64,000 bases of DNA from Escherichia phage MN01. The DNA lies in sequence record MT129652.1; one strand, given 5' to 3'. Below the pieces are notes generated by a model. That model saw only the letters and a list, made by a program, of their open reading frames with translations. It made no database searches and was not told where the DNA came from. The first letter of the stretch is position 1, and every line of letters begins with the position of its first letter. This document shows, piece by piece, positions 1 to 64,000 of the stretch. A program made the translations under genes and the position numbers.

Positions 1-2
1 AT

Positions 3-272
3 AACCATAACCAACCAGATCTTCTGGCCGCAGTAAAAGAAATCCATGAAGCCATTCGCCGTGCTGAGGAAATTGCAGACAAATATGAGACTCATTTTAA
101 TATATACCCTGCTCGCGGTATGGGCGGTGACTATTATTCTCCTGGCGCCTTGAAAGCTGACCTTGCTCATTGGGAAGAAGATGGTCATCCTGAATGGGCC
201 ATTGTTAATACTCATGACTACACAACCGACCTGGAAAATGGCGGTTGGGTGTCCTCTTCTTCTGAATGTTAA
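3..272 (+). CDS. 5'-truncated small acidic protein; member 1 of tandem W-x-x-S-S-x-x-C-stop family
   Basis: Frame open from window edge to TAA 270-272; C-terminus ...LENGGWVSSSSEC; stop fused to next SD (TGTTAAGGA). Confidence 0.6.
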   Translation, partial: NHNQPDLLAAVKEIHEAIRRAEEIADKYETHFNIYPARGMGGDYYSPGALKADLAHWEEDGHPEWAIVNTHDYTTDLENGGWVSSSSEC

Positions 273-280
273 GGAATTAT

Positions 281-478
281 ATGTCTCGTGAATTAGATTG
301 TGCAATCCGTACTGCCGCAGCAGCTATTGAAAACGTTATCCAGATTTGCAAAGAAGAACGCGAAGAAGCTGATATCTATATCGATGGTGTTCGTGACCTA
401 GACCGACATATTACGCTTTATAATGGTTGTATTACTATTAGTGGTACCTCTTGGGTGTCCTCCTCTTACGAATGCTAA
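281..478 (+). CDS. small acidic protein; family member 2
   Basis: ATG 281 behind SD AAGGA (track start 266 lies in upstream gene); ends ...SGTSWVSSSYEC; stop fused to next SD TGCTAAGGA. Confidence 0.65.
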   Translation: MSRELDCAIRTAAAAIENVIQICKEEREEADIYIDGVRDLDRHITLYNGCITISGTSWVSSSYEC

Positions 479-487
479 GGAAATAAA

Positions 488-706
488 ATGACTACTAAAA
501 CTGTTAAAGAAATCGAAGACCAAATCCGTGCACTAATCTGTGAAGGTCTGACTGCGGCGGATGAAACCGGCGAACACTTCCGCGCCGGTGGCGAAGAATA
601 TATTCCAGCTTCTAGCCCGGAATATGACGATTATGAATGGGTTCGTGATGAATATTGTATTCCAGAAGGTGAAGGTTTCTGGTTTAACTCCTCTATGTCT
701 TGCTAA
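488..706 (+). CDS. small acidic protein; family member 3
   Basis: SD AAGGA upstream; ends ...GEGFWFNSSMSC; stop fused to SD TGCTAAGGT. Confidence 0.65.
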   Translation: MTTKTVKEIEDQIRALICEGLTAADETGEHFRAGGEEYIPASSPEYDDYEWVRDEYCIPEGEGFWFNSSMSC

Positions 707-715
707 GGTGATAAA

Positions 716-949
716 ATGACTACTACTGTTGAACATGCTGAATTAGAAAAAGCTGCCCTTGAACTGGCCGCGCTGTATAAGAAAGTAAAAGATATGGCTT
801 TTGCTCAAGATTTCGGTGTCGAGCTTGATGATTATGACGGCGAAGTCCGTCTTGAAGACTGGTTGAACAGCTCTTGTTATGGTGAAGAAGCTGGGCGTAC
901 CTTCGTTGCTCGTGCCGATGGTAAAATCTGGTACCCAAGTTCATGTTAA
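716..949 (+). CDS. small acidic protein; family member 4 (motif twice)
   Basis: Internal EDWLNSSCY and terminal KIWYPSSC-stop. Confidence 0.65.
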   Translation: MTTTVEHAELEKAALELAALYKKVKDMAFAQDFGVELDDYDGEVRLEDWLNSSCYGEEAGRTFVARADGKIWYPSSC

Positions 950-1170
950 AATTAAAGAAAAGATATATTCGTAAAATAAATGGTCTTCGTGATTACGCCA
1001 AAGGTTGGCCGTTAAGTATTATTATGGCTGATAGACATCCACGTTACAATACCGAGTTGACTTATTACAAAAAGTATGATTCGTATTGTCGGTCTAAAGC
1101 GGGTCGTTTAGATGGTTCCTATGAAGAATATTTCGGTAAAAAACCTACTCGTATTTCGTTAGGAAAATAA
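943..1170 (+). CDS. hypothetical basic protein (75 aa)
   Basis: ATG overlaps upstream stop (ATGTTAA); no family recognised. Confidence 0.5.
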   Translation: MLKLKKRYIRKINGLRDYAKGWPLSIIMADRHPRYNTELTYYKKYDSYCRSKAGRLDGSYEEYFGKKPTRISLGK

Positions 1171-1216
1171 TTTAATCACAAGGATGTGATAGGAGGACTT
1201 ATGCGCAGAAATTTAG

Positions 1217-1245
1217 TGTACAAGCTCAAAGAAACGTAGTATCAT
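1217..1245 (+). promoter_or_regulatory. sigma70-type early promoter TGTACA-N17-TATCAT
   Basis: Hexamers and spacing read directly; followed by leader TCAACTAATGAGGA. Confidence 0.55.
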
Positions 1246-1273
1246 TATCTTGTCAACTAATGAGGAAACCATT

Positions 1274-1504
1274 ATGTGGTATTATGCCCCAATGGCTGAT
1301 GAGCCTGTAAAAATTAGCCGTGCTAAGTTTACAAAGATTTACGGTCTCGTTTATAAAAAGTCTGATTACGGTGTGCGTTTTGAAGATGCACACTGTATCA
1401 ACGACCCTTATAATGAAGACCTCTATGGCAAATTGGTTCCTATCGTTAAGGGGTCCGCCTCTGAGATGATAGATGAATCTAATATATCTGCTGCTGAAAT
1501 TTAA
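1274..1504 (+). CDS. hypothetical protein (76 aa)
   Basis: ATG 1274 behind SD GAGGA; the track's TTG 1250 start lies in the leader. Confidence 0.55.
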   Translation: MWYYAPMADEPVKISRAKFTKIYGLVYKKSDYGVRFEDAHCINDPYNEDLYGKLVPIVKGSASEMIDESNISAAEI

Positions 1505-1523
1505 GTTATCTGAGGAAAATATT

Positions 1524-2483
1524 ATGATGTTAGTTATTGGTTCTCGTGCATTACATAACGCTGGCCTGATTGAAAGTCAGAAAATTGAAAACTCTGATTG
1601 GGACTTCATCGCTGACCAAGGTTCCTGGAACCACTTTAAAGCACGTATGTTCGGTGCTCATGTTCCTGTGGATAACCCTGATGTCCAAGCTTTTAAATGT
1701 ATGTACAATGGCAAAGAAACTTATTTTGAAGCTTATATTGTCCGTGCCCTGACCAACGTACGAGAAATTACTGGTGAGCTTCAAGACGAAGATTTCACCT
1801 CAAGTTATCGTCTCTTGAAATACGCTGAAAATCATATTAAGAAAGACCGTCTTACAGGTTTCTATTGGGCAACTCCTGATATTTGTCTGGCAATTAAACT
1901 GTCTCATCGTTACCTGAAGAACAATCCATTCTTCCTGAAGACCATGAGCCATATTAATTACCTTCGTAATAAGGGTGTTGTTCTTAATGATGAACTGCAG
2001 AAAATCATGCTGCAACGGCAGGCAGAAACACTGTCATACAGCCACCCTAAACTAGACGTGGGCAAGAAAACTTTCTTTAATGATACAATCTATACCCTTG
2101 ACCATGACTCCATCCACGAGGCCGTGGCGCTTGCTGATAAGCCTGCATATAAGTTCTATATGAAGGATGATTCAGAAGTCATGACCTCGCGTGAAAAATT
2201 TGAAGCACTCCCTGATGTTATTAAACTGGCAGGTGTTTATGAAGAAGCATGTGTACTTGCTCTGGAGCGTTCGCAGGTTCCCAATGAGTTTAATATCTCT
2301 CCATCCGTGAGCTTCCATATTGCTCTGGAAAAAGTCTGCACCTCCATTACTTCTGGATGGTTCCGTGAGTATGCCTGGGAACATTACCAGGAAGTGGTTA
2401 ATATGTACAACACCCTGGGTCGCGAAGACTATGTTAAACGTTTCAAGGCTAACCAACATTTAATTCGTCCTTTCACAAAATAA
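1524..2483 (+). CDS. hypothetical protein, possible nucleotidyltransferase-fold N-terminus
   Basis: ATG 1524 behind SD GAGGA; N-terminus VIGSRAL..x17..DWDFI loosely fits the GS...DxD NTase pattern. Confidence 0.6.
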   Translation: MMLVIGSRALHNAGLIESQKIENSDWDFIADQGSWNHFKARMFGAHVPVDNPDVQAFKCMYNGKETYFEAYIVRALTNVREITGELQDEDFTSSYRLLKYAENHIKKDRLTGFYWATPDICLAIKLSHRYLKNNPFFLKTMSHINYLRNKGVVLNDELQKIMLQRQAETLSYSHPKLDVGKKTFFNDTIYTLDHDSIHEAVALADKPAYKFYMKDDSEVMTSREKFEALPDVIKLAGVYEEACVLALERSQVPNEFNISPSVSFHIALEKVCTSITSGWFREYAWEHYQEVVNMYNTLGREDYVKRFKANQHLIRPFTK

Positions 2484-2486
2484 GTG

Positions 2487-2515
2487 TGTACATCCAAGTG
2501 GGACTATGACACAAT
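2487..2515 (+). promoter_or_regulatory. early promoter TGTACA-N17-CACAAT; -10 sits in the loop of hairpin 2498-2523
   Basis: GTGGGAC/GTCCCAC 7-bp stem brackets the -10. Confidence 0.5.
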
Positions 2516-2542
2516 GGTCCCACAATCAATGAGGAAAATATT

Positions 2543-3229
2543 ATGAACGGTCCAAAAACTTTTAATTCTCAAGCTCATGCAGTAGGCAGTTTCGCTGGTA
2601 AAATTTCTAATGATAAAATCAAAAACGAAACTATGTTCTTTAACAGCTCATTGGCTTTCGCTTTTGACAATGGTGGCCCTATTACTCGTAGCTTTATCAT
2701 GAGTCTGCCGGATGATTGGAACACTGACCAGGTTGTATTTGATTCTCGGGTTCATATGCTTATGCCTGGTTGGTATCCTGCTATCCCAGGTTATCACCAT
2801 GATGATGTACCACGCCCGGATATTCCGGTTGGTCAACACTTTATTACTGCAGGGCAACCTGATTATGATAATCCTCGTTACCATTCTGAACATATTCTTG
2901 GTCTTGTTAACGCTGATGTGTGTCCTACTTATTTTGCAACCGGAACTGCGCAATTTAGTCAGATTCCTGAAGGCGAACTTATCTATCGCCAGTGGCATAA
3001 AGAAGTTCTGGAAAAAATTGAGTCCAATGAATTAACCAAGTGGGATGCTCCTGACCGCACGTTGCTCCAGTTTGATTGGCAGACATGGCATACAGGTTCT
3101 CGCGCAGTAAGTAATGGTTGGCGCTGGTTTGGTCGTGTGTCTCGTAATACTGACCGTGTTAAAAAGATTACAAATGAAATCCGCGTCAATGCTCAAGTAT
3201 ATCTGGAATTCCCTATGGAGGGCTGGTAA
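2543..3229 (+). CDS. hypothetical protein, possible cupin/2OG-Fe(II)-oxygenase-like
   Basis: SD GAGGA; GYHHDD ... WHTGSRAVSNGWRWFGR resembles HxD...H...R; weak. Confidence 0.6.
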   Translation: MNGPKTFNSQAHAVGSFAGKISNDKIKNETMFFNSSLAFAFDNGGPITRSFIMSLPDDWNTDQVVFDSRVHMLMPGWYPAIPGYHHDDVPRPDIPVGQHFITAGQPDYDNPRYHSEHILGLVNADVCPTYFATGTAQFSQIPEGELIYRQWHKEVLEKIESNELTKWDAPDRTLLQFDWQTWHTGSRAVSNGWRWFGRVSRNTDRVKKITNEIRVNAQVYLEFPMEGW

Positions 3230-3816
3230 TGGCCCTTTATGAACCCGGCTGCATGGGTGTTGATGTAAACTTCATCCGCCGGGCAGAAAATACAGGTATA
3301 ATTGTATCAAGAGACGAATTTATGATTACCAAAAAATATTGGGCGAACCTTGATGATGGTGATGAAGGAATCAAGGTGGAAAATGTTGATTGGTCGCGAT
3401 GCAATCGTCATGTGAAAGAGCTTTTAATTAAGGAATATAAAATGGGATACATCATTAATGGGCATCAACCAGAACCGCTCAAAGAACAGACACCCGACCC
3501 ATTAATTTCTTATAGCAAGAAATATGGATTTCGTACCTGGAGTGATGAATTTGATAAGTTGATTTGTTCCAGGTTTTATGCCTGGGCTGGAATCTTATTT
3601 TTACCATTCCTGTGGTTTTTCTTGACAGGCAAAAATGAAGCACCCGTAGCTGTAATGGGCGCGTGCTTTTCTACTGCTCTTGCTGGGCTTATTGCATCAT
3701 TTTTATGGACTATGGTTATTGAAGTACCTTTTCGTATTTCTAAAGTTAAAAAGGTATATGACGATATCACTAAGAAAAATACATTGAACTCCTTTATTGA
3801 GGAATGCCGTAAATGA
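3229..3816 (+). CDS. membrane protein (two C-terminal TM helices)
   Basis: TAATG start/stop overlap; hydrophobic runs AGILFLPFLWFFL and LAGLIASFLWTMVI. Confidence 0.6.
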   Translation: MALYEPGCMGVDVNFIRRAENTGIIVSRDEFMITKKYWANLDDGDEGIKVENVDWSRCNRHVKELLIKEYKMGYIINGHQPEPLKEQTPDPLISYSKKYGFRTWSDEFDKLICSRFYAWAGILFLPFLWFFLTGKNEAPVAVMGACFSTALAGLIASFLWTMVIEVPFRISKVKKVYDDITKKNTLNSFIEECRK

Positions 3817-4049
3817 GTATTGCAATTTATATTAAATCCGAGTCATGTGATTCTTATCTGTATTCCTATGACACTGGAACACCAGAAGAGAAAATCAAAG
3901 ATGATTTAGAAACTGATTTAGATATGTTCCGCCCGATTTCTGAATACAGAATTCAAACTTCTGATAGTGAATCTCCTTCATTGGAAAACAGACTTGAATT
4001 TTTAATGAGTGATATTTTTAACCAATCATGGAAACGTGACGATGAGTAA
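3813..4049 (+). CDS. hypothetical acidic protein (78 aa)
   Basis: ATGA overlap with upstream stop. Confidence 0.55.
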   Translation: MSIAIYIKSESCDSYLYSYDTGTPEEKIKDDLETDLDMFRPISEYRIQTSDSESPSLENRLEFLMSDIFNQSWKRDDE

Positions 4050-4500
4050 GAAAAACAAGGTGAAAGAATTATCTGCTGGCATTATTTTCATGACTGAAGA
4101 TAAAGAGTTATTCATGGGTCGTGTGACTGGTTCTCGTAAACCAGGTATGCCTGCACACAAATGGGACATCCCTAAAGGTCATGTTGAAGCTGGTGAATCC
4201 CCGATTGAAGCGGCTATCCGTGAAACCGAAGAAGAAACCGGGTTTACTCAATACGACCCGGCATTCTTAAAGGACCTGGGCGAATTCCGTTATTCAGATA
4301 ACAAAAATCTTCACCTGTTTTTGTACACGGTTCCGGTCGAGCATGAGCAGTTCAGACATAGTAAATGCTCTGCCTATCATACCTTCCCGGATGGTAGTTC
4401 GATTCCAGAGTTCGATGCATTTGCTCTGATTAAACCAAGTCAATGGCAGTATGTGATGGGCAAATCGATGTACAAGGTACTGACTCAAATTTTCGGATAA
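4042..4500 (+). CDS. nudE: Nudix hydrolase NudE (e.1)
   Basis: Nudix box GHVEAGESPIEAAIRETEEETGF; 152 aa; immediately upstream of e as in T4. Confidence 0.85.
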   Translation: MSKKNKVKELSAGIIFMTEDKELFMGRVTGSRKPGMPAHKWDIPKGHVEAGESPIEAAIRETEEETGFTQYDPAFLKDLGEFRYSDNKNLHLFLYTVPVEHEQFRHSKCSAYHTFPDGSSIPEFDAFALIKPSQWQYVMGKSMYKVLTQIFG

Positions 4501-4526
4501 TAAATACCCCTATATAAGGGGGTATT
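4499..4526 (+). promoter_or_regulatory. near-consensus late promoter AATAAATA overlapping an SD-sequestering hairpin of gene e
   Basis: AATAAATA 4499-4506; 8-bp stem 4503-4510/4519-4526 (AATACCCC/GGGGTATT) ends at the ATG. Confidence 0.55.
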
Positions 4527-5018
4527 ATGAATATATTCGAAATGTTACGCATAGATGAAGGTTGTAAGTTGGATTTGTATAAAGATACTGAAGGCTATTG
4601 GACCATTGGTATCGGGCAACTGATAACTAAGAACCCATCAAAAGATGTTGCTCGTGCCGAGCTCGACAAACTCATGGGTCGCGTCTGTAATGGTCGCATA
4701 ACCCAGCACGAAGCTGAAACATTGTTTAACCGTTCGGTCGAAAAAGCTAAAGCCGGAATCTTGAGACACCCTGTCTTAAAACCTGTTTATGATGTGCTAG
4801 ATGAAGTTCGTCGTTGTGCACTCATTAATATGGTATTCCAGATGGGTGTTGCTGGTGTTGCTGGTTTTCCTAAGGGTATGCGACTTCTGAAGTCTAAATC
4901 ATGGGAAGCAGCTGCTAAGGAACTGGCGGACTCAAGATGGTATAAAGTCCAGACTCCGAACCGAGCCAAACGAGTTATAGAAACGTTCCGTACTGGAACT
5001 TTTAGCGCATACAAATAA
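4527..5018 (+). CDS. e: T4-type lysozyme (endolysin)
   Basis: [26 protein letters not shown] matches T4 lysozyme along its whole length; 163 aa. Confidence 0.97.
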
Positions 5019-5026
5019 GGTAAAAT

Positions 5027-5329
5027 ATGAAAACGTATAAAGAATTTATCACCGAAGCGCGCGTAAGTGCAGGTAAATTAGAAGCCGCTGTAAATAAAAA
5101 GGCCCATTCATTTCATGATTTACCAGATAAAGACCGTAAGAAACTTGTAAGCCTTTATATTGACAAAGAGCGTATTCTAGCTCTCCCTGGCGCTAACGAA
5201 GGTAAACAGGCCAAGCCTTTGAATTCTGTCGAAAAGAAAATTGATAACTTTGCTTCTAAGTTCGGCATGTCTATGGATGACCTTCAGCAAGCGGCTATCG
5301 AAGCAGCTAAAGCAATTAAAGGTAAATAA
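5027..5329 (+). CDS. capsid internal protein (IPII/IPIII type) with capsid targeting sequence
   Basis: N-terminus [11 protein letters not shown] matches T4 IP targeting sequence MKTYQEFIAEA with the I-x-E cleavage site. Confidence 0.8.
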
Positions 5330-5331
5330 CA

Positions 5332-5360
5332 GTTTACTTCCACGATACGTGTGATATAAT
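5332..5360 (+). promoter_or_regulatory. early promoter GTTTAC-N17-TATAAT
   Basis: Classical T4 early hexamers 29 nt upstream of the denV ATG. Confidence 0.7.
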
Positions 5361-5388
5361 GTTCTCCTACAAACATAGGAGAACAAAC

Positions 5389-5805
5389 ATGACTCGCATT
5401 AATTTGACCCTGGTATCTGAACTTGCTGACCAACATCTTATGGCCGAATATCGTGAACTTCCTCGCGTGTTTGGCGCTGTTCGTAAGCATGTGCAAAATG
5501 GTAAAAAGGTTTCTGACTTTAAAATCCCATCATCTTTTCTTTTAGGGACTGGTCATGTCACCTTCTTTTATGATAAGCTTTTGTTCCTTAAAAACCGACA
5601 TCAAGAACTTATTGCGGAATGTTTAAAGCGAGGGTTTAACATAAAAGATATTTCTACCCAAGACTTAACTGATATTCCTGATGAATGGAAGAATGATTAT
5701 CAACCATCAATCTGGTCAATTGAAATCAGTCAAGCTAGGCTGAATGAGAAAATTTCTCAAAAGCCCGCTTGGTACAAATACTATGGGAAAGCTGTGTACG
5801 CTTAA
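5389..5805 (+). CDS. denV: endonuclease V (pyrimidine-dimer DNA glycosylase/AP lyase)
   Basis: [34 protein letters not shown] near-identical to T4 DenV; 138 aa; the track's 5359 start lies in the promoter. Confidence 0.96.
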
Positions 5806-5823
5806 CTACAAAGGTTGTATAAT
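5795..5823 (+). promoter_or_regulatory. early-type promoter TGTACG-N17-TATAAT
   Basis: Overlaps the denV 3' end; implies the ATG 5854 start for the next gene. Confidence 0.5.
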
Positions 5824-5853
5824 GATTTTATCAACCAAACAATGGAATATAAA

Positions 5854-6153
5854 ATGAAAACTTATCAAGAATTTATTACTGAAGCCAAAGCTCCTAAAGC
5901 ATTTCAAATTGGGGTTCAGGGTAATTTAGACCAACAATATGTTGATGCTATTGTAGCAAGCCTCGGTAAACAGGGTGTACAAGTGGATTTGGTTGATTTT
6001 ACTAAAGGTAATACTTTTAATATTGTTACATCTAAAGGTTCTTTAGCTAAAGTTAAAAAGGCCTTTGGTGTAGCACAAGCATACGAAATCGACCATTCTG
6101 AATTAGAAAATAAAGGTCGCCAGAACACAATTAAAGGTTCTGGTTCTTTCTAA
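5854..6153 (+). CDS. capsid internal protein with capsid targeting sequence
   Basis: MKTYQEFITEA at ATG 5854; the track's 5815 start is inside the -10 element. Confidence 0.75.
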   Translation: MKTYQEFITEAKAPKAFQIGVQGNLDQQYVDAIVASLGKQGVQVDLVDFTKGNTFNIVTSKGSLAKVKKAFGVAQAYEIDHSELENKGRQNTIKGSGSF

Positions 6154-6313
6154 TAAAGGCAAGCCGGCCCTCTCCTCATGAACGTCGCGTCCTCTGAGTG
6201 ATGGACCTTTCCCTACCTGTAATAAGGTCGAGCCCAAGTGCGGTAAAGGGTTTACATACGGATACATGGATGAATTATGTGCCAAGGAACGGCCCCACAA
6301 TTAAGAGACAACT
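6154..6313 (+). other. GC-rich (~50%) 160-nt non-coding spacer lacking the usual promoter cassette
   Basis: Only a 38-codon ORF (6201-6317); hairpins GACCTT/AAGGTC 6204-6229 and 6230-6253. Confidence 0.4.
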
Positions 6314-6841
6314 ATGAAATTTTTAACTCCAATTTATCTAACCTTAATGCACGCCTTCGCTGAACGCGCCATTGAACGCTTAGATTCAGACCAATACGCC
6401 TGGTATGAACCCGCTTCAAGAATGCAAGAGTTTGGTACTCTTAGACTTGATGGTGGAAGACAAACGGGTAAAACAAGTGCCATTGCGCAGTTTGCTGCGG
6501 ATTGGGTTTCTAAGGGTAATGATGTGATTGTTATGTCAAGTTCTTCGCATCGCTCACGAGAAATCTGTGATATAATAAAGCGGGTTTCTAAGGCACAGCC
6601 GCATCTTAATGTTGAACGACCTGGTTTTGTTGTATATGATACTGTTCGTTCATTTTTAGATGAAGATCATTTTCACAAGTATCGTGGACTGTCTGTTACC
6701 CGATTATTGATTATTATTGAAGAGCCTATTCGTCTCCCAGCGATGGATAAGTTCTATGAAGCTTATCAGACAATGATGAATAAATTTATGCGTCAGGGTT
6801 CTAAACCTCTGCCACTGTTCTTTGTGGTAGGAATGCAATGA
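6314..6841 (+). CDS. small P-loop NTPase-like protein
   Basis: Walker A-like GGRQTGKTS and Walker B-like LLIIIEEP. Confidence 0.6.
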   Translation: MKFLTPIYLTLMHAFAERAIERLDSDQYAWYEPASRMQEFGTLRLDGGRQTGKTSAIAQFAADWVSKGNDVIVMSSSSHRSREICDIIKRVSKAQPHLNVERPGFVVYDTVRSFLDEDHFHKYRGLSVTRLLIIIEEPIRLPAMDKFYEAYQTMMNKFMRQGSKPLPLFFVVGMQ

Positions 6842-7137
6842 TGACTGATGAAGAACTTTTTGACAAAATCTACTTTATTCCAAAGGTTAGGTCTGAAGAT
6901 TTCGTAAAGAACTATGAAATCTTTAATAAAGCTAATTTCTTTGAGTATGTGTTTTTGTCTGGGCCTTTTATTGGGTCCAGATTTCGTTGCACTGCTCCGA
7001 GTATTCGCTTGATGAAGTTGGTTCCTTACTTTACTCTGGAATTTATTTCTGGACCGTGTAAGGGTATTATCACTCGTAGCCTCCTGACCTATGACCAGGA
7101 TGTGCGATTAATTAGTGACTGGAAAAAATATGTCTAA
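6838..7137 (+). CDS. hypothetical protein (99 aa)
   Basis: ATGA overlap with upstream stop. Confidence 0.55.
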   Translation: MMTDEELFDKIYFIPKVRSEDFVKNYEIFNKANFFEYVFLSGPFIGSRFRCTAPSIRLMKLVPYFTLEFISGPCKGIITRSLLTYDQDVRLISDWKKYV

Positions 7138-7344
7138 ATTGACTATTGAAGGTTCTGAAGAAGCTCTGAAGATGTTTGTTGACTGGTTCCACGAACAGGG
7201 CGAACAAGGCTTTATGGAATGTTGGGACGGCGGCCAATGGAATGGTAAAGAAATTGTTTACCCAACTACGTATATCTCCGTGCAAGGTTTGACTGAAGGC
7301 CTTCGTTTGGTAGAATACGATATCGCAACTGGCGAGGAAGTGAA

Positions 7345-7348
<4 letters not shown>
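7130..7348 (+). CDS. hypothetical acidic protein (72 aa)
   Basis: ATG 7130 overlaps the upstream 3' end. Confidence 0.5.
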
Positions 7349-7928
<580 letters not shown>

Positions 7929-7957
7929 TGTACAAGCAGATTGAAATGAGTTATGAT
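7929..7957 (+). promoter_or_regulatory. early promoter TGTACA-N17-TATGAT
   Basis: Followed by leader TATCCCATCAAACAAAAGGAG before regB. Confidence 0.55.
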
Positions 7958-7984
7958 TATCCCATCAAACAAAAGGAGATAATC

Positions 7985-8443
7985 ATGACTACTATCGATT
8001 CAAGTGTTTACATTCGCCGCAATAAACTTCGTCGCATTTTTGAAACGGAGTTCCTCAAAATTAATAATGCTATCAACAAGGCTTGTAAAGAAGCAGGCCT
8101 TGAAGCATTCTTCATTAAGTACAGTCCGCACCTGTTGGACCGTGCAATCCAACGTGAAATTGATGAACAATATGTTTTTGACTTGTTTGGAAAAATCACA
8201 CCACATGTAAAAGAAATCGTTGAATTCCTGGAGATGAAACCACTCCCGGAAGTTGAAGCACAAATTGACCCGAATGTGAACTACCGTCCACTTCGTCTGG
8301 AAATCACAGACAAGAACCTGTGGTTAGGAATGACAGTTAACCCGGCTCTTCCTGGGAAGTCTCCAACCATGTGTTGTCGTATGGCGTTTGTTAACTCTAA
8401 TCGTCTGGAAGGAAAAATTAGCACAAAAGTAATTTATATCTAA
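7985..8443 (+). CDS. regB: RegB endoribonuclease
   Basis: VYIRRNKLRR..HLLDRAIQREIDE..YRPLRLEITDKNLWLG matches T4 RegB; 152 aa. Confidence 0.92.
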   Translation: MTTIDSSVYIRRNKLRRIFETEFLKINNAINKACKEAGLEAFFIKYSPHLLDRAIQREIDEQYVFDLFGKITPHVKEIVEFLEMKPLPEVEAQIDPNVNYRPLRLEITDKNLWLGMTVNPALPGKSPTMCCRMAFVNSNRLEGKISTKVIYI

Positions 8444-8453
8444 TGGGGAATTC

Positions 8454-8996
8454 ATGAAAAAAGTAATCGCCACCTTACTATTGACAGTTAGTATGTCTGC
8501 CCATAGCGTAGAGCCTACTTTCAGTAATGAACAAATGGGAAACCTCCAATATGCTTATGCGTTTGGAGAACAGTTCCAGAAAAATGGTAAGTACAAAGAA
8601 AATCCGCACCAACATAATGGTTTGGGATATATCATGGCTGGTTTAGCCTGGCAGGAAAGTTCTGCCGGGATTAATACTGGATTAAATAAAGATAAGCACC
8701 ATGCATATGGTATATTCCAAAATTATCTTCCAACCATTCGCGAACGCGTGAAACAGGTTGGGTGGACAATGACAGATAAAGAAATAATCAAGATGATAAG
8801 CAAGAGAGAGAACAGCGCACGTTGGGCTTACATTGAGCTTTCATACTGGTTGAATATTCATAAGGGGGATATAAGAAAAACACTATCATCATATAACGCA
8901 GGGTGGAATGTGAAAGCTGGTAATACGTATGCTTCGCAGGTCCTAGAAAAAGCTAACTACTTAAAATCACGAGGCCTATTAAAAACGGTGGATTAA
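8454..8996 (+). CDS. secreted lytic-transglycosylase-like protein (vs.1 slot)
   Basis: Signal peptide MKKVIATLLLTVSMSAHS; SLT-like AWQESSAG and YGIFQ. Confidence 0.6.
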   Translation: MKKVIATLLLTVSMSAHSVEPTFSNEQMGNLQYAYAFGEQFQKNGKYKENPHQHNGLGYIMAGLAWQESSAGINTGLNKDKHHAYGIFQNYLPTIRERVKQVGWTMTDKEIIKMISKRENSARWAYIELSYWLNIHKGDIRKTLSSYNAGWNVKAGNTYASQVLEKANYLKSRGLLKTVD

Positions 8997-8998
8997 AA

Positions 8999-9358
8999 AT
9001 GGTAAGAGTTATCACTTTAGCCATAGGGTTAGTATTCAGCATGGGAGGAATAGCTTCAGTACAGAGCGACGACAACAACAGCATCATAGAATATGCAACG
9101 AGGACGGCTAAAGATTATTGCGCAGCAAGCAATGTGGATTGTGTAATCCAGTTCAGCGCCAAGCTCACCGCAGCCTATAAAGACGGCCAAAATGATGTTG
9201 AACACACGCTTTTGAAAAAGAATGTATTGTCCAACAAATATGAAAAGAAATTATTTGAAATGGATTGCATTCTGTCAAGTGCAAAATATAAGGCGGCCTG
9301 CACCAGTATGGTGGACAGGTTAGTGGATTCATATAATAGAGGATTGAACTCTAAATGA
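8999..9358 (+). CDS. secreted hypothetical protein (vs slot)
   Basis: N-terminal signal-like VITLAIGLVFSMGGIASV; identity by position only. Confidence 0.5.
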   Translation: MVRVITLAIGLVFSMGGIASVQSDDNNSIIEYATRTAKDYCAASNVDCVIQFSAKLTAAYKDGQNDVEHTLLKKNVLSNKYEKKLFEMDCILSSAKYKAACTSMVDRLVDSYNRGLNSK

Positions 9359-9828
9359 TTACCCAGTATATTAAGGGCGATATCGTCGCCCTCTTTCTTC
9401 AAGGCAATATTATTGCACATGGTTGCAACTGCTTCCACACAATGGGTTCTGGCGTAGCTGGACAGTTGGCGAAGGCTTATCCAAAAGTTTTAGAAATAGA
9501 TAAAACCACTACTGAATACGGTTCCAGAGAAAAACTCGGTGATATGTCTATTGTTTTTAAACATAAACCTATTGGGTTTGGTATGTGCTATAATTTGTAC
9601 ACCCAATATGAACCGGGCCCTAATCTTGATTATGGTGCTTTAGTAAATTGTATGATAGAATTAAATCTACAGGCAGAAACCCTTTTGTTTAAACCTGTAA
9701 TTTATATTCCTCGTATTGGTTGTGGTATTGCCGGTGGGGATTGGGAAAAGGTCTCTGTATTAATTGACATGTTTACTCCTGACATTGATTTAATAGTGGT
9801 GGATTATGAGCCAAGCTCGAATTCTTAA
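9355..9828 (+). CDS. macro-domain (ADP-ribose binding/hydrolase) protein
   Basis: IAHGCNCFHTMGSGVAGQLAKAYP and IPRIGCGIAGGDW resemble macro-domain signatures. Confidence 0.6.
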   Translation: MITQYIKGDIVALFLQGNIIAHGCNCFHTMGSGVAGQLAKAYPKVLEIDKTTTEYGSREKLGDMSIVFKHKPIGFGMCYNLYTQYEPGPNLDYGALVNCMIELNLQAETLLFKPVIYIPRIGCGIAGGDWEKVSVLIDMFTPDIDLIVVDYEPSSNS

Positions 9829-10012
9829 AACGGCCAAATGTGAAAAATGCGAATGGCCAGTAATCGCAGCTTTATGCAACGATGAAATGAATTGCGAATA
9901 TGATTACTGGTGGTACTGTTCTAATAAAGGATGTTCTAATCATAAGGGTGAAGGTTTTCATTCTGGTTATTGCGAACATCCTAAATTTGTGCGATATGGT
10001 GAACCGAAATGA
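9806..10012 (+). CDS. Cys-rich small protein (probable Zn-binding)
   Basis: CEKCE...C..C...CSNKGCSNH...C pattern. Confidence 0.5.
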   Translation: MSQARILKTAKCEKCEWPVIAALCNDEMNCEYDYWWYCSNKGCSNHKGEGFHSGYCEHPKFVRYGEPK

Positions 10013-10194
10013 GTTTAAGTATTAGTCAGAAAAGTAGATTATTTGAGCTTATTCATGAGCTTTTGGATGAGCATGCAGAAGCAAACGCTTTTTACGATGA
10101 ATATGGCCCGATAGATGCCGAACATCAGGAAGAATTTGCTAATCGATTTGATGAGAAAGAAAACGAATTAATAGCTTATGTGAATACACTTTAA
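10009..10194 (+). CDS. hypothetical acidic protein (61 aa)
   Basis: ATGA overlap. Confidence 0.5.
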   Translation: MSLSISQKSRLFELIHELLDEHAEANAFYDEYGPIDAEHQEEFANRFDEKENELIAYVNTL

Positions 10195-10203
10195 GAAGGT
10201 GAT

Positions 10204-10776
10204 ATGGCGAGTTTAATTTATCATTACGCAGCAATGAATGCAGGCAAAACAGCTTCATTGCTGACTGCAGCTTATTCCTATAAAGAGCGTGGAATGAGTG
10301 TGCTTTTGCTAAAACCTGTTATTGATAATCGGGACTCGGAATCTGAAATTAAATCACGCATCGGTATTAGCCAGGAAGCAAACCTGGTAACGGCCGACAT
10401 GAACCTGTTTGAATTCTATAAATGGGCCGAGTCTCAAAAGGATATCCATTGTGTCCTGGTCGATGAAGCTCAATTTTTGTTACCAGAGCAAATTGACCAG
10501 TTAGCTCAAGTGGTTGATAATTACAATATCCCCGTTATGTGTTACGGGCTAAGAACAGATTTTCGGGGCCAATTATTTCCCGGTTCGGCCAGACTTCTGG
10601 CTATTTCAGATAAACTGGTTGAATTAAAAGGCGTCTGTCATTGCGGCCGGAAAGCAACCATGACCGCTCGAGTAATCGACGGTGCTGCTGTAAAGGACGG
10701 CGAGCAAGTATTGGTCGGTGGGAATGAATCGTACGTATCTTTATGCAGAAAACATTGGCTCGAATTAACAAGCTGA
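10204..10776 (+). CDS. tk: thymidine kinase
   Basis: MASLIYHYAAMNAGKTASLL..VDEAQF..CHCGRKA..SLCRKHW matches T4 Tk. Confidence 0.96.
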   Translation: MASLIYHYAAMNAGKTASLLTAAYSYKERGMSVLLLKPVIDNRDSESEIKSRIGISQEANLVTADMNLFEFYKWAESQKDIHCVLVDEAQFLLPEQIDQLAQVVDNYNIPVMCYGLRTDFRGQLFPGSARLLAISDKLVELKGVCHCGRKATMTARVIDGAAVKDGEQVLVGGNESYVSLCRKHWLELTS

Positions 10777-10783
10777 GGTTCGC

Positions 10784-11059
10784 ATGGTATACAAGGTTTG
10801 GACGTATATCTCTATTTTGATATTTCTGGTTCTGGTTTTTGTTCCTATGCAACAGGACCAGGAAAGGTATGAGCGCGAAGTCGAAATCGTGGCAAGTACC
10901 TATCACTCGTTCAATAAAGAGTGTCCTAATAAAAATGGAATAAGCCTGCAACAAGCATACTATTTGTCAACGGTCACCAGTCCAAAACAACGGGTCTGGG
11001 TCGAACGTAATTTTGCAAGTTTATTTTCAGAGTACTGCTTTAATTTTAAACGTTTATAA
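10784..11059 (+). CDS. membrane protein (91 aa)
   Basis: SD GAGGT; N-terminal TM WTYISILIFLVLVFV. Confidence 0.55.
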   Translation: MVYKVWTYISILIFLVLVFVPMQQDQERYEREVEIVASTYHSFNKECPNKNGISLQQAYYLSTVTSPKQRVWVERNFASLFSEYCFNFKRL

Positions 11060-11062
11060 ATA
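11055..11062 (+). promoter_or_regulatory. late promoter TATAAATA upstream of rI
   Basis: Exact 8-mer. Confidence 0.6.
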
Positions 11063-11131
11063 CAGTTGCTAACTAGTATTCCGCTATGTTAAGGCTGCAA
11101 AGCGTAATCATGACCAACAATAGGAGTCCTT

Positions 11132-11425
11132 ATGGACCTTATTCGAGGACTTTCATTAAGTCTAATAATCCTGGGCTGTTTAGGTCCAAATCTGTCCTCT
11201 GCAGCAGAGGGGAAGTTTACCCAATATGCAGATAGTGCGATGAAGATTTATTCGCAATTCAAAGAACCAAGCGTACATCAATCCGAACAGTTCTGGGCAT
11301 TTATCAAGACTGAATGGAACAACAAAAGCCAATGCGAAACCGAAATCACCTGCAAAAGCGATGGTAAAGCTGCGGCGAGAGAGTATGCTAAATTAATGAA
11401 GGTAAAATTGGAAGATGAAATTTGA
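11132..11425 (+). CDS. rI: RI antiholin (lysis inhibition)
   Basis: 97 aa; N-terminal signal/SAR; SEQFWAFIKTEW..C..C..AREYAKLMKVKLEDE parallels T4 RI. Confidence 0.75.
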   Translation: MDLIRGLSLSLIILGCLGPNLSSAAEGKFTQYADSAMKIYSQFKEPSVHQSEQFWAFIKTEWNNKSQCETEITCKSDGKAAAREYAKLMKVKLEDEI

Positions 11426-11798
11426 TGATTTCGTAACGGGTCGTGGGTCTGAGGTGGATTCATACATTGGGTGGTTGTTAGTCTCTTTGGCTTATTTTAA
11501 GTCTGCCCATCTTGAAACCAAAAGTTACGCCCGCCATAAAGCTTATGATTTCTACTTCACAGAAATCCAAGGTCCACTCGACCAGTTCAGTGAGCAATGG
11601 TTAGGTTACAGCGGGAAACAATACAAAGCTGCATTACCGTCCGCCTCGGACTTGCCGAAAGATACAATTTTGTTTTTAGATGAAATGATTAAAAGCTCGG
11701 AAAGAGTCTATAAAGTTGTACCCAAGGCTATTCAATCGACTCTGGACGATATCGTTGGAGTTTTCTTTCAGACTAAGTATCTGTTAACACTAGAGTAA
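11415..11798 (+). CDS. hypothetical protein (rI.-1 slot)
   Basis: 127 aa, overlaps the rI 3' end; assignment by position. Confidence 0.55.
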   Translation: MKFDDFVTGRGSEVDSYIGWLLVSLAYFKSAHLETKSYARHKAYDFYFTEIQGPLDQFSEQWLGYSGKQYKAALPSASDLPKDTILFLDEMIKSSERVYKVVPKAIQSTLDDIVGVFFQTKYLLTLE

Positions 11799-11801
11799 TT
11801 C

Positions 11802-11831
11802 AAAAGGTCTGCCTTCGGGTGGACCTTTTTT
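11802..11831 (+). terminator. rho-independent terminator
   Basis: GGTCTGCC-TTCG-GGTGGACC followed by T6. Confidence 0.75.
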
Positions 11832-11841
11832 CATTTAGGGG

Positions 11842-11871
11842 GTTTACATCCTCATAAAAAGGGTGTACTAT
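11842..11871 (+). promoter_or_regulatory. early promoter GTTTAC-N18-TACTAT
   Basis: Followed by leader TATCCCATCAACTACTGAGGAG. Confidence 0.5.
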
Positions 11872-11899
11872 TATCCCATCAACTACTGAGGAGAACACA

Positions 11900-12103
11900 A
11901 TGAGAATTAAAAATATTAAGATTGATGCAGTTAATACTGGTGATGAGGTTGTTATCTATCTTAATGATTATGCAATCTTTATGGACAGTGCCACTGATGA
12001 AGAAGTGGTTGAACTCTTACAGAAAGCTCCATTTGAACTGTGTGAAGAAGATGCTACTCATCTTTCATCAGCAATTTTCTCATTATCATATGTGGTGGAA
12101 TAA
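11900..12103 (+). CDS. hypothetical acidic protein (67 aa)
   Basis: SD GAGGAG. Confidence 0.55.
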   Translation: MRIKNIKIDAVNTGDEVVIYLNDYAIFMDSATDEEVVELLQKAPFELCEEDATHLSSAIFSLSYVVE

Positions 12104-12339
12104 TGAAACTTACAAATACCATGGTTTCATTGGAATATGAAACCAATAATCATATTCTTGAAATTAAGATATTTGATGACGGAAGCATATTTGCTGATTA
12201 CCGCGGATATAGAATTCGTCTGGAAAAGGACGAGCTCAAAGAGCCATGGCTCCTTAAAGACACTTTAAAGGGTTGTGGGTGTAAGCTGAAGACCACTCAA
12301 GCCCAAGAATTAATTTCTACCATCAAAAAATACTGGTGA
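12103..12339 (+). CDS. hypothetical protein (78 aa)
   Basis: TAATG coupling. Confidence 0.55.
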   Translation: MKLTNTMVSLEYETNNHILEIKIFDDGSIFADYRGYRIRLEKDELKEPWLLKDTLKGCGCKLKTTQAQELISTIKKYW

Positions 12340-12343
12340 TATT

Positions 12344-12526
12344 ATGTTAACTACTGAACAGATTGAACAAATCCTTAAACTTGCTACTGCTATTGAACGC
12401 GATTCTTATGATAGTGCAGTAGAACATTGTGAAGGCTATTCATATTCCGGAATAGAGCAGTGTAAACGAGATTTAGCGAATTCTAAAGCAGCATTGGTTG
12501 AGTATCTGAATGAGTTGAAAGAATAA
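12344..12526 (+). CDS. hypothetical protein (60 aa)
   Basis: SD GGTGA. Confidence 0.5.
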   Translation: MLTTEQIEQILKLATAIERDSYDSAVEHCEGYSYSGIEQCKRDLANSKAALVEYLNELKE

Positions 12527-12783
12527 TGGCTGTTGGATTTGCAAAAGATGGTGCTGAACAGTTAGAGATGGAAGCGGTTGTACAAGCCGCTATCATCCAT
12601 GCGAGAGCACAGGTTACAGTTGAAAGGGAGTCTGCTGAATTCTGCTTTGACTGCGACGAAAAAATTCCTGAAGCGCGGAGACAAGCGATTAAAGGTGTGA
12701 TATATTGTGTTGGTTGTCAATCAATGCATGATGAAATTTTTAAACGTGAGCCACGTAACTGCTGGCATAGGAGCATGAGATGA
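12526..12783 (+). CDS. DksA/TraR-family C4 zinc-finger protein
   Basis: CFDCDEKIPEARRQAIKGVIYCVGC (CxxC-N17-CxxC). Confidence 0.7.
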   Translation: MAVGFAKDGAEQLEMEAVVQAAIIHARAQVTVERESAEFCFDCDEKIPEARRQAIKGVIYCVGCQSMHDEIFKREPRNCWHRSMR

Positions 12784-12875
12784 TTTACTATCTTGAACCT
12801 TGGGCTTGGCTTACAATGCTTATTGGTCCAGTTTTAATAGGTTTATTCTTTTCATGGTTAGCGAGGAAACTGTAA
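12780..12875 (+). CDS. 31-aa single-TM micro-protein
   Basis: MIYYLEPWAWLTMLIGPVLIGLFFSWLARKL; coupled at both ends (ATGAGATGA, TAATG). Confidence 0.4.
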   Translation: MIYYLEPWAWLTMLIGPVLIGLFFSWLARKL

Positions 12876-13072
12876 TGTTATACGACCCAAGTGGTAATTC
12901 TGAAGACGGTATTATTGTCCTTTTGGCAGATGTTGAAGAGTCTGACGATGACATTTTTGTTAAAGATTGGGAAGAAAAAGGCGGAATAACAATCCAGCAA
13001 GAAAATGATATGATTTGTCTGAATGCGAGCCAAGTCGAAGAACTGTACAGTATTTTAAAACACAACCGTTGA
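12875..13072 (+). CDS. hypothetical acidic protein (65 aa)
   Basis: ATG 12875 behind SD GAGGA. Confidence 0.5.
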   Translation: MLYDPSGNSEDGIIVLLADVEESDDDIFVKDWEEKGGITIQQENDMICLNASQVEELYSILKHNR

Positions 13073-13082
13073 GGAACAGAAA

Positions 13083-13643
13083 ATGATTATTGAAACAACT
13101 GAATTGTTTGGCGAACTGACCGCTGAAGTAGTTAATAATGCAATTGAGCTTTGTCAAGAAGACGATAAAATCGTACTGACTATCCAAGATATTAAACCAC
13201 TTTATGATTTAAAGGTTTTGGATAAAGATGAATATCTTAGCGGTAGTTTTAGTGGTGTATTTGATATTAACGATGATGTATGTGCTCGCATTTATAAGAA
13301 CGATGGCGGGTTTAATATTGAAACAGATGAAAAATGCCTGAGCATTAGTAATTCTGATAAATTCTTTAAATGTATTTTCAAACTGTTCCAGGAAGAATGC
13401 AAGCCAGAAGTCGAATGGAAAGTCCCTGGACAAGATGCACTGATTCGCTCTAGTGAAACCTTTGACGGTGACGAAGAGGAATTGAATTATAATACCGAAC
13501 TGACTGTTGTTCAACATGACGGTCGTGACCAACTATGTATTACCCAAGTACACGATGGTTTTAATGAAGTGGTATTTACTAAAGACGAGCTAAAAGTTTT
13601 AGTCTCTTATCTGAACTCTGTTATCCCAACTATGAACTCTTAA
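13083..13643 (+). CDS. hypothetical acidic protein (186 aa)
   Basis: SD GAGGA. Confidence 0.6.
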   Translation: MIIETTELFGELTAEVVNNAIELCQEDDKIVLTIQDIKPLYDLKVLDKDEYLSGSFSGVFDINDDVCARIYKNDGGFNIETDEKCLSISNSDKFFKCIFKLFQEECKPEVEWKVPGQDALIRSSETFDGDEEELNYNTELTVVQHDGRDQLCITQVHDGFNEVVFTKDELKVLVSYLNSVIPTMNS

Positions 13644-13653
13644 GGAAAATATT

Positions 13654-14106
13654 ATGATTATCAATTCAAACTCTTGGCACGTTAAATTACACGACCGTTT
13701 TTATGACCGTCATTCTCGACCACACTCTTTGTGTGCTTATTTCTGGAAAATGATTTGGGCTTGTTTTGCTTGTGCTATTGTTGCAGGTAGTACGCTTTTT
13801 GGATTAACTGTTGCAGGCGCTGGTGTATTAGAACATTTCTTTGTATTAAGTACTCCTGTTCTGTTGAGTCTAGGGTTTGTTTTAGGGTTGGCTGCAATAG
13901 CTCTTATTATTGCGCTATCCATTGGTTTGGCATTAGGTGCGATGAATTTACACGCATGGTATGATGCACGTATAGAAGAAAAGGAATGGCAACGTATTCA
14001 AGCTGAGCGGGAAGGCCGAGAAATTAAAGAAAATATCGTTATTCAATACATTAAAGCTCGTAAATCTAAGATGTGCCCGGTAATCCATTTTGAGGCGAAG
14101 AAATGA
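13654..14106 (+). CDS. membrane protein (150 aa, 3 TM)
   Basis: SD AAGGA; long hydrophobic core. Confidence 0.6.
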   Translation: MIINSNSWHVKLHDRFYDRHSRPHSLCAYFWKMIWACFACAIVAGSTLFGLTVAGAGVLEHFFVLSTPVLLSLGFVLGLAAIALIIALSIGLALGAMNLHAWYDARIEEKEWQRIQAEREGREIKENIVIQYIKARKSKMCPVIHFEAKK

Positions 14107-15113
14107 GAACAGTTATGAAAGGCTACTTCGGTAGCCATCTTTATGGGACAAGTACTCCGGAATCTGATGTCGATTTTAAAGAAATCTTTGTTCCTCATCC
14201 GCGAGATATCCTGCTCGGAACCGCGATGAACCATACCAACCTGAACACAAATAACACGGCTACCAAAAATACAAAAGATGATGTTGACCATGAACTTTAT
14301 AGCCTGAAATATTTCTTTAAACTGGCAGCCGAAGGTGAAACCGTTGCCCTGGATATGATTCACACACCGGCTGACCTGGTAGTCAAATCCGATTTACCAG
14401 ATGTATGGAAGTTTATTCAAGACAACCGTTCGCGGTTCTATACAACTAACATGAAAGCCTATTTGGGGTATGTCCGTAAGCAAGCTTCCAAATATGGTGT
14501 TAAAGGTTCTCGATTGGCTGCACTGCGTGGTGTACTGGCAATCGTTAACCAGATTCCTGAACAGTGGGTCGACTATCAAGAAGGAATCCCTGATAAACTT
14601 CGTCGTACTAAGGTAGAAGATATCAAACATCGACTTCCTGAAAACGAGTTCTGTGAATGGGTATTCCATAACCATGAGAAAACAGGTCCTCAAACGTTCT
14701 ATACTGTCCTCGGACGTAAGTACCAAACTACTCTGTCATTGGTCGAGCTTAAGCAATCTCTGAATAAACTTGATGCCGAATATGGCGAACGTGCTCGTAA
14801 GGCTGAAGCTAATGAAGGTATTGACTGGAAAGCACTGAGCCATGCATATCGTGCAGGGTATCAATTGATGGAAATCTACCAAACAGGTGACTTGGTATTC
14901 CCATTGCGTGAAGCCTCTATCATTAAGCTGATTAAAGCTGGTGAATTACCATTTAAAGAAGTTCAAGAACTTCTTGAAGATACTGTCGATTTAGTTGAAG
15001 TTCTGGCCATCCAGGCTGCTAAGAATGGTATGCCTGCGAAGGTGGACATGAAGTTCTGGGACAAGTTTGTTGAAGAGGTATACCTTGACAACCACAATTC
15101 CTATTATCGTTAA
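14103..15113 (+). CDS. Pol-beta-superfamily nucleotidyltransferase
   Basis: Canonical FGSHLYGTSTPESDVDF (GS-x11-DxD). Confidence 0.75.
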   Translation: MRTVMKGYFGSHLYGTSTPESDVDFKEIFVPHPRDILLGTAMNHTNLNTNNTATKNTKDDVDHELYSLKYFFKLAAEGETVALDMIHTPADLVVKSDLPDVWKFIQDNRSRFYTTNMKAYLGYVRKQASKYGVKGSRLAALRGVLAIVNQIPEQWVDYQEGIPDKLRRTKVEDIKHRLPENEFCEWVFHNHEKTGPQTFYTVLGRKYQTTLSLVELKQSLNKLDAEYGERARKAEANEGIDWKALSHAYRAGYQLMEIYQTGDLVFPLREASIIKLIKAGELPFKEVQELLEDTVDLVEVLAIQAAKNGMPAKVDMKFWDKFVEEVYLDNHNSYYR

Positions 15114-15307
15114 CAAAGAAATCAAGGTCTTCTTATCATACGGAAGACCTCATAAAGGCCGCCGATGGTATCTCGAAGCAGTCTGTCGAGAAACTGGTCG
15201 TCGAATCAATATCAAGTACACATGCAAACCAACACCCAAGCAAACTCGCAGGTTTGCTAATTGGGCTATCAATAATATCAGATTCCATAATTTTTGGAGT
15301 GCAATCT

Positions 15308-15331
15308 AAGGACCCTTCGGGGTCCTTTTTT
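15308..15331 (+). terminator. rho-independent terminator
   Basis: AAGGACCC-TTCG-GGGTCCTT plus T-run. Confidence 0.8.
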
Positions 15332-15341
15332 ATTTTAAAGG

Positions 15342-15371
15342 TGTACAAACTTGTCTCTGTTGATGCATAAT
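15342..15371 (+). promoter_or_regulatory. early promoter TGTACA-N18-CATAAT
   Basis: Read directly. Confidence 0.5.
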
Positions 15372-15393
15372 GAATTTTTACTAAGGAGCCATT

Positions 15394-15570
15394 ATGAATC
15401 ATATGAGACCTCGCGTATCCAAACAAACGCGAGAAGAAGCGATTGAACATTTTAAACGCCATCATGGAAGTCAATCATGCGAGGTGATTGTTGGTATCGA
15501 CATAGAAAAGATGAAGGAAACTGCCAAGCACTACCAGGGCAGGATTGATATTAAAAATTATATAAAGTAG
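15394..15570 (+). CDS. hypothetical basic protein (58 aa)
   Basis: SD AAGGAG 5 nt upstream; not in the ORF track (<60 aa). Confidence 0.5.
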   Translation: MNHMRPRVSKQTREEAIEHFKRHHGSQSCEVIVGIDIEKMKETAKHYQGRIDIKNYIK

Positions 15571-15642
15571 TGTACATCAGTATGGGGATAGACGTATAAT
15601 GTTCCCATACTGAGTTACCAAATAAAAACGGAGAATAAAATG
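15570..15642 (+). repeat. promoter-leader cassette, direct repeat copy A
   Basis: About 90% identical to 16158-16226; contains TGTACA-N18-TATAAT and hairpin 15579-15611. Confidence 0.85.
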
Positions 15643-15846
15643 TTAGAATTAATCAAAGCTGCTGGTGAAAAAGGTCTGATGGTTAACACTCGTGACCCTG
15701 AACAACGTCAAGCATTTGGTGAGTTAAAAGCTAAAGGTCTGGTTAAAGCATCCCTTGGTATTGGTAATGCTTTGCGTGTGACTTTGACCCCTGCTGGTAA
15801 AGCAATGTTCTTCCCTAAACCATTACCAAAACGTCGTCGCAAGTGA
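15640..15846 (+). CDS. winged-helix-like small protein with basic tail
   Basis: L..I...G..G......F.EL...GLV......V.LT..G pattern; ends KPLPKRRRK. Confidence 0.55.
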   Translation: MLELIKAAGEKGLMVNTRDPEQRQAFGELKAKGLVKASLGIGNALRVTLTPAGKAMFFPKPLPKRRRK

Positions 15847-15852
15847 GGAATT

Positions 15853-16155
15853 ATGAAAAAGTATGAACTTGACATGATTGACGCATGTCTGAAATCTGCT
15901 GACCATTTTAAGTTGAAAATGCACAAGTTAAGAGGAATGGTCAAAACTCCAGAAGAGAAGAAGCGTTATGCTCTGAAGGAGAAATGTAAAGCTCTTATCA
16001 TGATGGATAAGATGCAAATGGTCGCCGCAGAAGCTCACAGAACACGTAAAGCTGAGGCCCTTGGTGTTTATATGGCGGAGCAGCTCCATCGCGCCCAGCA
16101 AGCCGTTAAGAGCGTCTGGTTCAGCGGTGAAAATACTGAAAGAACTTTTAATTAA
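15853..16155 (+). CDS. hypothetical protein (100 aa)
   Basis: SD GAGGA. Confidence 0.55.
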   Translation: MKKYELDMIDACLKSADHFKLKMHKLRGMVKTPEEKKRYALKEKCKALIMMDKMQMVAAEAHRTRKAEALGVYMAEQLHRAQQAVKSVWFSGENTERTFN

Positions 16156-16157
16156 AT

Positions 16158-16226
16158 GTGTACATAGTATGGGGATAGACGTATAATGTTCCCATACTGA
16201 GTTACCAAATACTGGAGAATAAAATG
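16158..16226 (+). repeat. promoter-leader cassette, direct repeat copy B
   Basis: TGTACA 16159-16164, TATAAT 16182-16187, leader CCCATACTGAGTTACCAAAT. Confidence 0.85.
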
Positions 16227-16748
16227 GAAGCCAAATCAATCTTTAATCTGATTAATTACAATAATGGTAATTTTAAATCAGAAGCACAAAGCAAGTTCTT
16301 TAATGATGTTGCTTGTGCAGGTGAGATTACAGTATCAGGTGGCCAAACTTATAAAAACGCCTGGAACTGGATTGTGACTGTTGATTCAGTTGGTATTGTT
16401 GATGTGTATAAAAACACCAATAAAAACCGCTCTTTGTTCTGGTCAAGAGAGACTAATGCTGAGTATCAGGCAACAAGAGCAAAGAAAAATATGCCTACTG
16501 AATCTGATGTACAAAACATCAAATCAGATATCCAGTATTATGATGGTCTGATTGCTGAACAACAAGCGGTGCTTGATAAGTTCAATGAAATCAAAGCATG
16601 CAAAGAAATTCCTGAATTCATGCGGGAATCAGTTAATGAACAATACAATCTCACTTCAGAGCGTATTGAAACCTATACCAAACAAAGAGCAGAGCGCCAG
16701 GTACTCCTTCAGAAGTTTGAAGAGCGTTTAAAGACGGTTCTCGCATAA
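16224..16748 (+). CDS. hypothetical early protein with C-terminal coiled coil
   Basis: Ends ...QRAERQVLLQKFEERLKTVLA. Confidence 0.6.
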   Translation: MEAKSIFNLINYNNGNFKSEAQSKFFNDVACAGEITVSGGQTYKNAWNWIVTVDSVGIVDVYKNTNKNRSLFWSRETNAEYQATRAKKNMPTESDVQNIKSDIQYYDGLIAEQQAVLDKFNEIKACKEIPEFMRESVNEQYNLTSERIETYTKQRAERQVLLQKFEERLKTVLA

Positions 16749-16749
16749 A

Positions 16750-16774
16750 CGCTTTATACCAAGGATGGTATAAT
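16750..16774 (+). promoter_or_regulatory. MotA-box middle promoter CGCTTTA-N12-TATAAT
   Basis: Box and spacing fit the T4 middle-promoter rule. Confidence 0.5.
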
Positions 16775-16811
16775 GGTTCTGACCTTTGATTAATCTATTG
16801 AGGAAATTATT

Positions 16812-17660
16812 ATGTCACAAGCAATTAATGAAATTCGTTCTGAAGTTAAAAAAGCTATTAAATTTGGTCGTATTCCAAGCACCAAAGATGTGGTTTTAAA
16901 TGTTCTATATATGATGTGGAATAAGTTCAATGTTTGTACTAATTCCGCTGAATTCACTAAAATCTTTGAAAAGACCACTGGCCTTCTTACATTAGAAGAC
17001 CGAGTCATGAAAACTCTTCATCGTTCAGGTATGTTGTCTCGTGCTAATGCCAAAATTTTACTTAAAAATTATAACAAAGGCTATGACCTTTATGGTCGTG
17101 CGATTAGCACCATGACGTTTGATGAAGTGGTTAAAGACCTTTGGAAAAACCAGCGTCGTTTACTGGCATTAGGTGCTCGTTTAGCAAGCGGTCAAGATAA
17201 ACAAATGACCTTTAAAACCAATAATTCTTTAGATTATAAACTATTTAATGTTATTAAAGGTCAAAAAGAAGGCGAATACAGTATTTCTTCTTTTAGTGGC
17301 TGCCAATATGATAATTGGAAGTTCCATCTTCGTTTAGCATTGTCTGAACTGGAATGCCAGGGTGTTCTTACCTTTTATGATGTTCAAACTGGAGGTGTCC
17401 AGCGTATTAAATTATGTCAAATTAAAGACCAAGTTGAAGTCGAGAGCCCCATTGAACAAGCTCCTAAAATGGAACCTGTTCCAGTGCGAAGCAATGAAAA
17501 ATATTCAGAGCAAATTGAGCTTTTCACTAAACAGATTGAAGAGCTTAATATCACCATCCAGCAACAAGATGATGAAATTTTCCGTCTGGCGGGACTGAAT
17601 AACGCGGCGAAAGCCGAACGTCAGAAACTGATGAACGTTATTGAATTGCTTAAGGATTAA
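16812..17660 (+). CDS. hypothetical early protein (282 aa) with C-terminal coiled coil
   Basis: Ends ...AKAERQKLMNVIELLKD. Confidence 0.65.
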   Translation: MSQAINEIRSEVKKAIKFGRIPSTKDVVLNVLYMMWNKFNVCTNSAEFTKIFEKTTGLLTLEDRVMKTLHRSGMLSRANAKILLKNYNKGYDLYGRAISTMTFDEVVKDLWKNQRRLLALGARLASGQDKQMTFKTNNSLDYKLFNVIKGQKEGEYSISSFSGCQYDNWKFHLRLALSELECQGVLTFYDVQTGGVQRIKLCQIKDQVEVESPIEQAPKMEPVPVRSNEKYSEQIELFTKQIEELNITIQQQDDEIFRLAGLNNAAKAERQKLMNVIELLKD

Positions 17661-17662
17661 TA

Positions 17663-17743
17663 ATGGAATGGCTTGCTGTTCTTGGTTATGTAATCGTCGC
17701 CACAGGTATTCTGTGGCTTATATTCTCAAATATTGTAGGTTAA
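17663..17743 (+). CDS. 26-aa single-TM micro-protein
   Basis: MEWLAVLGYVIVATGILWLIFSNIVG between TAATAATG and TAATATG junctions. Confidence 0.4.
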   Translation: MEWLAVLGYVIVATGILWLIFSNIVG

Positions 17744-17744
17744 T

Positions 17745-17960
17745 ATGACCATTTTGAGTATCAGTATTATTTTTGGCTATCTTGTGGTAGGATTTATTAC
17801 TACCCTGTTGCTCCACAAGTTTGATAGTCCCTACGAAAGTGGGGACGAGTATGATGCGGCGTTCACAACATTTTGCTGGCCTATATTCTGGGTAGTCGCT
17901 GTTATAATGTGTGTGACCTGGCCTATTGCTAAATTCTATGAAAAATTATTTGGACTATGA
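17745..17960 (+). CDS. small 2-TM membrane protein (FCWP family)
   Basis: TM1-acidic loop-FCWPIFWVVAVIM. Confidence 0.55.
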   Translation: MTILSISIIFGYLVVGFITTLLLHKFDSPYESGDEYDAAFTTFCWPIFWVVAVIMCVTWPIAKFYEKLFGL

Positions 17961-17961
17961 T

Positions 17962-18861
17962 ATGAAAATTAAAACTCGTGCTGAATATGCTAGTAGTTAT
18001 GAACCACATGACGGTCGTGTGACTCGTCTTATCGCAATGAATTCTTTGGTTAACTTTGGCAAAATCAAATCAGGTTCTGCTACCCAGGGGTATGGTCAAC
18101 GTATTGTAAGAATTAACTCTCTGAATGATTACTGCCGCCGCCCAGCGTTTTTGTTTGGTGCCACGGTTCGTAAGAGTATCAAGGAAATTCTGGCCGGCGG
18201 ATTTCGTATTCGCAAAGCTCCGGTTAACATCAAGAACTATAATTTTAACTCTGACAACTTGATTATCAATATCAAGAATGATGGTGTACAGATTAAGTTC
18301 AAACCAACCACCAAGGGCGATGTTGCTCTTTGTCATAACTTTAAAGAGGTTATGGGTATTGCGCTGTTTTATATGCGCCATGCTGTTGAATCGTACACGT
18401 TTGATGAAGATACAAATTATATCCACCAAACGGAAAAATTCCTCAAAACTATAGCTATTGATATTAAATTAACTAAAGAATATCTTTTGTCTTATGCTCC
18501 TTATCAAGAGAAAAATGAACCAGAAGATAAAAAGGAACCAGAAATGGAACGTATCCCTACCGCATCATATGGCCCAGCATTTGCAGGTCAGTTTAAATCT
18601 TACGACCAGACTAAAATTTCACCACTGGAAGTTAAAAATATGTATCAATGGAAAATCCAGCCCGACAGCTCTCTTGAAATCTTTAACCCACCAATGAAGC
18701 CTATTGAGAGCTATCATGCTGATGCTATCCGGGAATCGGTTAACCGCTTAAATGGTCTGATTGAAGATGAGAAAAAGGGTATCCAGGATGTTCTGAATCG
18801 CATCAAGAATATGGAAAAACAACGCAATAAATTGCAAGCTGCAATCAAAGCATTAAAATAA
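17962..18861 (+). CDS. hypothetical early protein (299 aa) with C-terminal coiled coil
   Basis: ATG 17962 just after the upstream stop; ends ...MEKQRNKLQAAIKALK. Confidence 0.65.
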   Translation: MKIKTRAEYASSYEPHDGRVTRLIAMNSLVNFGKIKSGSATQGYGQRIVRINSLNDYCRRPAFLFGATVRKSIKEILAGGFRIRKAPVNIKNYNFNSDNLIINIKNDGVQIKFKPTTKGDVALCHNFKEVMGIALFYMRHAVESYTFDEDTNYIHQTEKFLKTIAIDIKLTKEYLLSYAPYQEKNEPEDKKEPEMERIPTASYGPAFAGQFKSYDQTKISPLEVKNMYQWKIQPDSSLEIFNPPMKPIESYHADAIRESVNRLNGLIEDEKKGIQDVLNRIKNMEKQRNKLQAAIKALK

Positions 18862-18862
18862 T

Positions 18863-18892
18863 GTTTACTTCCAAGGATGGAGGGAGTATAAT
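18863..18892 (+). promoter_or_regulatory. early promoter GTTTAC-N18-TATAAT
   Basis: Read directly. Confidence 0.6.
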
Positions 18893-18919
18893 GAATTCCT
18901 ACTTTATGAGGAGAACACT

Positions 18920-19912
18920 ATGACGCGTAACGAATATATCCAGGCCTTTAATACCACTATTGATGCAAAAGTAAAACCATTAATAGGTGAATCGGCTATC
19001 CTTTTAATTATCAATTACTGGTTAAATCAGATTGACTCGACGATTGTTGCATCCGGTCGCTTCAAGAAAGACATTGCGACTATTGCGAGTCGTGCCGGTA
19101 AAGATGATATCAAGAAAACTTTTAAAGGTTCCCGAGTCCTGGCATACCTAGTTAATAAAGACCTTCTTAATAAGTTTGGTGTTGAATCCAGACGTGGTAA
19201 AGGTACAATTGGATATCATTGGTTTGGTGATGTTGAAAAATACTACCTTGATAATCAAGGCTATACTGTTTCTGAATTCGCAAATTGCTGGGCTCGTGAA
19301 TTCAGAGATAACAAAATGTCTATCATCAAATCAGCGACAAAATTGATGGGTGGCGATTATCGCACTATCTCCCATTTGGCTGAGCACATGATAAAGGTTA
19401 AAGAGTCTGGTGCAAACCAGGTAATTATTACAGCTAAGTATGGATTCTTTACGCCAGTGGCTACCCCAGAAAATGTCAAAAAGTATTTTGATGCTGCAAG
19501 TACGCTTACTTCACAGATGCAGTGTGCCCTTAATTATATGCGTACTGTTGAAAAAATTAAAGTAGACCCTATCACCAGTACTCATGGTTGGAAAGGTTGG
19601 AAAATTGTGGTGACATTACGCGAAGTTAAATGTGCAAAGCAACCAACTGTTGCAGAAATCCATAAAAAGAAAAATGAGGAAATTATGAACGCTCCGCATG
19701 AAGTTACCACCCTTGAAGACCTGATTGATAATCTGAATAATGAGCCAGTGAAACAAAAAGCGCCTGAAATTGTTGCCCTGGAAACAGCGTATAATGAAGC
19801 TCTTGCTGTTAATAAAAAAGCAACTGAAGACTATACAAAAGCCAAGCGACTTTGGGAAGAATCAACCAATCGTCTGGATAAACTGGAACAGGCCCTGGAG
19901 CTGCTGAAATGA
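18920..19912 (+). CDS. hypothetical early protein (330 aa) with C-terminal coiled coil
   Basis: SD GAGGAG; ends ...STNRLDKLEQALELLK. Confidence 0.65.
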   Translation: MTRNEYIQAFNTTIDAKVKPLIGESAILLIINYWLNQIDSTIVASGRFKKDIATIASRAGKDDIKKTFKGSRVLAYLVNKDLLNKFGVESRRGKGTIGYHWFGDVEKYYLDNQGYTVSEFANCWAREFRDNKMSIIKSATKLMGGDYRTISHLAEHMIKVKESGANQVIITAKYGFFTPVATPENVKKYFDAASTLTSQMQCALNYMRTVEKIKVDPITSTHGWKGWKIVVTLREVKCAKQPTVAEIHKKKNEEIMNAPHEVTTLEDLIDNLNNEPVKQKAPEIVALETAYNEALAVNKKATEDYTKAKRLWEESTNRLDKLEQALELLK

Positions 19913-20247
19913 AACAACGTTTAGCTGAAGATATTGCAGAAACTGCATTTCCAGAATGGACCCCCGCTGTGGGGGTTAATAAAGGTCTTTTAAAATTTAT
20001 TGAAAACGCCGAAGGCGAAGACCTTGTACAGTTAGGAAAGATTCATGGCTGTGATGATTATAGTCAGGTTCCCGATTGGGATATGGTAATGGCTATGGTT
20101 CGCCGCCGTGAACGCGCTTCTAAGAGCGTTCCAAACTGTCCAGAATGCGGAACTGAACAGGTCCAGTTGGTCCATTGGCAGACTAGCAATCTTCGTTATA
20201 AATGCAGACATTGTAAACACAAATTTGAGCGAGAAGAAAATGATTAA
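19909..20247 (+). CDS. protein with C-terminal zinc ribbon
   Basis: CPECG-x17-CRHCKHKF. Confidence 0.6.
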   Translation: MKQRLAEDIAETAFPEWTPAVGVNKGLLKFIENAEGEDLVQLGKIHGCDDYSQVPDWDMVMAMVRRRERASKSVPNCPECGTEQVQLVHWQTSNLRYKCRHCKHKFEREEND

Positions 20248-20419
20248 TTTAGACGAATTAAAAAAGCTTAAAGAAAAATGTGCTTTGGATATAAATGACT
20301 TCGCAAAACAAATTTGTGAAGTCCAGCCCATGCCGGATAATTTAGTGTCAGACATCCTGGAAGCACTTGATGGTAAATCACTTGTAATCAGTCCGCGAGA
20401 AGAAAATGGCAAAGCGTAA
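20240..20419 (+). CDS. hypothetical protein (59 aa)
   Basis: ATG 20240 overlaps the upstream 3' end. Confidence 0.45.
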
Positions 20420-20648
20420 AGAATATCTTGAGACTGCTGATAAGGTGGTCCGTGAATTAACTCTGGCCTATTATAAAGAACACGGTAAACTTCCGGATAG
20501 TTATTCAGTATTGAAATCTGCTTTAACTCGTTCATATAATAATATGCGTTCAGAAGTTTATGGTATTATGGTCAAACATAAAGAACAAACCGGTCAATAC
20601 CCCGATTATACTGAGACCTTCAAACAAGTATTAGGAATTAAGGAATAA
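20406..20648 (+). CDS. hypothetical protein (80 aa)
   Basis: Overlaps the upstream 3' end. Confidence 0.5.
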
Positions 20649-20649
20649 T

Positions 20650-20913
20650 ATGTTTAAAGTATATGGTTATGATTCATCTATTCATCGCTGCGTTTTCTGC
20701 GATAATGCAAAACGTCTACTTGACGTTAAAAAACAACCTTACGAATTCATCAATGTTATGCCGGAAAAAGGTGTGTTTGATGATGAGAAGATTGCTCAAC
20801 TCCTGGCTGCACTTGGTCGCGAATCCCAAATTGGTTTGACCATGCCGCAAGTATTTGCCCCTGACGGAAGTCATATTGGTGGCTTCGACCAACTGCGAGC
20901 ATATTTCAAATGA
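20650..20913 (+). CDS. nrdC: T4 thioredoxin/glutaredoxin NrdC
   Basis: MFKVYGYDSSIHRCVFCDNAKRLL...GGFDQLRAYFK near-identical to T4 NrdC, 87 aa. Confidence 0.95.
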   Translation: MFKVYGYDSSIHRCVFCDNAKRLLDVKKQPYEFINVMPEKGVFDDEKIAQLLAALGRESQIGLTMPQVFAPDGSHIGGFDQLRAYFK

Positions 20914-21077
20914 TTGAATTATTGTTGGGTATTTTGTATCTTATCATCGGTATTGGTTATGCTAAGACCCTAGCTAAATTAGATGATTTCGGTGCAGGTG
21001 ACTTTTGCTGGTGGCTAACGTCTATGATTTGTTGGCCTTTATTTCTGGTTGGTGCTTCATTCTGGAACTTTAAATGA
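20910..21077 (+). CDS. small 2-TM membrane protein (55 aa, FCW family)
   Basis: ATGA overlap with nrdC; DFCWWLTSMICWPLFLVG resembles the 17745 ORF. Confidence 0.45.
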   Translation: MIELLLGILYLIIGIGYAKTLAKLDDFGAGDFCWWLTSMICWPLFLVGASFWNFK

Positions 21078-21099
21078 TTGACAAATTTATGGTGGAATT

Positions 21100-21408
21100 A
21101 TGAGTGAATTAGACGGACAAACAATTTATCTGGGTGACGGTAAAGAAGACGACCTGGAATATAAACTATACGAATACATGGTAGCCCTGGCAAAGGAAGA
21201 AGGTATTGACTTTGCTGTGGCTAACCCGTATGGTGAGAACACTGTTGTAATTGGCGGCACTGCTTATGAAGTCCAATGGCAATACGTTGGCCTTGAATCT
21301 GAAGTATATGAAGAAGATAAGCATGGCGATTGGCATCCCATGGGCCCTTGGTACTGGGACGACGGCGAGCCTGATTTTGAAGTATCAAGCTATTGGAGTG
21401 ACCAATGA
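21100..21408 (+). CDS. hypothetical acidic protein (102 aa)
   Basis: SD GGTGG. Confidence 0.55.
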   Translation: MSELDGQTIYLGDGKEDDLEYKLYEYMVALAKEEGIDFAVANPYGENTVVIGGTAYEVQWQYVGLESEVYEEDKHGDWHPMGPWYWDDGEPDFEVSSYWSDQ

Positions 21409-21725
21409 CTATTGAAAATGAATTAGATGTTGATGCTGTTTTAAGCGAAATCATTGAAGACCATGATGCGTTTACTGAATCATACGAGTTTGAATTTTCG
21501 GACTACCTGGTTCCGGTTGAATTAGGCGAATGGACACAAACCGGCAAATACCAATATCGCCAAGCAATTTATTTCAGCAAGAAACATAACGTGCATGTGG
21601 CCGTAAACGAAACTCGTACTGGTTCTTATCATACTGACTGGGACCATATGGTCCCGACTGTTGAACTGGTCAAGCTCCAAGAACGTGTCGTAACCCAAAC
21701 TATCAGAGAATGGATTACGCTATAA
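21405..21725 (+). CDS. hypothetical acidic protein (106 aa)
   Basis: ATGA overlap. Confidence 0.55.
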   Translation: MTIENELDVDAVLSEIIEDHDAFTESYEFEFSDYLVPVELGEWTQTGKYQYRQAIYFSKKHNVHVAVNETRTGSYHTDWDHMVPTVELVKLQERVVTQTIREWITL

Positions 21726-21859
21726 AACCATGGTATACCGCTCGATGGGAAACCGTCGAGCCAGAGGAACCTGTTTACAACGATTCCGAAATAGATTATA
21801 ATGAACCTTCAAACAATGATTTAATCGATATGGAGTTTGGATATGAGTACCAAAATTGA
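21710..21859 (+). CDS. hypothetical acidic protein (49 aa)
   Basis: Fills a gap; overlaps neighbours at both ends. Confidence 0.35.
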   Translation: MDYAIKPWYTARWETVEPEEPVYNDSEIDYNEPSNNDLIDMEFGYEYQN

Positions 21860-22016
21860 AATCGGCCGTCATAAAGGCCGTCTGATTGAACATTCGCTTT
21901 ATGAATTGTCGGATTCTCGTAAGTTACCCGATGAAGAATCTGCTTTGATTTTTGCCGCAGCTGACTACATTCATTGGCTTGAAGCCCAACTCCGCTTTTC
22001 TGATGAGGCCTTCTGA
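21843..22016 (+). CDS. hypothetical protein (57 aa)
   Basis: Ends in a TGATG junction with the next gene. Confidence 0.4.
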   Translation: MSTKIEIGRHKGRLIEHSLYELSDSRKLPDEESALIFAAADYIHWLEAQLRFSDEAF

Positions 22017-22318
22017 TGAATTTATTTGAATTTGAAGGTAAAACTATTCGTATTACTGAAGAAGATGTCGACCATTATGTTGACTGGCCTGAATTAAACG
22101 GCAATCGCGGTTTTGAGTCAGGCGAGCTCTGTGAAGGTGCTGAAGTTAAAATCTTGAAGGTGGAGATTTCTCCATGGGGCAATCCTGAAATCATTGGCGT
22201 AACTGCTATCGAATTCAATGGTAAGGTATACGAATACACTAAAGAAATGTTTGAAGATACTAAAGCTTCATTCTGGTGTTTTTGGACTAACGATGATAAT
22301 GAATTTGAGGTCGCATGA
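22016..22318 (+). CDS. hypothetical acidic protein (100 aa)
   Basis: TGATG coupling. Confidence 0.55.
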   Translation: MNLFEFEGKTIRITEEDVDHYVDWPELNGNRGFESGELCEGAEVKILKVEISPWGNPEIIGVTAIEFNGKVYEYTKEMFEDTKASFWCFWTNDDNEFEVA

Positions 22319-22491
22319 AAACTGCATTAGTCTATACCGAAAAGTTAAACGGTGACAAGGTCTGGAAACTTCTTATCAAAGGAAGCCCTACTGACCAGTT
22401 TATGGCCACCTGTGTGGGATTGTATACTCGTCCTACCAAAAAGATGATTCGTCAATTTAAACGGTTGCACCGTTCGTTCTACGGGGTCTGA
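22315..22491 (+). CDS. hypothetical basic protein (58 aa)
   Basis: ATGA overlap; replaces the spurious antisense ORF 22345-22563. Confidence 0.45.
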   Translation: MKTALVYTEKLNGDKVWKLLIKGSPTDQFMATCVGLYTRPTKKMIRQFKRLHRSFYGV

Positions 22492-22492
22492 T

Positions 22493-22585
22493 ATGGATGC
22501 TCTTATTACGGTATTTTGGGTCGGAGTTGTTTTATTCGGATTGTTGTTAGTGCTAAGTTGCACTGCTAAACTATTAGGATATTAA
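22493..22585 (+). CDS. 30-aa single-TM micro-protein
   Basis: MDALITVFWVGVVLFGLLLVLSCTAKLLGY. Confidence 0.35.
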   Translation: MDALITVFWVGVVLFGLLLVLSCTAKLLGY

Positions 22586-22615
22586 TAAATACCCTTATCT
22601 AATAATGGTAAGGGT
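22584..22615 (+). promoter_or_regulatory. near-consensus late promoter AATAAATA plus SD-sequestering hairpin of gene 49
   Basis: AATAAATA 22584-22591; stem 22591-22597/22609-22615 covers TAAGGG. Confidence 0.5.
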
Positions 22616-22620
22616 TTATT

Positions 22621-23094
22621 ATGTTGTTGACTGGCAAATTATACAAAGAAGAAAAACAAAAACTTTATGATGCACAAGCTGGTAAGTGTCCAATTTGCCA
22701 CCGTGATTTGGACTCTGATGTTCAGGCCAACCATCTTGACCATGACCACGAATTGAACGGGCCAAAAGCCGGTAAGGTTCGCGGGTTACTATGCAATCTG
22801 TGCAATGGAACAGAAGGGCAAATGAAGCATAAGTTCAGCCGTTCGGGTCTGAAAGGTCGTGATGTTGACTACCTGGAATGGTTAGAGAGTTTGCTTGTCT
22901 ATCTGAAATCTGATTATACCGAAAACAATATTCACCCTAATTTTGTGACAGACAAAGCTAAAGAGTTCGGTCGCCTGGGGAAAGAAGAAATGATTCAGGA
23001 AATGCTTTTGAACGGCATGACTTATAATGAATCTGATACGAAGCCTAAACTACAAGCTTCATTTAAAAAACAACTGAGGAAATCGCTTAAATGA
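22621..23094 (+). CDS. 49: endonuclease VII (Holliday junction resolvase)
   Basis: MLLTGKLYKEEKQK..HLDHDHELNGPKAGKVRGLLCNLCN matches T4 gp49; 157 aa. Confidence 0.96.
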   Translation: MLLTGKLYKEEKQKLYDAQAGKCPICHRDLDSDVQANHLDHDHELNGPKAGKVRGLLCNLCNGTEGQMKHKFSRSGLKGRDVDYLEWLESLLVYLKSDYTENNIHPNFVTDKAKEFGRLGKEEMIQEMLLNGMTYNESDTKPKLQASFKKQLRKSLK

Positions 23095-23216
23095 TTAATT
23101 TTTATGGAATTATTGTATATTGTATTGGCGAAGCTATAAACAATTTAATACGATTGATGGGTGAGGAGTATCCTTCTCAATGGCTATTCCTCGTAACCAA
23201 TACAGGACCTTTCTAA
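23091..23216 (+). CDS. possible 41-aa ORF
   Basis: ATGA overlap with 49 and TAATG junction to the next ORF; uncertain. Confidence 0.3.
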   Translation: MINFYGIIVYCIGEAINNLIRLMGEEYPSQWLFLVTNTGPF

Positions 23217-23431
23217 TGAACAAATTTCGTAATGCTGTTTCTGATATCCTGGCCAATATTACATTTGTCTTGTTTATTGTGTGCCTTTTAATTCTGGTCG
23301 TCCCATTTGGATTGCTGTTTGTGATGATTGGCGCCCTGAGTACTGAAAAGGGCCTTGAAGGGTCTGAGTTCGACAAACGAATCCAGGCTGTCCATAGTGT
23401 TATTGCTAAAATGATGAAGGTGAAAGAATGA
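23216..23431 (+). CDS. membrane protein (71 aa; alternative start 23180)
   Basis: TM ITFVLFIVCLLILVVPFGLLFVMIGAL. Confidence 0.5.
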   Translation: MNKFRNAVSDILANITFVLFIVCLLILVVPFGLLFVMIGALSTEKGLEGSEFDKRIQAVHSVIAKMMKVKE

Positions 23432-23727
23432 AACGTTTTGAAGAATATGTAGCTACTAATTGGACTGCATGGGACAAGTTCGGTGATGAATGGTACTTCC
23501 ACGACTGTGACCTGGACCCGAAATTCTTTGCTGATAAAGAAGAAGACCTTAAAGATATCTATGCTCTATCTGAGATTCATGGAATCAAACCGACGGTTTA
23601 TTTCTCTTTCGATGACACAGGTTTCCTTATTCAGATTTATGTCCCGTACGCAACTTCCAGCGATGAAGAAGTTATTAAAACCTGGAACTACCAAGGAGTG
23701 ATTTCCTGTGGGCCAAAACTCGACTAA
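23428..23727 (+). CDS. hypothetical acidic protein (99 aa)
   Basis: ATGA overlap. Confidence 0.55.
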   Translation: MKRFEEYVATNWTAWDKFGDEWYFHDCDLDPKFFADKEEDLKDIYALSEIHGIKPTVYFSFDDTGFLIQIYVPYATSSDEEVIKTWNYQGVISCGPKLD

Positions 23728-24025
23728 GATTGAAATCTATGGTATTCCCGAAGAAGTCGGTCGATGCCCAGGTTGTATGCACGTCAGGAGCCTTCTGGGC
23801 TCCTTAAACCTTCCTTATACATTCTATTCAGTCCTTAACAAACAAGGCTCTGAAATCGCTTATGACAGGCCTTTAATCGTGTCTCTGGCCAAGCGTGCTG
23901 GATATCCTACCCTTAACATTCGTTACCCGGTGATTTTTGTCAATGATGAAAAAATGACCAATATTCCTGCCTTTAAAACAAAACTGATATCCCTGGGGTA
24001 TGACCAGGACTTAATTGAAGATTAA
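23708..24025 (+). CDS. thioredoxin-fold (glutaredoxin/NrdH-like) protein
   Basis: GTG start 9 nt after SD AAGGAG; KIEIYG...CPGC active-site-like motif. Confidence 0.6.
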   Translation: MGQNSTKIEIYGIPEEVGRCPGCMHVRSLLGSLNLPYTFYSVLNKQGSEIAYDRPLIVSLAKRAGYPTLNIRYPVIFVNDEKMTNIPAFKTKLISLGYDQDLIED

Positions 24026-24061
24026 AAAGGGGTGTACAAGCCCCTTTGAATGATGTATCAT
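24026..24061 (+). promoter_or_regulatory. hairpin-promoter cassette: -35 TGTACA forms the loop of AAAGGGG/CCCCTTT; -10 TATCAT
   Basis: Stem 24026-24032/24041-24047; TGTACA 24033-24038; TATCAT 24056-24061. Confidence 0.6.
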
Positions 24062-24092
24062 TATCCCATCAACTACTGATGAGGAAAACATA

Positions 24093-24269
24093 ATGACTAT
24101 CCAAGATAAAGAAATTAAAGTCAACCAGTATTATTCAATCAACGGCAAAGCTGTTCTAGTAACTGAAATATCTAGCCTGGATGTGTGGTATACCATAATT
24201 GACCTTAATATTAAAATGATTTGTGACCGTGGTGTATTTTGTTCGATAGCTAAGGAAATTAAATTATGA
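24093..24269 (+). CDS. hypothetical protein (58 aa)
   Basis: SD GAGGA in the conserved leader; ATGA junction to the next gene. Confidence 0.5.
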   Translation: MTIQDKEIKVNQYYSINGKAVLVTEISSLDVWYTIIDLNIKMICDRGVFCSIAKEIKL

Positions 24270-24520
24270 GCCTGAAATTACACTCAATGAAAAATATCAT
24301 TACCCTTAATCTGGATGATGAGCGCCTAATTTTTCTCACCGTCACTGATAAGAATATTGAAATTGCAAATGGTCCTAAGACTTATTGCTGCCCAGTGAAG
24401 AATTGGAAGCATGTAACCTTTTTGACCCTGTGTGACCGTCTGAAAGACCTTAAGTTGGATTTGGATGTCAAAGATATCCAGTACATTAAAAATCTTATTG
24501 GATACAAACTGTTGAGGTAA
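24266..24520 (+). CDS. hypothetical protein (84 aa)
   Basis: ATGA overlap. Confidence 0.55.
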   Translation: MSLKLHSMKNIITLNLDDERLIFLTVTDKNIEIANGPKTYCCPVKNWKHVTFLTLCDRLKDLKLDLDVKDIQYIKNLIGYKLLR

Positions 24521-24522
24521 CT

Positions 24523-24816
24523 ATGGGTAAAACTATTCGTCGTAAAGATTTGTCTTCTAAAGATTTTAATTGCATAGCTAGACGTAAAGCGCCTGATGGT
24601 GTATCAGAAGAAACTTTAAACGAAAATATCTTCCGTTCAGACAAATGGAAGCGCATGAGCGGTGTTGATTCTGAAGTTAAGAATGAAATGAATCGTCAAC
24701 TGCGTAAAGAAGTTCGTCAGTTGAAAAAAGATGTATACGTTGAGGATGATTTGGATTATAATACTTCTCACCGTGTTGCAAAGCGTAAATCAAACGAATG
24801 CTATCGTTACAGCTGA
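24523..24816 (+). CDS. hypothetical basic protein (97 aa)
   Basis: SD GAGGT. Confidence 0.55.
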   Translation: MGKTIRRKDLSSKDFNCIARRKAPDGVSEETLNENIFRSDKWKRMSGVDSEVKNEMNRQLRKEVRQLKKDVYVEDDLDYNTSHRVAKRKSNECYRYS

Positions 24817-24823
24817 GGAAAAT

Positions 24824-24955
24824 ATGAATATCAAACGTATGCTTTTTAAACAAGGGTTATACACTTTAAATTCTGCTCCAAAAGGCGATACAACCAAGTG
24901 GTCAGTAAATGACTGGATTGAATTTATTGATGAAAACGGTAACTGGAAAATTTAA
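24824..24955 (+). CDS. hypothetical protein (43 aa)
   Basis: ATG 24824 behind SD GAGGA. Confidence 0.4.
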   Translation: MNIKRMLFKQGLYTLNSAPKGDTTKWSVNDWIEFIDENGNWKI

Positions 24956-24956
24956 A

Positions 24957-25154
24957 ATGAATCCACAATCTAAATTGTCACAACGTATTGCAGAAGAACG
25001 TGCCAAATTTTTCCAGAACATGAAACACTCTGGCATTGAGGATGAAGTTTTTCTGAACTGGTTTTGGAATAATAAGTATGCAGCATGTGAAGGCGCACTG
25101 CTTTTGTCCGTTGCAATGATGTATGAAGGCTGGAAAGCGGCTAAAGCGCAATAA
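24957..25154 (+). CDS. hypothetical protein (65 aa)
   Basis: ATG 24957 follows the upstream TAA. Confidence 0.45.
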   Translation: MNPQSKLSQRIAEERAKFFQNMKHSGIEDEVFLNWFWNNKYAACEGALLLSVAMMYEGWKAAKAQ

Positions 25155-25162
25155 AAACCAAC

Positions 25163-25184
25163 GGGGTCATGGTATAATGACCCC
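25163..25184 (+). promoter_or_regulatory. extended -10 promoter TGGTATAAT embedded in hairpin GGGGTCAT/ATGACCCC
   Basis: TATAAT 25173-25178; 8-bp stem. Confidence 0.45.
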
Positions 25185-25226
25185 AGGATAATAAAATTTT
25201 AATTTAATGAGACTGAGGAATATATC

Positions 25227-25553
25227 ATGACTGCATCTATCACTAACATCATCGCTAATTTCGCATTTGCTAAAGTTAACACTCTGATGAAATCTGGTTT
25301 TGTTACCCCTGAGATTCTGGACCAGTGGGAAGGCGATGTACAGAAACTGATTATTGCGGAAGGTCAGACAATGGGTAAAGCGCGTATTCGTGAAAGCCTT
25401 GTCCAGTATATCCTGAATGAATTTGATGTAGTAGCGTTTGGTTTACCGCTTCTGCGTGAAAACAAAGAAGTTTCTGATAAAGCTATCAAGCGTATGAAGT
25501 CCCAACGCAAGAAGGGGTTTGTTGACCTGAAAATTGTTAAGGGTGCAAAATGA
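25227..25553 (+). CDS. hypothetical protein (108 aa)
   Basis: SD GAGGA. Confidence 0.55.
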   Translation: MTASITNIIANFAFAKVNTLMKSGFVTPEILDQWEGDVQKLIIAEGQTMGKARIRESLVQYILNEFDVVAFGLPLLRENKEVSDKAIKRMKSQRKKGFVDLKIVKGAK

Positions 25554-25813
25554 TGTGCCCTGCTATTGAATTACCTGAAGGTGTTGCGGTAATAGTATCT
25601 TACAAACATACGTATGCTAATGGAATTCGCCGAGCTCATAAAATTAGTCACGGTTACTATTTACAAAGGACTTTAAATTATTTCATTTCAATGGGATATG
25701 AATTCAGAATCTATCCTATGTGTACTAAAACCAAGTACACTAAAATCGATGCTTGGGAAGCTTGGGCGGAAGGCATGACATTAGACGAATTCCTGGACTA
25801 CTTAAATGATTAA
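25550..25813 (+). CDS. hypothetical protein (87 aa)
   Basis: ATGA overlap. Confidence 0.55.
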   Translation: MMCPAIELPEGVAVIVSYKHTYANGIRRAHKISHGYYLQRTLNYFISMGYEFRIYPMCTKTKYTKIDAWEAWAEGMTLDEFLDYLND

Positions 25814-26072
25814 AATAAAACTCTCTAATTACGATAAAAACCTGGAAATGATTACTATGAAAGAAGAACTCCTGAATGATGTCCGCTTTACGGGTTATGC
25901 AGTTCAATTTAATAATGCTGGTGTTCTCCAGATTGAAGGTGACCACTTTATTATCGAATATGAATTTAAACAGTATTGGTTGTATGCCAAAGATGAAGTA
26001 GGTGGGATTGATTATGTTGACCAGTTTGATAAGCTTGACGATGTTTTAGAAGCTGCTCAGATGGTGTACTGA
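25806..26072 (+). CDS. hypothetical acidic protein (88 aa)
   Basis: Overlaps the upstream stop. Confidence 0.5.
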   Translation: MIKIKLSNYDKNLEMITMKEELLNDVRFTGYAVQFNNAGVLQIEGDHFIIEYEFKQYWLYAKDEVGGIDYVDQFDKLDDVLEAAQMVY

Positions 26073-26338
26073 TGCACATCAATCATACAATGATATCCAT
26101 CCAGGACCTGGGAACGTTTTGTGTGGATGAATTCATGAAAATAACATTCTTCCCGCATGCAGAAGGATATGGCTCTTGGGAGTCTCATATCGGCATGTTG
26201 AATGAAGGACAATACCGCAACGAGCATGACCGTCTGATGGAATTCATTAGTGATGCCGAGGTTATTCCTTATATTGACATTCATGAATTTAAGGCAATTA
26301 TGGAGAAGGTCTTTCAGGCTTACTGTTTACTTCGCTAA
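26072..26338 (+). CDS. hypothetical protein (88 aa)
   Basis: TGATG coupling. Confidence 0.5.
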   Translation: MHINHTMISIQDLGTFCVDEFMKITFFPHAEGYGSWESHIGMLNEGQYRNEHDRLMEFISDAEVIPYIDIHEFKAIMEKVFQAYCLLR

Positions 26339-26363
26339 TGCTTTGTATCAAGGATGATATAAT
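26339..26363 (+). promoter_or_regulatory. MotA-box middle promoter TGCTTTG-N12-TATAAT (gene 55)
   Basis: Read directly. Confidence 0.55.
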
Positions 26364-26386
26364 ATTCATATACTAAGTGAGGCGAT

Positions 26387-26944
26387 ATGAACGAAATTAA
26401 ATTAACTAAGAATAACTATGTAAATAATAAAGAGCTTTTGAAAGCTATTTCGGAGTGGAAACAGAAGCTGAATGCGAACACCGACCCGAATAAAATTATT
26501 CGCCAGAACGATGTTATTGGTCTGGCAATTATGCTTATAGCCGAAGGTCTTAGCAAACGTTTCAACTTCTCCGGATATACCCAATCTTGGAAGCAAGAAA
26601 TGATTGCAGACGGAATTGAGGCCGCAATAAAAGGTCTTCACAACTTCGACGAAACAAAATACGATAATCCACATGCTTACATAACAATGGCTTGCTTCAA
26701 TGCTTTCGTTCAGCGTATCAAAAAAGAACGTAAAGAAATGGCAAAGAAATATAGCTACTTCGTCCATAACGTGTATGATTCACGTGACGACGATATGGTG
26801 GCTCTGGCTGATGAAACATTTATCCAGGACATCTATGACAAAATGACACAGTACGAATCCTCTTTAGTTAAAGCGCCAGGGTCTGATAAGAGCGCCAAAG
26901 ATAAAGAAGGTGATTTGGATTTTTTATATGGAACATCAATTTGA
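26387..26944 (+). CDS. 55: late-transcription sigma factor gp55
   Basis: [45 protein letters not shown] matches T4 gp55. Confidence 0.96.
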
Positions 26945-27161
26945 TATTACCGATTTTTTAGATAAAATCGAGGAAGACTTTACTGCGCTCCCATATTTCA
27001 TTAAACTTTATCTGCGAGACATAAAAGGTCTTCCAATTGATATCGACCCTTTAAACGTCCGGAATCTGGAATTTACTTCACCGGATAATAACGTTGATTA
27101 CCGTTATCATGTGGATAATGCTAATCTATATTTTACAATTGAGTTAACTCCCAAGGATTAA
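26928..27161 (+). CDS. hypothetical protein (77 aa)
   Basis: ATG 26928 overlaps the gene 55 3' end. Confidence 0.5.
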
Positions 27162-27162
27162 T

Positions 27163-27474
27163 ATGCAAGCTCCAGATATTTCTCAACTGACCGATAAGCA
27201 GATTGAAGAAGCACAGGAACGTCTCGAAGAAGCGAACGCGCTCGAAGCACAGAGTCAAGCAGCAAAGATTCTGAAAAAGAATGCTCGTGAAATTGCACGA
27301 CTGAATAAGCATGCTCAAGGGGCAGTGCTGGAAAACAATTTTGAAGCATACAAATACGCTTTAGCTAAACTGCGTGGGATTTACCGCCAACCCGTTACGG
27401 AAGACCTGATTAAGTTGATGTGGGATTCTACTCGCAAACAAATTTGGGAAATCGTAAATGGCATTAGTAAATAA
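27163..27474 (+). CDS. hypothetical helical protein (103 aa)
   Basis: SD AAGGA. Confidence 0.55.
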   Translation: MQAPDISQLTDKQIEEAQERLEEANALEAQSQAAKILKKNAREIARLNKHAQGAVLENNFEAYKYALAKLRGIYRQPVTEDLIKLMWDSTRKQIWEIVNGISK

Positions 27475-27658
27475 ACCCTTTAAACGGCTTCTTATTGGAG
27501 CCGCTTTCAGACTTCGCTCATATGGTAATATCTGTATCAAGCAGACTGAAACCGAATATAAAATGGTTGGGCAGTATTCCGATGAAATTTTTCGGATTGA
27601 ACCTGTGGCCAAGGTTTGGGTGGATTCACATCAACTTAAGAAGTGGTGGCAACGATGA
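27458..27658 (+). CDS. hypothetical basic protein (66 aa)
   Basis: Overlaps the upstream 3' end. Confidence 0.45.
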   Translation: MALVNKPFKRLLIGAAFRLRSYGNICIKQTETEYKMVGQYSDEIFRIEPVAKVWVDSHQLKKWWQR

Positions 27659-27676
27659 TAACGTGGACAGGTGGCT

Positions 27677-27771
27677 AATGAAAGACGAACATCCGGATTT
27701 TTAAGCTTATGAATGACGAATACGAAAAAGTTTAAGAGGTCATATGAATGACGAATTCGACGGATTTTGAT
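27677..27771 (+). repeat. three degenerate ~31-35-nt tandem repeats, each opening an 8-codon mini-ORF
   Basis: ATGAAAGACGAACAT.., ATGAATGACGAATAC.., ATGAATGACGAATTC.. at 27678, 27709, 27744. Confidence 0.8.
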
Positions 27772-27921
27772 AAGATTAAATCTGACAAAAATGAGATGAT
27801 ACTTCAATTTGAAGCCGCTCGCATTAAAGCAGAAAATGAAGGTACTATTACCTATAAGCCTATCAAGTTCAGGTCTTCTCATGAACCTCTGTATGGTGTA
27901 TTAATTGGAAAGGAAGCCTAG
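27748..27921 (+). CDS. hypothetical protein (57 aa)
   Basis: ATG 27748, 8 nt after SD AAGAGG; starts inside repeat 3; followed by a terminator. Confidence 0.45.
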   Translation: MTNSTDFDKIKSDKNEMILQFEAARIKAENEGTITYKPIKFRSSHEPLYGVLIGKEA

Positions 27922-27935
27922 TGCTTCCTTTTTTG
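27909..27935 (+). terminator. rho-independent terminator
   Basis: AAAGGAAGC-CTAGT-GCTTCCTTT plus T-run. Confidence 0.75.
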
Positions 27936-27958
27936 CTTTATATTCGGGATGATAAAAT
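27934..27958 (+). promoter_or_regulatory. MotA-box middle promoter TGCTTTA-N12-TAAAAT (genes 47/46)
   Basis: Box begins in the terminator T-run. Confidence 0.5.
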
Positions 27959-27978
27959 GAACCAACTGAGGAGATTAT

Positions 27979-28122
27979 ATGGAATTATTTTTAGGATATG
28001 TTGTGTTATTCATGGCATTCTACACATTCACACGAGCTTGTTGGATAGGATTCTTTTCTACTCCTGACGGGTTCATTTCAATAATTTTATTTTGCACTGC
28101 GATAACGGCGCTTGGCTTATGA
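27979..28122 (+). CDS. 47-aa 2-TM micro-protein
   Basis: SD GAGGAG; ATGA junction with gene 47. Confidence 0.45.
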   Translation: MELFLGYVVLFMAFYTFTRACWIGFFSTPDGFISIILFCTAITALGL

Positions 28123-29138
28123 AAATTTTAAATTTAGGTGATTGGCACTTGGGTGTCAAAGCTGACGACCCATGGGCTCAAAACATTCAACGTGATGGTA
28201 TTTTACAGGCGATTGCATATTCCAAAGCGAATGGAATTAAAGTCTGGATTCAATATGGTGATATTTTTGACGTCCGTAAGGCCGTAACGCATAAGACGAT
28301 GGAATTCAGCCGTGAGATTATGGAACTCCTTCGTGAAGCAGGAATTACTATGCACACGATAGTCGGGAACCATGACATGAATCTGAAGAATAAGATTCAT
28401 CCTAATGCTATCACTGAACTCCTGAATAAGTATGACCATGTTAAAATCTACGACAAGCCAACGACTGTTGATTTTGACGGTTGTCAGATTGATATGATTC
28501 CATGGATGTGTGACGAGAACGCGACTGACATTCATCAACACATCAAAACTTCTGGTGCCGAATATTGCATCGGTCACTGGGAATTAACCGGGTTTTATTT
28601 CTATAAAGGATTGAAATCCCACGGGCTTGAGCCTGATTTCCTTAAGAAGTACAAGCAGGTTTGGTCTGGACACTTCCATACCATTTCAGAAGCTGCAAAC
28701 GTTAAGTACATCGGGACACCATGGACATTAACGGCAGGTGATGAGAACGACCCGCGCGGGTTCTGGGAATTTGATACCAAAACCGAAGAGATGAAATTTA
28801 TTCCGAATGAAACCACCTGGCATCGGAAGATTTTCTATCCAAACGAAACTATTAACTACGACGACTTCAAAGACTTATCAGTCCGTGTTATTGTAGAAAA
28901 AGTCGATAAAGACCTGACCAAGTTCGAATCCGAATTAGAAAAGCGTGTGCATGAATTGCGTGTTGTCAATAAGGTTGATAACAGTGTTGATACGACTGAC
29001 TCCGAAGAAGAGTTAGATATAAAACGCTTAACTGATATGATGGCAGAATATATCGATGCATTACCTGACGCCAATGAGAAAGAATCAAAAGCTCTCAAAG
29101 CATTGGCCAACAAATTATACCTTGAGGTGCAACCATGA
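28119..29138 (+). CDS. 47: recombination nuclease subunit gp47 (Mre11-like)
   Basis: MKILNLGDWHLG..GDIFD..GNHD phosphoesterase motifs; 339 aa as in T4. Confidence 0.95.
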   Translation: MKILNLGDWHLGVKADDPWAQNIQRDGILQAIAYSKANGIKVWIQYGDIFDVRKAVTHKTMEFSREIMELLREAGITMHTIVGNHDMNLKNKIHPNAITELLNKYDHVKIYDKPTTVDFDGCQIDMIPWMCDENATDIHQHIKTSGAEYCIGHWELTGFYFYKGLKSHGLEPDFLKKYKQVWSGHFHTISEAANVKYIGTPWTLTAGDENDPRGFWEFDTKTEEMKFIPNETTWHRKIFYPNETINYDDFKDLSVRVIVEKVDKDLTKFESELEKRVHELRVVNKVDNSVDTTDSEEELDIKRLTDMMAEYIDALPDANEKESKALKALANKLYLEVQP

Positions 29139-29398
29139 GACTTTATGATTTTAATGAAGCGGGGCTTGAGCATATCCGCGAATGTGATGTGGTTGACGAC
29201 GATAATCAACCGAATACTATTAAGTATTGGTTTGAAGCTATCACTGACCGGGAAACCGGTCAACTTATCAAAGTCTATGTAGTCACCGATTGGGCCGTGG
29301 AATTTAGCTTTAATGTAATGGAAGATGATACTCCAGAGACATTAATTCATATGGCTGAATCATGCATCAAGGATGCTTATTATGATGAAGACTTTTGA
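29135..29398 (+). CDS. hypothetical acidic protein (87 aa)
   Basis: ATGA overlap with 47. Confidence 0.55.
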   Translation: MRLYDFNEAGLEHIRECDVVDDDNQPNTIKYWFEAITDRETGQLIKVYVVTDWAVEFSFNVMEDDTPETLIHMAESCIKDAYYDEDF

Positions 29399-29591
29399 AT
29401 TTAATCTTGACGATGAATTTGTAGCAAATATTGATTATACCGAAGAAGATTCTAGATATATCGGAATAATTTATATCACATCAAAAACGGCGCAGGGAGT
29501 GGTTTGCATGGCTGAATTTGATGAATGCTTTTTAGATTATGATGATATGATAGAATGGTCTAAAAGATACATTAAAAGGAATCTTTTGTGA
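29382..29591 (+). CDS. hypothetical acidic protein (69 aa)
   Basis: ATG 29382, 9 nt after SD AAGGA. Confidence 0.5.
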   Translation: MMKTFEFNLDDEFVANIDYTEEDSRYIGIIYITSKTAQGVVCMAEFDECFLDYDDMIEWSKRYIKRNLL

Positions 29592-31270
29592 AGACTTTTA
29601 AGCTTAAGAAAGTTATCTATAAAAATATTATGTCGGTTGGTGCTCAACCGATTACTGTTGAACTGGATAAAGTCCAGAAAACTCTGGTCACCGGCAAGAA
29701 TGGTGCGGGTAAATCTACGTTCCTTGAAGCGGTTACTTTTGCTATGTTCGGTAAGCCTTTCCGTGATGTAAAGAAAGGCCAGTTGATTAACTCGAGCAAC
29801 AAAAAAGATATGCTCGTTGAATTGTGGATGGAATATGATGGAAAAGAATACTATATCAAACGCGGGCAAAAACCCAATGTTTTTGAAATCTCTTGTGGCG
29901 GTAAACGTCTTGATGAATCTGCCAGCAGTAAAGACTTCCAAGCGGAATTTGAACAGCTTATCGGAATGTCATACGCCAGTTTCAAACAAATCGTCGTACT
30001 CGGCACAGCTGGATATACCCCTTTTATGGGCCTATCCACTCCTGCAAGAAGAAAACTCGTCGAAGACCTGTTAGAGGTTTCTGTACTGGCCGATATGGAT
30101 AAGCTGAACAAATCTCTTATCCGCGAAGTCAATAGCCAAATCCAGGTTATGGATGTACAGCATGACGGTATCGTTCAACAGATTAAAATCTATCAGGACA
30201 ATGAAGACCGTCAAAGAAAATTGTCAGGTGATAATCTGTTGCGACTGCAAACGATGTATGATGAACTTGCCACAGAAGCACGTGGAATCAAGGCAACTAT
30301 CGAAGAAGCAACGACAAGACTGACTGAAATAATCTTGGGAGAAGACCCCGAGCATGAACTCACGAAGTTAAAGCAGGAATCATTCCTGATTAAATCGAAG
30401 ATTGACGATTATCGAAAGGTTGTCAGCCTGTACGAGAAAGGTGGTTGTTGTCAGACTTGTGCTAGTCAGTTGCATCCAGGAGACCCTATTGTCGCCAGGA
30501 TTGAGTCAAAGATTGAAGAATGTAATGCATCGGCTGATAAGCATAAAGCTCGTCAGAATGCTGTTCAGGAGCAATTTGATACGTATTCTGCTGCAAGACA
30601 AAACCAGCGTACAATAGCACAAGACATTCAAACTAAGAAACAAACCTTAGTCCAGACTGTCGAAAAGGCTAAAAAGGTTAAAGCATTAATCGAGCAAGCC
30701 AAGTCAGAATTCATTGACCACGCAGCAGACATTAAAATGCTTCAAGACCAGCTTGATAAAATAGTCAAACAGAAATCTGACCTTGTGATGGAAAAATATC
30801 AACGTGGTATCCTAACGGATATGTTGAAAGATTCTGGTATTAAGGGCGCGATTATTAAGAAATATATTCCTATCTTTAATAAGCAGATAAACGCTTATCT
30901 TAAAGTTATGGAAGCTGATTATAGCTTTACGTTAGATGAAGAGTTCAACGAAACGATTAAATCTCGTGGTCGTGAAGACTTCAGCTATGCATCATTTAGC
31001 CAGGGTGAAAAAGCTCGTATCGATATTGCATTGCTGTTTACATGGCGCGATATTGCTGCAAAAGTATCTGGTGTGCAAATTAGTACGTTGATTCTGGATG
31101 AGGTCATGGATTCAGCCACTGACGCCGAAGGCATCAAAGCTATCCAGGCAATTATCAATAAATTGGAAGGTCAAAACGTGTTTATCATCAGTCACCGAGA
31201 CCATGACCCAGAAGCATATGGACAGCATCTTCAAATGAAAAAAGTCGGTCGATTTACTGTTCTGGAATGA
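29588..31270 (+). CDS. 46: recombination ATPase gp46 (Rad50/SbcC-like)
   Basis: GTG start; KKVIYKNIMSVG..GKNGAGKST Walker A, coiled coil, LSQGEK-type signature SFSQGEKARI, LILDE. Confidence 0.96.
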   Translation: MKTFKLKKVIYKNIMSVGAQPITVELDKVQKTLVTGKNGAGKSTFLEAVTFAMFGKPFRDVKKGQLINSSNKKDMLVELWMEYDGKEYYIKRGQKPNVFEISCGGKRLDESASSKDFQAEFEQLIGMSYASFKQIVVLGTAGYTPFMGLSTPARRKLVEDLLEVSVLADMDKLNKSLIREVNSQIQVMDVQHDGIVQQIKIYQDNEDRQRKLSGDNLLRLQTMYDELATEARGIKATIEEATTRLTEIILGEDPEHELTKLKQESFLIKSKIDDYRKVVSLYEKGGCCQTCASQLHPGDPIVARIESKIEECNASADKHKARQNAVQEQFDTYSAARQNQRTIAQDIQTKKQTLVQTVEKAKKVKALIEQAKSEFIDHAADIKMLQDQLDKIVKQKSDLVMEKYQRGILTDMLKDSGIKGAIIKKYIPIFNKQINAYLKVMEADYSFTLDEEFNETIKSRGREDFSYASFSQGEKARIDIALLFTWRDIAAKVSGVQISTLILDEVMDSATDAEGIKAIQAIINKLEGQNVFIISHRDHDPEAYGQHLQMKKVGRFTVLE

Positions 31271-31286
31271 GCCTCTTATTGAGGCT
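31270..31286. terminator. hairpin between convergent genes 46 and the HNH gene
   Basis: AGCCTC-TTATT-GAGGCT overlapping both stop codons. Confidence 0.5.
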
Positions 31287-31992
31287 TCATTTTGCAGTTA
31301 TCAAAATGCCAACGTTTCATATTAGCTGGCATACCGACTACATTACAGTGTGGACACTGAATTTTGGGGTCCACCTTTTTCTTCCGGTTTGGATTGGATT
31401 TGCAGAATTGTTGGTGAGTGGATATAACACACTTTTTACCTTCAAGCCCGCAAAATTCACAATTTAAAATTTCATGTTTAGCTTGTTTTAAACCTACTGA
31501 AATTTTTTGCTTTTGCTTTTCCGGAATAGTATGAACAACCTTGTTTGGACCTTTGGAACAGTTATCAAAATGCCAACGATTCATATTGCCAGCGAGACCG
31601 GTTTTTCCACAGTGTGGACATTCGACTCTCGGTTTTAATTTGGCGGATTCTGACATTTTCTTTCTGGTTTCATCGGAGAAAATTTTATTTTGTTGAGCTT
31701 CCAAGTTTTTACGACGAAGCCATCCAAATAATTTGTTTTTGCTTCTGTCGGCATTTGGTGCAGAAACTGTCATCATGCGCGCGGCATAGACCAAAGAAGC
31801 GTTATTTGGATGCATTTTGACCAACAGTTGATGGCAAACGAAATGTTCCTCGGGAGTTAAATCAACAAGATTTGAAGCGTCGTCAGCCCCACCCATACAA
31901 CGGGGTATAATGTGATGGCTTTCAGAGTATGTGGTTAATTTGCGATTCAATGCTCTGCTAATAAGCTTTTGGTAAATGATGTTATAATTCAT
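31276..31992 (-). mobile_element. free-standing HNH homing endonuclease (T4 Mob-like), antisense to flanking genes
   Basis: SESHHIIPRCMGGADDASNLVDLTPEEHFVCH HNH core; three C..C-x12-15-(H)..C repeats (CPHCGKTGLAGNMNRWHFDNC); start trimmed to MNYNIIYQ. Confidence 0.8.
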
Positions 31993-32032
31993 ATCAGACC
32001 CTTGTTTGATACTGCAACGGATAATATTATTT

Positions 32033-32224
32033 ATGAGCAATTTTTTAACCGGGCAGCATTTACTGGCTGTCCCTGAAATTAAACGGTATGTGTTAGTTAA
32101 TACCTTTTCGAAAGATGAACACCTTGTCACTGAACGTGACTTGCAAAACGCTTTCGGTGAAGAATATGTTAAAATAATCGCGAACAGACACAATGCCTGG
32201 TTCGCATATGAATACTTTGATTAA
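32033..32224 (+). CDS. hypothetical protein (63 aa, 45.2 slot)
   Basis: Position upstream of rpbA; size like T4 gp45.2. Confidence 0.45.
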   Translation: MSNFLTGQHLLAVPEIKRYVLVNTFSKDEHLVTERDLQNAFGEEYVKIIANRHNAWFAYEYFD

Positions 32225-32248
32225 TTGATAATGAATAGAGAGAATATT

Positions 32249-32656
32249 ATGAACAACGTAACTGCTAAAGATATCCAAGTTAAAACCATCCGCACTGACG
32301 CTAACCCGCATAACCAAAACCGTGTGCGCAAATCCTGGGTTCTGGCCTGTGATGAAGCATCTGCTACCCGTCTGCAGTCTCTGCCGCAAGAAATTAAATT
32401 CATGCTGTACGGTGTGATTGATACTGATGTATCTGATAAGTGGATTGAACTGATGCGTAATCACTACAACGATTCACTGGCTGCTGGTGCTAAACTGGTT
32501 ATCGACCGTGACGGTTCCGAACGTCTTGAAGATGATTATTGCGTTAACTCTGACGACCATCTGGTGCAAGCTGGTTCTATTATTGCTGCACAACTTCCAG
32601 AGTATATTGAATCTCTTCCGGAAGCTATCCGCAAACAAATGGCAGTTGTTGCTTAA
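32249..32656 (+). CDS. rpbA: RNA polymerase-binding protein RpbA (positional)
   Basis: 135 aa immediately upstream of 45, as in T4. Confidence 0.6.
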   Translation: MNNVTAKDIQVKTIRTDANPHNQNRVRKSWVLACDEASATRLQSLPQEIKFMLYGVIDTDVSDKWIELMRNHYNDSLAAGAKLVIDRDGSERLEDDYCVNSDDHLVQAGSIIAAQLPEYIESLPEAIRKQMAVVA

Positions 32657-32686
32657 TTAATTTTGATTTGAATAAAAGGTAATTAA

Positions 32687-33382
32687 ATGAAATTCTCTAA
32701 AGACACTATCGCAGTTCTGAAAAACTTCACTTCCATTTACTCTGGCATTATGCTTAAGCCAGGTAATACCATCCTGACTCGTTCCGTAACTGGAGCGTCA
32801 TATGGCGAATCTGAAATCAATGATACAATTGACTTTGAAGCTGCGATTTATGACCTGAACGGCTTCTTAAGTATCCTGGGCCTGGTAACTGACCAAGCTG
32901 AAGTATCTCTGGCTGAAGACGCATCAAACATCATTATCAAAGACCAACGTTCAACGATTCACTGGCCTGCAGCAGACCCGAGCACTATCGTGTTCCCTGC
33001 TAAGAAGATTCCTTTCCCGGTAGCTAAGGTTATCTTCGACCTGAAAGGTAGTGACCTGCAGCAGCTTCTGCGCGTGGCTGGTGGTTTGTCTCTGGATACT
33101 TTTGCAATCACCAACAAAGACGGTAAGATTGTTATCCATGGTTATAATCAGCTCGAAGATAAAGAGTTGGCGCGTCCATTGTATTCCCTGGTGTGTGGCG
33201 ACTACGAAGGCGATGCAGCGTTTAAATTTATCATTAACAAACTGAACATGAAAATGATTCCGGCTGATTACCGTGTTATGCTTTGGGCGAAAGATGATAA
33301 ATTTGCTACGAAGTTTGAAGGCACACAAGCAAGCTATGTGATTGCAATGGAACAAGGCTCTAGCCACGAATTCCAAGATTAA
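32687..33382 (+). CDS. 45: sliding clamp gp45
   Basis: MKFSKDTIAVLKNFTSIYSGIMLK..AIYDLNGFL..WPAADPSTIV matches T4 gp45. Confidence 0.97.
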   Translation: MKFSKDTIAVLKNFTSIYSGIMLKPGNTILTRSVTGASYGESEINDTIDFEAAIYDLNGFLSILGLVTDQAEVSLAEDASNIIIKDQRSTIHWPAADPSTIVFPAKKIPFPVAKVIFDLKGSDLQQLLRVAGGLSLDTFAITNKDGKIVIHGYNQLEDKELARPLYSLVCGDYEGDAAFKFIINKLNMKMIPADYRVMLWAKDDKFATKFEGTQASYVIAMEQGSSHEFQD

Positions 33383-33385
33383 TAA

Positions 33386-33403
33386 ATGGGGCTTCGGCCC
33401 CAT
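33386..33403 (+). terminator. GC hairpin without a T-run
   Basis: ATGGGGC-TTCG-GCCCCAT. Confidence 0.45.
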
Positions 33404-33438
33404 GGAGTACAAAGTAGAAACTAATATGAGGAAAATAT

Positions 33439-34398
33439 ATGTTAACGGTTAATGACAAAGAATTCATGTGGGAACAAAAATACCGCCCAGGTACATTATC
33501 AGAGTGTATTCTTCCTGCTCATGATAAAGAAACATTAGAGGCGATTGTTAAAAAAGGTTTGATTCCTAACTTGATTCTGGTCAGTAGTTCCCCTGGTACT
33601 GGTAAGACAACAGTTGCGAAAGCTATGTGCGCGGATACAAATTCTGATATGCTGTTTGTTAACGGCTCCGATTGCCGAATTGACTTTGTGCGTAATGAAT
33701 TGACTCGCTTTGCATCGTCCAAATCAATCGAAGGACGCCGCAAGGTAATCGTTATCGATGAGTTTGACCGTGCAGGTCTGGCTGAATCACAACGACACCT
33801 TCGCAGCTTTATGGAAGCTTATTCAAGCAACTGTTCAATCATTATGACCGCGAACAATATCGATGGCATCATCACTCCGTTGCAGTCTCGTTGTCGCGTA
33901 ATTAAGTTTGGTGAAGCAACTCCGGCTGACCAGACTACTATGATGAAAGAGATGATTCATCGCGCAGTCGCGGTATGTAAAAATGAAGGCGTTGAAATCG
34001 AAGACCTGAAAGTTGTTGCTGCTCTGGTTAAGCATAACTTCCCGGACCTGCGTAAGACAATTAACGAACTTGACCGTTACTCTGCAAAGGGTGTTATCGA
34101 TTCCGGTATTCTGAGTATCGTGACAAACAATCGCACGCCAATTGATGATGTGATTGATGCCCTTAAGGACCGCAACTTTAAAGTTCTCCGTGGTCTGGCT
34201 CCTAAGCATGCAAATGATTATTCAAACTTCATTGCAAAGCTGGCTGATGAAATGTACGGCAAACTGACTGGTGCAAGCATTATCCGTATGTATGAGATTG
34301 TGGGTGAGAATAATCAGTACCATGGCATTGCAGCCAATACCGAAGTTCACTTGACTTATCTGTTTGCTCAACTGGCTGGGGAAATGAAATGGCTGTAA
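33439..34398 (+). CDS. 44: clamp loader large subunit gp44
   Basis: EQKYRP..SSPGTGKTT..VIDEFD..SRC matches T4 gp44; 319 aa. Confidence 0.97.
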   Translation: MLTVNDKEFMWEQKYRPGTLSECILPAHDKETLEAIVKKGLIPNLILVSSSPGTGKTTVAKAMCADTNSDMLFVNGSDCRIDFVRNELTRFASSKSIEGRRKVIVIDEFDRAGLAESQRHLRSFMEAYSSNCSIIMTANNIDGIITPLQSRCRVIKFGEATPADQTTMMKEMIHRAVAVCKNEGVEIEDLKVVAALVKHNFPDLRKTINELDRYSAKGVIDSGILSIVTNNRTPIDDVIDALKDRNFKVLRGLAPKHANDYSNFIAKLADEMYGKLTGASIIRMYEIVGENNQYHGIAANTEVHLTYLFAQLAGEMKWL

Positions 34399-34967
34399 GT
34401 CTCTTTGATGATGACGTTCAATTAAACGAACATGAGGTTGCGTGGAAATCACGCGACTTTAACAAAATTCAGGAATTGTCCGATTCATACAAAGAGAAAG
34501 CAGAAAATGAATTGTTCGCGATTCTTAATGACATAACCGTTAGCAAAAAACCACGGAACCTGATTCAATCGGAAAACTACAATAAATTCTGGTTGGAAAA
34601 CGCATTGAGTCAACATGTCGATTGCATTATGCAGGTGAATGTGATGAACTTAATCGGTTCCGGGTTAACAGACCAACAGCATTATAATTATTTGCTGCAT
34701 GCAGTTCCACAAGGCAAGCGTTATGGCAAATGGGCAAAGGCTGAGCCGGATGTGGTCAACGTCCAGCTTGTGTTAAAGCTTTTAATGAAATATTATACAA
34801 TTAATGCAGATGATGCTTTGATGTATATGGAAACATTGAAAGTCAAAGGTAGTCTTAAAGATGTTTTGAAAAAGACAAAAGGTCTGGTAACGGATGAATT
34901 CTTAAAGACCGTTACCAGTAATGTGAAAGAACAAAAAGAAATTAAAAAACAAATATTGGAATGGTAA
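34389..34967 (+). CDS. 62: clamp loader small subunit gp62
   Basis: SLFDDDVQLNEHEVAW..GKRYGKWAK..KGLVTDEFLK matches T4 gp62. Confidence 0.93.
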   Translation: MAVSLFDDDVQLNEHEVAWKSRDFNKIQELSDSYKEKAENELFAILNDITVSKKPRNLIQSENYNKFWLENALSQHVDCIMQVNVMNLIGSGLTDQQHYNYLLHAVPQGKRYGKWAKAEPDVVNVQLVLKLLMKYYTINADDALMYMETLKVKGSLKDVLKKTKGLVTDEFLKTVTSNVKEQKEIKKQILEW

Positions 34968-34968
34968 A

Positions 34969-35337
34969 ATGATTGAAATTACATTAAAGCAACCTGAAGA
35001 CTTCCTGAAAGTTAAAGAAACTCTGACCCGTATGGGCATCGCAAATAATAAAGACCGTGTACTGTACCAGAGCTGCCACATCCTCCAGAAGCAAGGTCGT
35101 TACTATATTGTTCACTTCAAAGAAATGCTGCGTATGGATGGTCGTCAGGTGGATATTGATGGCGAAGACTATCAGCGCCGTGATTCCATCGCTCAACTGC
35201 TCGAAGACTGGGGCTTAATCGCTATCAAAGAAGAAGAGCATAATGAATTGTTCGCAGTAACAAACAACTTCCGTGTTATCTCCTTTAAACAAAAAGACGA
35301 CTGGAAGCTCGTAGCCAAATATACAATTGGTAATTAA
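34969..35337 (+). CDS. regA: translational repressor RegA
   Basis: MIEITLKQPEDFLKVKETLTRMGIANNKD..FKEMLRMDGRQV matches T4 RegA; 122 aa. Confidence 0.96.
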   Translation: MIEITLKQPEDFLKVKETLTRMGIANNKDRVLYQSCHILQKQGRYYIVHFKEMLRMDGRQVDIDGEDYQRRDSIAQLLEDWGLIAIKEEEHNELFAVTNNFRVISFKQKDDWKLVAKYTIGN

Positions 35338-35345
35338 TTTAAAGC

Positions 35346-35366
35346 AAAGGGACTTCGGTCCCTTTT
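35346..35366 (+). terminator. rho-independent terminator
   Basis: AAGGGAC-TTCG-GTCCCTT plus T4. Confidence 0.65.
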
Positions 35367-35397
35367 GTAGTATAATAGCGTCAAGTCATAAAACAAA

Positions 35398-35427
35398 AGT
35401 CAATCACTCGACTATAAAGGAAACCAA
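35398..35427 (+). promoter_or_regulatory. gp43 translational-operator-like hairpin plus RBS
   Basis: AGTC-AATCACTC-GACT (8-nt loop) then ATAAAGGAA..ATG, parallel to the T4 gene 43 operator layout. Confidence 0.45.
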
Positions 35428-38142
35428 ATGCAAGAATTTTATTTAACTATCGAACAAATCGGTGACAATCTGCTCGAACGATATATTGACAAGAACGGTC
35501 ATGAACGTGTTCGTGAAATCCCTTATGCTCCATGCTTGTTTATGCACGCCCGCGAAGACCAGGCTGCAAAGTATACAGACATCTATAATAAAGGTTGTGT
35601 GAAAAAAGAATTCGATTCCATGCGTGATGCATCCCAGTGGATGAAGCGAATGAATGAAATGGGTCTCGAAGCTATGGGTATGGATGACTTTAAACTCGCA
35701 TACTTGTCCGACCGTTACCCGCACGAAATCAAATACGATTCAAGTAAAATCCGTGTGGCTAACTTCGATATCGAGGTGACATCTCCTGATGGGTTCCCTG
35801 AGCCGTCTGAAGCACGTCACCCTATTGATGCCCTGACACACTATGATTCGGTAGACGATAAATTCTATGTCTTTGACCTTTTGAGCTCACCATACGCCAC
35901 TGTGGAGCAATGGTCTATCGATATTGCTGCCAAGCTGCAAGAAGATGGCGGCGATGAAGTCCCTGAAGAAATCCTGGAAAAAATTGTTTATATGGCTTTC
36001 GATTCAGAAGAAGAAATGCTCCAGCAGTATTTGGTATTCTGGAACGAGAAAACTCCGGTTATGTTAACTGGTTGGAACATCGAGAAGTTTGATATTCCAT
36101 ATATCTACAACCGCCTTAAAAATGTATTTGGTGAAGCTACGGCAAAACGTCTGAGTCCACATCGTCGTACAAAAGTTAAGGTCATTAACAACGGTTTCGG
36201 TGAAGAACAAGAAATCATTCAGATTCTGGGTATCTCTGTTCTGGATTATCTGGACCTGTATAAAAAGTTCAGCTTCACAAACCAACCGTCTTATTCGTTG
36301 GATTATGTTGCGGAATCTGAACTGGGTGTTGGTAAACTCCCGTATGATGGTCCGATTTCTAAACTGCGTGAATCAAATCACCAGCGGTATATTTCTTATA
36401 ACATCATTGACGTTTATCGTGTTGTGCAGATTGACCGTAAGCGGCAGTTTATTAACCTGAGTCAGTCAATGGGTTATTACGCAAAAATGCAGATTCAGTC
36501 TGTATTCAGCCCAATCAAAACTTGGGATGCGATTATCTTTAACAGCCTGAAGACTCAAAACAAAGTCATTCCGGAAACCAAATCGCATGTTCGTCAATCG
36601 TTCCCTGGTGCATTTGTTAAGGAACCGATTCCGAACGCATACAAATATGTAATGAGCTGTGACTTAACATCTCTGTATCCGAGCATCATCCGACAGATTA
36701 ACATCAGTCCAGAAACGATTGCCGGGTCATTTACACCAGCGCCGATGTATGAATACATTGCAGGAACTGCTGACCGCCCATCTGATACATTTAGTTGTGC
36801 TCCAAACGGTATGATGTATTTTAAAGATGTTGCGGGTATTATTCCGACAGAAGTCACCAAGGTGTTTAATCAGCGTAAAGAGCACAAAGGTTATATGCTT
36901 GCGGCTCAACGTAATGGTGAACTGATTAAGGAAGCCCTGCGTAATCCAGGAACTGGTACAACCGAGCCTGAAGTTGATTATCGTTATGACTTCGATGACA
37001 ATATGAAAACAACCTTGCACGGTCTGAATCAAACAGTTCTGAATGGTATGTTGTACAAAGCGCAGATGGAAGAAGTTGCAGGCATGACCGCACAGATTAA
37101 CCGTAAACTGCTTATCAACAGTTGTTATGGCGCTCTGGGTAATATCTGGTTCCGTTACTTTGACCTGCGAAATGCAACCGCGATTACATCTTTCGGACAA
37201 CTTGCATTGCAGTGGATTGAGCGTAAAGTTAACGAATATTTTGATAGTGTTTGCGGTACAAGTGGTGAAACATATGTATTCTATGGTGATACTGACTCCA
37301 TTTATATCCAGTGCGATAACCTGATTAAAAAGGTTGGTGGTGAATCTAAATTCCGCGATACAAACCACCTGGTTGACTTCATGGACAAGTTTGCGAAAGA
37401 CCGTTTGGAACCGGCAATCGATAAAGCTTTCCGTGAGCTGGCTGAATACATGAACAACAAACAGCACCTTATGTTTATGGACCGTGAAGCGATTGCATGT
37501 CCTCCGCTTGGTTCTAAAGGTGTTGGTGGATTCTGGACAGCGAAGAAGCGTTATGCTCTGAACGTGTACGATATGGAAGGCACACGATATGCTGTTCCGA
37601 AACTGAAAATCATGGGTCTGGAAACTCAAAAGTCGAGCACACCAAAAGCATGTCAGAAAGCTCTGAAAGAATGTATCCGCCGTATGTTGCAAGAAGGTGA
37701 AGAATCTCTGCAGACATACTTCAAGGAATTCAATAAGGAATTTAATGAGCTTAACTACATGACCATTGCAGGTGTATCATCGGTTAACAACATCCAGAAA
37801 TATAATGAAGGTGGTTTCCCTGGATTTAAGTGTCCGGCTCATATCAAAGGCGTGCTCGCTTACATGCGTGCAACCAAAGGGTTGAAGACTGTTCCACAAA
37901 TCATGGAAGGGGAAAAGGTGTATGTGCTTCCTCTTAAAGTTGGTAACCCGTTTGGCGAAACCGTGATTGCATGGCCATCAGGGATTGAACTCCCGATTGA
38001 AATTCGTGACCAAGTCTTGCAATGGATGGACTACAACACACTGTTCCAGAAGACTTTTGTTAAGCCATTGACAGGGTTCTCTGAAGCAGCTAAGGTTGAT
38101 TACGAGAAAAAAGCATCTCTTTTTGATATGTTTGACTTTTAA
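35428..38142 (+). CDS. 43: DNA polymerase gp43 (family B)
   Basis: 904 aa; FDIE exo motif, DLTSLYPS, KLLINSCYG, YGDTDS; collinear with T4 gp43. Confidence 0.98.
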   Translation: MQEFYLTIEQIGDNLLERYIDKNGHERVREIPYAPCLFMHAREDQAAKYTDIYNKGCVKKEFDSMRDASQWMKRMNEMGLEAMGMDDFKLAYLSDRYPHEIKYDSSKIRVANFDIEVTSPDGFPEPSEARHPIDALTHYDSVDDKFYVFDLLSSPYATVEQWSIDIAAKLQEDGGDEVPEEILEKIVYMAFDSEEEMLQQYLVFWNEKTPVMLTGWNIEKFDIPYIYNRLKNVFGEATAKRLSPHRRTKVKVINNGFGEEQEIIQILGISVLDYLDLYKKFSFTNQPSYSLDYVAESELGVGKLPYDGPISKLRESNHQRYISYNIIDVYRVVQIDRKRQFINLSQSMGYYAKMQIQSVFSPIKTWDAIIFNSLKTQNKVIPETKSHVRQSFPGAFVKEPIPNAYKYVMSCDLTSLYPSIIRQINISPETIAGSFTPAPMYEYIAGTADRPSDTFSCAPNGMMYFKDVAGIIPTEVTKVFNQRKEHKGYMLAAQRNGELIKEALRNPGTGTTEPEVDYRYDFDDNMKTTLHGLNQTVLNGMLYKAQMEEVAGMTAQINRKLLINSCYGALGNIWFRYFDLRNATAITSFGQLALQWIERKVNEYFDSVCGTSGETYVFYGDTDSIYIQCDNLIKKVGGESKFRDTNHLVDFMDKFAKDRLEPAIDKAFRELAEYMNNKQHLMFMDREAIACPPLGSKGVGGFWTAKKRYALNVYDMEGTRYAVPKLKIMGLETQKSSTPKACQKALKECIRRMLQEGEESLQTYFKEFNKEFNELNYMTIAGVSSVNNIQKYNEGGFPGFKCPAHIKGVLAYMRATKGLKTVPQIMEGEKVYVLPLKVGNPFGETVIAWPSGIELPIEIRDQVLQWMDYNTLFQKTFVKPLTGFSEAAKVDYEKKASLFDMFDF

Positions 38143-38144
38143 GT

Positions 38145-38174
38145 GTTTACAACGGCAAAGGACTGCCGTATGAT
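38145..38174 (+). promoter_or_regulatory. early promoter GTTTAC-N18-TATGAT
   Basis: Followed by leader CTCCATCAACTGATGA. Confidence 0.5.
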
Positions 38175-38211
38175 TACTCCATCAACTGATGATTAAATTA
38201 AGGATATTAAA

Positions 38212-38454
38212 ATGGAAACATTAATTGCAGGTACTGTTGTTCTTGGCGCTGGTTCTTTCTTCCTGGCTGCACTGGCATATTTTCTGCCGTGGATTATCGC
38301 ACTACTGCGAGGAACCAAAAGTAATTGCGGAATCTTCTTTGTTAACCTCCTGTTAGGTTGGACAATGGTCGGATGGTTTATTGCATTTATCTGGGCACTC
38401 GTTGCTGAGCGTAAATCAAACGCACAAGTAATTATCATCAAGGAAACCAAATGA
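38212..38454 (+). CDS. imm: superinfection immunity protein (Imm family)
   Basis: YFLPWIIALLRG..NLLLGWTMVGWFIAFIWA signature; two TM; T4 imm position after 43. Confidence 0.7.
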   Translation: METLIAGTVVLGAGSFFLAALAYFLPWIIALLRGTKSNCGIFFVNLLLGWTMVGWFIAFIWALVAERKSNAQVIIIKETK

Positions 38455-38594
38455 AGATAATTACAATTATTGTACTGACTGCATTTTTTAGTATGTCAAT
38501 CTATTGGGCAATAATGACTCCGCATATGATTCCAACTTTAATTTTGGGTTGGGTATTTTTGGGACTCCAAGCTCGCTATGAATGTTTTAATTGA
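38451..38594 (+). CDS. 47-aa 2-TM micro-protein
   Basis: ATGA overlap with imm. Confidence 0.4.
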   Translation: MKIITIIVLTAFFSMSIYWAIMTPHMIPTLILGWVFLGLQARYECFN

Positions 38595-38604
38595 GGAAAA
38601 TACA

Positions 38605-39108
38605 ATGAAAAAGTTAGCTATCGCAGCTGTTATGCTGCTATCTGGTTGTGCTTACCAGGGTGATGTTGTTAATGCCAACGAGATTGGTAAAGCGCGAATT
38701 GCTGCAGACCGTCAGGTGCATAATGGTTCCTTTGATTTCAAAGGTGGTACTGGACTTATCTACAAACGCGACAACAATCAATGTGGAAATAACTGCGCGA
38801 AATATGCTCAACGTGAAGTTGAATATCAGCGTGAACAAGCCGCGAAGCATGATGAAGTAATCGCTAAATTGGAAGCAGAAACCAAGCGACAAAATGACCT
38901 GGATACTGTTAACCAGATTTCACAGGTCTGCATGTCATATATCAATATGCAGATAAACATCATGCGTGCAGAAGCTTATCAGGCAGCGGAGACGGGTTCT
39001 CCAAAAGCCAATGAGTATCGCGATATGTATCAGCGTTCTGCTCAAAACCGTCTGAGCTATATTAATAAATGTGTAGCTAAAGAGAAAGCACGCCAAGGTA
39101 TTAACTGA
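38605..39108 (+). CDS. lipoprotein (167 aa)
   Basis: ATG 38605 behind SD GAGGA; lipobox LLSGC. Confidence 0.65.
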   Translation: MKKLAIAAVMLLSGCAYQGDVVNANEIGKARIAADRQVHNGSFDFKGGTGLIYKRDNNQCGNNCAKYAQREVEYQREQAAKHDEVIAKLEAETKRQNDLDTVNQISQVCMSYINMQINIMRAEAYQAAETGSPKANEYRDMYQRSAQNRLSYINKCVAKEKARQGIN

Positions 39109-39215
39109 TGCTATTATTACTTCTGATTGTTGGAACAGTAATTGGTTTGCTGCTATTAGAAAAGCGTAATAAGCATTTGGCTGAAGAAAACTGGAAACGT
39201 GGAAACGTTTACTAA
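39108..39215 (+). CDS. 35-aa single-TM micro-protein
   Basis: TGATG coupling; MLLLLLIVGTVIGLLLL. Confidence 0.4.
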   Translation: MLLLLLIVGTVIGLLLLEKRNKHLAEENWKRGNVY

Positions 39216-39242
39216 ATTACTCTGAACTGCGAGAAAAATATT

Positions 39243-39371
39243 ATGATTGGTACGCTATTGATTAGTCTGTGGCTGTTGTCTGCATTTGGTATTGGTTTTA
39301 TGTACTGGTGGGACAAACGTCAGACCCGGAAGATTGTTGAACGTGCAATTAATCGTGGATTCAATCGTTAA
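39243..39371 (+). CDS. 42-aa single-TM micro-protein
   Basis: MIGTLLISLWLLSAFGIGFMYWW then a basic tail. Confidence 0.4.
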   Translation: MIGTLLISLWLLSAFGIGFMYWWDKRQTRKIVERAINRGFNR

Positions 39372-39372
39372 T

Positions 39373-39397
39373 TGCTCTAAAAATACAGTGATATAAT
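39373..39397 (+). promoter_or_regulatory. MotA-box middle promoter TGCTCTA-N12-TATAAT (uvsX)
   Basis: Read directly. Confidence 0.55.
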
Positions 39398-39450
39398 TAT
39401 CCTATCTTAAACCTGTGAGAAAAATATAATGGTGCCTATGGAAAAAATGA

Positions 39451-40629
39451 ATGTCTATTGCAGATTTGAAATCCCGTTTGATTAAAGCTTCTACATCTAA
39501 AATGACTGCGACTCTTACCAAGTCCAAGTTTTTTAATGATAAAGATGTAGTTCGTACAAAAATCCCGATGCTGAACATTGCAATCAGCGGTGCACTAGAT
39601 GGTGGTATGCAGTCAGGTTTGACTATTTTTGCTGGTCCGTCAAAACACTTTAAATCCAATATGGGTTTAACGATGGTCTCTGCATATATGAACAAATACC
39701 CCGATGCAATCTGTTTGTTCTATGATTCAGAATTTGGTATCACAGAAGCATATCTTCGTGCAATGAAAGTAGACCCGGAACGTGTTATCCATACACCAAT
39801 CCAGTCGGTTGAACAATTGAAAGTTGATATGGTTAACCAGCTTGAAGCAATTGAGCGTGGTGAAAAAGTCATTATCTTTATTGACTCAATCGGTAACATG
39901 GCGTCGAAAAAAGAAACAGAAGATGCGATGAACGAAAAAGTCGTTGGCGATATGACTCGTGCTAAATCCCTGAAATCTCTGTTCCGTATTGTTACCCCAT
40001 ATTTTAGTATCAAGGATATTCCTTGTGTCGCGGTTAACCATACAATCGAGACGATTGAGATGTACAGCAAAACCGTTATGACCGGTGGTACAGGTGTTAT
40101 GTATTCTGCGGACACAGTATTCATTATCGGCAAACGCCAGATTAAAGAAACTGGTAAAGAACTTGAAGGTTTCCAATTTGTTCTGAACGCCGAAAAATCT
40201 CGTATGGTCAAAGAGAAAAGTAAATTCTTCATTGATGTAAAATTCGATGGTGGTATTGACCCGTATTCTGGTCTGCTTGATATGGCAATGGAAATCGGAT
40301 TTGTGGTGAAACCGAAAGTTGGTTGGTATAACCGTGAATATCTTGATGTTGAGACCGGTGAAATGGTCCGCGAAGAAAAATCATGGCGTGCAAAAGATAC
40401 TAACTGCACCGAATTCTGGGGTCCGTTGTTCAAGCACGAACCTTTCCGCGATGCAATCAAACGCCATTACCAACTGGGTGCAATCGATAGCAATGCTGTT
40501 GTTGATGCCGAAGTTGATGCGCTTATTGCCTCCAAGGTTGAAAAATACTCTGCTCCTGAAGGTAAGACAAAACCGTCTGCTGCAGATATCGAAAACGATT
40601 TAGATATGATGGAAGACCTTGATGAATGA
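39451..40629 (+). CDS. uvsX: RecA-like recombinase UvsX
   Basis: MSIADLKSRLIKASTSK..GPSKHFKSN..collinear with T4 UvsX; 392 aa. Confidence 0.97.
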   Translation: MSIADLKSRLIKASTSKMTATLTKSKFFNDKDVVRTKIPMLNIAISGALDGGMQSGLTIFAGPSKHFKSNMGLTMVSAYMNKYPDAICLFYDSEFGITEAYLRAMKVDPERVIHTPIQSVEQLKVDMVNQLEAIERGEKVIIFIDSIGNMASKKETEDAMNEKVVGDMTRAKSLKSLFRIVTPYFSIKDIPCVAVNHTIETIEMYSKTVMTGGTGVMYSADTVFIIGKRQIKETGKELEGFQFVLNAEKSRMVKEKSKFFIDVKFDGGIDPYSGLLDMAMEIGFVVKPKVGWYNREYLDVETGEMVREEKSWRAKDTNCTEFWGPLFKHEPFRDAIKRHYQLGAIDSNAVVDAEVDALIASKVEKYSAPEGKTKPSAADIENDLDMMEDLDE

Positions 40630-40963
40630 TATCGATTTATCTGATTTAGATAATTTCGAGAAAGATGCGGAGGGAGCTAAGGCTCCTTCTGTACCTTACT
40701 ACGAAAAAAGTTTGGAGATTATCCGGCAATCCATGGGAACTGTACGACAGGAAATTCTGTTATCACTCCCTGATGGGTCCAGTCACATCGTGTACGTAAC
40801 CGGAATTAAAATTGAACCATCTGGAAAAGTTTCAGTTGATTTCGGCACCCCTTCTGAAGACCGCAAAGCGGAGCTTGCAGTGCATGTAGAAAAGTGTGTT
40901 ACAATGCAAATACAAGATGAAATTGATAAGATTAAAATGAAAAAGAGGTGGTGGAAGTGGTAG
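40622..40963 (+). CDS. 40: gp40 (head vertex assembly chaperone, positional)
   Basis: 113 aa between uvsX and 41; ATG 40622 overlaps the uvsX stop. Confidence 0.6.
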   Translation: MNDIDLSDLDNFEKDAEGAKAPSVPYYEKSLEIIRQSMGTVRQEILLSLPDGSSHIVYVTGIKIEPSGKVSVDFGTPSEDRKAELAVHVEKCVTMQIQDEIDKIKMKKRWWKW

Positions 40964-42387
40964 AAACTATTTTATCCCAGCTACTCTTTAACAAGGAATA
41001 TTTTGTTAAAGTCTGGCCATATCTGAATAACACATATTTTGAAAAGGGTCCAGCGAAGACCCTTTTCAATACGATTAACGAACACGTAAAAGAATATCAA
41101 GCGGTACCAACTAAGACTGCACTTGATATCGCGCTCGACAGCTCTGACCTTTCTGAAGTCGAATATGAAGGCACAAAGAAACTCTTAGGAGTCCTGGCCG
41201 ATACTCCAGAAGACCAGGAATGGTTGGTTAAAGAAACCGAGAAGTATGTACAGAAGTCTGCGATGTTCAATGCCACATCCAGGATTATCGAAATTCAGAG
41301 CAATGCCGAACTTCCGAAAGATAAACGTGATAAACGAATCCCGGATATTGGTGCTATCCCTGATATCATGCGGGATGCATTATCTATCTGTTTTGACTCT
41401 GCCCTGGGCCATGACTGGTTAAACGATTACGAAGCTCGATTCCAGACTTATCTGAACAAATCGAAAAAGGTTCCGTTTCGCATTAACATCCTGAATAAAA
41501 TCACGAAGGGTGGAGTTGAGTATGGTACAGAGAACGTTTTACTGGCCGGGACAAACGTCGGGAAATCTCTAGGACTTTGTTCATTAGCCGCTGACTATCT
41601 TCAGACTGGTCATAATGTGCTTTATATAAGCATGGAAATGGCTGAAGAAGTATGTGCCAAACGTATTGATGCCAACTTGCTGGATGTGTCTCTGGATGAT
41701 ATTGATGAAGGTCATATATCATGGGCGGAATATAAAGCTAAGATGGAAAAATGGCGTGCTTCCGGGACTCTTGGGACTCTGAAGATAAAACAATATCCAA
41801 CTGGTGGTGCTCATGCGGATACCTTCCGCGCATTGCTGAATGAATACAAACTGAAGCAGGGGTTTGTACCGGATGTGATTATTGTTGACTACCTGGCAAT
41901 CTGCGCAAGCTCAAGACTGAAAACGTTTACCGAAAATAGTTACGGTCTGATTAAGATGGTTGCAGAAGAACTTCGTGGTCTGGCAGTCGAGAAAAATGTG
42001 GTTCTATGGACCGCGGCGCAGACAACCAGGGGCGCGAACGTTGCAGCTGAGATTGATATGGCTGATATCGCAGAATCCTTTGGTATTGCTCACACGGCTG
42101 ACTTTATGTTGGGTGTTGTTGAGACCGAAGAATTCGCTCAAATGGGGCTGCAGTTAATCAAACAGCTTAAGTCTCGTTATGGCGATAAGAACTACTATAA
42201 TAAATTCAAGATGGGCGTTAAGAAAGGCAATCAGCGCTGGTATGAGGTTGATGATGATTCGGCTCCTAAACAAGGCCCTACGGTTAAAGAAGCCACCGGT
42301 GAGATGAATCGCCAGGCTGAAATGAATAGACAAACCAGGGTCAACAGGAGCGACCTGGACGACCTCGCTGCTCAAATGAAATTTTAA
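40957..42387 (+). CDS. 41: replicative DNA helicase gp41
   Basis: GTG 40957 gives MVETILSQLLFNKEYF aligned to T4 MVEIILSHLIF; GTNVGKS Walker A; 476 aa. Confidence 0.96.
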   Translation: MVETILSQLLFNKEYFVKVWPYLNNTYFEKGPAKTLFNTINEHVKEYQAVPTKTALDIALDSSDLSEVEYEGTKKLLGVLADTPEDQEWLVKETEKYVQKSAMFNATSRIIEIQSNAELPKDKRDKRIPDIGAIPDIMRDALSICFDSALGHDWLNDYEARFQTYLNKSKKVPFRINILNKITKGGVEYGTENVLLAGTNVGKSLGLCSLAADYLQTGHNVLYISMEMAEEVCAKRIDANLLDVSLDDIDEGHISWAEYKAKMEKWRASGTLGTLKIKQYPTGGAHADTFRALLNEYKLKQGFVPDVIIVDYLAICASSRLKTFTENSYGLIKMVAEELRGLAVEKNVVLWTAAQTTRGANVAAEIDMADIAESFGIAHTADFMLGVVETEEFAQMGLQLIKQLKSRYGDKNYYNKFKMGVKKGNQRWYEVDDDSAPKQGPTVKEATGEMNRQAEMNRQTRVNRSDLDDLAAQMKF

Positions 42388-42400
42388 AATATTTTTAAAA

Positions 42401-42435
42401 AAGGGGTGTACAAGCCCCTTGTCTTAGGACATAAT
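42401..42435 (+). promoter_or_regulatory. hairpin-promoter cassette: TGTACA in the loop of AAGGGG/CCCCTT; -10 CATAAT
   Basis: TGTACA 42407-42412, CATAAT 42430-42435; leader GTACTGAGTTACAC. Confidence 0.55.
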
Positions 42436-42485
42436 GATTCCGTACTGAGTTACACAATAAACCAACTGTTAAAAAGGAAAACCAT

Positions 42486-42788
42486 ATGTTTAATCAAACC
42501 GATATGAACCGTTACTATTTTGGTCAGTTCGCTCGCCGTGATGAAAACTGTGCTGCTCTTATCGCATCAGGCATTCAAACTGGTAAATTAATAAAGCTCA
42601 AAAGCGATGTTCAACCTTCATCTGTTCGCAGCTCTCTTCGTGAGTATCTGCTTGCAGGCGGTGAAGTATATGTTATCGCTGAACCTTTTGTTAACGTGTG
42701 TGATGATTACACAATTAGTGTGACTGTTATGCACCCAACTACTGGGAAAATTCGTTGTCTGACTATGCACAACTATGAGTTGGCGTAA
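42486..42788 (+). CDS. hypothetical protein (100 aa)
   Basis: SD AAGGAAA. Confidence 0.55.
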   Translation: MFNQTDMNRYYFGQFARRDENCAALIASGIQTGKLIKLKSDVQPSSVRSSLREYLLAGGEVYVIAEPFVNVCDDYTISVTVMHPTTGKIRCLTMHNYELA

Positions 42789-42795
42789 GTGAACA

Positions 42796-42830
42796 AAGGG
42801 GCTTACAGCCCCTTTTTCTTATGTTATAAT
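42796..42830 (+). promoter_or_regulatory. terminator-promoter fusion: AAGGGGC-TTACA-GCCCCTT plus T-run, loop gives -35 CTTACA, -10 TATAAT
   Basis: Stem 42796-42802/42808-42814; TATAAT 42825-42830. Confidence 0.6.
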
Positions 42831-42856
42831 GACTCTATCAACTACTGGAGAATAAA

Positions 42857-43174
42857 ATGAAAACCATTGATTGCAAGGCAGAATACAAAGTTTATTATCA
42901 TGGGTCAAGCTCTAATGCTGGAATCCAAAATATGCTTTGTCCTCCTGATGCAACTGGTGTTCTGTCAGAAGTTGGACGTAAGAAAAATTTAGGGCGTGTG
43001 TTTTTTACTGAAGATATTGGTTTGGCGCGTATCTATGCAGGAAGAGCAGCTCGCTCATATGGAGGAGAACCCCGTCTTTATCGTGTGATTGCACCGGTTG
43101 ACGTGGTTTGTTTAAATGATACTAAAGGCGCAACAGTTTATCACGCTGCCTGGGCCTTTTGTGAGGAAATCTAA
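42857..43174 (+). CDS. candidate minimal ADP-ribosyltransferase-fold protein (PARP/Arr-like H-[YF]-[ED])
   Basis: YYHGSS, GRVFFTED, EPRLYRVIAP resemble HG[ST] / G[IV]YF[ST] / acidic-strand motifs; 105 aa; not verified. Confidence 0.55.
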   Translation: MKTIDCKAEYKVYYHGSSSNAGIQNMLCPPDATGVLSEVGRKKNLGRVFFTEDIGLARIYAGRAARSYGGEPRLYRVIAPVDVVCLNDTKGATVYHAAWAFCEEI

Positions 43175-43378
43175 ATGTATAAATTAGAGAACGTAGTGTT
43201 TATTGGTTGGTTTGAAAATGGTAATATGTTTACCAAAGAAACCGCCCTGGATGTCAGTGACAAAAATATGATTGAATGGGTTACAGTGCAGTATGCAGAA
43301 GTGAATAATGCGCTGGTTAAAGCCTTTGTTAATGACAATAAAGTTTTTGAATATGATGCCCGCATTGAGGAAATTTAA
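43175..43378 (+). CDS. dmd: Dmd antitoxin (inhibitor of RnlA/LsoA)
   Basis: VVFIGWFENGNMFTKE...QYAEVNNALVKAFVNDNKV matches T4 Dmd. Confidence 0.8.
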   Translation: MYKLENVVFIGWFENGNMFTKETALDVSDKNMIEWVTVQYAEVNNALVKAFVNDNKVFEYDARIEEI

Positions 43379-43618
43379 ATGAATATCGCATTAATGAAAC
43401 CTACCCCTAGTTCTTTTTGGAATAAATCTTTTGGTAAGCATAATATGTTTATCCAACGCACCGTAAGCAGCTGGGAACTAGTTCTTTCAGTCGGCCACAA
43501 TGATTATGAACAAGAATACGTAGAGTTCTTCGATTTTCCTGTGAAACCTACCAAGCGTCAGATTCGTCAGACAAAACGCAAATTCCGCAAAATTTATCTG
43601 GAAGATGCATTAAAATAG
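43379..43618 (+). CDS. hypothetical basic protein (61.4 slot)
   Basis: 79 aa between dmd and sp. Confidence 0.5.
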   Translation: MNIALMKPTPSSFWNKSFGKHNMFIQRTVSSWELVLSVGHNDYEQEYVEFFDFPVKPTKRQIRQTKRKFRKIYLEDALK

Positions 43619-43647
43619 TGTACAACAAAGGGATAATGCTGTATATT
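43619..43647 (+). promoter_or_regulatory. early promoter TGTACA-N17-TATATT
   Basis: Followed by leader CCCTATCAACTACTGAGGAG. Confidence 0.55.
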
Positions 43648-43675
43648 ATCCCTATCAACTACTGAGGAGATTGAA

Positions 43676-43969
43676 ATGAAAAAGTTATTAATCGCGGCAA
43701 TTCTTACCGTAGCATCATGTGGTACAGCTCCAGTTACTGCTGGACTTGATAAAGACCTTTGTGAGTGGTCTATGACTGCCGACCAGACTGATGTTGAACA
43801 TCAGATTTATGCTGATATCATGAACATAACTAAACGTGACCGCCCTGATATGGTTAAAGAAGTATCTGACCAATTGACTTCTGGTGACGTTATGCAGTAT
43901 AACTATGTTCTGTATTGCGATGCTTCATTTGACAATAGCAAAATTGTTCAATGGGTTACAGGTGAATAA
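43676..43969 (+). CDS. sp: Spackle (periplasmic lysozyme inhibitor, superinfection exclusion)
   Basis: 97 aa; signal peptide ending VASC; DKDLCEWSMTADQT..VMQYNYVLYCD as I recall for T4 Sp. Confidence 0.7.
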   Translation: MKKLLIAAILTVASCGTAPVTAGLDKDLCEWSMTADQTDVEHQIYADIMNITKRDRPDMVKEVSDQLTSGDVMQYNYVLYCDASFDNSKIVQWVTGE

Positions 43970-43970
43970 A

Positions 43971-44408
43971 ATGATTAACAGAAATTTAGTTATCAAAAAA
44001 CTTCGCTGTAAAAATCCAAATGCACAGGCATACCGGGTGTTTTGGAGCGATGAAATTCAATACCTGGGTTATTTTCTTGTTGATAGTGATGACAGAATTA
44101 CGTTTGCTCATAAGCTTCTTAACAAAGAATTAAACCATTGGCAAGAACTTATTGCAGTCAAGTCTAAATTATTTTCGCGCAATACAATGCACCAATTGGT
44201 TTATTTTTTCGCTGATGGTATTCCTGACAAGGTTGAATTTGATGGGTTTGAATTTAAAGACATCAACCCTGACAATGAATTGAATGACAGTATTGTTAAT
44301 ATGGGTATCCCAGGTAAGTACATTAAAAACAGTCTTTTGAAACTTCTGGAAACCCCTGTATATTCAGTAGACGACCAAATTTTTAATGCCTTTATGAAGC
44401 GAGATTAA
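43971..44408 (+). CDS. hypothetical protein (145 aa) with DDQIFNAFMKR tail
   Basis: ATG 43971 after the sp stop; ends VDDQIFNAFMKRD. Confidence 0.55.
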   Translation: MINRNLVIKKLRCKNPNAQAYRVFWSDEIQYLGYFLVDSDDRITFAHKLLNKELNHWQELIAVKSKLFSRNTMHQLVYFFADGIPDKVEFDGFEFKDINPDNELNDSIVNMGIPGKYIKNSLLKLLETPVYSVDDQIFNAFMKRD

Positions 44409-44409
44409 T

Positions 44410-44778
44410 ATGTATATTCAAAGCGATTTATCTTATCTGAATTTTGAATTAGTTAAAAATAATGATGGTAATGCTCATTATGAATTCCGTGAACCCAGGT
44501 TTAATCAGGCGATTGGTTATATCATCGTTAAAGATGATGTTATCATAAAGGCTCGCTCATTTATGGTAATGAATGGGCCTTATGAAGATACTCGTGGCTA
44601 TCCATTTGATAAAAAGAATGTACGCGATTGTGCAGCATGGATAACCGGAAACCCTGAAATTGGGGTCATGTTATCTACTGAAGCAAATGACATTCTGGAT
44701 GCTGGCTGGGTTAAAGCTCAAGAACCGCCTACTGATATTGATGACCAGATTTTTAATGCTTTCATGAAGCGAGGTTAA
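44410..44778 (+). CDS. hypothetical protein (122 aa) with DDQIFNAFMKR tail
   Basis: Ends IDDQIFNAFMKRG. Confidence 0.55.
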   Translation: MYIQSDLSYLNFELVKNNDGNAHYEFREPRFNQAIGYIIVKDDVIIKARSFMVMNGPYEDTRGYPFDKKNVRDCAAWITGNPEIGVMLSTEANDILDAGWVKAQEPPTDIDDQIFNAFMKRG

Positions 44779-44779
44779 T

Positions 44780-44971
44780 ATGACTGCAATGTGTACGGGC
44801 TCTAAGATTTCGGTCTTCCAGATTTTTGAAGAATATGAAATCGTGTCGCAAGACCAAGAAGCAATCCATGTTATTGCTGATGATGGGGTTACCTGGATTA
44901 TTCCGTTGTATCATGAAGACACTTATGAAGTGACTGATGCAAATGGTGATAAAGCTATCTTCGTTGTATAA
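44780..44971 (+). CDS. hypothetical acidic protein (63 aa)
   Basis: SD GAGGT. Confidence 0.5.
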   Translation: MTAMCTGSKISVFQIFEEYEIVSQDQEAIHVIADDGVTWIIPLYHEDTYEVTDANGDKAIFVV

Positions 44972-44974
44972 ATA
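44967..44974 (+). promoter_or_regulatory. late promoter TATAAATA
   Basis: Exact 8-mer 17 nt upstream of ATG 44991. Confidence 0.6.
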
Positions 44975-44990
44975 GCGGAAAGGGGGTGTT

Positions 44991-45158
44991 ATGAAAACAT
45001 TCAAAGATTTTATCAACGAAGATATGGTTGCCGGTGATGCAGGCGGAAACCCAACTAATATCGCAACAGGTACCACTTCCGGGGCAGTTGTCAATAAAGG
45101 CCCTGAACAAATCCCATCAAAAAAGCGTAAGAACAAAGACGATAAACCTACAGTATAA
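44991..45158 (+). CDS. 55-aa protein with capsid-targeting-like N-terminus
   Basis: SD AAGGGGG; MKTFKDFINED resembles the IP targeting sequences MKTY[KQ]EFITEA in this window; basic tail KKRKNK. Confidence 0.5.
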   Translation: MKTFKDFINEDMVAGDAGGNPTNIATGTTSGAVVNKGPEQIPSKKRKNKDDKPTV

Positions 45159-45175
45159 TGGTCCTTCGGGGCCAT
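45158..45175 (+). terminator. GC hairpin (no T-run)
   Basis: ATGGTCC-TTCG-GGGCCAT. Confidence 0.4.
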
Positions 45176-45190
45176 TGAAATGAGGAAACT

Positions 45191-46219
45191 ATGTCATATA
45201 TTGATAAAGAATTTGCAGTCAGAGCTTTATCGTATCAACCACGTTATAGAGAAGTCACCGGGAGCACATTTAAGGCAAACTGTCGTTGCAAGGTTTGCGG
45301 TGACTCTCAGAAAGATTCACACAAGGCCCGATTCTGGGCGTATACCAATCCGGCTGACGGTGCGGTTTACGTGAAATGTTTTAACTGTGACTACTCCACG
45401 CATATAAGCAAATACATAAAAGAGTTTGAGCCTGATTTACATCGGGAATATATGGTTGAGAAGTATAAGGAGAATGCCTTTGGCAGACAACGTAATGAAG
45501 TTGCAGAAACTCCGAAAGAACCAGAAAAAACTCCGGTTATTGAGCAACTTGCTTTTTGCGAAAGAATCGATACTTTACCAGAAGCGCATCCGATAGTTAA
45601 GTATGTAAAAAGTCGGTGTATTCCGAGCAATGTTTGGAACCGGTTATGGTTTACAAACAAATGGCCTGCATTAGTTAACTCCGTTAATCCTGGGACGTAT
45701 AAGAATGAAACGAATGAACCACGCTTGGTTATTCCTATCTTCAACGGCAAAAAAGAAATCGAATCTTTCCAAGGACGAGCTCTTCGCAAAGATGCACCAC
45801 AAAAATATATCACAATCAAAGCCCACCCAGAAGCTTCCAAAGTCTATGGTGTAGACAAGATTGACGAACGCAAGCGCGTGTGGGTAATGGAAGGTCCGAT
45901 TGATAGTTTGTTTATCCCTAACAGCATTGCGATAACCGGTGGAACATTAGCATTGGAAGCCGTTCCTTATGCAGAAACCCGAGTATGGGTAATGGACAAC
46001 GAGCCAAGACATCCTGATACGATTAAACGTATGAAGAAACTTGTTGAAGCCGGTGAAGCCGTTATGTTCTGGGACAATGCACCATGGCATACGAAAGACA
46101 TAAATGAGATGGTTAAATCAGAGGGTGCAACCCCTGAACAAATCGAATCATATATGGCCGATAACGTTACTCAAGGGCTGCTGGCGAGAATGCGACTTTC
46201 GAAGTACGCAAAAGTTTAG
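45191..46219 (+). CDS. 61: DNA primase gp61
   Basis: 342 aa; zinc motif CRCKVCGDS..H..; Toprim region; collinear with T4 gp61. Confidence 0.95.
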   Translation: MSYIDKEFAVRALSYQPRYREVTGSTFKANCRCKVCGDSQKDSHKARFWAYTNPADGAVYVKCFNCDYSTHISKYIKEFEPDLHREYMVEKYKENAFGRQRNEVAETPKEPEKTPVIEQLAFCERIDTLPEAHPIVKYVKSRCIPSNVWNRLWFTNKWPALVNSVNPGTYKNETNEPRLVIPIFNGKKEIESFQGRALRKDAPQKYITIKAHPEASKVYGVDKIDERKRVWVMEGPIDSLFIPNSIAITGGTLALEAVPYAETRVWVMDNEPRHPDTIKRMKKLVEAGEAVMFWDNAPWHTKDINEMVKSEGATPEQIESYMADNVTQGLLARMRLSKYAKV

Positions 46220-46416
46220 GAAGGGATTCCGGTAAAGTAACCGATGATGGAATGGATATGTTCCATTGTGACCTGGGGTAAGTGTACCCCTTGTGATGCA
46301 GCGATAGGCACAACCAGTAAGTTCCACAGAAAAACATCAAGAGCTAAAAAGCCCATGATTAGTTTTTTGTCTTTCTTACTGGTTAATTTCCAAATCTGAT
46401 AGAATAATGTTCCCAT
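46216..46416 (-). CDS. small 2-TM membrane protein, paralog B
   Basis: SD GGTGG 4 nt upstream on the minus strand; LWNLLVVPIAASQGVHLPQV. Confidence 0.6.
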   Translation of the reverse strand: MGTLFYQIWKLTSKKDKKLIMGFLALDVFLWNLLVVPIAASQGVHLPQVTMEHIHSIIGYFTGIPS

Positions 46417-46424
46417 AGTTCCAC

Positions 46425-46622
46425 CTATACAAGGCCGATTAATGCCAGTGAAACATCTACAACCGATTCGAGCGCGACGACTGGTAATATAATACCATAT
46501 GTCAATGCAACAGGAGCAACAATGAAGTTCCAGAGTAGAACTGAACAGAGCACCGAAAGGACCAGAATCGTTCGCTTACGACTGCCTTTGATGGCTTGAA
46601 TTAGACTAGATAGTTTTAGCAT
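46425..46622 (-). CDS. small 2-TM membrane protein, paralog A
   Basis: ATG at 46622 behind a strong SD AAGGAGG; LLWNFIVAPVALTYGIILPVV. Confidence 0.65.
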   Translation of the reverse strand: MLKLSSLIQAIKGSRKRTILVLSVLCSVLLWNFIVAPVALTYGIILPVVALESVVDVSLALIGLV

Positions 46623-46638
46623 ATATCCTCCTTTCTTG

Positions 46639-46646
46639 TATTTATG
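46639..46646 (-). promoter_or_regulatory. near-consensus late promoter CATAAATA (minus strand)
   Basis: Reverse complement of TATTTATG; 17 nt upstream of the minus-strand ATG. Confidence 0.4.
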
Positions 46647-46668
46647 CTTCAAACCAATACGATATAAT
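46645..46668 (+). promoter_or_regulatory. MotA-box middle promoter TGCTTCA-N11-TATAAT (gene 56)
   Basis: Read directly. Confidence 0.5.
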
Positions 46669-46706
46669 TAACATACAAATAACATGAATTGATAAGGAAA
46701 AATATA

Positions 46707-47225
46707 ATGGCTCATTTTAACGAGTGTTCTCAACTGATTGCGGGTGTTGATAAAGCTGAAGAAGCTTATGACAATGCAATTATCGAAGGTACTGACCCGC
46801 TGCAGATTATGCTTGATATGCAGAAATCTTTGCAGGTCCGGTTGGCTACTGAAAAACCAGAATATAACTCACATCCAGATGAATTGGCTACTGCAGGTGA
46901 TGTTGTTACCTGGCTCCGCAACCAGAAAGATTATATTGATGATGAATTCCGCGAACTGATTACTGCATTAGGTGGCATGTCCAATGGCGAGAAAGCTGCC
47001 TCGGCCGTATGGAAACCATGGAAAGCACAACATGGTGAAATGCAGCAAACCCTGATTAACGATTTGTCTCCTGAAGACCAGCTCGAAATTAAATTCGAAA
47101 TGATTGATATCCTGCACTTTGTTCTGAACATGTTCCATGGTCTTGGTCTATCTGCAGAAGAAATCTTTAAACTGTATTACCTGAAAAACGCTGAGAACTT
47201 TGCTCGTCAGGACCGAGGTTATTAA
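46707..47225 (+). CDS. 56: dCTPase/dUTPase gp56
   Basis: MAHFNEC..DPLQIMLDMQ..ETAGDVV..IDDEFRELI..EIFKLYYLKNAENFARQDRGY matches T4 gp56. Confidence 0.95.
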   Translation: MAHFNECSQLIAGVDKAEEAYDNAIIEGTDPLQIMLDMQKSLQVRLATEKPEYNSHPDELATAGDVVTWLRNQKDYIDDEFRELITALGGMSNGEKAASAVWKPWKAQHGEMQQTLINDLSPEDQLEIKFEMIDILHFVLNMFHGLGLSAEEIFKLYYLKNAENFARQDRGY

Positions 47226-47506
47226 TGGCTCGTTTAAATAAACGTCAGCTTAAGAAAGCTCGTAAGAAGCATATTAATGATATAATTGAAAACGCTAATG
47301 TTGAAATCTTTGTAGAACTTTTAGCCAATCAACTAAAAAATTTATCTAAACAAGAAATTGCTATGAATACTGAAAATGCTAAAAATGTAATCGAAACTCA
47401 TAATGTTTTTGCCCAAGCTACTGCTGAATACATTGCTAATCCTACTGCTGAAAATCTAGCTAAAATGACCGAAGCCAATAAAGCAGTCCAAGCCGCCAAA
47501 TTGTAA
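47225..47506 (+). CDS. hypothetical helical protein (93 aa)
   Basis: TAATG coupling. Confidence 0.55.
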   Translation: MARLNKRQLKKARKKHINDIIENANVEIFVELLANQLKNLSKQEIAMNTENAKNVIETHNVFAQATAEYIANPTAENLAKMTEANKAVQAAKL

Positions 47507-47508
47507 GT

Positions 47509-47516
47509 TATAAATA
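47509..47516 (+). promoter_or_regulatory. late promoter TATAAATA (soc)
   Basis: Exact 8-mer 32 nt upstream of the soc ATG. Confidence 0.7.
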
Positions 47517-47547
47517 CACCTGTAATTAAACATCAAAGGAGATAATT

Positions 47548-47781
47548 ATGGGTGGTTTCGTTAATATCAAAACCTTTACGCATGCAGCTGGTGAAGGTAA
47601 AGAAGTTAAAGGTACTGAGGTTTCAGTTCCATTTGAAATCTATTCTGATGCGCATCGTATTGCTAATGCTCATTATCAGACTTTCCCTTCGGCCGTTGCA
47701 GCCTATTCTACTGTAGTGACTGATGCTGCTGACTGGAAGACCAAGAATGAGGCAATGTTTACGCCGACCGATATTGTTTAA
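47548..47781 (+). CDS. soc: small outer capsid protein Soc
   Basis: GFVNIKTF..VPFEIYSD.H.I..AHYQTFPS..AAYSTV matches T4 Soc. Confidence 0.9.
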   Translation: MGGFVNIKTFTHAAGEGKEVKGTEVSVPFEIYSDAHRIANAHYQTFPSAVAAYSTVVTDAADWKTKNEAMFTPTDIV

Positions 47782-47785
47782 TTAT

Positions 47786-47809
47786 AGGGACTCTTCGGAG
47801 TCCCTTTTT
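47786..47809 (+). terminator. rho-independent terminator
   Basis: GGGACTC-TTCG-GAGTCCC plus T5. Confidence 0.8.
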
Positions 47810-47832
47810 GCTTTTAATAGAAGCGGTATAAT
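47809..47832 (+). promoter_or_regulatory. MotA-box middle promoter TGCTTTT-N11-TATAAT
   Basis: Box starts in the terminator T-run. Confidence 0.5.
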
Positions 47833-47857
47833 TATTTCAATTACAGAGGAGAATACT

Positions 47858-48055
47858 ATGTTAAACCGTTGGATTAAACCAAATAAAGCTTTAGATGAAA
47901 TTATTGCTCATGATGTCCATTTTAAGTATGGATTGGGTGTGTTTGATGAGGTTATCGTACATTCATTCATGATGCATGACGATGACTCTTTAGAATTCAA
48001 TATTGAAATCCGATGTGATGATGGTAAAGTTGAATTTAAACGAGGTTTCCTATGA
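47858..48055 (+). CDS. hypothetical protein (65 aa)
   Basis: ATG 47858 behind SD GAGGAG. Confidence 0.5.
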   Translation: MLNRWIKPNKALDEIIAHDVHFKYGLGVFDEVIVHSFMMHDDDSLEFNIEIRCDDGKVEFKRGFL

Positions 48056-48393
48056 TTAGTTGGCTCAAGAATTTATTCAAGACTAAACCTGGTGAGGGTG
48101 TGGTTCCAGTTAACGTGCCAGATGTTAAGCTAAGAGAATATGTTTACATGGGCGACGGCATGATGGAAGAAGTGGTCAAATCGAAATCAAAAGACCTATA
48201 TTCTACAATGTCAGAAGAAGACTTACAAAAACGTTTAACTCGACTGCAAGAACAAAGAGCTCAAGCGCAAAGCAGTATCGATACTACTTCGATTGTGGTC
48301 ACCGCTGCTGCAGTCAGTTCGTGGACCGGTGATTCGTCTTATTCCTCCTATGATTCGGGAAGCTGTGATTCGTCTTCCAGCTCGTGTGATTAA
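48052..48393 (+). CDS. hypothetical protein with Ser/Cys-rich tail
   Basis: Ends SSWTGDSSYSSYDSGSCDSSSSSCD. Confidence 0.55.
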   Translation: MISWLKNLFKTKPGEGVVPVNVPDVKLREYVYMGDGMMEEVVKSKSKDLYSTMSEEDLQKRLTRLQEQRAQAQSSIDTTSIVVTAAAVSSWTGDSSYSSYDSGSCDSSSSSCD

Positions 48394-48588
48394 ATGAGAA
48401 TTACAAGTTGGCTTAAAGATTGGTTGGTTACTCCAGGGATTGATGATTCCTGGGTGGCCAGAGCCGAGGAAGAAATGCAGCGCGAAGCCGAAGAATGGGC
48501 CGTTAACGGGCTTAAAGCCATGCAGGAAAAGAAGACCGAACGAGCAGCGCTTAAACTGATGCGTGATATCTACGGAGATAAATCATGA
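48394..48588 (+). CDS. hypothetical protein (64 aa)
   Basis: Starts right after the upstream TAA. Confidence 0.5.
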
Positions 48589-48734
48589 CACAAGAAGACG
48601 CTGAACGCCGGGCAAAAGAAGCGCTGGATTTGCTTTTGAAAATTGGCAGTAAAATGATGGAAGAAAACGAAAAGTACATCAAGGAAAATAAAGTTCCTGA
48701 TGGTCCATTAGTTGGTAAGAGGAAATCATTATGA
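48585..48734 (+). CDS. hypothetical protein (49 aa)
   Basis: ATGA overlaps at both ends. Confidence 0.4.
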
Positions 48735-49219
48735 AAGTATATGAATTAGAATTCTATGTCCGTGATTCCGCTGGACAGACACGACCTTACGATGCTACCG
48801 CATGCCTTATCATGGTTTACAATGGCATGGATTCGGTCACTGCATTGGAAACAAAATTAATGAACCTGACGATGCCAGAAAACGTTATGCTGAAAGTATT
48901 TCATAGAAAAAACGTTAATGTGGCCGAAGGGTGCCCGTTTACTGTTTCCGAAGCTCTGCACATCAAAGGCTATCGTTATCCGGACCATTATGCAGAAGGA
49001 ACCGCGGATATTTTCTATAAAGATACTGATAAAAATTCCAATGAACGTCTTCAGGGTCGCACTTATCTGATTTCTGCACCTGAAGACCTTACTGAAGTCG
49101 AACGTCAGATTTGGAAACACTTTGATATCGGCTTGCGCTTTACTTTAACAGAAGAAGCTCTGCGCGATACTAAAATGCGTGCTCGTATGTATGGTTACGG
49201 TCCTATCGGTGGTTACTAA
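48731..49219 (+). CDS. hypothetical protein (162 aa; T4 mrh slot)
   Basis: Assignment by position and size only. Confidence 0.55.
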
Positions 49220-49398
49220 TGGATTTATTTGAACTTTTTGAAGAGCCTAAAGCTCCTACGGAAGCCCGTGTTGACCTAGTTGACGAACTTGATGCGATTA
49301 TACAGAAGCACGGTTTTAGCCTCCCAATGGAAGTTCTACGCGACCTGGCCTCATATTATGACGACCCACCTCCATGGGCACCATGGGTGAAACAATGA
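49219..49398 (+). CDS. hypothetical acidic protein (59 aa)
   Basis: TAATG and ATGA junctions. Confidence 0.45.
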   Translation: MDLFELFEEPKAPTEARVDLVDELDAIIQKHGFSLPMEVLRDLASYYDDPPPWAPWVKQ

Positions 49399-49649
49399 AC
49401 TGGTTAACAAATATTCCCACATCGGCGCTGGATATCGACCGTAAACATGCTCATAAGGAAATCGAGCAACAAAAAATTAATCGGTTACAAAGGCTTAAGA
49501 CTGAATCCGAGACAATTAAAGCCGAACGACCGACAGAATCGAAAAGTTCTTACTCATCATATCAATCTCCTAACTCATCATATCAATCTCCTATTGGCAT
49601 GGCCGTAGACATTGCAGTCTTTGGCGTTCCACTTGGAGTGTTTAAGTAG
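49395..49649 (+). CDS. protein with SSYQSP repeats and a C-terminal hydrophobic segment
   Basis: ATG 49395; KSSYSSYQSPNSSYQSPIGMAVDIAVFGVPLGVFK. Confidence 0.5.
   Translation: MNWLTNIPTSALDIDRKHAHKEIEQQKINRLQRLKTESETIKAERPTESKSSYSSYQSPNSSYQSPIGMAVDIAVFGVPLGVFK
49552..49593 (+). repeat. perfect 2 x 21-nt tandem repeat ACTCATCATATCAATCTCCTA
   Basis: Read directly; in-frame (SSYQSPN x2). Confidence 0.95.
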
Positions 49650-49678
49650 TTTACTTACTCCCCTCCTAATGACATAAT
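49649..49678 (+). promoter_or_regulatory. early promoter GTTTAC-N18-CATAAT
   Basis: Read directly. Confidence 0.5.
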
Positions 49679-49705
49679 GGTCTTTCTTACAACAGAGAGA
49701 CCATT

Positions 49706-50266
49706 ATGAACATCATCAAATCTGATACCGAACCCAACCAGTTAAAATTTAGTGAAATGGAGATAGCTTCATTATTTGAATGCCGCACATCAAAGGTTGA
49801 TAAGACCTTGCATTCAAATGTCAACTCAATCATCAAGTCAAGGTTGTCTATACCCGATACAGTCTTGTGGCGCGGAGTAACCCAGCAAGAGATTGATTTG
49901 TTAGATGAAGCAAAAGAATCAATGCAACCTTTTGAATTTGGACGGGTAACCTCCTTTACAGAAGACTATGGTATTGCCAGGGATTTTGCTGCAATGGAAT
50001 ATGTGACTAGGACTATCGTCAGATTGAATCAGACCAAAGCTTTTTGTTACCATGATGCGATGCGCAAAATCGCGCTTGACGTTCCACTGGAATTCTTCAA
50101 TACAGCTTCTGGTTCCGCCCGGGCAGCTACATTAAGGCGCGAAGAATACATGGACATGATTGATTCTGAGCTTGAATGGTTTGTTCCAGTTGACCAGAAA
50201 TTCGTGGTAGTTGACGCTGGATTTGTTGGTGATTATTATGTTCTTGACTGTGTACAAGAGCAATAA
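49706..50266 (+). CDS. ModA/ModB-family ADP-ribosyltransferase (modB position)
   Basis: R-S-E triad: VLWRGV, TSFTED, SELEWFVP. Confidence 0.75.
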   Translation: MNIIKSDTEPNQLKFSEMEIASLFECRTSKVDKTLHSNVNSIIKSRLSIPDTVLWRGVTQQEIDLLDEAKESMQPFEFGRVTSFTEDYGIARDFAAMEYVTRTIVRLNQTKAFCYHDAMRKIALDVPLEFFNTASGSARAATLRREEYMDMIDSELEWFVPVDQKFVVVDAGFVGDYYVLDCVQEQ

Positions 50267-50279
50267 GACACGTTAAGAT
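50251..50279 (+). promoter_or_regulatory. early promoter TGTACA-N17-TAAGAT
   Basis: -35 lies within the upstream gene's 3' end; leader CCTATCAACTACTGATGAGGA. Confidence 0.5.
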
Positions 50280-50310
50280 GTTCCTATCAACTACTGATGA
50301 GGATAATAAA

Positions 50311-50925
50311 ATGCTGTACACTGATGACGTTTTGAATGGAATTATTGACACTGCCGCTTCTAGCGAGTCTTTTCGTGACCAATGTCAAGCTGAGATTGAT
50401 GCTCTTTATACAGATAATGAGCAATCAGTACTCTGGCAGTGTATGGAAAATAAACCCGACCTGATTCAAGAAGACTTGTCCAGGATTATCCGCAACAATC
50501 TGAATACTGCACCGCCGGCAGCATTGTTCCGTGGTATATCAAAGAAAACCATGGAATACCTGGAAGATTTAAGATATGTTGGTGCAATAATTGAGTTCAA
50601 CCGTGTGATGAGTTTTTCCAGAGACTGGCAGGTTGCAAGAAATTTTGCATCATACAGTTTCTATGGCACAAGGAACATTTTCTGTATAAACAATGCACCA
50701 TATGCGTATAACTATCAGGAAGCAATCTTCAAAATGATTTGCGGTGCTCCTCCCGAAGAGTTCAATGGTGCATATCCAGAAGCAACCAGGAAGTCAAACC
50801 TACACCTGGTTAATGATGAGGATGAGTTTATGTTTCCCGCTGGGACTACGCTTCGCGTAGACTTGATTGAAACTCACCCATTGAATAACCTTTATACTGT
50901 TTGGCATTTGACTGTTTTGAACTAA
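50311..50925 (+). CDS. ModA/ModB-family ADP-ribosyltransferase (modA position)
   Basis: ATG 50311 behind SD GAGGA; ALFRGIS, MSFSRD, NDEDEFMFP. Confidence 0.75.
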   Translation: MLYTDDVLNGIIDTAASSESFRDQCQAEIDALYTDNEQSVLWQCMENKPDLIQEDLSRIIRNNLNTAPPAALFRGISKKTMEYLEDLRYVGAIIEFNRVMSFSRDWQVARNFASYSFYGTRNIFCINNAPYAYNYQEAIFKMICGAPPEEFNGAYPEATRKSNLHLVNDEDEFMFPAGTTLRVDLIETHPLNNLYTVWHLTVLN

Positions 50926-50985
50926 CCAAAGACCTTAGAACCATTATACGCAGTAAAAATAAAAGCGTTAAAGGTGAAAAAGTAG

Positions 50986-51013
50986 TGTACATGAAAGATG
51001 AACAGTGTATAAT
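50986..51013 (+). promoter_or_regulatory. early promoter TGTACA-N16-TATAAT
   Basis: Leader CATACTGAGTTACCAAAT. Confidence 0.5.
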
Positions 51014-51060
51014 AATTTCATACTGAGTTACCAAATCGTCCGTAAGATGAGAAAAATAAC

Positions 51061-51804
51061 ATGAATATGTCAAAAGAAGAGTTTGAATTAAAAGTTTACA
51101 AACGTCGCGAGCATACCAAAACGTCTGCAAAACGTCGTAACAAGGATTTCAATCTGTCTAGTAAGTATATTGCTAATCTTTTGAAACAAGAATTCTGTGC
51201 GTATTCTGGTGAACGTTTTGATGAAAATTCAACTCAAGATAAAGTTTCCTTTGAACGCTTTAACAATGATATAGGTTATATTGAAGGCAATGTTATCCCT
51301 GTCAAAACTAAGTACAACGGTTTACGTGCTGATTTATCTCTTGATGAACTTAAACGTGCACAGACTCGTTTGGCGGTGCGTATTAATGGCGGTTCTAAGA
51401 TGCCCAATAGTTTTAAAGTAACTCCTGATGGCTATTATAAAATTCGCAAAATTGTTAAAAATATTAAAGATACTGAACGTGGAATCAAGAAGCGTCAAAA
51501 ACATTTAAAAGAGCTTTATAAAAGTGGCGCTAAAGATACCACCCCTTCTGTGATTGCAGTCAAGGCTCGTATACATGGACAAATGGCTTCCATTGGAACT
51601 AGTCAACGTGGACTGAAAATGGTTATGGGTGGTCCTGACTGGCGTCTGAAAATGAAATCATCTGACGCTGAAACGCGTTACGATATGTATGATAAAATTA
51701 TTCAAGGTCTGGAGCGTTTAGATAAGTTGTCATTCATTGACCGTCTTAAACTGAAACGTGGCCTGCCTTTGAACGCGTCAATTTTTAAACTGATTAGAGG
51801 TTAA
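51061..51804 (+). CDS. hypothetical protein in the T4 srd slot with a degenerate HNH-like segment
   Basis: 247 aa; SFERFNNDIGYIEGNVIPV..N resembles ..R.DN..GY..GNV..; identity by position. Confidence 0.55.
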   Translation: MNMSKEEFELKVYKRREHTKTSAKRRNKDFNLSSKYIANLLKQEFCAYSGERFDENSTQDKVSFERFNNDIGYIEGNVIPVKTKYNGLRADLSLDELKRAQTRLAVRINGGSKMPNSFKVTPDGYYKIRKIVKNIKDTERGIKKRQKHLKELYKSGAKDTTPSVIAVKARIHGQMASIGTSQRGLKMVMGGPDWRLKMKSSDAETRYDMYDKIIQGLERLDKLSFIDRLKLKRGLPLNASIFKLIRG

Positions 51805-51808
51805 TGTG

Positions 51809-52105
51809 ATGTACTACGCATATGTGCTGGTCCACAAAGATAAAGATGGTTTTGAACACCCATTGGAGTATAATGGAAAGGTTACCTTATACACCACAAA
51901 AGCGGGCGCAGAATATGAACTTGCCAACTATTCATATACTACAAACCGATATTTAAGTATGGGACGTATTGAAACCAGTTACATTCCCAGGAAGTGGTGG
52001 TTTGATAAACGGGAAACAAAAACAGTTTTTCCTACTGAAGAACACGCACGAGAATTGAAACAGGTTTTATATACTTTATATGTTAAGCGAGTAAAATTGG
52101 CATGA
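51809..52105 (+). CDS. hypothetical protein (dda.1 slot)
   Basis: ATG 51809, 8 nt after GAGG (GTG 51806 also possible). Confidence 0.55.
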   Translation: MYYAYVLVHKDKDGFEHPLEYNGKVTLYTTKAGAEYELANYSYTTNRYLSMGRIETSYIPRKWWFDKRETKTVFPTEEHARELKQVLYTLYVKRVKLA

Positions 52106-53430
52106 TTAAATTTGAAGACTTGAACACAGGACAAAAAGAAGCTTTTGATTATATCACTGAAGCTATTCAGCGACGTTCAGGGGAATGTATCACTCTGAAT
52201 GGTCCAGCTGGCACAGGTAAGACCACTCTGACAAAATTTGTCATTGACCACTTAGTGCGTAATGGAGTTATGGGAATTGTGCTCGCTGCACCAACTCACC
52301 AGGCGAAAAAAGTTTTATCTAAATTGTCTGGTCAAACAGCGAATACAATCCATAGTATCTTGAAGATTAACCCGACCACATATGAAGACCAAAACGTTTT
52401 TGAACAGCGCGAAATGCCTGACATGTCAAAATGTAATGTTCTGGTTTGCGATGAAGCAAGTATGTATGACGGGTCTCTGTTTAAGATTATTCTTAACTCT
52501 GTTCCTGAATGGTGTACTATTCTTGGGATTGGTGATATGCACCAGCTGCAGCCGGTTGACCCAGGAAGTACACAACAAAAGATAAGTCCATTCTTTACGC
52601 ATCCTAAGTTCAAACAGATTCATTTGACTGAGGTCATGCGAAGCAATGCTCCTATCATTGAAGTGGCGACAGAAATTCGCAATGGTGGTTGGTTCCGCGA
52701 CTGTATGTATGAAGGTCATGGCGTGCAAGGTTTCACCTCACAAACTGCTTTAAAGGATTTCATGGTAAACTATTTCAGTATTGTAAAAGATGCTGATATG
52801 TTGATGGAAAACAGGATGTATGCATACACGAATAAATCAGTTGAAAAACTGAACAATATTATTCGTCGCAAGCTATATGAAACGGATAAAGCATTTTTAC
52901 CGTATGAAGTCCTGGTTATGCAAGAGCCGCACATGAAAGAGCTGGAATTTGAAGGTAAGAAATTCAGCGAAACCATTTTTAATAATGGTCAGTTGGTTCG
53001 CATCAAGGATTGCAAATACACTTCCACCATTCTCCGTTGTAAAGGCGAATCGCACCAGTTAGTGATTAATTACTGGGACCTGGAAGTTGAGTCAATTGAT
53101 GAAGATGAAGAATATCAGGTTGACCGCATTAAAGTTTTACCAGAAGACCAGCAACCAAAATTCCAGGCATATCTGGCGAAAGTTGCTGACACATACAAAC
53201 AGATGAAAGCCGCTGGTAAACGTCCAGAGTGGAAAGACTTCTGGAAAGCGCGCAGGACCTTTTTGAAAGTTCGTGCTCTTCCGGTCAGTACAATCCACAA
53301 GGCCCAGGGCGTTTCAGTGGACAAAGCATTCATCTATACTCCATGCATCCATATGGCCGAAGCTTCATTAGCGAGCCAGTTGGCTTATGTTGGAATCACA
53401 CGAGCGAGGTACGACGCATATTATGTATAA
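52102..53430 (+). CDS. dda: Dda DNA helicase (SF1B)
   Basis: GPAGTGKTTLTKF..APTHQAKKVL..ICDEASM..STIHKAQG collinear with T4 Dda. Confidence 0.96.
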   Translation: MIKFEDLNTGQKEAFDYITEAIQRRSGECITLNGPAGTGKTTLTKFVIDHLVRNGVMGIVLAAPTHQAKKVLSKLSGQTANTIHSILKINPTTYEDQNVFEQREMPDMSKCNVLVCDEASMYDGSLFKIILNSVPEWCTILGIGDMHQLQPVDPGSTQQKISPFFTHPKFKQIHLTEVMRSNAPIIEVATEIRNGGWFRDCMYEGHGVQGFTSQTALKDFMVNYFSIVKDADMLMENRMYAYTNKSVEKLNNIIRRKLYETDKAFLPYEVLVMQEPHMKELEFEGKKFSETIFNNGQLVRIKDCKYTSTILRCKGESHQLVINYWDLEVESIDEDEEYQVDRIKVLPEDQQPKFQAYLAKVADTYKQMKAAGKRPEWKDFWKARRTFLKVRALPVSTIHKAQGVSVDKAFIYTPCIHMAEASLASQLAYVGITRARYDAYYV

Positions 53431-53668
53431 AGTACATAAAGAAGATTTAGATAATCTTATCTATGGTATTCAGGACGCGGTTGAATTTTTCGAAGATAAT
53501 CCGACTATCGTCGTGCAGGGTAATTACGTTTTGCTGGAACTGAATCTTATTCGGAAACGTATGGCCGCGATTGAATATTTTAACAATGAAGAGCCAGGGA
53601 TTTTTATCTCCGACTATGTTGCTGGTGAAATTCAGAAATTAAAAGAGATGTGCGATGGTTGCTGGTGA
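53423..53668 (+). CDS. hypothetical protein (81 aa); C-terminus altered by the 40-bp duplication
   Basis: ATG 53423 overlaps the dda stop; ends ..VAGEIQKLKEMCDGCW. Confidence 0.5.
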   Translation: MYKVHKEDLDNLIYGIQDAVEFFEDNPTIVVQGNYVLLELNLIRKRMAAIEYFNNEEPGIFISDYVAGEIQKLKEMCDGCW

Positions 53669-53697
53669 AATTCAAAAATTAAAAGAGATGTGCGATG
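53618..53697 (+). repeat. 2 x 40-nt tandem duplication (1 mismatch) at the junction with dexA
   Basis: GTTGCTGGTGAAATTCA[G/A]AAATTAAAAGAGATGTGCGATG twice: 53618-53657 and 53658-53697. Confidence 0.95.
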
Positions 53698-54378
53698 ATT
53701 GATGCTATTATTGACTTTGAAACTCTGGGAAACGGCTCGAAGGGAGCCGTTATTGACCTGGCTCTGATTACATTCGAATCTGACCCTGCTATTGTGGAAT
53801 CATTCGAAACCCTGGTTAATCGCGGCAAACGTATTAAGTTCAGTCTCGAATACCAAAAAGGTAAGCGGTTGTTCGACACAACAACCATGGGTTGGTGGAA
53901 AAAGCAATCAGCGGAAGCCCGTGTTAACTTGGCTCCTTCTGCACAAGATGTTGATACTCTGACCGGTATCCAACAAGCAATTGATTATCTGAATGGTAAT
54001 GGAATTAACAAATACGAAAGCCTTATGTGGTGTCGTGGAATGTCTTTTGACTTCCCGTTGTTTGTTGACCTTATCCGCGACCTGCAACGCAATGAGGGGA
54101 TTCCTGAGCGCGAATTGAATACCTATGACCTGGAGCCGGTTGTATTCTGGAACCAGCGAGATATCAGGACAGCCATCGAAGCCCTATCACTCGTCCGTAA
54201 GATGTGTGAAACTCCATTACCGAAGGGGACTTTAGATGGATTTGTGGCGCATGATTCGGTGCATGACTGCGCGAAAGATATTTTGATGTTGAAGTATGCC
54301 CAGCGCTATGCTCTTGGTTTAGATGAAGTTCCTTCCGAAGAAGATGCAGACCCATTATCTTTACCGAAAAAACGATAA
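53695..54378 (+). CDS. dexA: exonuclease A (DexA)
   Basis: MIDAIIDFETLGNGSKGAVIDLALI.. DEDDh N-terminus; 227 aa as in T4. Confidence 0.9.
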   Translation: MIDAIIDFETLGNGSKGAVIDLALITFESDPAIVESFETLVNRGKRIKFSLEYQKGKRLFDTTTMGWWKKQSAEARVNLAPSAQDVDTLTGIQQAIDYLNGNGINKYESLMWCRGMSFDFPLFVDLIRDLQRNEGIPERELNTYDLEPVVFWNQRDIRTAIEALSLVRKMCETPLPKGTLDGFVAHDSVHDCAKDILMLKYAQRYALGLDEVPSEEDADPLSLPKKR

Positions 54379-54385
54379 AAAGTAG

Positions 54386-54414
54386 TGTACAAGGCCAATG
54401 GAAAGAGACATAAT
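54386..54414 (+). promoter_or_regulatory. early promoter TGTACA-N17-CATAAT
   Basis: Leader TCTCATCAACTACTGATGAGGA. Confidence 0.55.
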
Positions 54415-54445
54415 TATCTCATCAACTACTGATGAGGATAACAAA

Positions 54446-54703
54446 ATGATTACTTCTTTTGAAATTGGCCAACAATATGAAATGTCTGCTCTTCAAGCTG
54501 CTGAAGCAGGTCTGACTAAAGCGTTTGAATGTGCATTTACAAATATTCGTGGTAAAATCTTTACTGTCAATAAAATTGCGGTATATGATAAAGAAACAGA
54601 CATGAACAAAGGCATCTACTTGAACGTGTCAAACGCAAAAGGTCGTCGTGAAATTATGGTTGTACAACCTAACCAACTGGCGATGTTCAATAAGGTTGCA
54701 TAA
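54446..54703 (+). CDS. single-module protein (85 aa) of the local ~80-aa module family
   Basis: ATG 54446 behind SD GAGGA; FEIGQQYEM...GKIFTVNKI... Confidence 0.55.
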   Translation: MITSFEIGQQYEMSALQAAEAGLTKAFECAFTNIRGKIFTVNKIAVYDKETDMNKGIYLNVSNAKGRREIMVVQPNQLAMFNKVA

Positions 54704-55458
54704 TGAAACCAGAATTTATTGACTTTGATGTTGTAAGCATGTATGTTCGCCCAATTAAACCATTAAAACTTGAGAAACAAAATATGACTATTGAAATTAA
54801 CAAAACTTATCAACTGATTGAACCTATTATTCAAAACGCAGCTATGGTTTCTGGGTATAATACTCTGACTGATGCTTTAGGCGAAGGTGAATTTATTGTT
54901 GAAACTTTTGTAAAAAGTAACTGGTTTGATAAAGCATATATTCTACATGCACGTCGCCTTGATACAAATGAAGTAGAAAAAATTACGGTTTATGAAGCTG
55001 AGATTGAACTCTTCAAAGAAGTTGAAGAAACTCCTATCAAAGTTGGTAAAACCTATCAGCTTATTGAAGATGCTAGTCAGTTTGGAAAGACCGTTGCAAT
55101 GCATGCTGGTTGGCGCGTACTGAAAGGTATTTTTGGATTTGCTCCATTTACCGTTAAAACAGTTAAGTACCACAATCACCAAAGCATCTTTGAATTTACT
55201 GCGGTCAATGAATCAGGTGACAATCTTGAAGCTATCCTTTATCCGCGTGAATCTGTACTGCTGGAAGAAGTTAGCGAACTGGGTGACCCTATTGACTTGC
55301 TGTGTAAACCAGTTCAAATCAAACGCCCATTTAACAGTTCCATTTGTGGTTGGGTAACAGACCAGTGGATTGAAGAGGGTGTTGAACTCCTGAACGTTGT
55401 TCATGCTGGTGAATTTACTGTTGTACCACGTTCCATGGTTGTTGAAATTTTTAATTAA
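54703..55458 (+). CDS. three-domain protein: two ~80-aa modules plus a shared C-terminal domain
   Basis: INKTYQLIE.. and VGKTYQLIED.. internal repeat; C-terminus GWVTDQWIEEGVELLNVV..FTVVP. Confidence 0.6.
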   Translation: MKPEFIDFDVVSMYVRPIKPLKLEKQNMTIEINKTYQLIEPIIQNAAMVSGYNTLTDALGEGEFIVETFVKSNWFDKAYILHARRLDTNEVEKITVYEAEIELFKEVEETPIKVGKTYQLIEDASQFGKTVAMHAGWRVLKGIFGFAPFTVKTVKYHNHQSIFEFTAVNESGDNLEAILYPRESVLLEEVSELGDPIDLLCKPVQIKRPFNSSICGWVTDQWIEEGVELLNVVHAGEFTVVPRSMVVEIFN

Positions 55459-55466
55459 ATTTAAAG

Positions 55467-55495
55467 TGTACAAACTCTTGGGGTCGGAGTATAAT
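55467..55495 (+). promoter_or_regulatory. early promoter TGTACA-N17-TATAAT; -10 in the loop of hairpin 55480-55501
   Basis: GGGGTC/GACCCC stem. Confidence 0.55.
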
Positions 55496-55537
55496 GACCC
55501 CACTGGAGAATAAACTTATTAACCAAGAGAGAAAATT

Positions 55538-56098
55538 ATGAAAGTTGAAGCTGGCGAAATCGTTCGCGTATCCAAAAAATCTCGTTCAAGAGCTGCTGGA
55601 CGTTTTGTTGAGGTTGTCAGTATTCGTGCTGATATTTTTGTTGACCATCCTGATAATGAAGTAAAGGTGCGTATCATTCCCAAAAATGGTCAGACTGAAA
55701 CTCAATTCGCTTATGTACGTGCTAAATTCCTGGAATCAACTGCTATCACTGCCACCAACCTCCCTGTGGTTGAAGAAGTTGAATCCCATGATGGATATGT
55801 GTGCGAAAGCAATGATATTCGTGGCGTAATTGCTCAAGACGTTGAAACCATTGACCAGTCTCATGTTGGGGTTGATTTTAAATGGAAATTGGGCAAAGGT
55901 GTCTTTTTTGTTTCACCTAAACCGTTTGAATATGTTGACGAACCTTTTGGTACTTATGAAACCACTAGCATGTCTGGTTACATCACAGACCAGTGGGTTG
56001 AAGAAGGCGTTAAGCTCTATAACATCGTGTTCCTTGGAACCTTTAAGGTGGTTCCTGAAAGCTTTATCGTTGAGTATGCTGATATTCATCGTGCCTAA
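55538..56098 (+). CDS. KOW-like N-terminus plus shared C-terminal domain (possible MotB-slot protein)
   Basis: MKVEAGEIVRVSKKSRSRAAGRFVEVV; C-terminus GYITDQWVEEGVKLYNIV..FKVVP. Confidence 0.55.
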   Translation: MKVEAGEIVRVSKKSRSRAAGRFVEVVSIRADIFVDHPDNEVKVRIIPKNGQTETQFAYVRAKFLESTAITATNLPVVEEVESHDGYVCESNDIRGVIAQDVETIDQSHVGVDFKWKLGKGVFFVSPKPFEYVDEPFGTYETTSMSGYITDQWVEEGVKLYNIVFLGTFKVVPESFIVEYADIHRA

Positions 56099-56146
56099 AT
56101 TATAAAAATGATAGGGTAATTTTGCCCTATCAATGAGGAGAATATT

Positions 56147-56371
56147 ATGTTTAATGAAGATTGTGTAACCACTTCCCTGACCGCTGAAGAGTTTTGGGAT
56201 ACTGCTGAAAGTGATAAAGTGATTGTGAAGAAAAACATCAATGAATTTCTTTGCACCACTGATATCATTTATGTGTATGCAGACAAAGACGCAGAACTAC
56301 CTAGCTATGCACTGTTCCGCGAAGAATCAGAAAATGGTACAGATTTTTGGAAGGAGATTTATAATGTCTAA
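56147..56371 (+). CDS. hypothetical acidic protein (74 aa)
   Basis: SD GAGGAG. Confidence 0.55.
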   Translation: MFNEDCVTTSLTAEEFWDTAESDKVIVKKNINEFLCTTDIIYVYADKDAELPSYALFREESENGTDFWKEIYNV

Positions 56372-56735
56372 ATTTGAAACTGATAAGTGGTATTATTTTA
56401 AAGATAATGTTGCTGAAAGCAGATTCCGTTTGTTATGCTCTGATAATGATAATATAGCCAATGCTATAATCAATGGCGAGGGATTTAGACCAGTCAGAAT
56501 TGAAGATGGTGATGTGTATAAAATGGAATTATCAACTGGTGAATTTGTGAGCCTATTCATAAAGGAAGATGAATTCCGTTTCTTTGAAGAAGAAAAAGAT
56601 GACGATACTGAAGATGAATGCGAAGACGCAGCTCCATCTGAGCCAAGCGAATTCCCTTTGACTAAAATCACCATCTCTAATAACTCCGAAGCCTGGACCG
56701 TTTACCAGATGTTGAAAGCACACTTTAAGGAATAA
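56364..56735 (+). CDS. module-family protein with acidic tail (123 aa)
   Basis: ATG 56364 behind SD AAGGAG; ..GEGFRPVRIE..EDEFRFFEEE. Confidence 0.55.
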   Translation: MSKFETDKWYYFKDNVAESRFRLLCSDNDNIANAIINGEGFRPVRIEDGDVYKMELSTGEFVSLFIKEDEFRFFEEEKDDDTEDECEDAAPSEPSEFPLTKITISNNSEAWTVYQMLKAHFKE

Positions 56736-56736
56736 C

Positions 56737-56913
56737 ATGCCACTTTATGATTACAAATGTCAATCTGATGACTGCGCGAAAGAATACGAAAAAATCAAGA
56801 AAATCTCTGAAAGAGATAATGATGTTTGTCCTGATTGCCATCGGCTGGCTGTTCGGTTAGTCTCGGCTCCTAAACATGTTAATGGCGGTTTTTACGACCT
56901 GCTGACTAAGTGA
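56737..56913 (+). CDS. FmdB-type zinc-ribbon protein (58 aa)
   Basis: MPLYDYKCQSDDC...CPDC pattern. Confidence 0.55.
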   Translation: MPLYDYKCQSDDCAKEYEKIKKISERDNDVCPDCHRLAVRLVSAPKHVNGGFYDLLTK

Positions 56914-56919
56914 GAAATT

Positions 56920-57180
56920 ATGAAATACATTAATCGTTCTATTGCCGCGCTGGTGCTGGCGGTTTCATTGGCTGGTTGTACTGATGCAGATAACGCCATT
57001 CGTGTATTAGATGCAAACGGCTATGAGCAAATCCAAATCACCGGTTATAACTGGTTGGGTTGCTCTGAAGATGATTTTCAGCATACTGGTTTTACAGCCG
57101 TAGGCCCAACTGGTAAGAAAGTTAAAGGAACTGTTTGTTCTGGTTTGCTGTTTAAGAATTCAACCATCCGATTTGAATGA
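56920..57180 (+). CDS. lipoprotein (86 aa)
   Basis: Lipobox SLAGC. Confidence 0.6.
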   Translation: MKYINRSIAALVLAVSLAGCTDADNAIRVLDANGYEQIQITGYNWLGCSEDDFQHTGFTAVGPTGKKVKGTVCSGLLFKNSTIRFE

Positions 57181-57187
57181 GGCTATT

Positions 57188-57592
57188 ATGTTTAAAATTG
57201 GAAAGAGTTATTGCATTAAAGATTTAGATGGCTTCCTTAAACATGTCGGTATGCCCGGTAGCATTTTGAACCAACAAGGAACCTCTATTATTGATTTGGT
57301 TACTACCAAAGAGTTTTCAGTCACTAAGATGGAAGCAAATGTTGTTACGGAATTTAGTACTATCGATGGAACTGGATTTTCTTTCCATAGTCGTAATGGA
57401 ACCGGTCTTATTTTTGGTGATGAATTTAAATATTTTGAAGAAACCCCGATAAAGGAATGTGATTCTGAAATAACCGAACAGGAATCAAAAGAGGATATCG
57501 TTGTTACCGGTGGCGATGTTATTATTACGGTTAAAACTGAAGTCGGACGCCTACAAGCTATTAAAATGTTAGAGCAGCTTCGATTCAAATAA
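57188..57592 (+). CDS. module-family protein (134 aa)
   Basis: ATG 57188 after SD GAGG; FKIGKSYCIKD...EFSVTKM...DEFKYFEE. Confidence 0.55.
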   Translation: MFKIGKSYCIKDLDGFLKHVGMPGSILNQQGTSIIDLVTTKEFSVTKMEANVVTEFSTIDGTGFSFHSRNGTGLIFGDEFKYFEETPIKECDSEITEQESKEDIVVTGGDVIITVKTEVGRLQAIKMLEQLRFK

Positions 57593-57610
57593 AAGGCCTT
57601 CGGGCCTTTT
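57591..57610 (+). terminator. rho-independent terminator
   Basis: AAAAGGCC-TTCG-GGCCTTTT. Confidence 0.8.
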
Positions 57611-57635
57611 TGCTTTAAAATATGTGACTTATAAT
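57611..57635 (+). promoter_or_regulatory. MotA-box middle promoter TGCTTTA-N12-TATAAT (gene 39)
   Basis: Consensus box abutting the terminator. Confidence 0.6.
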
Positions 57636-57660
57636 ACCTCCATACACAAGAGGAAAGATG

Positions 57661-59490
57661 ATGATTAATAATGAAATTAAAGTACTCTCGGACGTTGAGC
57701 ATATCAAAAAACGTTCCGGGATGTATATTGGTTCCAGTTCAAATGAAGCGCATGAGCGATTCTTGTTTGGTGAATATAAGTCCGTAAGCTATGTTCCTGG
57801 TATTGTAAAACTGATTGATGAAATTATCGATAACTCTGTTGATGAAGCAATTCGCACCAGTTTTAAATTTGCCAATAAAATTGATGTCCAAATTAAAGAT
57901 AATCAGATTTCGGTTTCCGATAATGGCCGTGGTATTCCACAGGCAATGGTTACAGACCAAAACGGTGAACAAATCCCTGGCCCTGTTGCAGCATGGACTA
58001 TTCCAAAAGCTGGTGGTAACTTCGGCGATGATGCTGAACGTAAAACTGGCGGGATGAACGGCGTCGGGTCTTCTCTGACCAATATTTTCTCTGTATTGTT
58101 TACCGGGATTACCGCTGATGGTGCAAATGAAATCACCGTTAACTGCTCCAATGGTATGGAAAACAAATGTTGGTCGACTAAGAAATCAAAAGGTAAAGGT
58201 ACGACTGTTATATTTATTCCAGACTTTAGTCACTTTGAAGAAAATAGTCTGTCCCAGATTTATCTGGATATTACATTGGACCGTCTGCAGACTCTTGCGG
58301 TTGTTTATCCGGATATTCAGTTTACCTTTAATGGTAAAAAGGTTGATGGTAATTTCAAAAAGTTTGCCAAGCAATTCGGAACCGAAGTTGTTATCCAGGA
58401 AACTGATACAGTATCGATGGCCTTTACGACTAGTCCGGATGGTTTCCGTCAGTTGACTTATGTCAACAACATTCATACAAAGAATGGTGGGCACCACGTT
58501 GAATGTGTTATGGATGATATCTGTGAACATCTTCAACCAGCCATTAAACGCAAATATAAAGGCATTGAGGTGACCAAGGCACGAGTTAAAGAATGTCTCA
58601 CCATGCTTATGTTCATCCGCGATATGAGCAACATGCGATTTGATTCCCAGACTAAGGAGCGATTGACTTCTCCGGCTGGTGAAATTCGAAATCACATTAA
58701 GATTGATGCCAAGAAAATCGCGCAAGCTATTCTGAAAAATGAACCGCTGATTATGCCGATTGTTGAAGCTGCATTAGCCCGTAAATTGGCAGCAGAGAAA
58801 GCAGCAGAGACAAAGGCGAATAAGAAAGCTTCGAAGGCCAAGGTGCAGAAACATATCAAGGCAAACGAATGGGGTAATGATAAACTGGAAACGACTCTGT
58901 TCCTGACCGAAGGTGATTCCGCAACCGGTCCATTTATCAAGGTTCGCGACCGTGAATTGCAAGGTGCTTATCCGTTACGCGGTAAGTTCAAAAACACATG
59001 GGGTCTGAAAGCTGTTGACGTTATGAAGAACGCCGAAGCCTTTGATGTGTGTGCGATTACTGGTTTAACGATTGGACAACCGGCCGAGAATATGAATTAC
59101 CGAAACATTGCTATCATGACAGATGCGGATGTGGATGGTGTCGGTAGTATCTATCCATCGTTATTGGCGTTTTTCAGTAACTGGCCAGAGTTGTTCCATG
59201 AAGGACGAATTCGCTTTGTGAAAACTCCTGTTATTATTGCGCAGCTCAAAGATAAACAAGAATGGTTCTATTCTCTTCCTGACTATGAAGAAGCTAAGGA
59301 TAAACTTCCGAAGCACACCATCCGATATATCAAGGGGCTTGGTTCTCTGGAAGATGCCGAGTACAAACGCGTATTGCTCGAACCGGTATTCGAAGTTGTT
59401 GAATTACCTGACAACTGGAAAGAACTGTTCGAAATGCTCTTCGGTAAAGATTCCCAGCAGCGTAAAGATTGGATGAATGCGACACTATAA
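57661..59490 (+). CDS. 39: DNA topoisomerase II large (ATPase) subunit, gp39 and gp60 fused
   Basis: INNEIKVLSDVEHIKKRSGMYIGS..; C-terminus MTDADVDGVGSIYPSLL..GRIRFVKTPVII corresponds to T4 gp60; ATG 57658 also possible. Confidence 0.96.
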   Translation: MINNEIKVLSDVEHIKKRSGMYIGSSSNEAHERFLFGEYKSVSYVPGIVKLIDEIIDNSVDEAIRTSFKFANKIDVQIKDNQISVSDNGRGIPQAMVTDQNGEQIPGPVAAWTIPKAGGNFGDDAERKTGGMNGVGSSLTNIFSVLFTGITADGANEITVNCSNGMENKCWSTKKSKGKGTTVIFIPDFSHFEENSLSQIYLDITLDRLQTLAVVYPDIQFTFNGKKVDGNFKKFAKQFGTEVVIQETDTVSMAFTTSPDGFRQLTYVNNIHTKNGGHHVECVMDDICEHLQPAIKRKYKGIEVTKARVKECLTMLMFIRDMSNMRFDSQTKERLTSPAGEIRNHIKIDAKKIAQAILKNEPLIMPIVEAALARKLAAEKAAETKANKKASKAKVQKHIKANEWGNDKLETTLFLTEGDSATGPFIKVRDRELQGAYPLRGKFKNTWGLKAVDVMKNAEAFDVCAITGLTIGQPAENMNYRNIAIMTDADVDGVGSIYPSLLAFFSNWPELFHEGRIRFVKTPVIIAQLKDKQEWFYSLPDYEEAKDKLPKHTIRYIKGLGSLEDAEYKRVLLEPVFEVVELPDNWKELFEMLFGKDSQQRKDWMNATL

Positions 59491-59493
59491 ATA
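59486..59493 (+). promoter_or_regulatory. late promoter TATAAATA overlapping the gene 39 stop
   Basis: Exact 8-mer. Confidence 0.5.
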
Positions 59494-59496
59494 GAT

Positions 59497-59516
59497 ACGG
59501 GAGAATATTCTCCCGT
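59497..59516 (+). repeat. perfect 20-nt palindrome ACGGGAGAATATTCTCCCGT
   Basis: Read directly. Confidence 0.9.
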
Positions 59517-59532
59517 CTTATAGGAGAAGTCC

Positions 59533-59685
59533 ATGAAAAAGTGGTGGGTTACGTTGTCAAATGGCGAATACGGTTATCTGTGGGCCGATACTAAACCTCT
59601 GTTTGCATCCTTTGTCACCATTATGTGCGAGACTTGGGATGGCGAATACTATACCGCATATGGGCAAGTCTATAAAGTTGAGTAG
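59533..59685 (+). CDS. hypothetical Trp/Tyr-rich protein (50 aa)
   Basis: SD TAGGAG 6 nt upstream; followed by a terminator. Confidence 0.5.
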   Translation: MKKWWVTLSNGEYGYLWADTKPLFASFVTIMCETWDGEYYTAYGQVYKVE

Positions 59686-59687
59686 CC

Positions 59688-59711
59688 AAAAGGACCTTCG
59701 GGTCCTTTTTT
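59688..59711 (+). terminator. rho-independent terminator
   Basis: AAAAGGACC-TTCG-GGTCCTTTT plus T-run. Confidence 0.85.
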
Positions 59712-59715
59712 ATTA

Positions 59716-59744
59716 TGTACAAGCCACAAAAATTACGTTAAGAT
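59716..59744 (+). promoter_or_regulatory. early promoter TGTACA-N17-TAAGAT
   Basis: Read directly. Confidence 0.5.
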
Positions 59745-59761
59745 ATCCTTGAGGTGAACAT

Positions 59762-60061
59762 ATGATTATGTCTGACGGAAGTTTAGTTAATCTGCAGAAT
59801 GTTGCACGTTGTATTATGGAAGCTGGTCTGAGGAAGGTACAGGAGCTCCCAGATAGCGACAGGAAGCGAAGTTACTTGTTGGCTGTAAGAGCATCAGCCA
59901 TGAGCATTAAGGCTGGCCAGAAGGTTCCTGAGGAGCGAATTGAAGCACTCCTTGCATTGATATACCATGGCCAAGAACATAAAGCTACCATGCGTAGTAT
60001 GAGAAAAATATTGCAGGAGATTGGAAATGACAAACTTCAAAGTGAATATGGAACTGTTTGA
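59762..60061 (+). CDS. hypothetical protein (99 aa)
   Basis: SD GAGGTG. Confidence 0.55.
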   Translation: MIMSDGSLVNLQNVARCIMEAGLRKVQELPDSDRKRSYLLAVRASAMSIKAGQKVPEERIEALLALIYHGQEHKATMRSMRKILQEIGNDKLQSEYGTV

Positions 60062-60230
60062 TAAGGCTATCCATAAAGAATACCGTGTTATCCAACGATT
60101 TTTTGATATAAGAGAAGCTGAAGAGTTTAAAGAACGCTTCAAAGAAATCCGTATTAAAATAGCTTCAGACACCGCAACAAAGGATGAACTTCTTGAAGTT
60201 GCAGAATTAATCAAACGTAACATAAAGTGA
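60027..60230 (+). CDS. hypothetical helical protein (67 aa)
   Basis: ATG 60027, 7 nt after SD AGGAG; overlaps the upstream 3' end. Confidence 0.5.
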   Translation: MTNFKVNMELFDKAIHKEYRVIQRFFDIREAEEFKERFKEIRIKIASDTATKDELLEVAELIKRNIK

Positions 60231-60237
60231 GAAAAAC

Positions 60238-62472
60238 ATGATTTTAGAAACTGAAAAGGAAACAATCCTTGGTAATGGTGCCAAGGCATCAGCATTCACA
60301 ATCCAGGCATCTCCAAAGGTGTTTAAGATTCTGACCAGCGACCTTTACACAAATAAGGTGCGTGCAGTTGTTCGTGAGCTGATTACCAATATGATTGATG
60401 CTCATATGCTCAATGGCTGTCAGGATAAATTCATTGTCCAAGCTCCTGGTGAACTGGACCCACGTTTTGTGTGTCGTGACTTTGGTCCGGGTATGAGTGA
60501 TTTCCAGATTCGTGGTGATGAAAATACTCCAGGTCTGTATAACAGTTTCTTTGCATCATCCAAGGCTGAATCCAATGATTTTATTGGTGGCTTTGGTCTG
60601 GGTTCTAAATCTCCGTTCAGTTATACAGAGACGTTTAGCCTGATTTCGTATCATGATGGCCAAGTTAATGGTTATGTCGCTTATATGGATGGCGATGGTC
60701 CACAGATTAAGCCGACCTTTAGCGAACCAATGAAACCCGGTGACCGTACGGGGATTGAAGTTGTTGTCCCGGTTGATAGTAATGATTTTGGTAAGTTCCG
60801 CCACGAGATTTCATATATCATGCGCCCATTTGCTGGACTGGCTGAAGTACAAGGCGTAGGCGAAATTAATTACTTCCCGGAATTTGATGATTATTATGCT
60901 CCAGAGCGTATTGATTATAGCAGCCCAGAACGTTATGGTCTTTATGCAATTTACGGTGGAATTGTTTATCCAATTGCCGACGGTTATACAAAGAAAACCT
61001 GGATGACCGCCAAAAATGATGTTGTCTTTATTAAGTTCCCGATGGGTTCGTTGGATATTGCACCTTCTCGCGAAGCATTATCACTGGATAAACGTACGGT
61101 CGCAAATATCGTTGAACGTATTGAATCCCTTGATAAGAAAGTCATGGAAGATGATTGTAAGAAATGGCAGGAATCAGAATGTATCCGCCACACGTATCGC
61201 GAATTACAGAGTCTGAGTTATGAAGCTCGTAATTTTCTGAAAGCTCGTAATGCTGAAACGAAATTTACGAAATCGCAATTGACCTTTAACCAGATGTATG
61301 AAATGTTCGAGCTGGACAAAGACCTTATTAATGCCGGGGTTGTCTATGATATCTATAGCACTACCCGTCTGAAACGTCTGCGTAACTCAAGCTCGAACAC
61401 GAATACTGCAAGCCTGACGAGCATGTTTGGTATTCAGAATAATACCTTGAACATTGTTATTGACGATGCTAAAGGGCGAATTGCGATGATTCGGGGCATC
61501 AGTTCAATGCTGTATGACACCAGCGCGAAAGCCAAAAAGCTCAAAGCATCTGGTAAAGTCCCGACTGTACAAGGTAGTAGTCTATTGTTCGTTGACCCAA
61601 CCAGCGAAATTCAAACACGTCTGATGGTTCAACTTCAAGAACGATTTAAAGGCGATACAGTTAATATCTATCGTACGTCTGAACTGACCGCCCTTGTAAA
61701 AGACTGGATTCCGGTTGCTGACCCGAAAGCGCGCGTTAAGTCAAAGACTCCATCATTGATTCGTTGGACTAAAACTAATGGCAAATGGCAGTCTGTTGAA
61801 GAATTTACATGTGCAGCTGATGCAGAGGAAATCGATGGTTATGCTGTATTCATTAACCGCAGTAGCATTTCCCCGTTGAATCAAGAATATGGCACCACGA
61901 CCTTCGGGACCCAGACATTGTGTAAACTGGCAAACCTGTTGGAAATCAATGAATTCTGTGTTATTCGTCCACAGCTTCAGAAAAAGGTTACCAAGCTGGC
62001 GCAGTGTGATTGTTTGATTGAAGCTGCAGTCAATCGTTATGTGGAATTGATTGATTCAGTTGATGCGGACCAGTACATTGCCGCTTCAAGCCGTTCGCGT
62101 TATTATATTCCTATCCTGTCTGAATATGCGGAACTGAATTTTATGTTCAAGTATTTTTATGCAAAAGATGTTCAGAAAGATGTGAATACTGACTATGCCG
62201 AACTAATGCAGTTCAATAAGTTCTTTGCTTATAACGCATATAACAGTGGAACGGTTGATAAGACCATGCAGGAAACTCTGGTCCTTTGTAATAAGATTTA
62301 TGACGACCTGACCAAAAACGCTTCGGTAACAAGTGATAAAATGGTTTTTGAATTTGAAAAGAATCACCCGATTGTTTCACACTTTTTATATAACCGTAAC
62401 GCCATGTCAACTGAACAAGTACAGAACGTTGCTCAAATCATGAAGGCCGTGGAAGCGGCCAATAAGGAATAA
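60238..62472 (+). CDS. rIIA: RIIA (membrane-associated, GHKL-ATPase-like N-terminus)
   Basis: ETEKETILGNG..SPKVFKILTSDLYTNKVRAVVRELITNMIDAH collinear with T4 RIIA; 744 aa. Confidence 0.96.
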   Translation: MILETEKETILGNGAKASAFTIQASPKVFKILTSDLYTNKVRAVVRELITNMIDAHMLNGCQDKFIVQAPGELDPRFVCRDFGPGMSDFQIRGDENTPGLYNSFFASSKAESNDFIGGFGLGSKSPFSYTETFSLISYHDGQVNGYVAYMDGDGPQIKPTFSEPMKPGDRTGIEVVVPVDSNDFGKFRHEISYIMRPFAGLAEVQGVGEINYFPEFDDYYAPERIDYSSPERYGLYAIYGGIVYPIADGYTKKTWMTAKNDVVFIKFPMGSLDIAPSREALSLDKRTVANIVERIESLDKKVMEDDCKKWQESECIRHTYRELQSLSYEARNFLKARNAETKFTKSQLTFNQMYEMFELDKDLINAGVVYDIYSTTRLKRLRNSSSNTNTASLTSMFGIQNNTLNIVIDDAKGRIAMIRGISSMLYDTSAKAKKLKASGKVPTVQGSSLLFVDPTSEIQTRLMVQLQERFKGDTVNIYRTSELTALVKDWIPVADPKARVKSKTPSLIRWTKTNGKWQSVEEFTCAADAEEIDGYAVFINRSSISPLNQEYGTTTFGTQTLCKLANLLEINEFCVIRPQLQKKVTKLAQCDCLIEAAVNRYVELIDSVDADQYIAASSRSRYYIPILSEYAELNFMFKYFYAKDVQKDVNTDYAELMQFNKFFAYNAYNSGTVDKTMQETLVLCNKIYDDLTKNASVTSDKMVFEFEKNHPIVSHFLYNRNAMSTEQVQNVAQIMKAVEAANKE

Positions 62473-62473
62473 T

Positions 62474-63451
62474 ATGTTTAATATCAAATGTATGTCTAAA
62501 GCCGAACAAGCTGATGTGGTCCAGATGTATTCAACGGGCAATTATACCCAGCCTGAATTGGCAGAATATTTTGCTGTGTCCGTTGACACCATTCGCCGCG
62601 TTTTGAAAAATGATAAAGAATCAAAATTAGCTAGAACCATTTCCGCATCACTGAAAGCAGCTGTTGGTGTGGCGATTAATGCTCCGGTGACAGTAACGGT
62701 TGAAGTCCCGGTTGCTGATACAATCGGCGGTAGCCGCCCGGAAATCGTATGGAACGCATCAAGCAAATTCGTTTCCATCACCGAAGGCCGCACGGTCTGG
62801 AACGCAACAAAAGACCATAAACACTTTGATGATATTATTCAGGCATTGATTGAATTCCGGTATGAAGATGCTATCGAGTTTATCTCTATCAAAGCTGCAG
62901 TGCAAAAATATGTGAAAGGTGATGTGCGTATTGAAGGTGGTAGCCTGTTCTATCAGGGAATTGAACTGCGCTCTGGTTTGGTTACTCGTATCATCGATTC
63001 AATGCAAAATGGCGAAGACTTTGAATTCTATCTGCCATTCCTTGAAAATCTCCTTGAGAACCCGAGTGAGAAAGCTGTACAGCGTTTGTTTGACTTCTTG
63101 GTTGCTAACGATATCGAAATCACCGAAGATGGCCATTTCATCGCCTGGAAAATGGTTCGTTCAACCTACAAAGATTGCCACTCAAATACATTCGACAACA
63201 GCCCTGGTCAATATGTTAAAATGCCGCGCTCTCGTGTGAATGACAATGACGAACAGACCTGTTCAACTGGGCTGCACGTTTGTTCTAAAGGTTATATCGG
63301 AAGTGGCTTTGGTCATGGTGATGGGCGCATCGTATCCTGTAAAGTTCACCCGCGCGATGTTGTAAGCATCCCGGTGGATTATTCCGATAGTAAGATGAGG
63401 GTTTGCGGTTACCTGGTTCTTGAAGATGTGACCGAACGTTTCAATGATTAA
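62474..63451 (+). CDS. rIIB: RIIB
   Basis: MFNIKCMSKAEQA..YSTGNYTQ.ELA..VSVDTIRRVLKN..GLHVCSK matches T4 RIIB. Confidence 0.95.
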   Translation: MFNIKCMSKAEQADVVQMYSTGNYTQPELAEYFAVSVDTIRRVLKNDKESKLARTISASLKAAVGVAINAPVTVTVEVPVADTIGGSRPEIVWNASSKFVSITEGRTVWNATKDHKHFDDIIQALIEFRYEDAIEFISIKAAVQKYVKGDVRIEGGSLFYQGIELRSGLVTRIIDSMQNGEDFEFYLPFLENLLENPSEKAVQRLFDFLVANDIEITEDGHFIAWKMVRSTYKDCHSNTFDNSPGQYVKMPRSRVNDNDEQTCSTGLHVCSKGYIGSGFGHGDGRIVSCKVHPRDVVSIPVDYSDSKMRVCGYLVLEDVTERFND

Positions 63452-63935
63452 ACAAACAATTGCTAAAGATGGCTCGGCTCGTGGTATTGTCCACGGGCTA
63501 GGTCACACGCCTGAATACATTGTATGGATTGGCATGAAAGCTCGGTGTTGCAATCCAACACATATTAGTTATTCTCGATATGGCGGTCGGGGTATCACTG
63601 TTTGCGATGAATGGCTGCATGATTTTGAAAGATTTTATACAGATATGGGGCCACGACCCACTGACAAACATCAACTTGACCGAACAGATAACGATAAAGG
63701 GTACTCTCCCGATAACTGCAGATGGGTTAGTCCAGGCGAGAATGCTTTAAATAAGCGCCCGTATAATAACAACAAGTCTGGATTTAAAGGAGTCTCGTTT
63801 GATAAACGAGCTTTGAATAAACCATGGCGAGCCACTATTATGCGAAATAAAAAACAAATTCAAGTCGGAGCTTTTGCAACTCCAGAAGAAGCAAATGAAG
63901 CTCGATTAAAATATATGGAAGAACACAATGTCTAA
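63444..63935 (+). mobile_element. AP2-domain HNH-like homing endonuclease
   Basis: EYIVWIGMKARC..YGGRGITVCDEW..LDRTDNDKGYSPDNCRW plus C-terminal AP2-like GFKGVS..W.A.I...K....G.F.T.EEA. Confidence 0.7.
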
Positions 63936-64000
63936 AGAAATGTTAGGTTTCCAAGCACGTGTAGTTGAAGAATATGACCAGCTGGTTTTGAAAATCAATG
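63928..64000 (+). CDS. 3'-truncated hypothetical protein
   Basis: ATG 63928 overlaps the upstream stop; runs off the window. Confidence 0.4.
   Translation, partial: MSKEMLGFQARVVEEYDQLVLKIN

Follow-up and report, generated by a model that had tools for sequence, protein, structure and literature searches.

The block between dexA and gene 39 of this phage encodes four copies of a small beta-barrel module: two in the MotB.1 orthologue (ORF B), one in the GoF orthologue (ORF E) and one in a second GoF-like protein (ORF H). There is little doubt that these four copies constitute one paralogous family. The module is the "LSm-like fold" N-terminal domain published for the GoF/MotB.1/Frd.2 family (Kim et al. 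2025, PMC12152347). Both the module and the tail that MotB.1 shares with MotB are real and have already been published for the GoF/MotB.1/MotB early proteins, which makes the present result a well-confirmed rediscovery with small additions. The original prediction placed the module in a fifth position as well, in the ORF at 54446 (ORF A), and that copy is not established.

The window, i.e. the whole 64-kb stretch of DNA that was analyzed, is around 95% identical at the DNA level to phages RZ and SP18 and belongs to a Gaprivervirus-type T4-like coliphage. According to the annotation of related phages the gene order is dexA, motB.1, motB, cef, goF, 39.2, 39.1, an ORF005c-like gene and 39, so that the region was rightly taken for the equivalent of the T4 motB/cef/goF region; all five predicted ORFs are present. 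The location between dexA and gene 39 fits the early, non-essential region of the Tevenvirinae, and the block very probably is the 'non-essential early' region of a Gaprivervirus phage, where early timing and dispensability are extrapolated from T4 (PMC12152347). A scan for promoters and terminators returned counts equal to the shuffle expectation; the sole plausible promoter-like site lies upstream of motB. The features are as follows (CTD, C-terminal domain):

54446-54703, + strand: ORF A, 85 aa; Gaprivervirus-restricted ORFan (phrog_17795), possibly a strongly diverged single barrel module
54703-55458, + strand: ORF B, 251 aa; MotB.1 orthologue (JS98/SP18 naming) with leader, two tandem barrels and MotB-type CTD
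54781-55029, + strand: ORF B module 1, residues 27-109; SH3/LSm-like barrel
55030-55278, + strand: ORF B module 2, residues 110-192; tandem duplicate of module 1
55285-55458, + strand: ORF B CTD, residues ~195-251; MotB-type, five-stranded
55538-56098, + strand: ORF C, 186 aa; MotB (PF17613, phrog_1671, annotation in relatives)
55919-56083, + strand: ORF C CTD shared with ORF B, residues ~128-182
56147-56371, + strand: ORF D, Cef (Pfam PF24050, E 2.6e-23); context, outside the module family
56364-56735, + strand: ORF E, 123 aa; GoF orthologue with barrel, acidic linker and GoF-type CTD
56364-56597, + strand: ORF E barrel module, residues 1-78
56737-57180, + strand: ORFs F and G together; context, outside the module family (phrog_902 matched within this pair)
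56737-56913, + strand: ORF F, 39.2; FmdB-type zinc ribbon (Pfam Zn_ribbon_8, E 2e-11)
56920-57180, + strand: ORF G, 39.1; lipoprotein with LAGC lipobox
57188-57592, + strand: ORF H, 134 aa; RB69ORF005c-like GoF paralogue, barrel with its own type of CTD
57188-57451, + strand: ORF H barrel module, residues 1-88

The identities of the module-bearing proteins are well supported. ORF B is annotated as motB.1 or MotB-like in SP18 and RZ and matches phrog_2333 (E 1.4e-77). ORF E is annotated as goF in SP18, matches phrog_622 (E 2.7e-31) and, weakly, Pfam FRD2 (E 0.0061), and reached T4 GoF in a jackhmmer search at E 2e-22. The counterpart of ORF H is described in SP18 as 'similar to RB69ORF005c'; the protein matches phrog_622 over its full length (E 2.4e-14) and phrog_13003 (goF) with residues 86-134 (E 1.1e-7). 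A comparison of the GoF-type and ORF005c-type CTDs using hhalign gave no signal (0.4%), yet both proteins are covered by PHROG 622 from end to end.

The common ancestry of the four copies follows from profile comparisons. Pairwise identity among the modules is merely 13-29%, and a pairwise BLASTP of the eight proteins detected no module similarity; only the tail of ORFs B and C was significant, and pairwise BLASTP can therefore not test the module. The word-indexed homology search had an identity floor (at least ~48% for GoF and at least 91% for ORF A) that makes it of little use for remote links. With profiles built from orthologues only, hhalign linked module 1 to module 2 of ORF B (92.7%, E 4e-7, 77 columns), module 1 to ORF H (93.1%, E 3e-7) and ORF E to ORF H (87.9%, E 3e-6). 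Among the negative controls, cef, 39.1 and 39.2 stayed below 3% against the ORF B and ORF H module profiles, Cef stayed below 1% against the module profiles, and ORFs F and G reached at most 2% against the broad (union) profiles; the highest value was obtained for the N-terminus of GoF against 39.1, with 28.8% over 24 columns. Profile-profile comparison, named in the original prediction as what could refute it, thus speaks for homology of four of the five proposed copies. Seeded with any single copy, jackhmmer found the remaining copies in register and extended to T4 GoF as well as T4 MotB.1 (E 1e-15 to 1e-24). PHROG 622 touches ORF B in addition to covering ORFs E and H over their full length. 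Module HMMs matched T4 GoF at about 1e-21 and, without Frd.2 in the training set, residues 2-85 of T4 Frd.2 at E 9e-9 and 5e-7; T4 MotB.1 was matched by the HMM seeded with ORF H only (4.5e-15), no match being reported with the GoF-seeded one. Positions K6, Y8, F43 and E79 of the predicted motif correspond to invariant or near-invariant columns.

An earlier hhalign matrix, in which module 1 of ORF B matched the 'MotB N-terminus' at 97.5%, was set aside. This match is probably an artefact, because the homologues had been picked via the shared CTD and module-bearing MotB.1 proteins were likely mixed in. CRISPR-like or DNA-level repeats were rejected, as just short codon-level echoes were found, and no additional copies came up when the HMMs for the module and the tail were run over every ORF of the window.

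Convergence, i.e. a resemblance between small, beta-rich, acid-tailed sequences of separate ancestry, could be argued from the absence of a BLASTP signal, the low pairwise identity and the shallow family profiles (Neff ~1.3 for both modules of ORF B). However, the matches of 88-93% are full length and in register where most negative controls remain below 3%, and the exception, the 28.8% for 39.1, is confined to 24 columns. Moreover, the recovery by iterative search is reciprocal, Frd.2 was matched at E 9e-9 though left out of training, the same K, Y, F and E columns are invariant, both ORF B modules have an identical predicted order of secondary structure elements, the copies cluster in a single genomic block, and the published work arrived at its conclusions independently via PSI-BLAST and AF3 (PMC12152347). 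A convergent origin is thus already largely refuted and we consider it very improbable.

The AlphaFold2 (AF2) model of ORF B (pLDDT 76.7) comprises two SH3-like barrels of like fold and a five-stranded tail. Residues 1-26 form a disordered leader, after which the order strand-helix-strand-strand-strand-helix-strand occurs twice, at residues 35-107 and 117-190. The strands of module 1 span residues 35-38, 63-71, 78-85, 91-97 and 104-107, with a helix at 46-59; those of module 2 span 117-120, 149-157, 162-169, 174-179 and 187-190, with a helix at 131-144; and the strands of the CTD span 203-207, 213-224, 227-234, 237-242 and 246-249. The predicted structure is in agreement with an LSm-like fold, that is, a bent five-stranded antiparallel beta-barrel of around 80 residues. 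A Foldseek search with the model recovered MotB.1 proteins, including T4 MotB.1 (P39415, E 7e-7). The two modules are 32% identical. Module 1 corresponds to the copy kept in the 180-aa single-module MotB.1 proteins, which show a gap at module 2; the latter is confined to Gaprivervirus loci, and other MotB.1 variants carry an independent extra module at the N-terminus. Considering that ORF B lacks a KOW-like N-terminal domain, it is of the MotB.1 type and not MotB.

The C-terminal domain common to ORFs B and C, for which an identity of around 60% had been claimed, was borne out: 20 of 33 residues (61%) are identical over the 33-aa core, BLASTP aligned residues 202-248 of ORF B with 128-179 of ORF C (48% identity over 52 aa, E 2.6e-12), and hhalign related the two domains at 99.8% probability. 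The Pfam family PF17613 (motB; gathering score 25) matched both, with 193.8 bits for ORF C and 33.3 bits for ORF B (residues 211-247), and at the DNA level 55341-55400 and 55969-56028 are 73% identical over 60 nt. That MotB and MotB.1 share this domain was already published (Son et al. 2021, PMC7827196). ORF C is annotated as motB in related phages, matches PF17613 (E 2.3e-57) and phrog_1671 (E 4e-69), and gave no match with the barrel-module HMMs. The KOW-like character predicted for its N-terminus has published HHpred support (PMC7827196), but was not reproduced in a sequence-profile search of the PDB: using a set re-collected with an N-terminal query, the MotB N-terminal domain profile recovered no KOW protein among PDB sequences, the best hits being designed DPBB proteins (E 0.011), and Pfam reported no KOW in ORF C.

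ORF A is the disputed case. Its start at 54446 is favoured by the ribosome-binding site (GAGG, 8 nt upstream), the site at 54398 being poor. The gene is present in six of 57 loci and its homologues make up just six protein clusters, with identities of 91% or more throughout. It is probably a barrel on its own that has diverged very far, although this could not be demonstrated. Alternatively, ORF A could be an unrelated lineage-specific ORFan whose fit to the motif h-x-h-G-x-x-Y ... F-x-V ... F is a chance outcome in a short beta-rich protein, which would leave four copies only; we rate this a serious contender, at just under an even chance. In line with the latter, ORF A was missed by every HMM and jackhmmer search, also with the threshold relaxed to E 10, scored 3.8 bits against the module profile and around 1% in hhalign against orthologue-only profiles, stands alone in phrog_17795 and is absent from the 29 library-wide matches (see below). 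Yet hhalign against the broad module profile placed residues 5-84 in register (76 columns of the 85-residue protein, 39.8%, P 3e-4), and the native score of 22.1 exceeded all control genes and was reached by 0 of 150 column shuffles (maximum 15.3). The AF2 model, made from seven near-identical sequences, is of low confidence (pLDDT 59.9), but its order strand-helix-strand-strand-strand-helix fits the module. In a Foldseek search of the BFVD library two MotB.1 proteins ranked 4th and 5th, at a non-significant E of 0.14-0.16, and given the low confidence of the model this search is merely suggestive. Finally, ORF A adjoins motB.1 via an ATGA start/stop overlap, which also speaks against an unrelated ORFan.

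The claim of domain shuffling proved real. In a survey of 52 dexA-linked loci the module was found joined to at least three different CTDs and often duplicated in tandem. The architectures encountered were a single module with a GoF-type, an ORF005c-type or a MotB-type CTD, a double module with a MotB or an ORF005c-type CTD, a double module alone, and a module alone. The proposed two-module family is therefore too simple a picture, as no fewer than five components are involved, namely the SH3/LSm-like barrel, the KOW-like N-terminal domain of MotB, and the CTDs of the MotB, GoF and ORF005c types. The family is narrow: a search of 1.84 billion representatives returned 29 clusters with E <= 1e-3, including a likely spurious 530-aa repeat protein that was matched at profile positions 11-37 only. 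Two module copies are present in at least 11 of the remaining ~28.

It is conceivable, though as a joint reading rather doubtful, that the block between dexA and 39 is a hot spot where one small barrel has been copied and joined to new tails time and again. The tandem duplication in MotB.1 would then have arisen at least twice independently (internally here, N-terminally in other phages), the conserved F-x-E-E(-T-P-I-K) junction would be the point at which the barrel is fused to other tails, ORF A would represent a further, almost unrecognisable stand-alone copy, and the double-barrel MotB.1 might clamp nucleic acid or a partner in a bivalent manner while the MotB tail tethers it to DNA. If true, the module would rank among the fastest-diversifying host-takeover domain families of T-even phages.

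Concerning function, non-specific binding to DNA and a change in the binding of H-NS have been shown for T4 MotB only (PMC6070864, PMC7827196). It co-purifies with H-NS/StpA and doubles the burst size (PMC6070864), and it changes H-NS footprints (PMC7827196). An RNA-related activity is known for the T4 mutant GoF(D25Y) only, which stabilises gene 41 mRNA; in a reporter assay the effect of the wild-type proteins GoF and MotB.1 was small, and deletions were without phenotype in burst and latent period (PMC12152347). Nucleic-acid binding in host takeover is the likeliest, if unproven, role of the family; a nucleic-acid-binding mechanism of the barrels themselves is put forward tentatively. The family very probably expanded as genes were duplicated locally, barrels were duplicated in tandem within a gene and C-terminal domains were exchanged. 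MotB.1 has duplicated its barrel while retaining the small beta-rich tail common with DNA-binding MotB, and ORF H is a second GoF-like paralogue with a differing tail. The barrels may provide surfaces for nucleic acid (most likely RNA) or partner binding and the MotB-type tail may mediate association with DNA or the nucleoid, such that the proteins would tune host/phage nucleic-acid metabolism early in infection while being non-essential in laboratory hosts.

The label 'adaptors' in the original prediction was speculation. As a rival role, the barrels could be protein-protein adaptors that do not bind nucleic acid directly, each paralogue docking onto a different host component, for example a nucleoid protein, RNA polymerase, a Rho-related factor or part of the degradosome. 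The weak or absent effect of wild-type GoF and MotB.1 on RNA, with GoF(D25Y) as a possible gain-of-function mutant, and the selection of goF mutations on rho-mutant hosts (annotation notes of relatives; PMC12152347) are compatible with this, as is the co-purification of H-NS/StpA with MotB. Considering that no partner has been identified and that the MotB-H-NS association may go through DNA (PMC6070864), we regard adaptors as rather unlikely.

The analysis makes clear that a sequence-level reading can recover a real and very divergent domain family, the recognition of which by the field needed PSI-BLAST and AlphaFold. Modest new points are the two barrels in Gaprivervirus MotB.1, the frequency of tandem duplication across the family, the joining of the module to at least three CTD types, and the very narrow distribution. 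The T4 reference MotB.1 used in published experiments appears to be truncated by a frameshift, with most of the MotB-type tail missing, which could help explain its absent phenotype; intact orthologues like ORF B would be better subjects for functional work.

Compared with known systems, true Hfq/Sm membership was rejected. Pfam detected no Sm1/Sm2 motifs, the canonical helix precedes strand 1 in Sm/Hfq whereas that of the module lies between strands 1 and 2 (AF2), and AlphaFold3 predicted no confident multimers for the GoF/MotB.1 family, unlike the rings of true Sm/Hfq proteins (PMC12152347). Relative to Hfq/Sm and generic SH3-like barrels (Tudor, KOW, FeoA), the module has no sequence relatives outside the ~28 phage protein clusters. 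The agreement with the GoF/MotB.1/Frd.2 family is close: the N-terminal five-stranded barrel of ~80-90 aa, the genomic block and the modular layout of a barrel with a variable C-terminal domain are the same, with ORF E and ORF B as orthologues of GoF and MotB.1, respectively, and ORF A as a very distant member at best. T4 MotB.1 has one barrel and ORF B two in tandem, and T4 lacks a counterpart of ORF H while RB69 has one (ORF005c); the searched text of Kim et al. makes no mention of tandem duplication or RB69. With respect to MotB/MotB.1 (Son et al. 2021, PMC7827196; Patterson-West et al. 2018, PMC6070864), ORF C is MotB, and the last ~50 residues of ORF B share the MotB core GW/Y-I/V-TDQW-x-E-x-G-V-x-L-x-N-V/I-V. 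The published 'categories 2-4', with one C-terminal domain and differing N-terminal domains, correspond to the pattern found here. The OB-fold was assigned to MotB residues 69-149 (PMC7827196), whereas only the last ~45-55 residues are common to ORF B, where the tail is modelled as a compact five-strand unit. Finally, the T4 reference MotB.1 of that work appears to be shortened by a frameshift, whereas ORF B is intact.

The region 54300-57700 of the window is 94-96% identical to the Gaprivervirus T4-like coliphages pEC-M719-6WT.2, vB_EcoM_RZ and SP18. Gene identities were taken from the RefSeq annotation of RZ and SP18, from comparison with T4 and RB69 and from Pfam/PHROG scans, and the ORF coordinates of the original prediction were found to be correct. 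For A, the start at 54446 has the better Shine-Dalgarno sequence.

Genes from dexA to gene 39 in the window
53695-54378, dexA
54446-54703, A, ORFan, phrog_17795
54703-55458, B, 'motB.1'
55538-56098, C, motB (PF17613, E 2e-57)
56147-56371, D, cef
56364-56735, E, goF
56737-56913, F, 39.2, FmdB-type zinc ribbon
56920-57180, G, 39.1, lipoprotein
57188-57592, H, RB69ORF005c-like
57658-59490, gene 39

Similarity among single copies of the ~80-aa barrel module was not recovered by BLASTP, and profiles were therefore needed. Orthologue-only alignments were built from a locus set (52 dexA-centred loci from IMG/VR, plus T4, RB69, RZ and SP18) and compared by hhalign. In this way, the first and second module of B (B1 and B2) matched at 92.7% (E 4e-7; 77 columns, 32% identity), B1 and the H module at 93.1% (E 3e-7), and the E and H modules at 87.9% (E 3e-6); cef, 39.1, 39.2 and the C-terminal domains stayed below 3% with the B and H modules, and the control comparison of the E module with 39.1 gave 28.8% (E 6e-4) over 24 columns only. 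Jackhmmer searches seeded with any single copy retrieved the other copies over the full module and always in register, together with T4 GoF, T4 MotB.1 and RB69 ORF005c. PHROG 622 extends over the whole of E and H and touches B, and Pfam FRD2 matches E and H weakly. Residues 2-85 of T4 Frd.2 were matched (E 9e-9 and 5e-7) by module HMMs whose training loci lack the frd region. In an alignment of 15 module instances Y8, F43 and E79 are invariant and K6 nearly so; the motif that had been read from the sequence is anchored on them. Five copies had been proposed; B1, B2, E and H stand, while the membership of A was not demonstrated.

ORF A is confined to Gaprivervirus (six protein clusters of at least 91% identity, in six loci). 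It was reached by none of the HMM searches with module profiles and is missing from the module matches among 1.84 billion representative proteins. Aligned as a family to a broad module profile by hhalign, its residues 5-84 fall on profile positions 2-82 (39.8%, P 3e-4), with a native score of 22.1; the maximum of 150 column shuffles was 15.3 and all control genes scored lower. The AF2 model is poor (pLDDT 59.9) and has the strand-helix-strand-strand-strand-helix order of the module, and in BFVD a Shigella phage MotB.1-like protein and T4 MotB.1 occupy rank 4-5 (E 0.14-0.16). The chances that A belongs to the family are roughly even.

The C-terminal domain proposed to be common to B and C is confirmed: B 202-248 and C 128-179 are 48% identical (BLASTP, E 2.6e-12), rising to 61% by our own count over the 33-residue core originally quoted; the Pfam motB match to B (residues 211-247) exceeds its gathering score, the orthologue profiles match at 99.8% (hhalign) and DNA identity reaches 73% over 60 nt. 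MotB has been described as a KOW-like N-terminal domain followed by a predicted OB-fold, with MotB.1 and further 'categories' having this C-terminal domain in common and different N-terminal domains (Son et al. 2021, PMC7827196). Our sequence profile search against PDB chains did not reproduce the KOW assignment, which thus rests on the HHpred analysis of PMC7827196. In the 186-aa MotB of the window a ~23-aa insert, ESHDGYVCESNDIRGVIAQDV, separates VVEEV from ETIDQSH; the insert is absent from the 160-167-aa MotB proteins of close relatives, SP18 among them, and present in the 183-188-aa forms of other loci.

Domain shuffling was supported when all ORFs of the locus set were scanned with module and tail HMMs. 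The 'two modules' originally envisaged are an oversimplification. A single module occurred with a GoF tail (23), a MotB tail (11), an ORF005c-type tail (9) or alone (24), and a double module with a MotB tail (6, all Gaprivervirus), with an ORF005c-type tail (4) or alone (9). In another MotB.1 lineage, with proteins of 246-250 aa (P0049, P0168 and related; loci L037 and L039), the extra module, a weak match (MNTFD.NAKYIVTP...GNEFRIL...), is N-terminal rather than internal, which points to an independent tandem expansion. Two short DNA echoes sit exactly at the modules' C-terminal boundary: FKEVEETPIK at the B1/B2 junction with FKYFEETPIK at the H module/linker (55012-55040 and 57425-57453, 76% over 29 nt), and DEFRFFEE with DEFKYFEE (56568-56591 and 57419-57442, 75-76%). 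These are candidate recombination junctions, or may merely reflect the conserved motif. The 64-kb window holds no further module copies, and the module profile found only 29 clusters at E <= 1e-3 among the 1.84 billion proteins. One of these, a 530-aa repeat protein that matches no more than positions 11-37 of the profile, seems spurious, and two copies are present in at least 11 of the remaining clusters.

T4 MotB is a non-specific DNA-binding protein that is toxic on overproduction, co-purifies with H-NS/StpA and doubles burst size (PMC6070864), and it alters H-NS footprints (PMC7827196). The mutant GoF(D25Y) acts post-transcriptionally to stabilise the gene 41 5'UR mRNA. The effect of wild-type GoF and of wild-type MotB.1 is small, deleting either gene produces no burst phenotype, and AF3 predicted no multimer with confidence (PMC12152347). 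Tentatively, the barrels might offer nucleic-acid-binding or partner-binding surfaces and the MotB tail might provide DNA or nucleoid association, in which case B would be a bivalent version with two barrels. The alternative that the barrels are protein adaptors, as originally guessed, is only slightly less probable.

Several features of the locus may be added. Coding sequences overlap between A and B, whose stop and start codons share ATGA (54700-54706), and between cef and goF, which begins 8 nt before cef ends (56364-56371); these overlaps suggest translational coupling. A promoter-like TGTACA-17-TATAAT (55467-55495) lies upstream of motB in the 79-nt gap, and the motB-cef gap contains an 8-bp hairpin (56109-56132) with a terminator-like score on the minus strand only; overall counts in the promoter/terminator scan equalled the shuffle expectation. 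In RZ (L001, 4837-5544) the H orthologue and gene 39 flank an additional gene annotated 'endonuclease VII', probably a mobile nuclease insertion; the window lacks this gene, and 65 nt separate H from gene 39 there.

The T4 reference motB.1 (119 aa; NC_000866, L003 7142-7330, minus strand) terminates at GWVTDQWIGRWR. A single additional G, giving TGGATTGGAAGATGG instead of the TGGATTGAAGATGG-type sequence of 17 other loci, shifts the frame, and the +1 frame runs on to a stop as EDGVELLNVVHAGEYSVVPRSAVVAILN, an intact MotB-type tail. The reference protein appears to be a frameshift-truncated form, and this is the form used in published MotB.1 experiments. In RB69 (NC_004928, L004 8330-8520, minus strand) two frame changes interrupt motB.1, and RB69p012, the annotated 29-aa peptide ('category 3', Son et al. 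2021), is a remnant of the MotB-type C-terminal domain.

The module family of B1, B2, E and H is that published by Kim et al. 2025. Since both central observations, module and shared tail, have been published before and the genes concerned are annotated orthologues, novelty is low; what is added to the known systems is the tandem-barrel MotB.1, a possible fifth copy, the architecture census and the apparently frameshift-truncated T4 reference motB.1.
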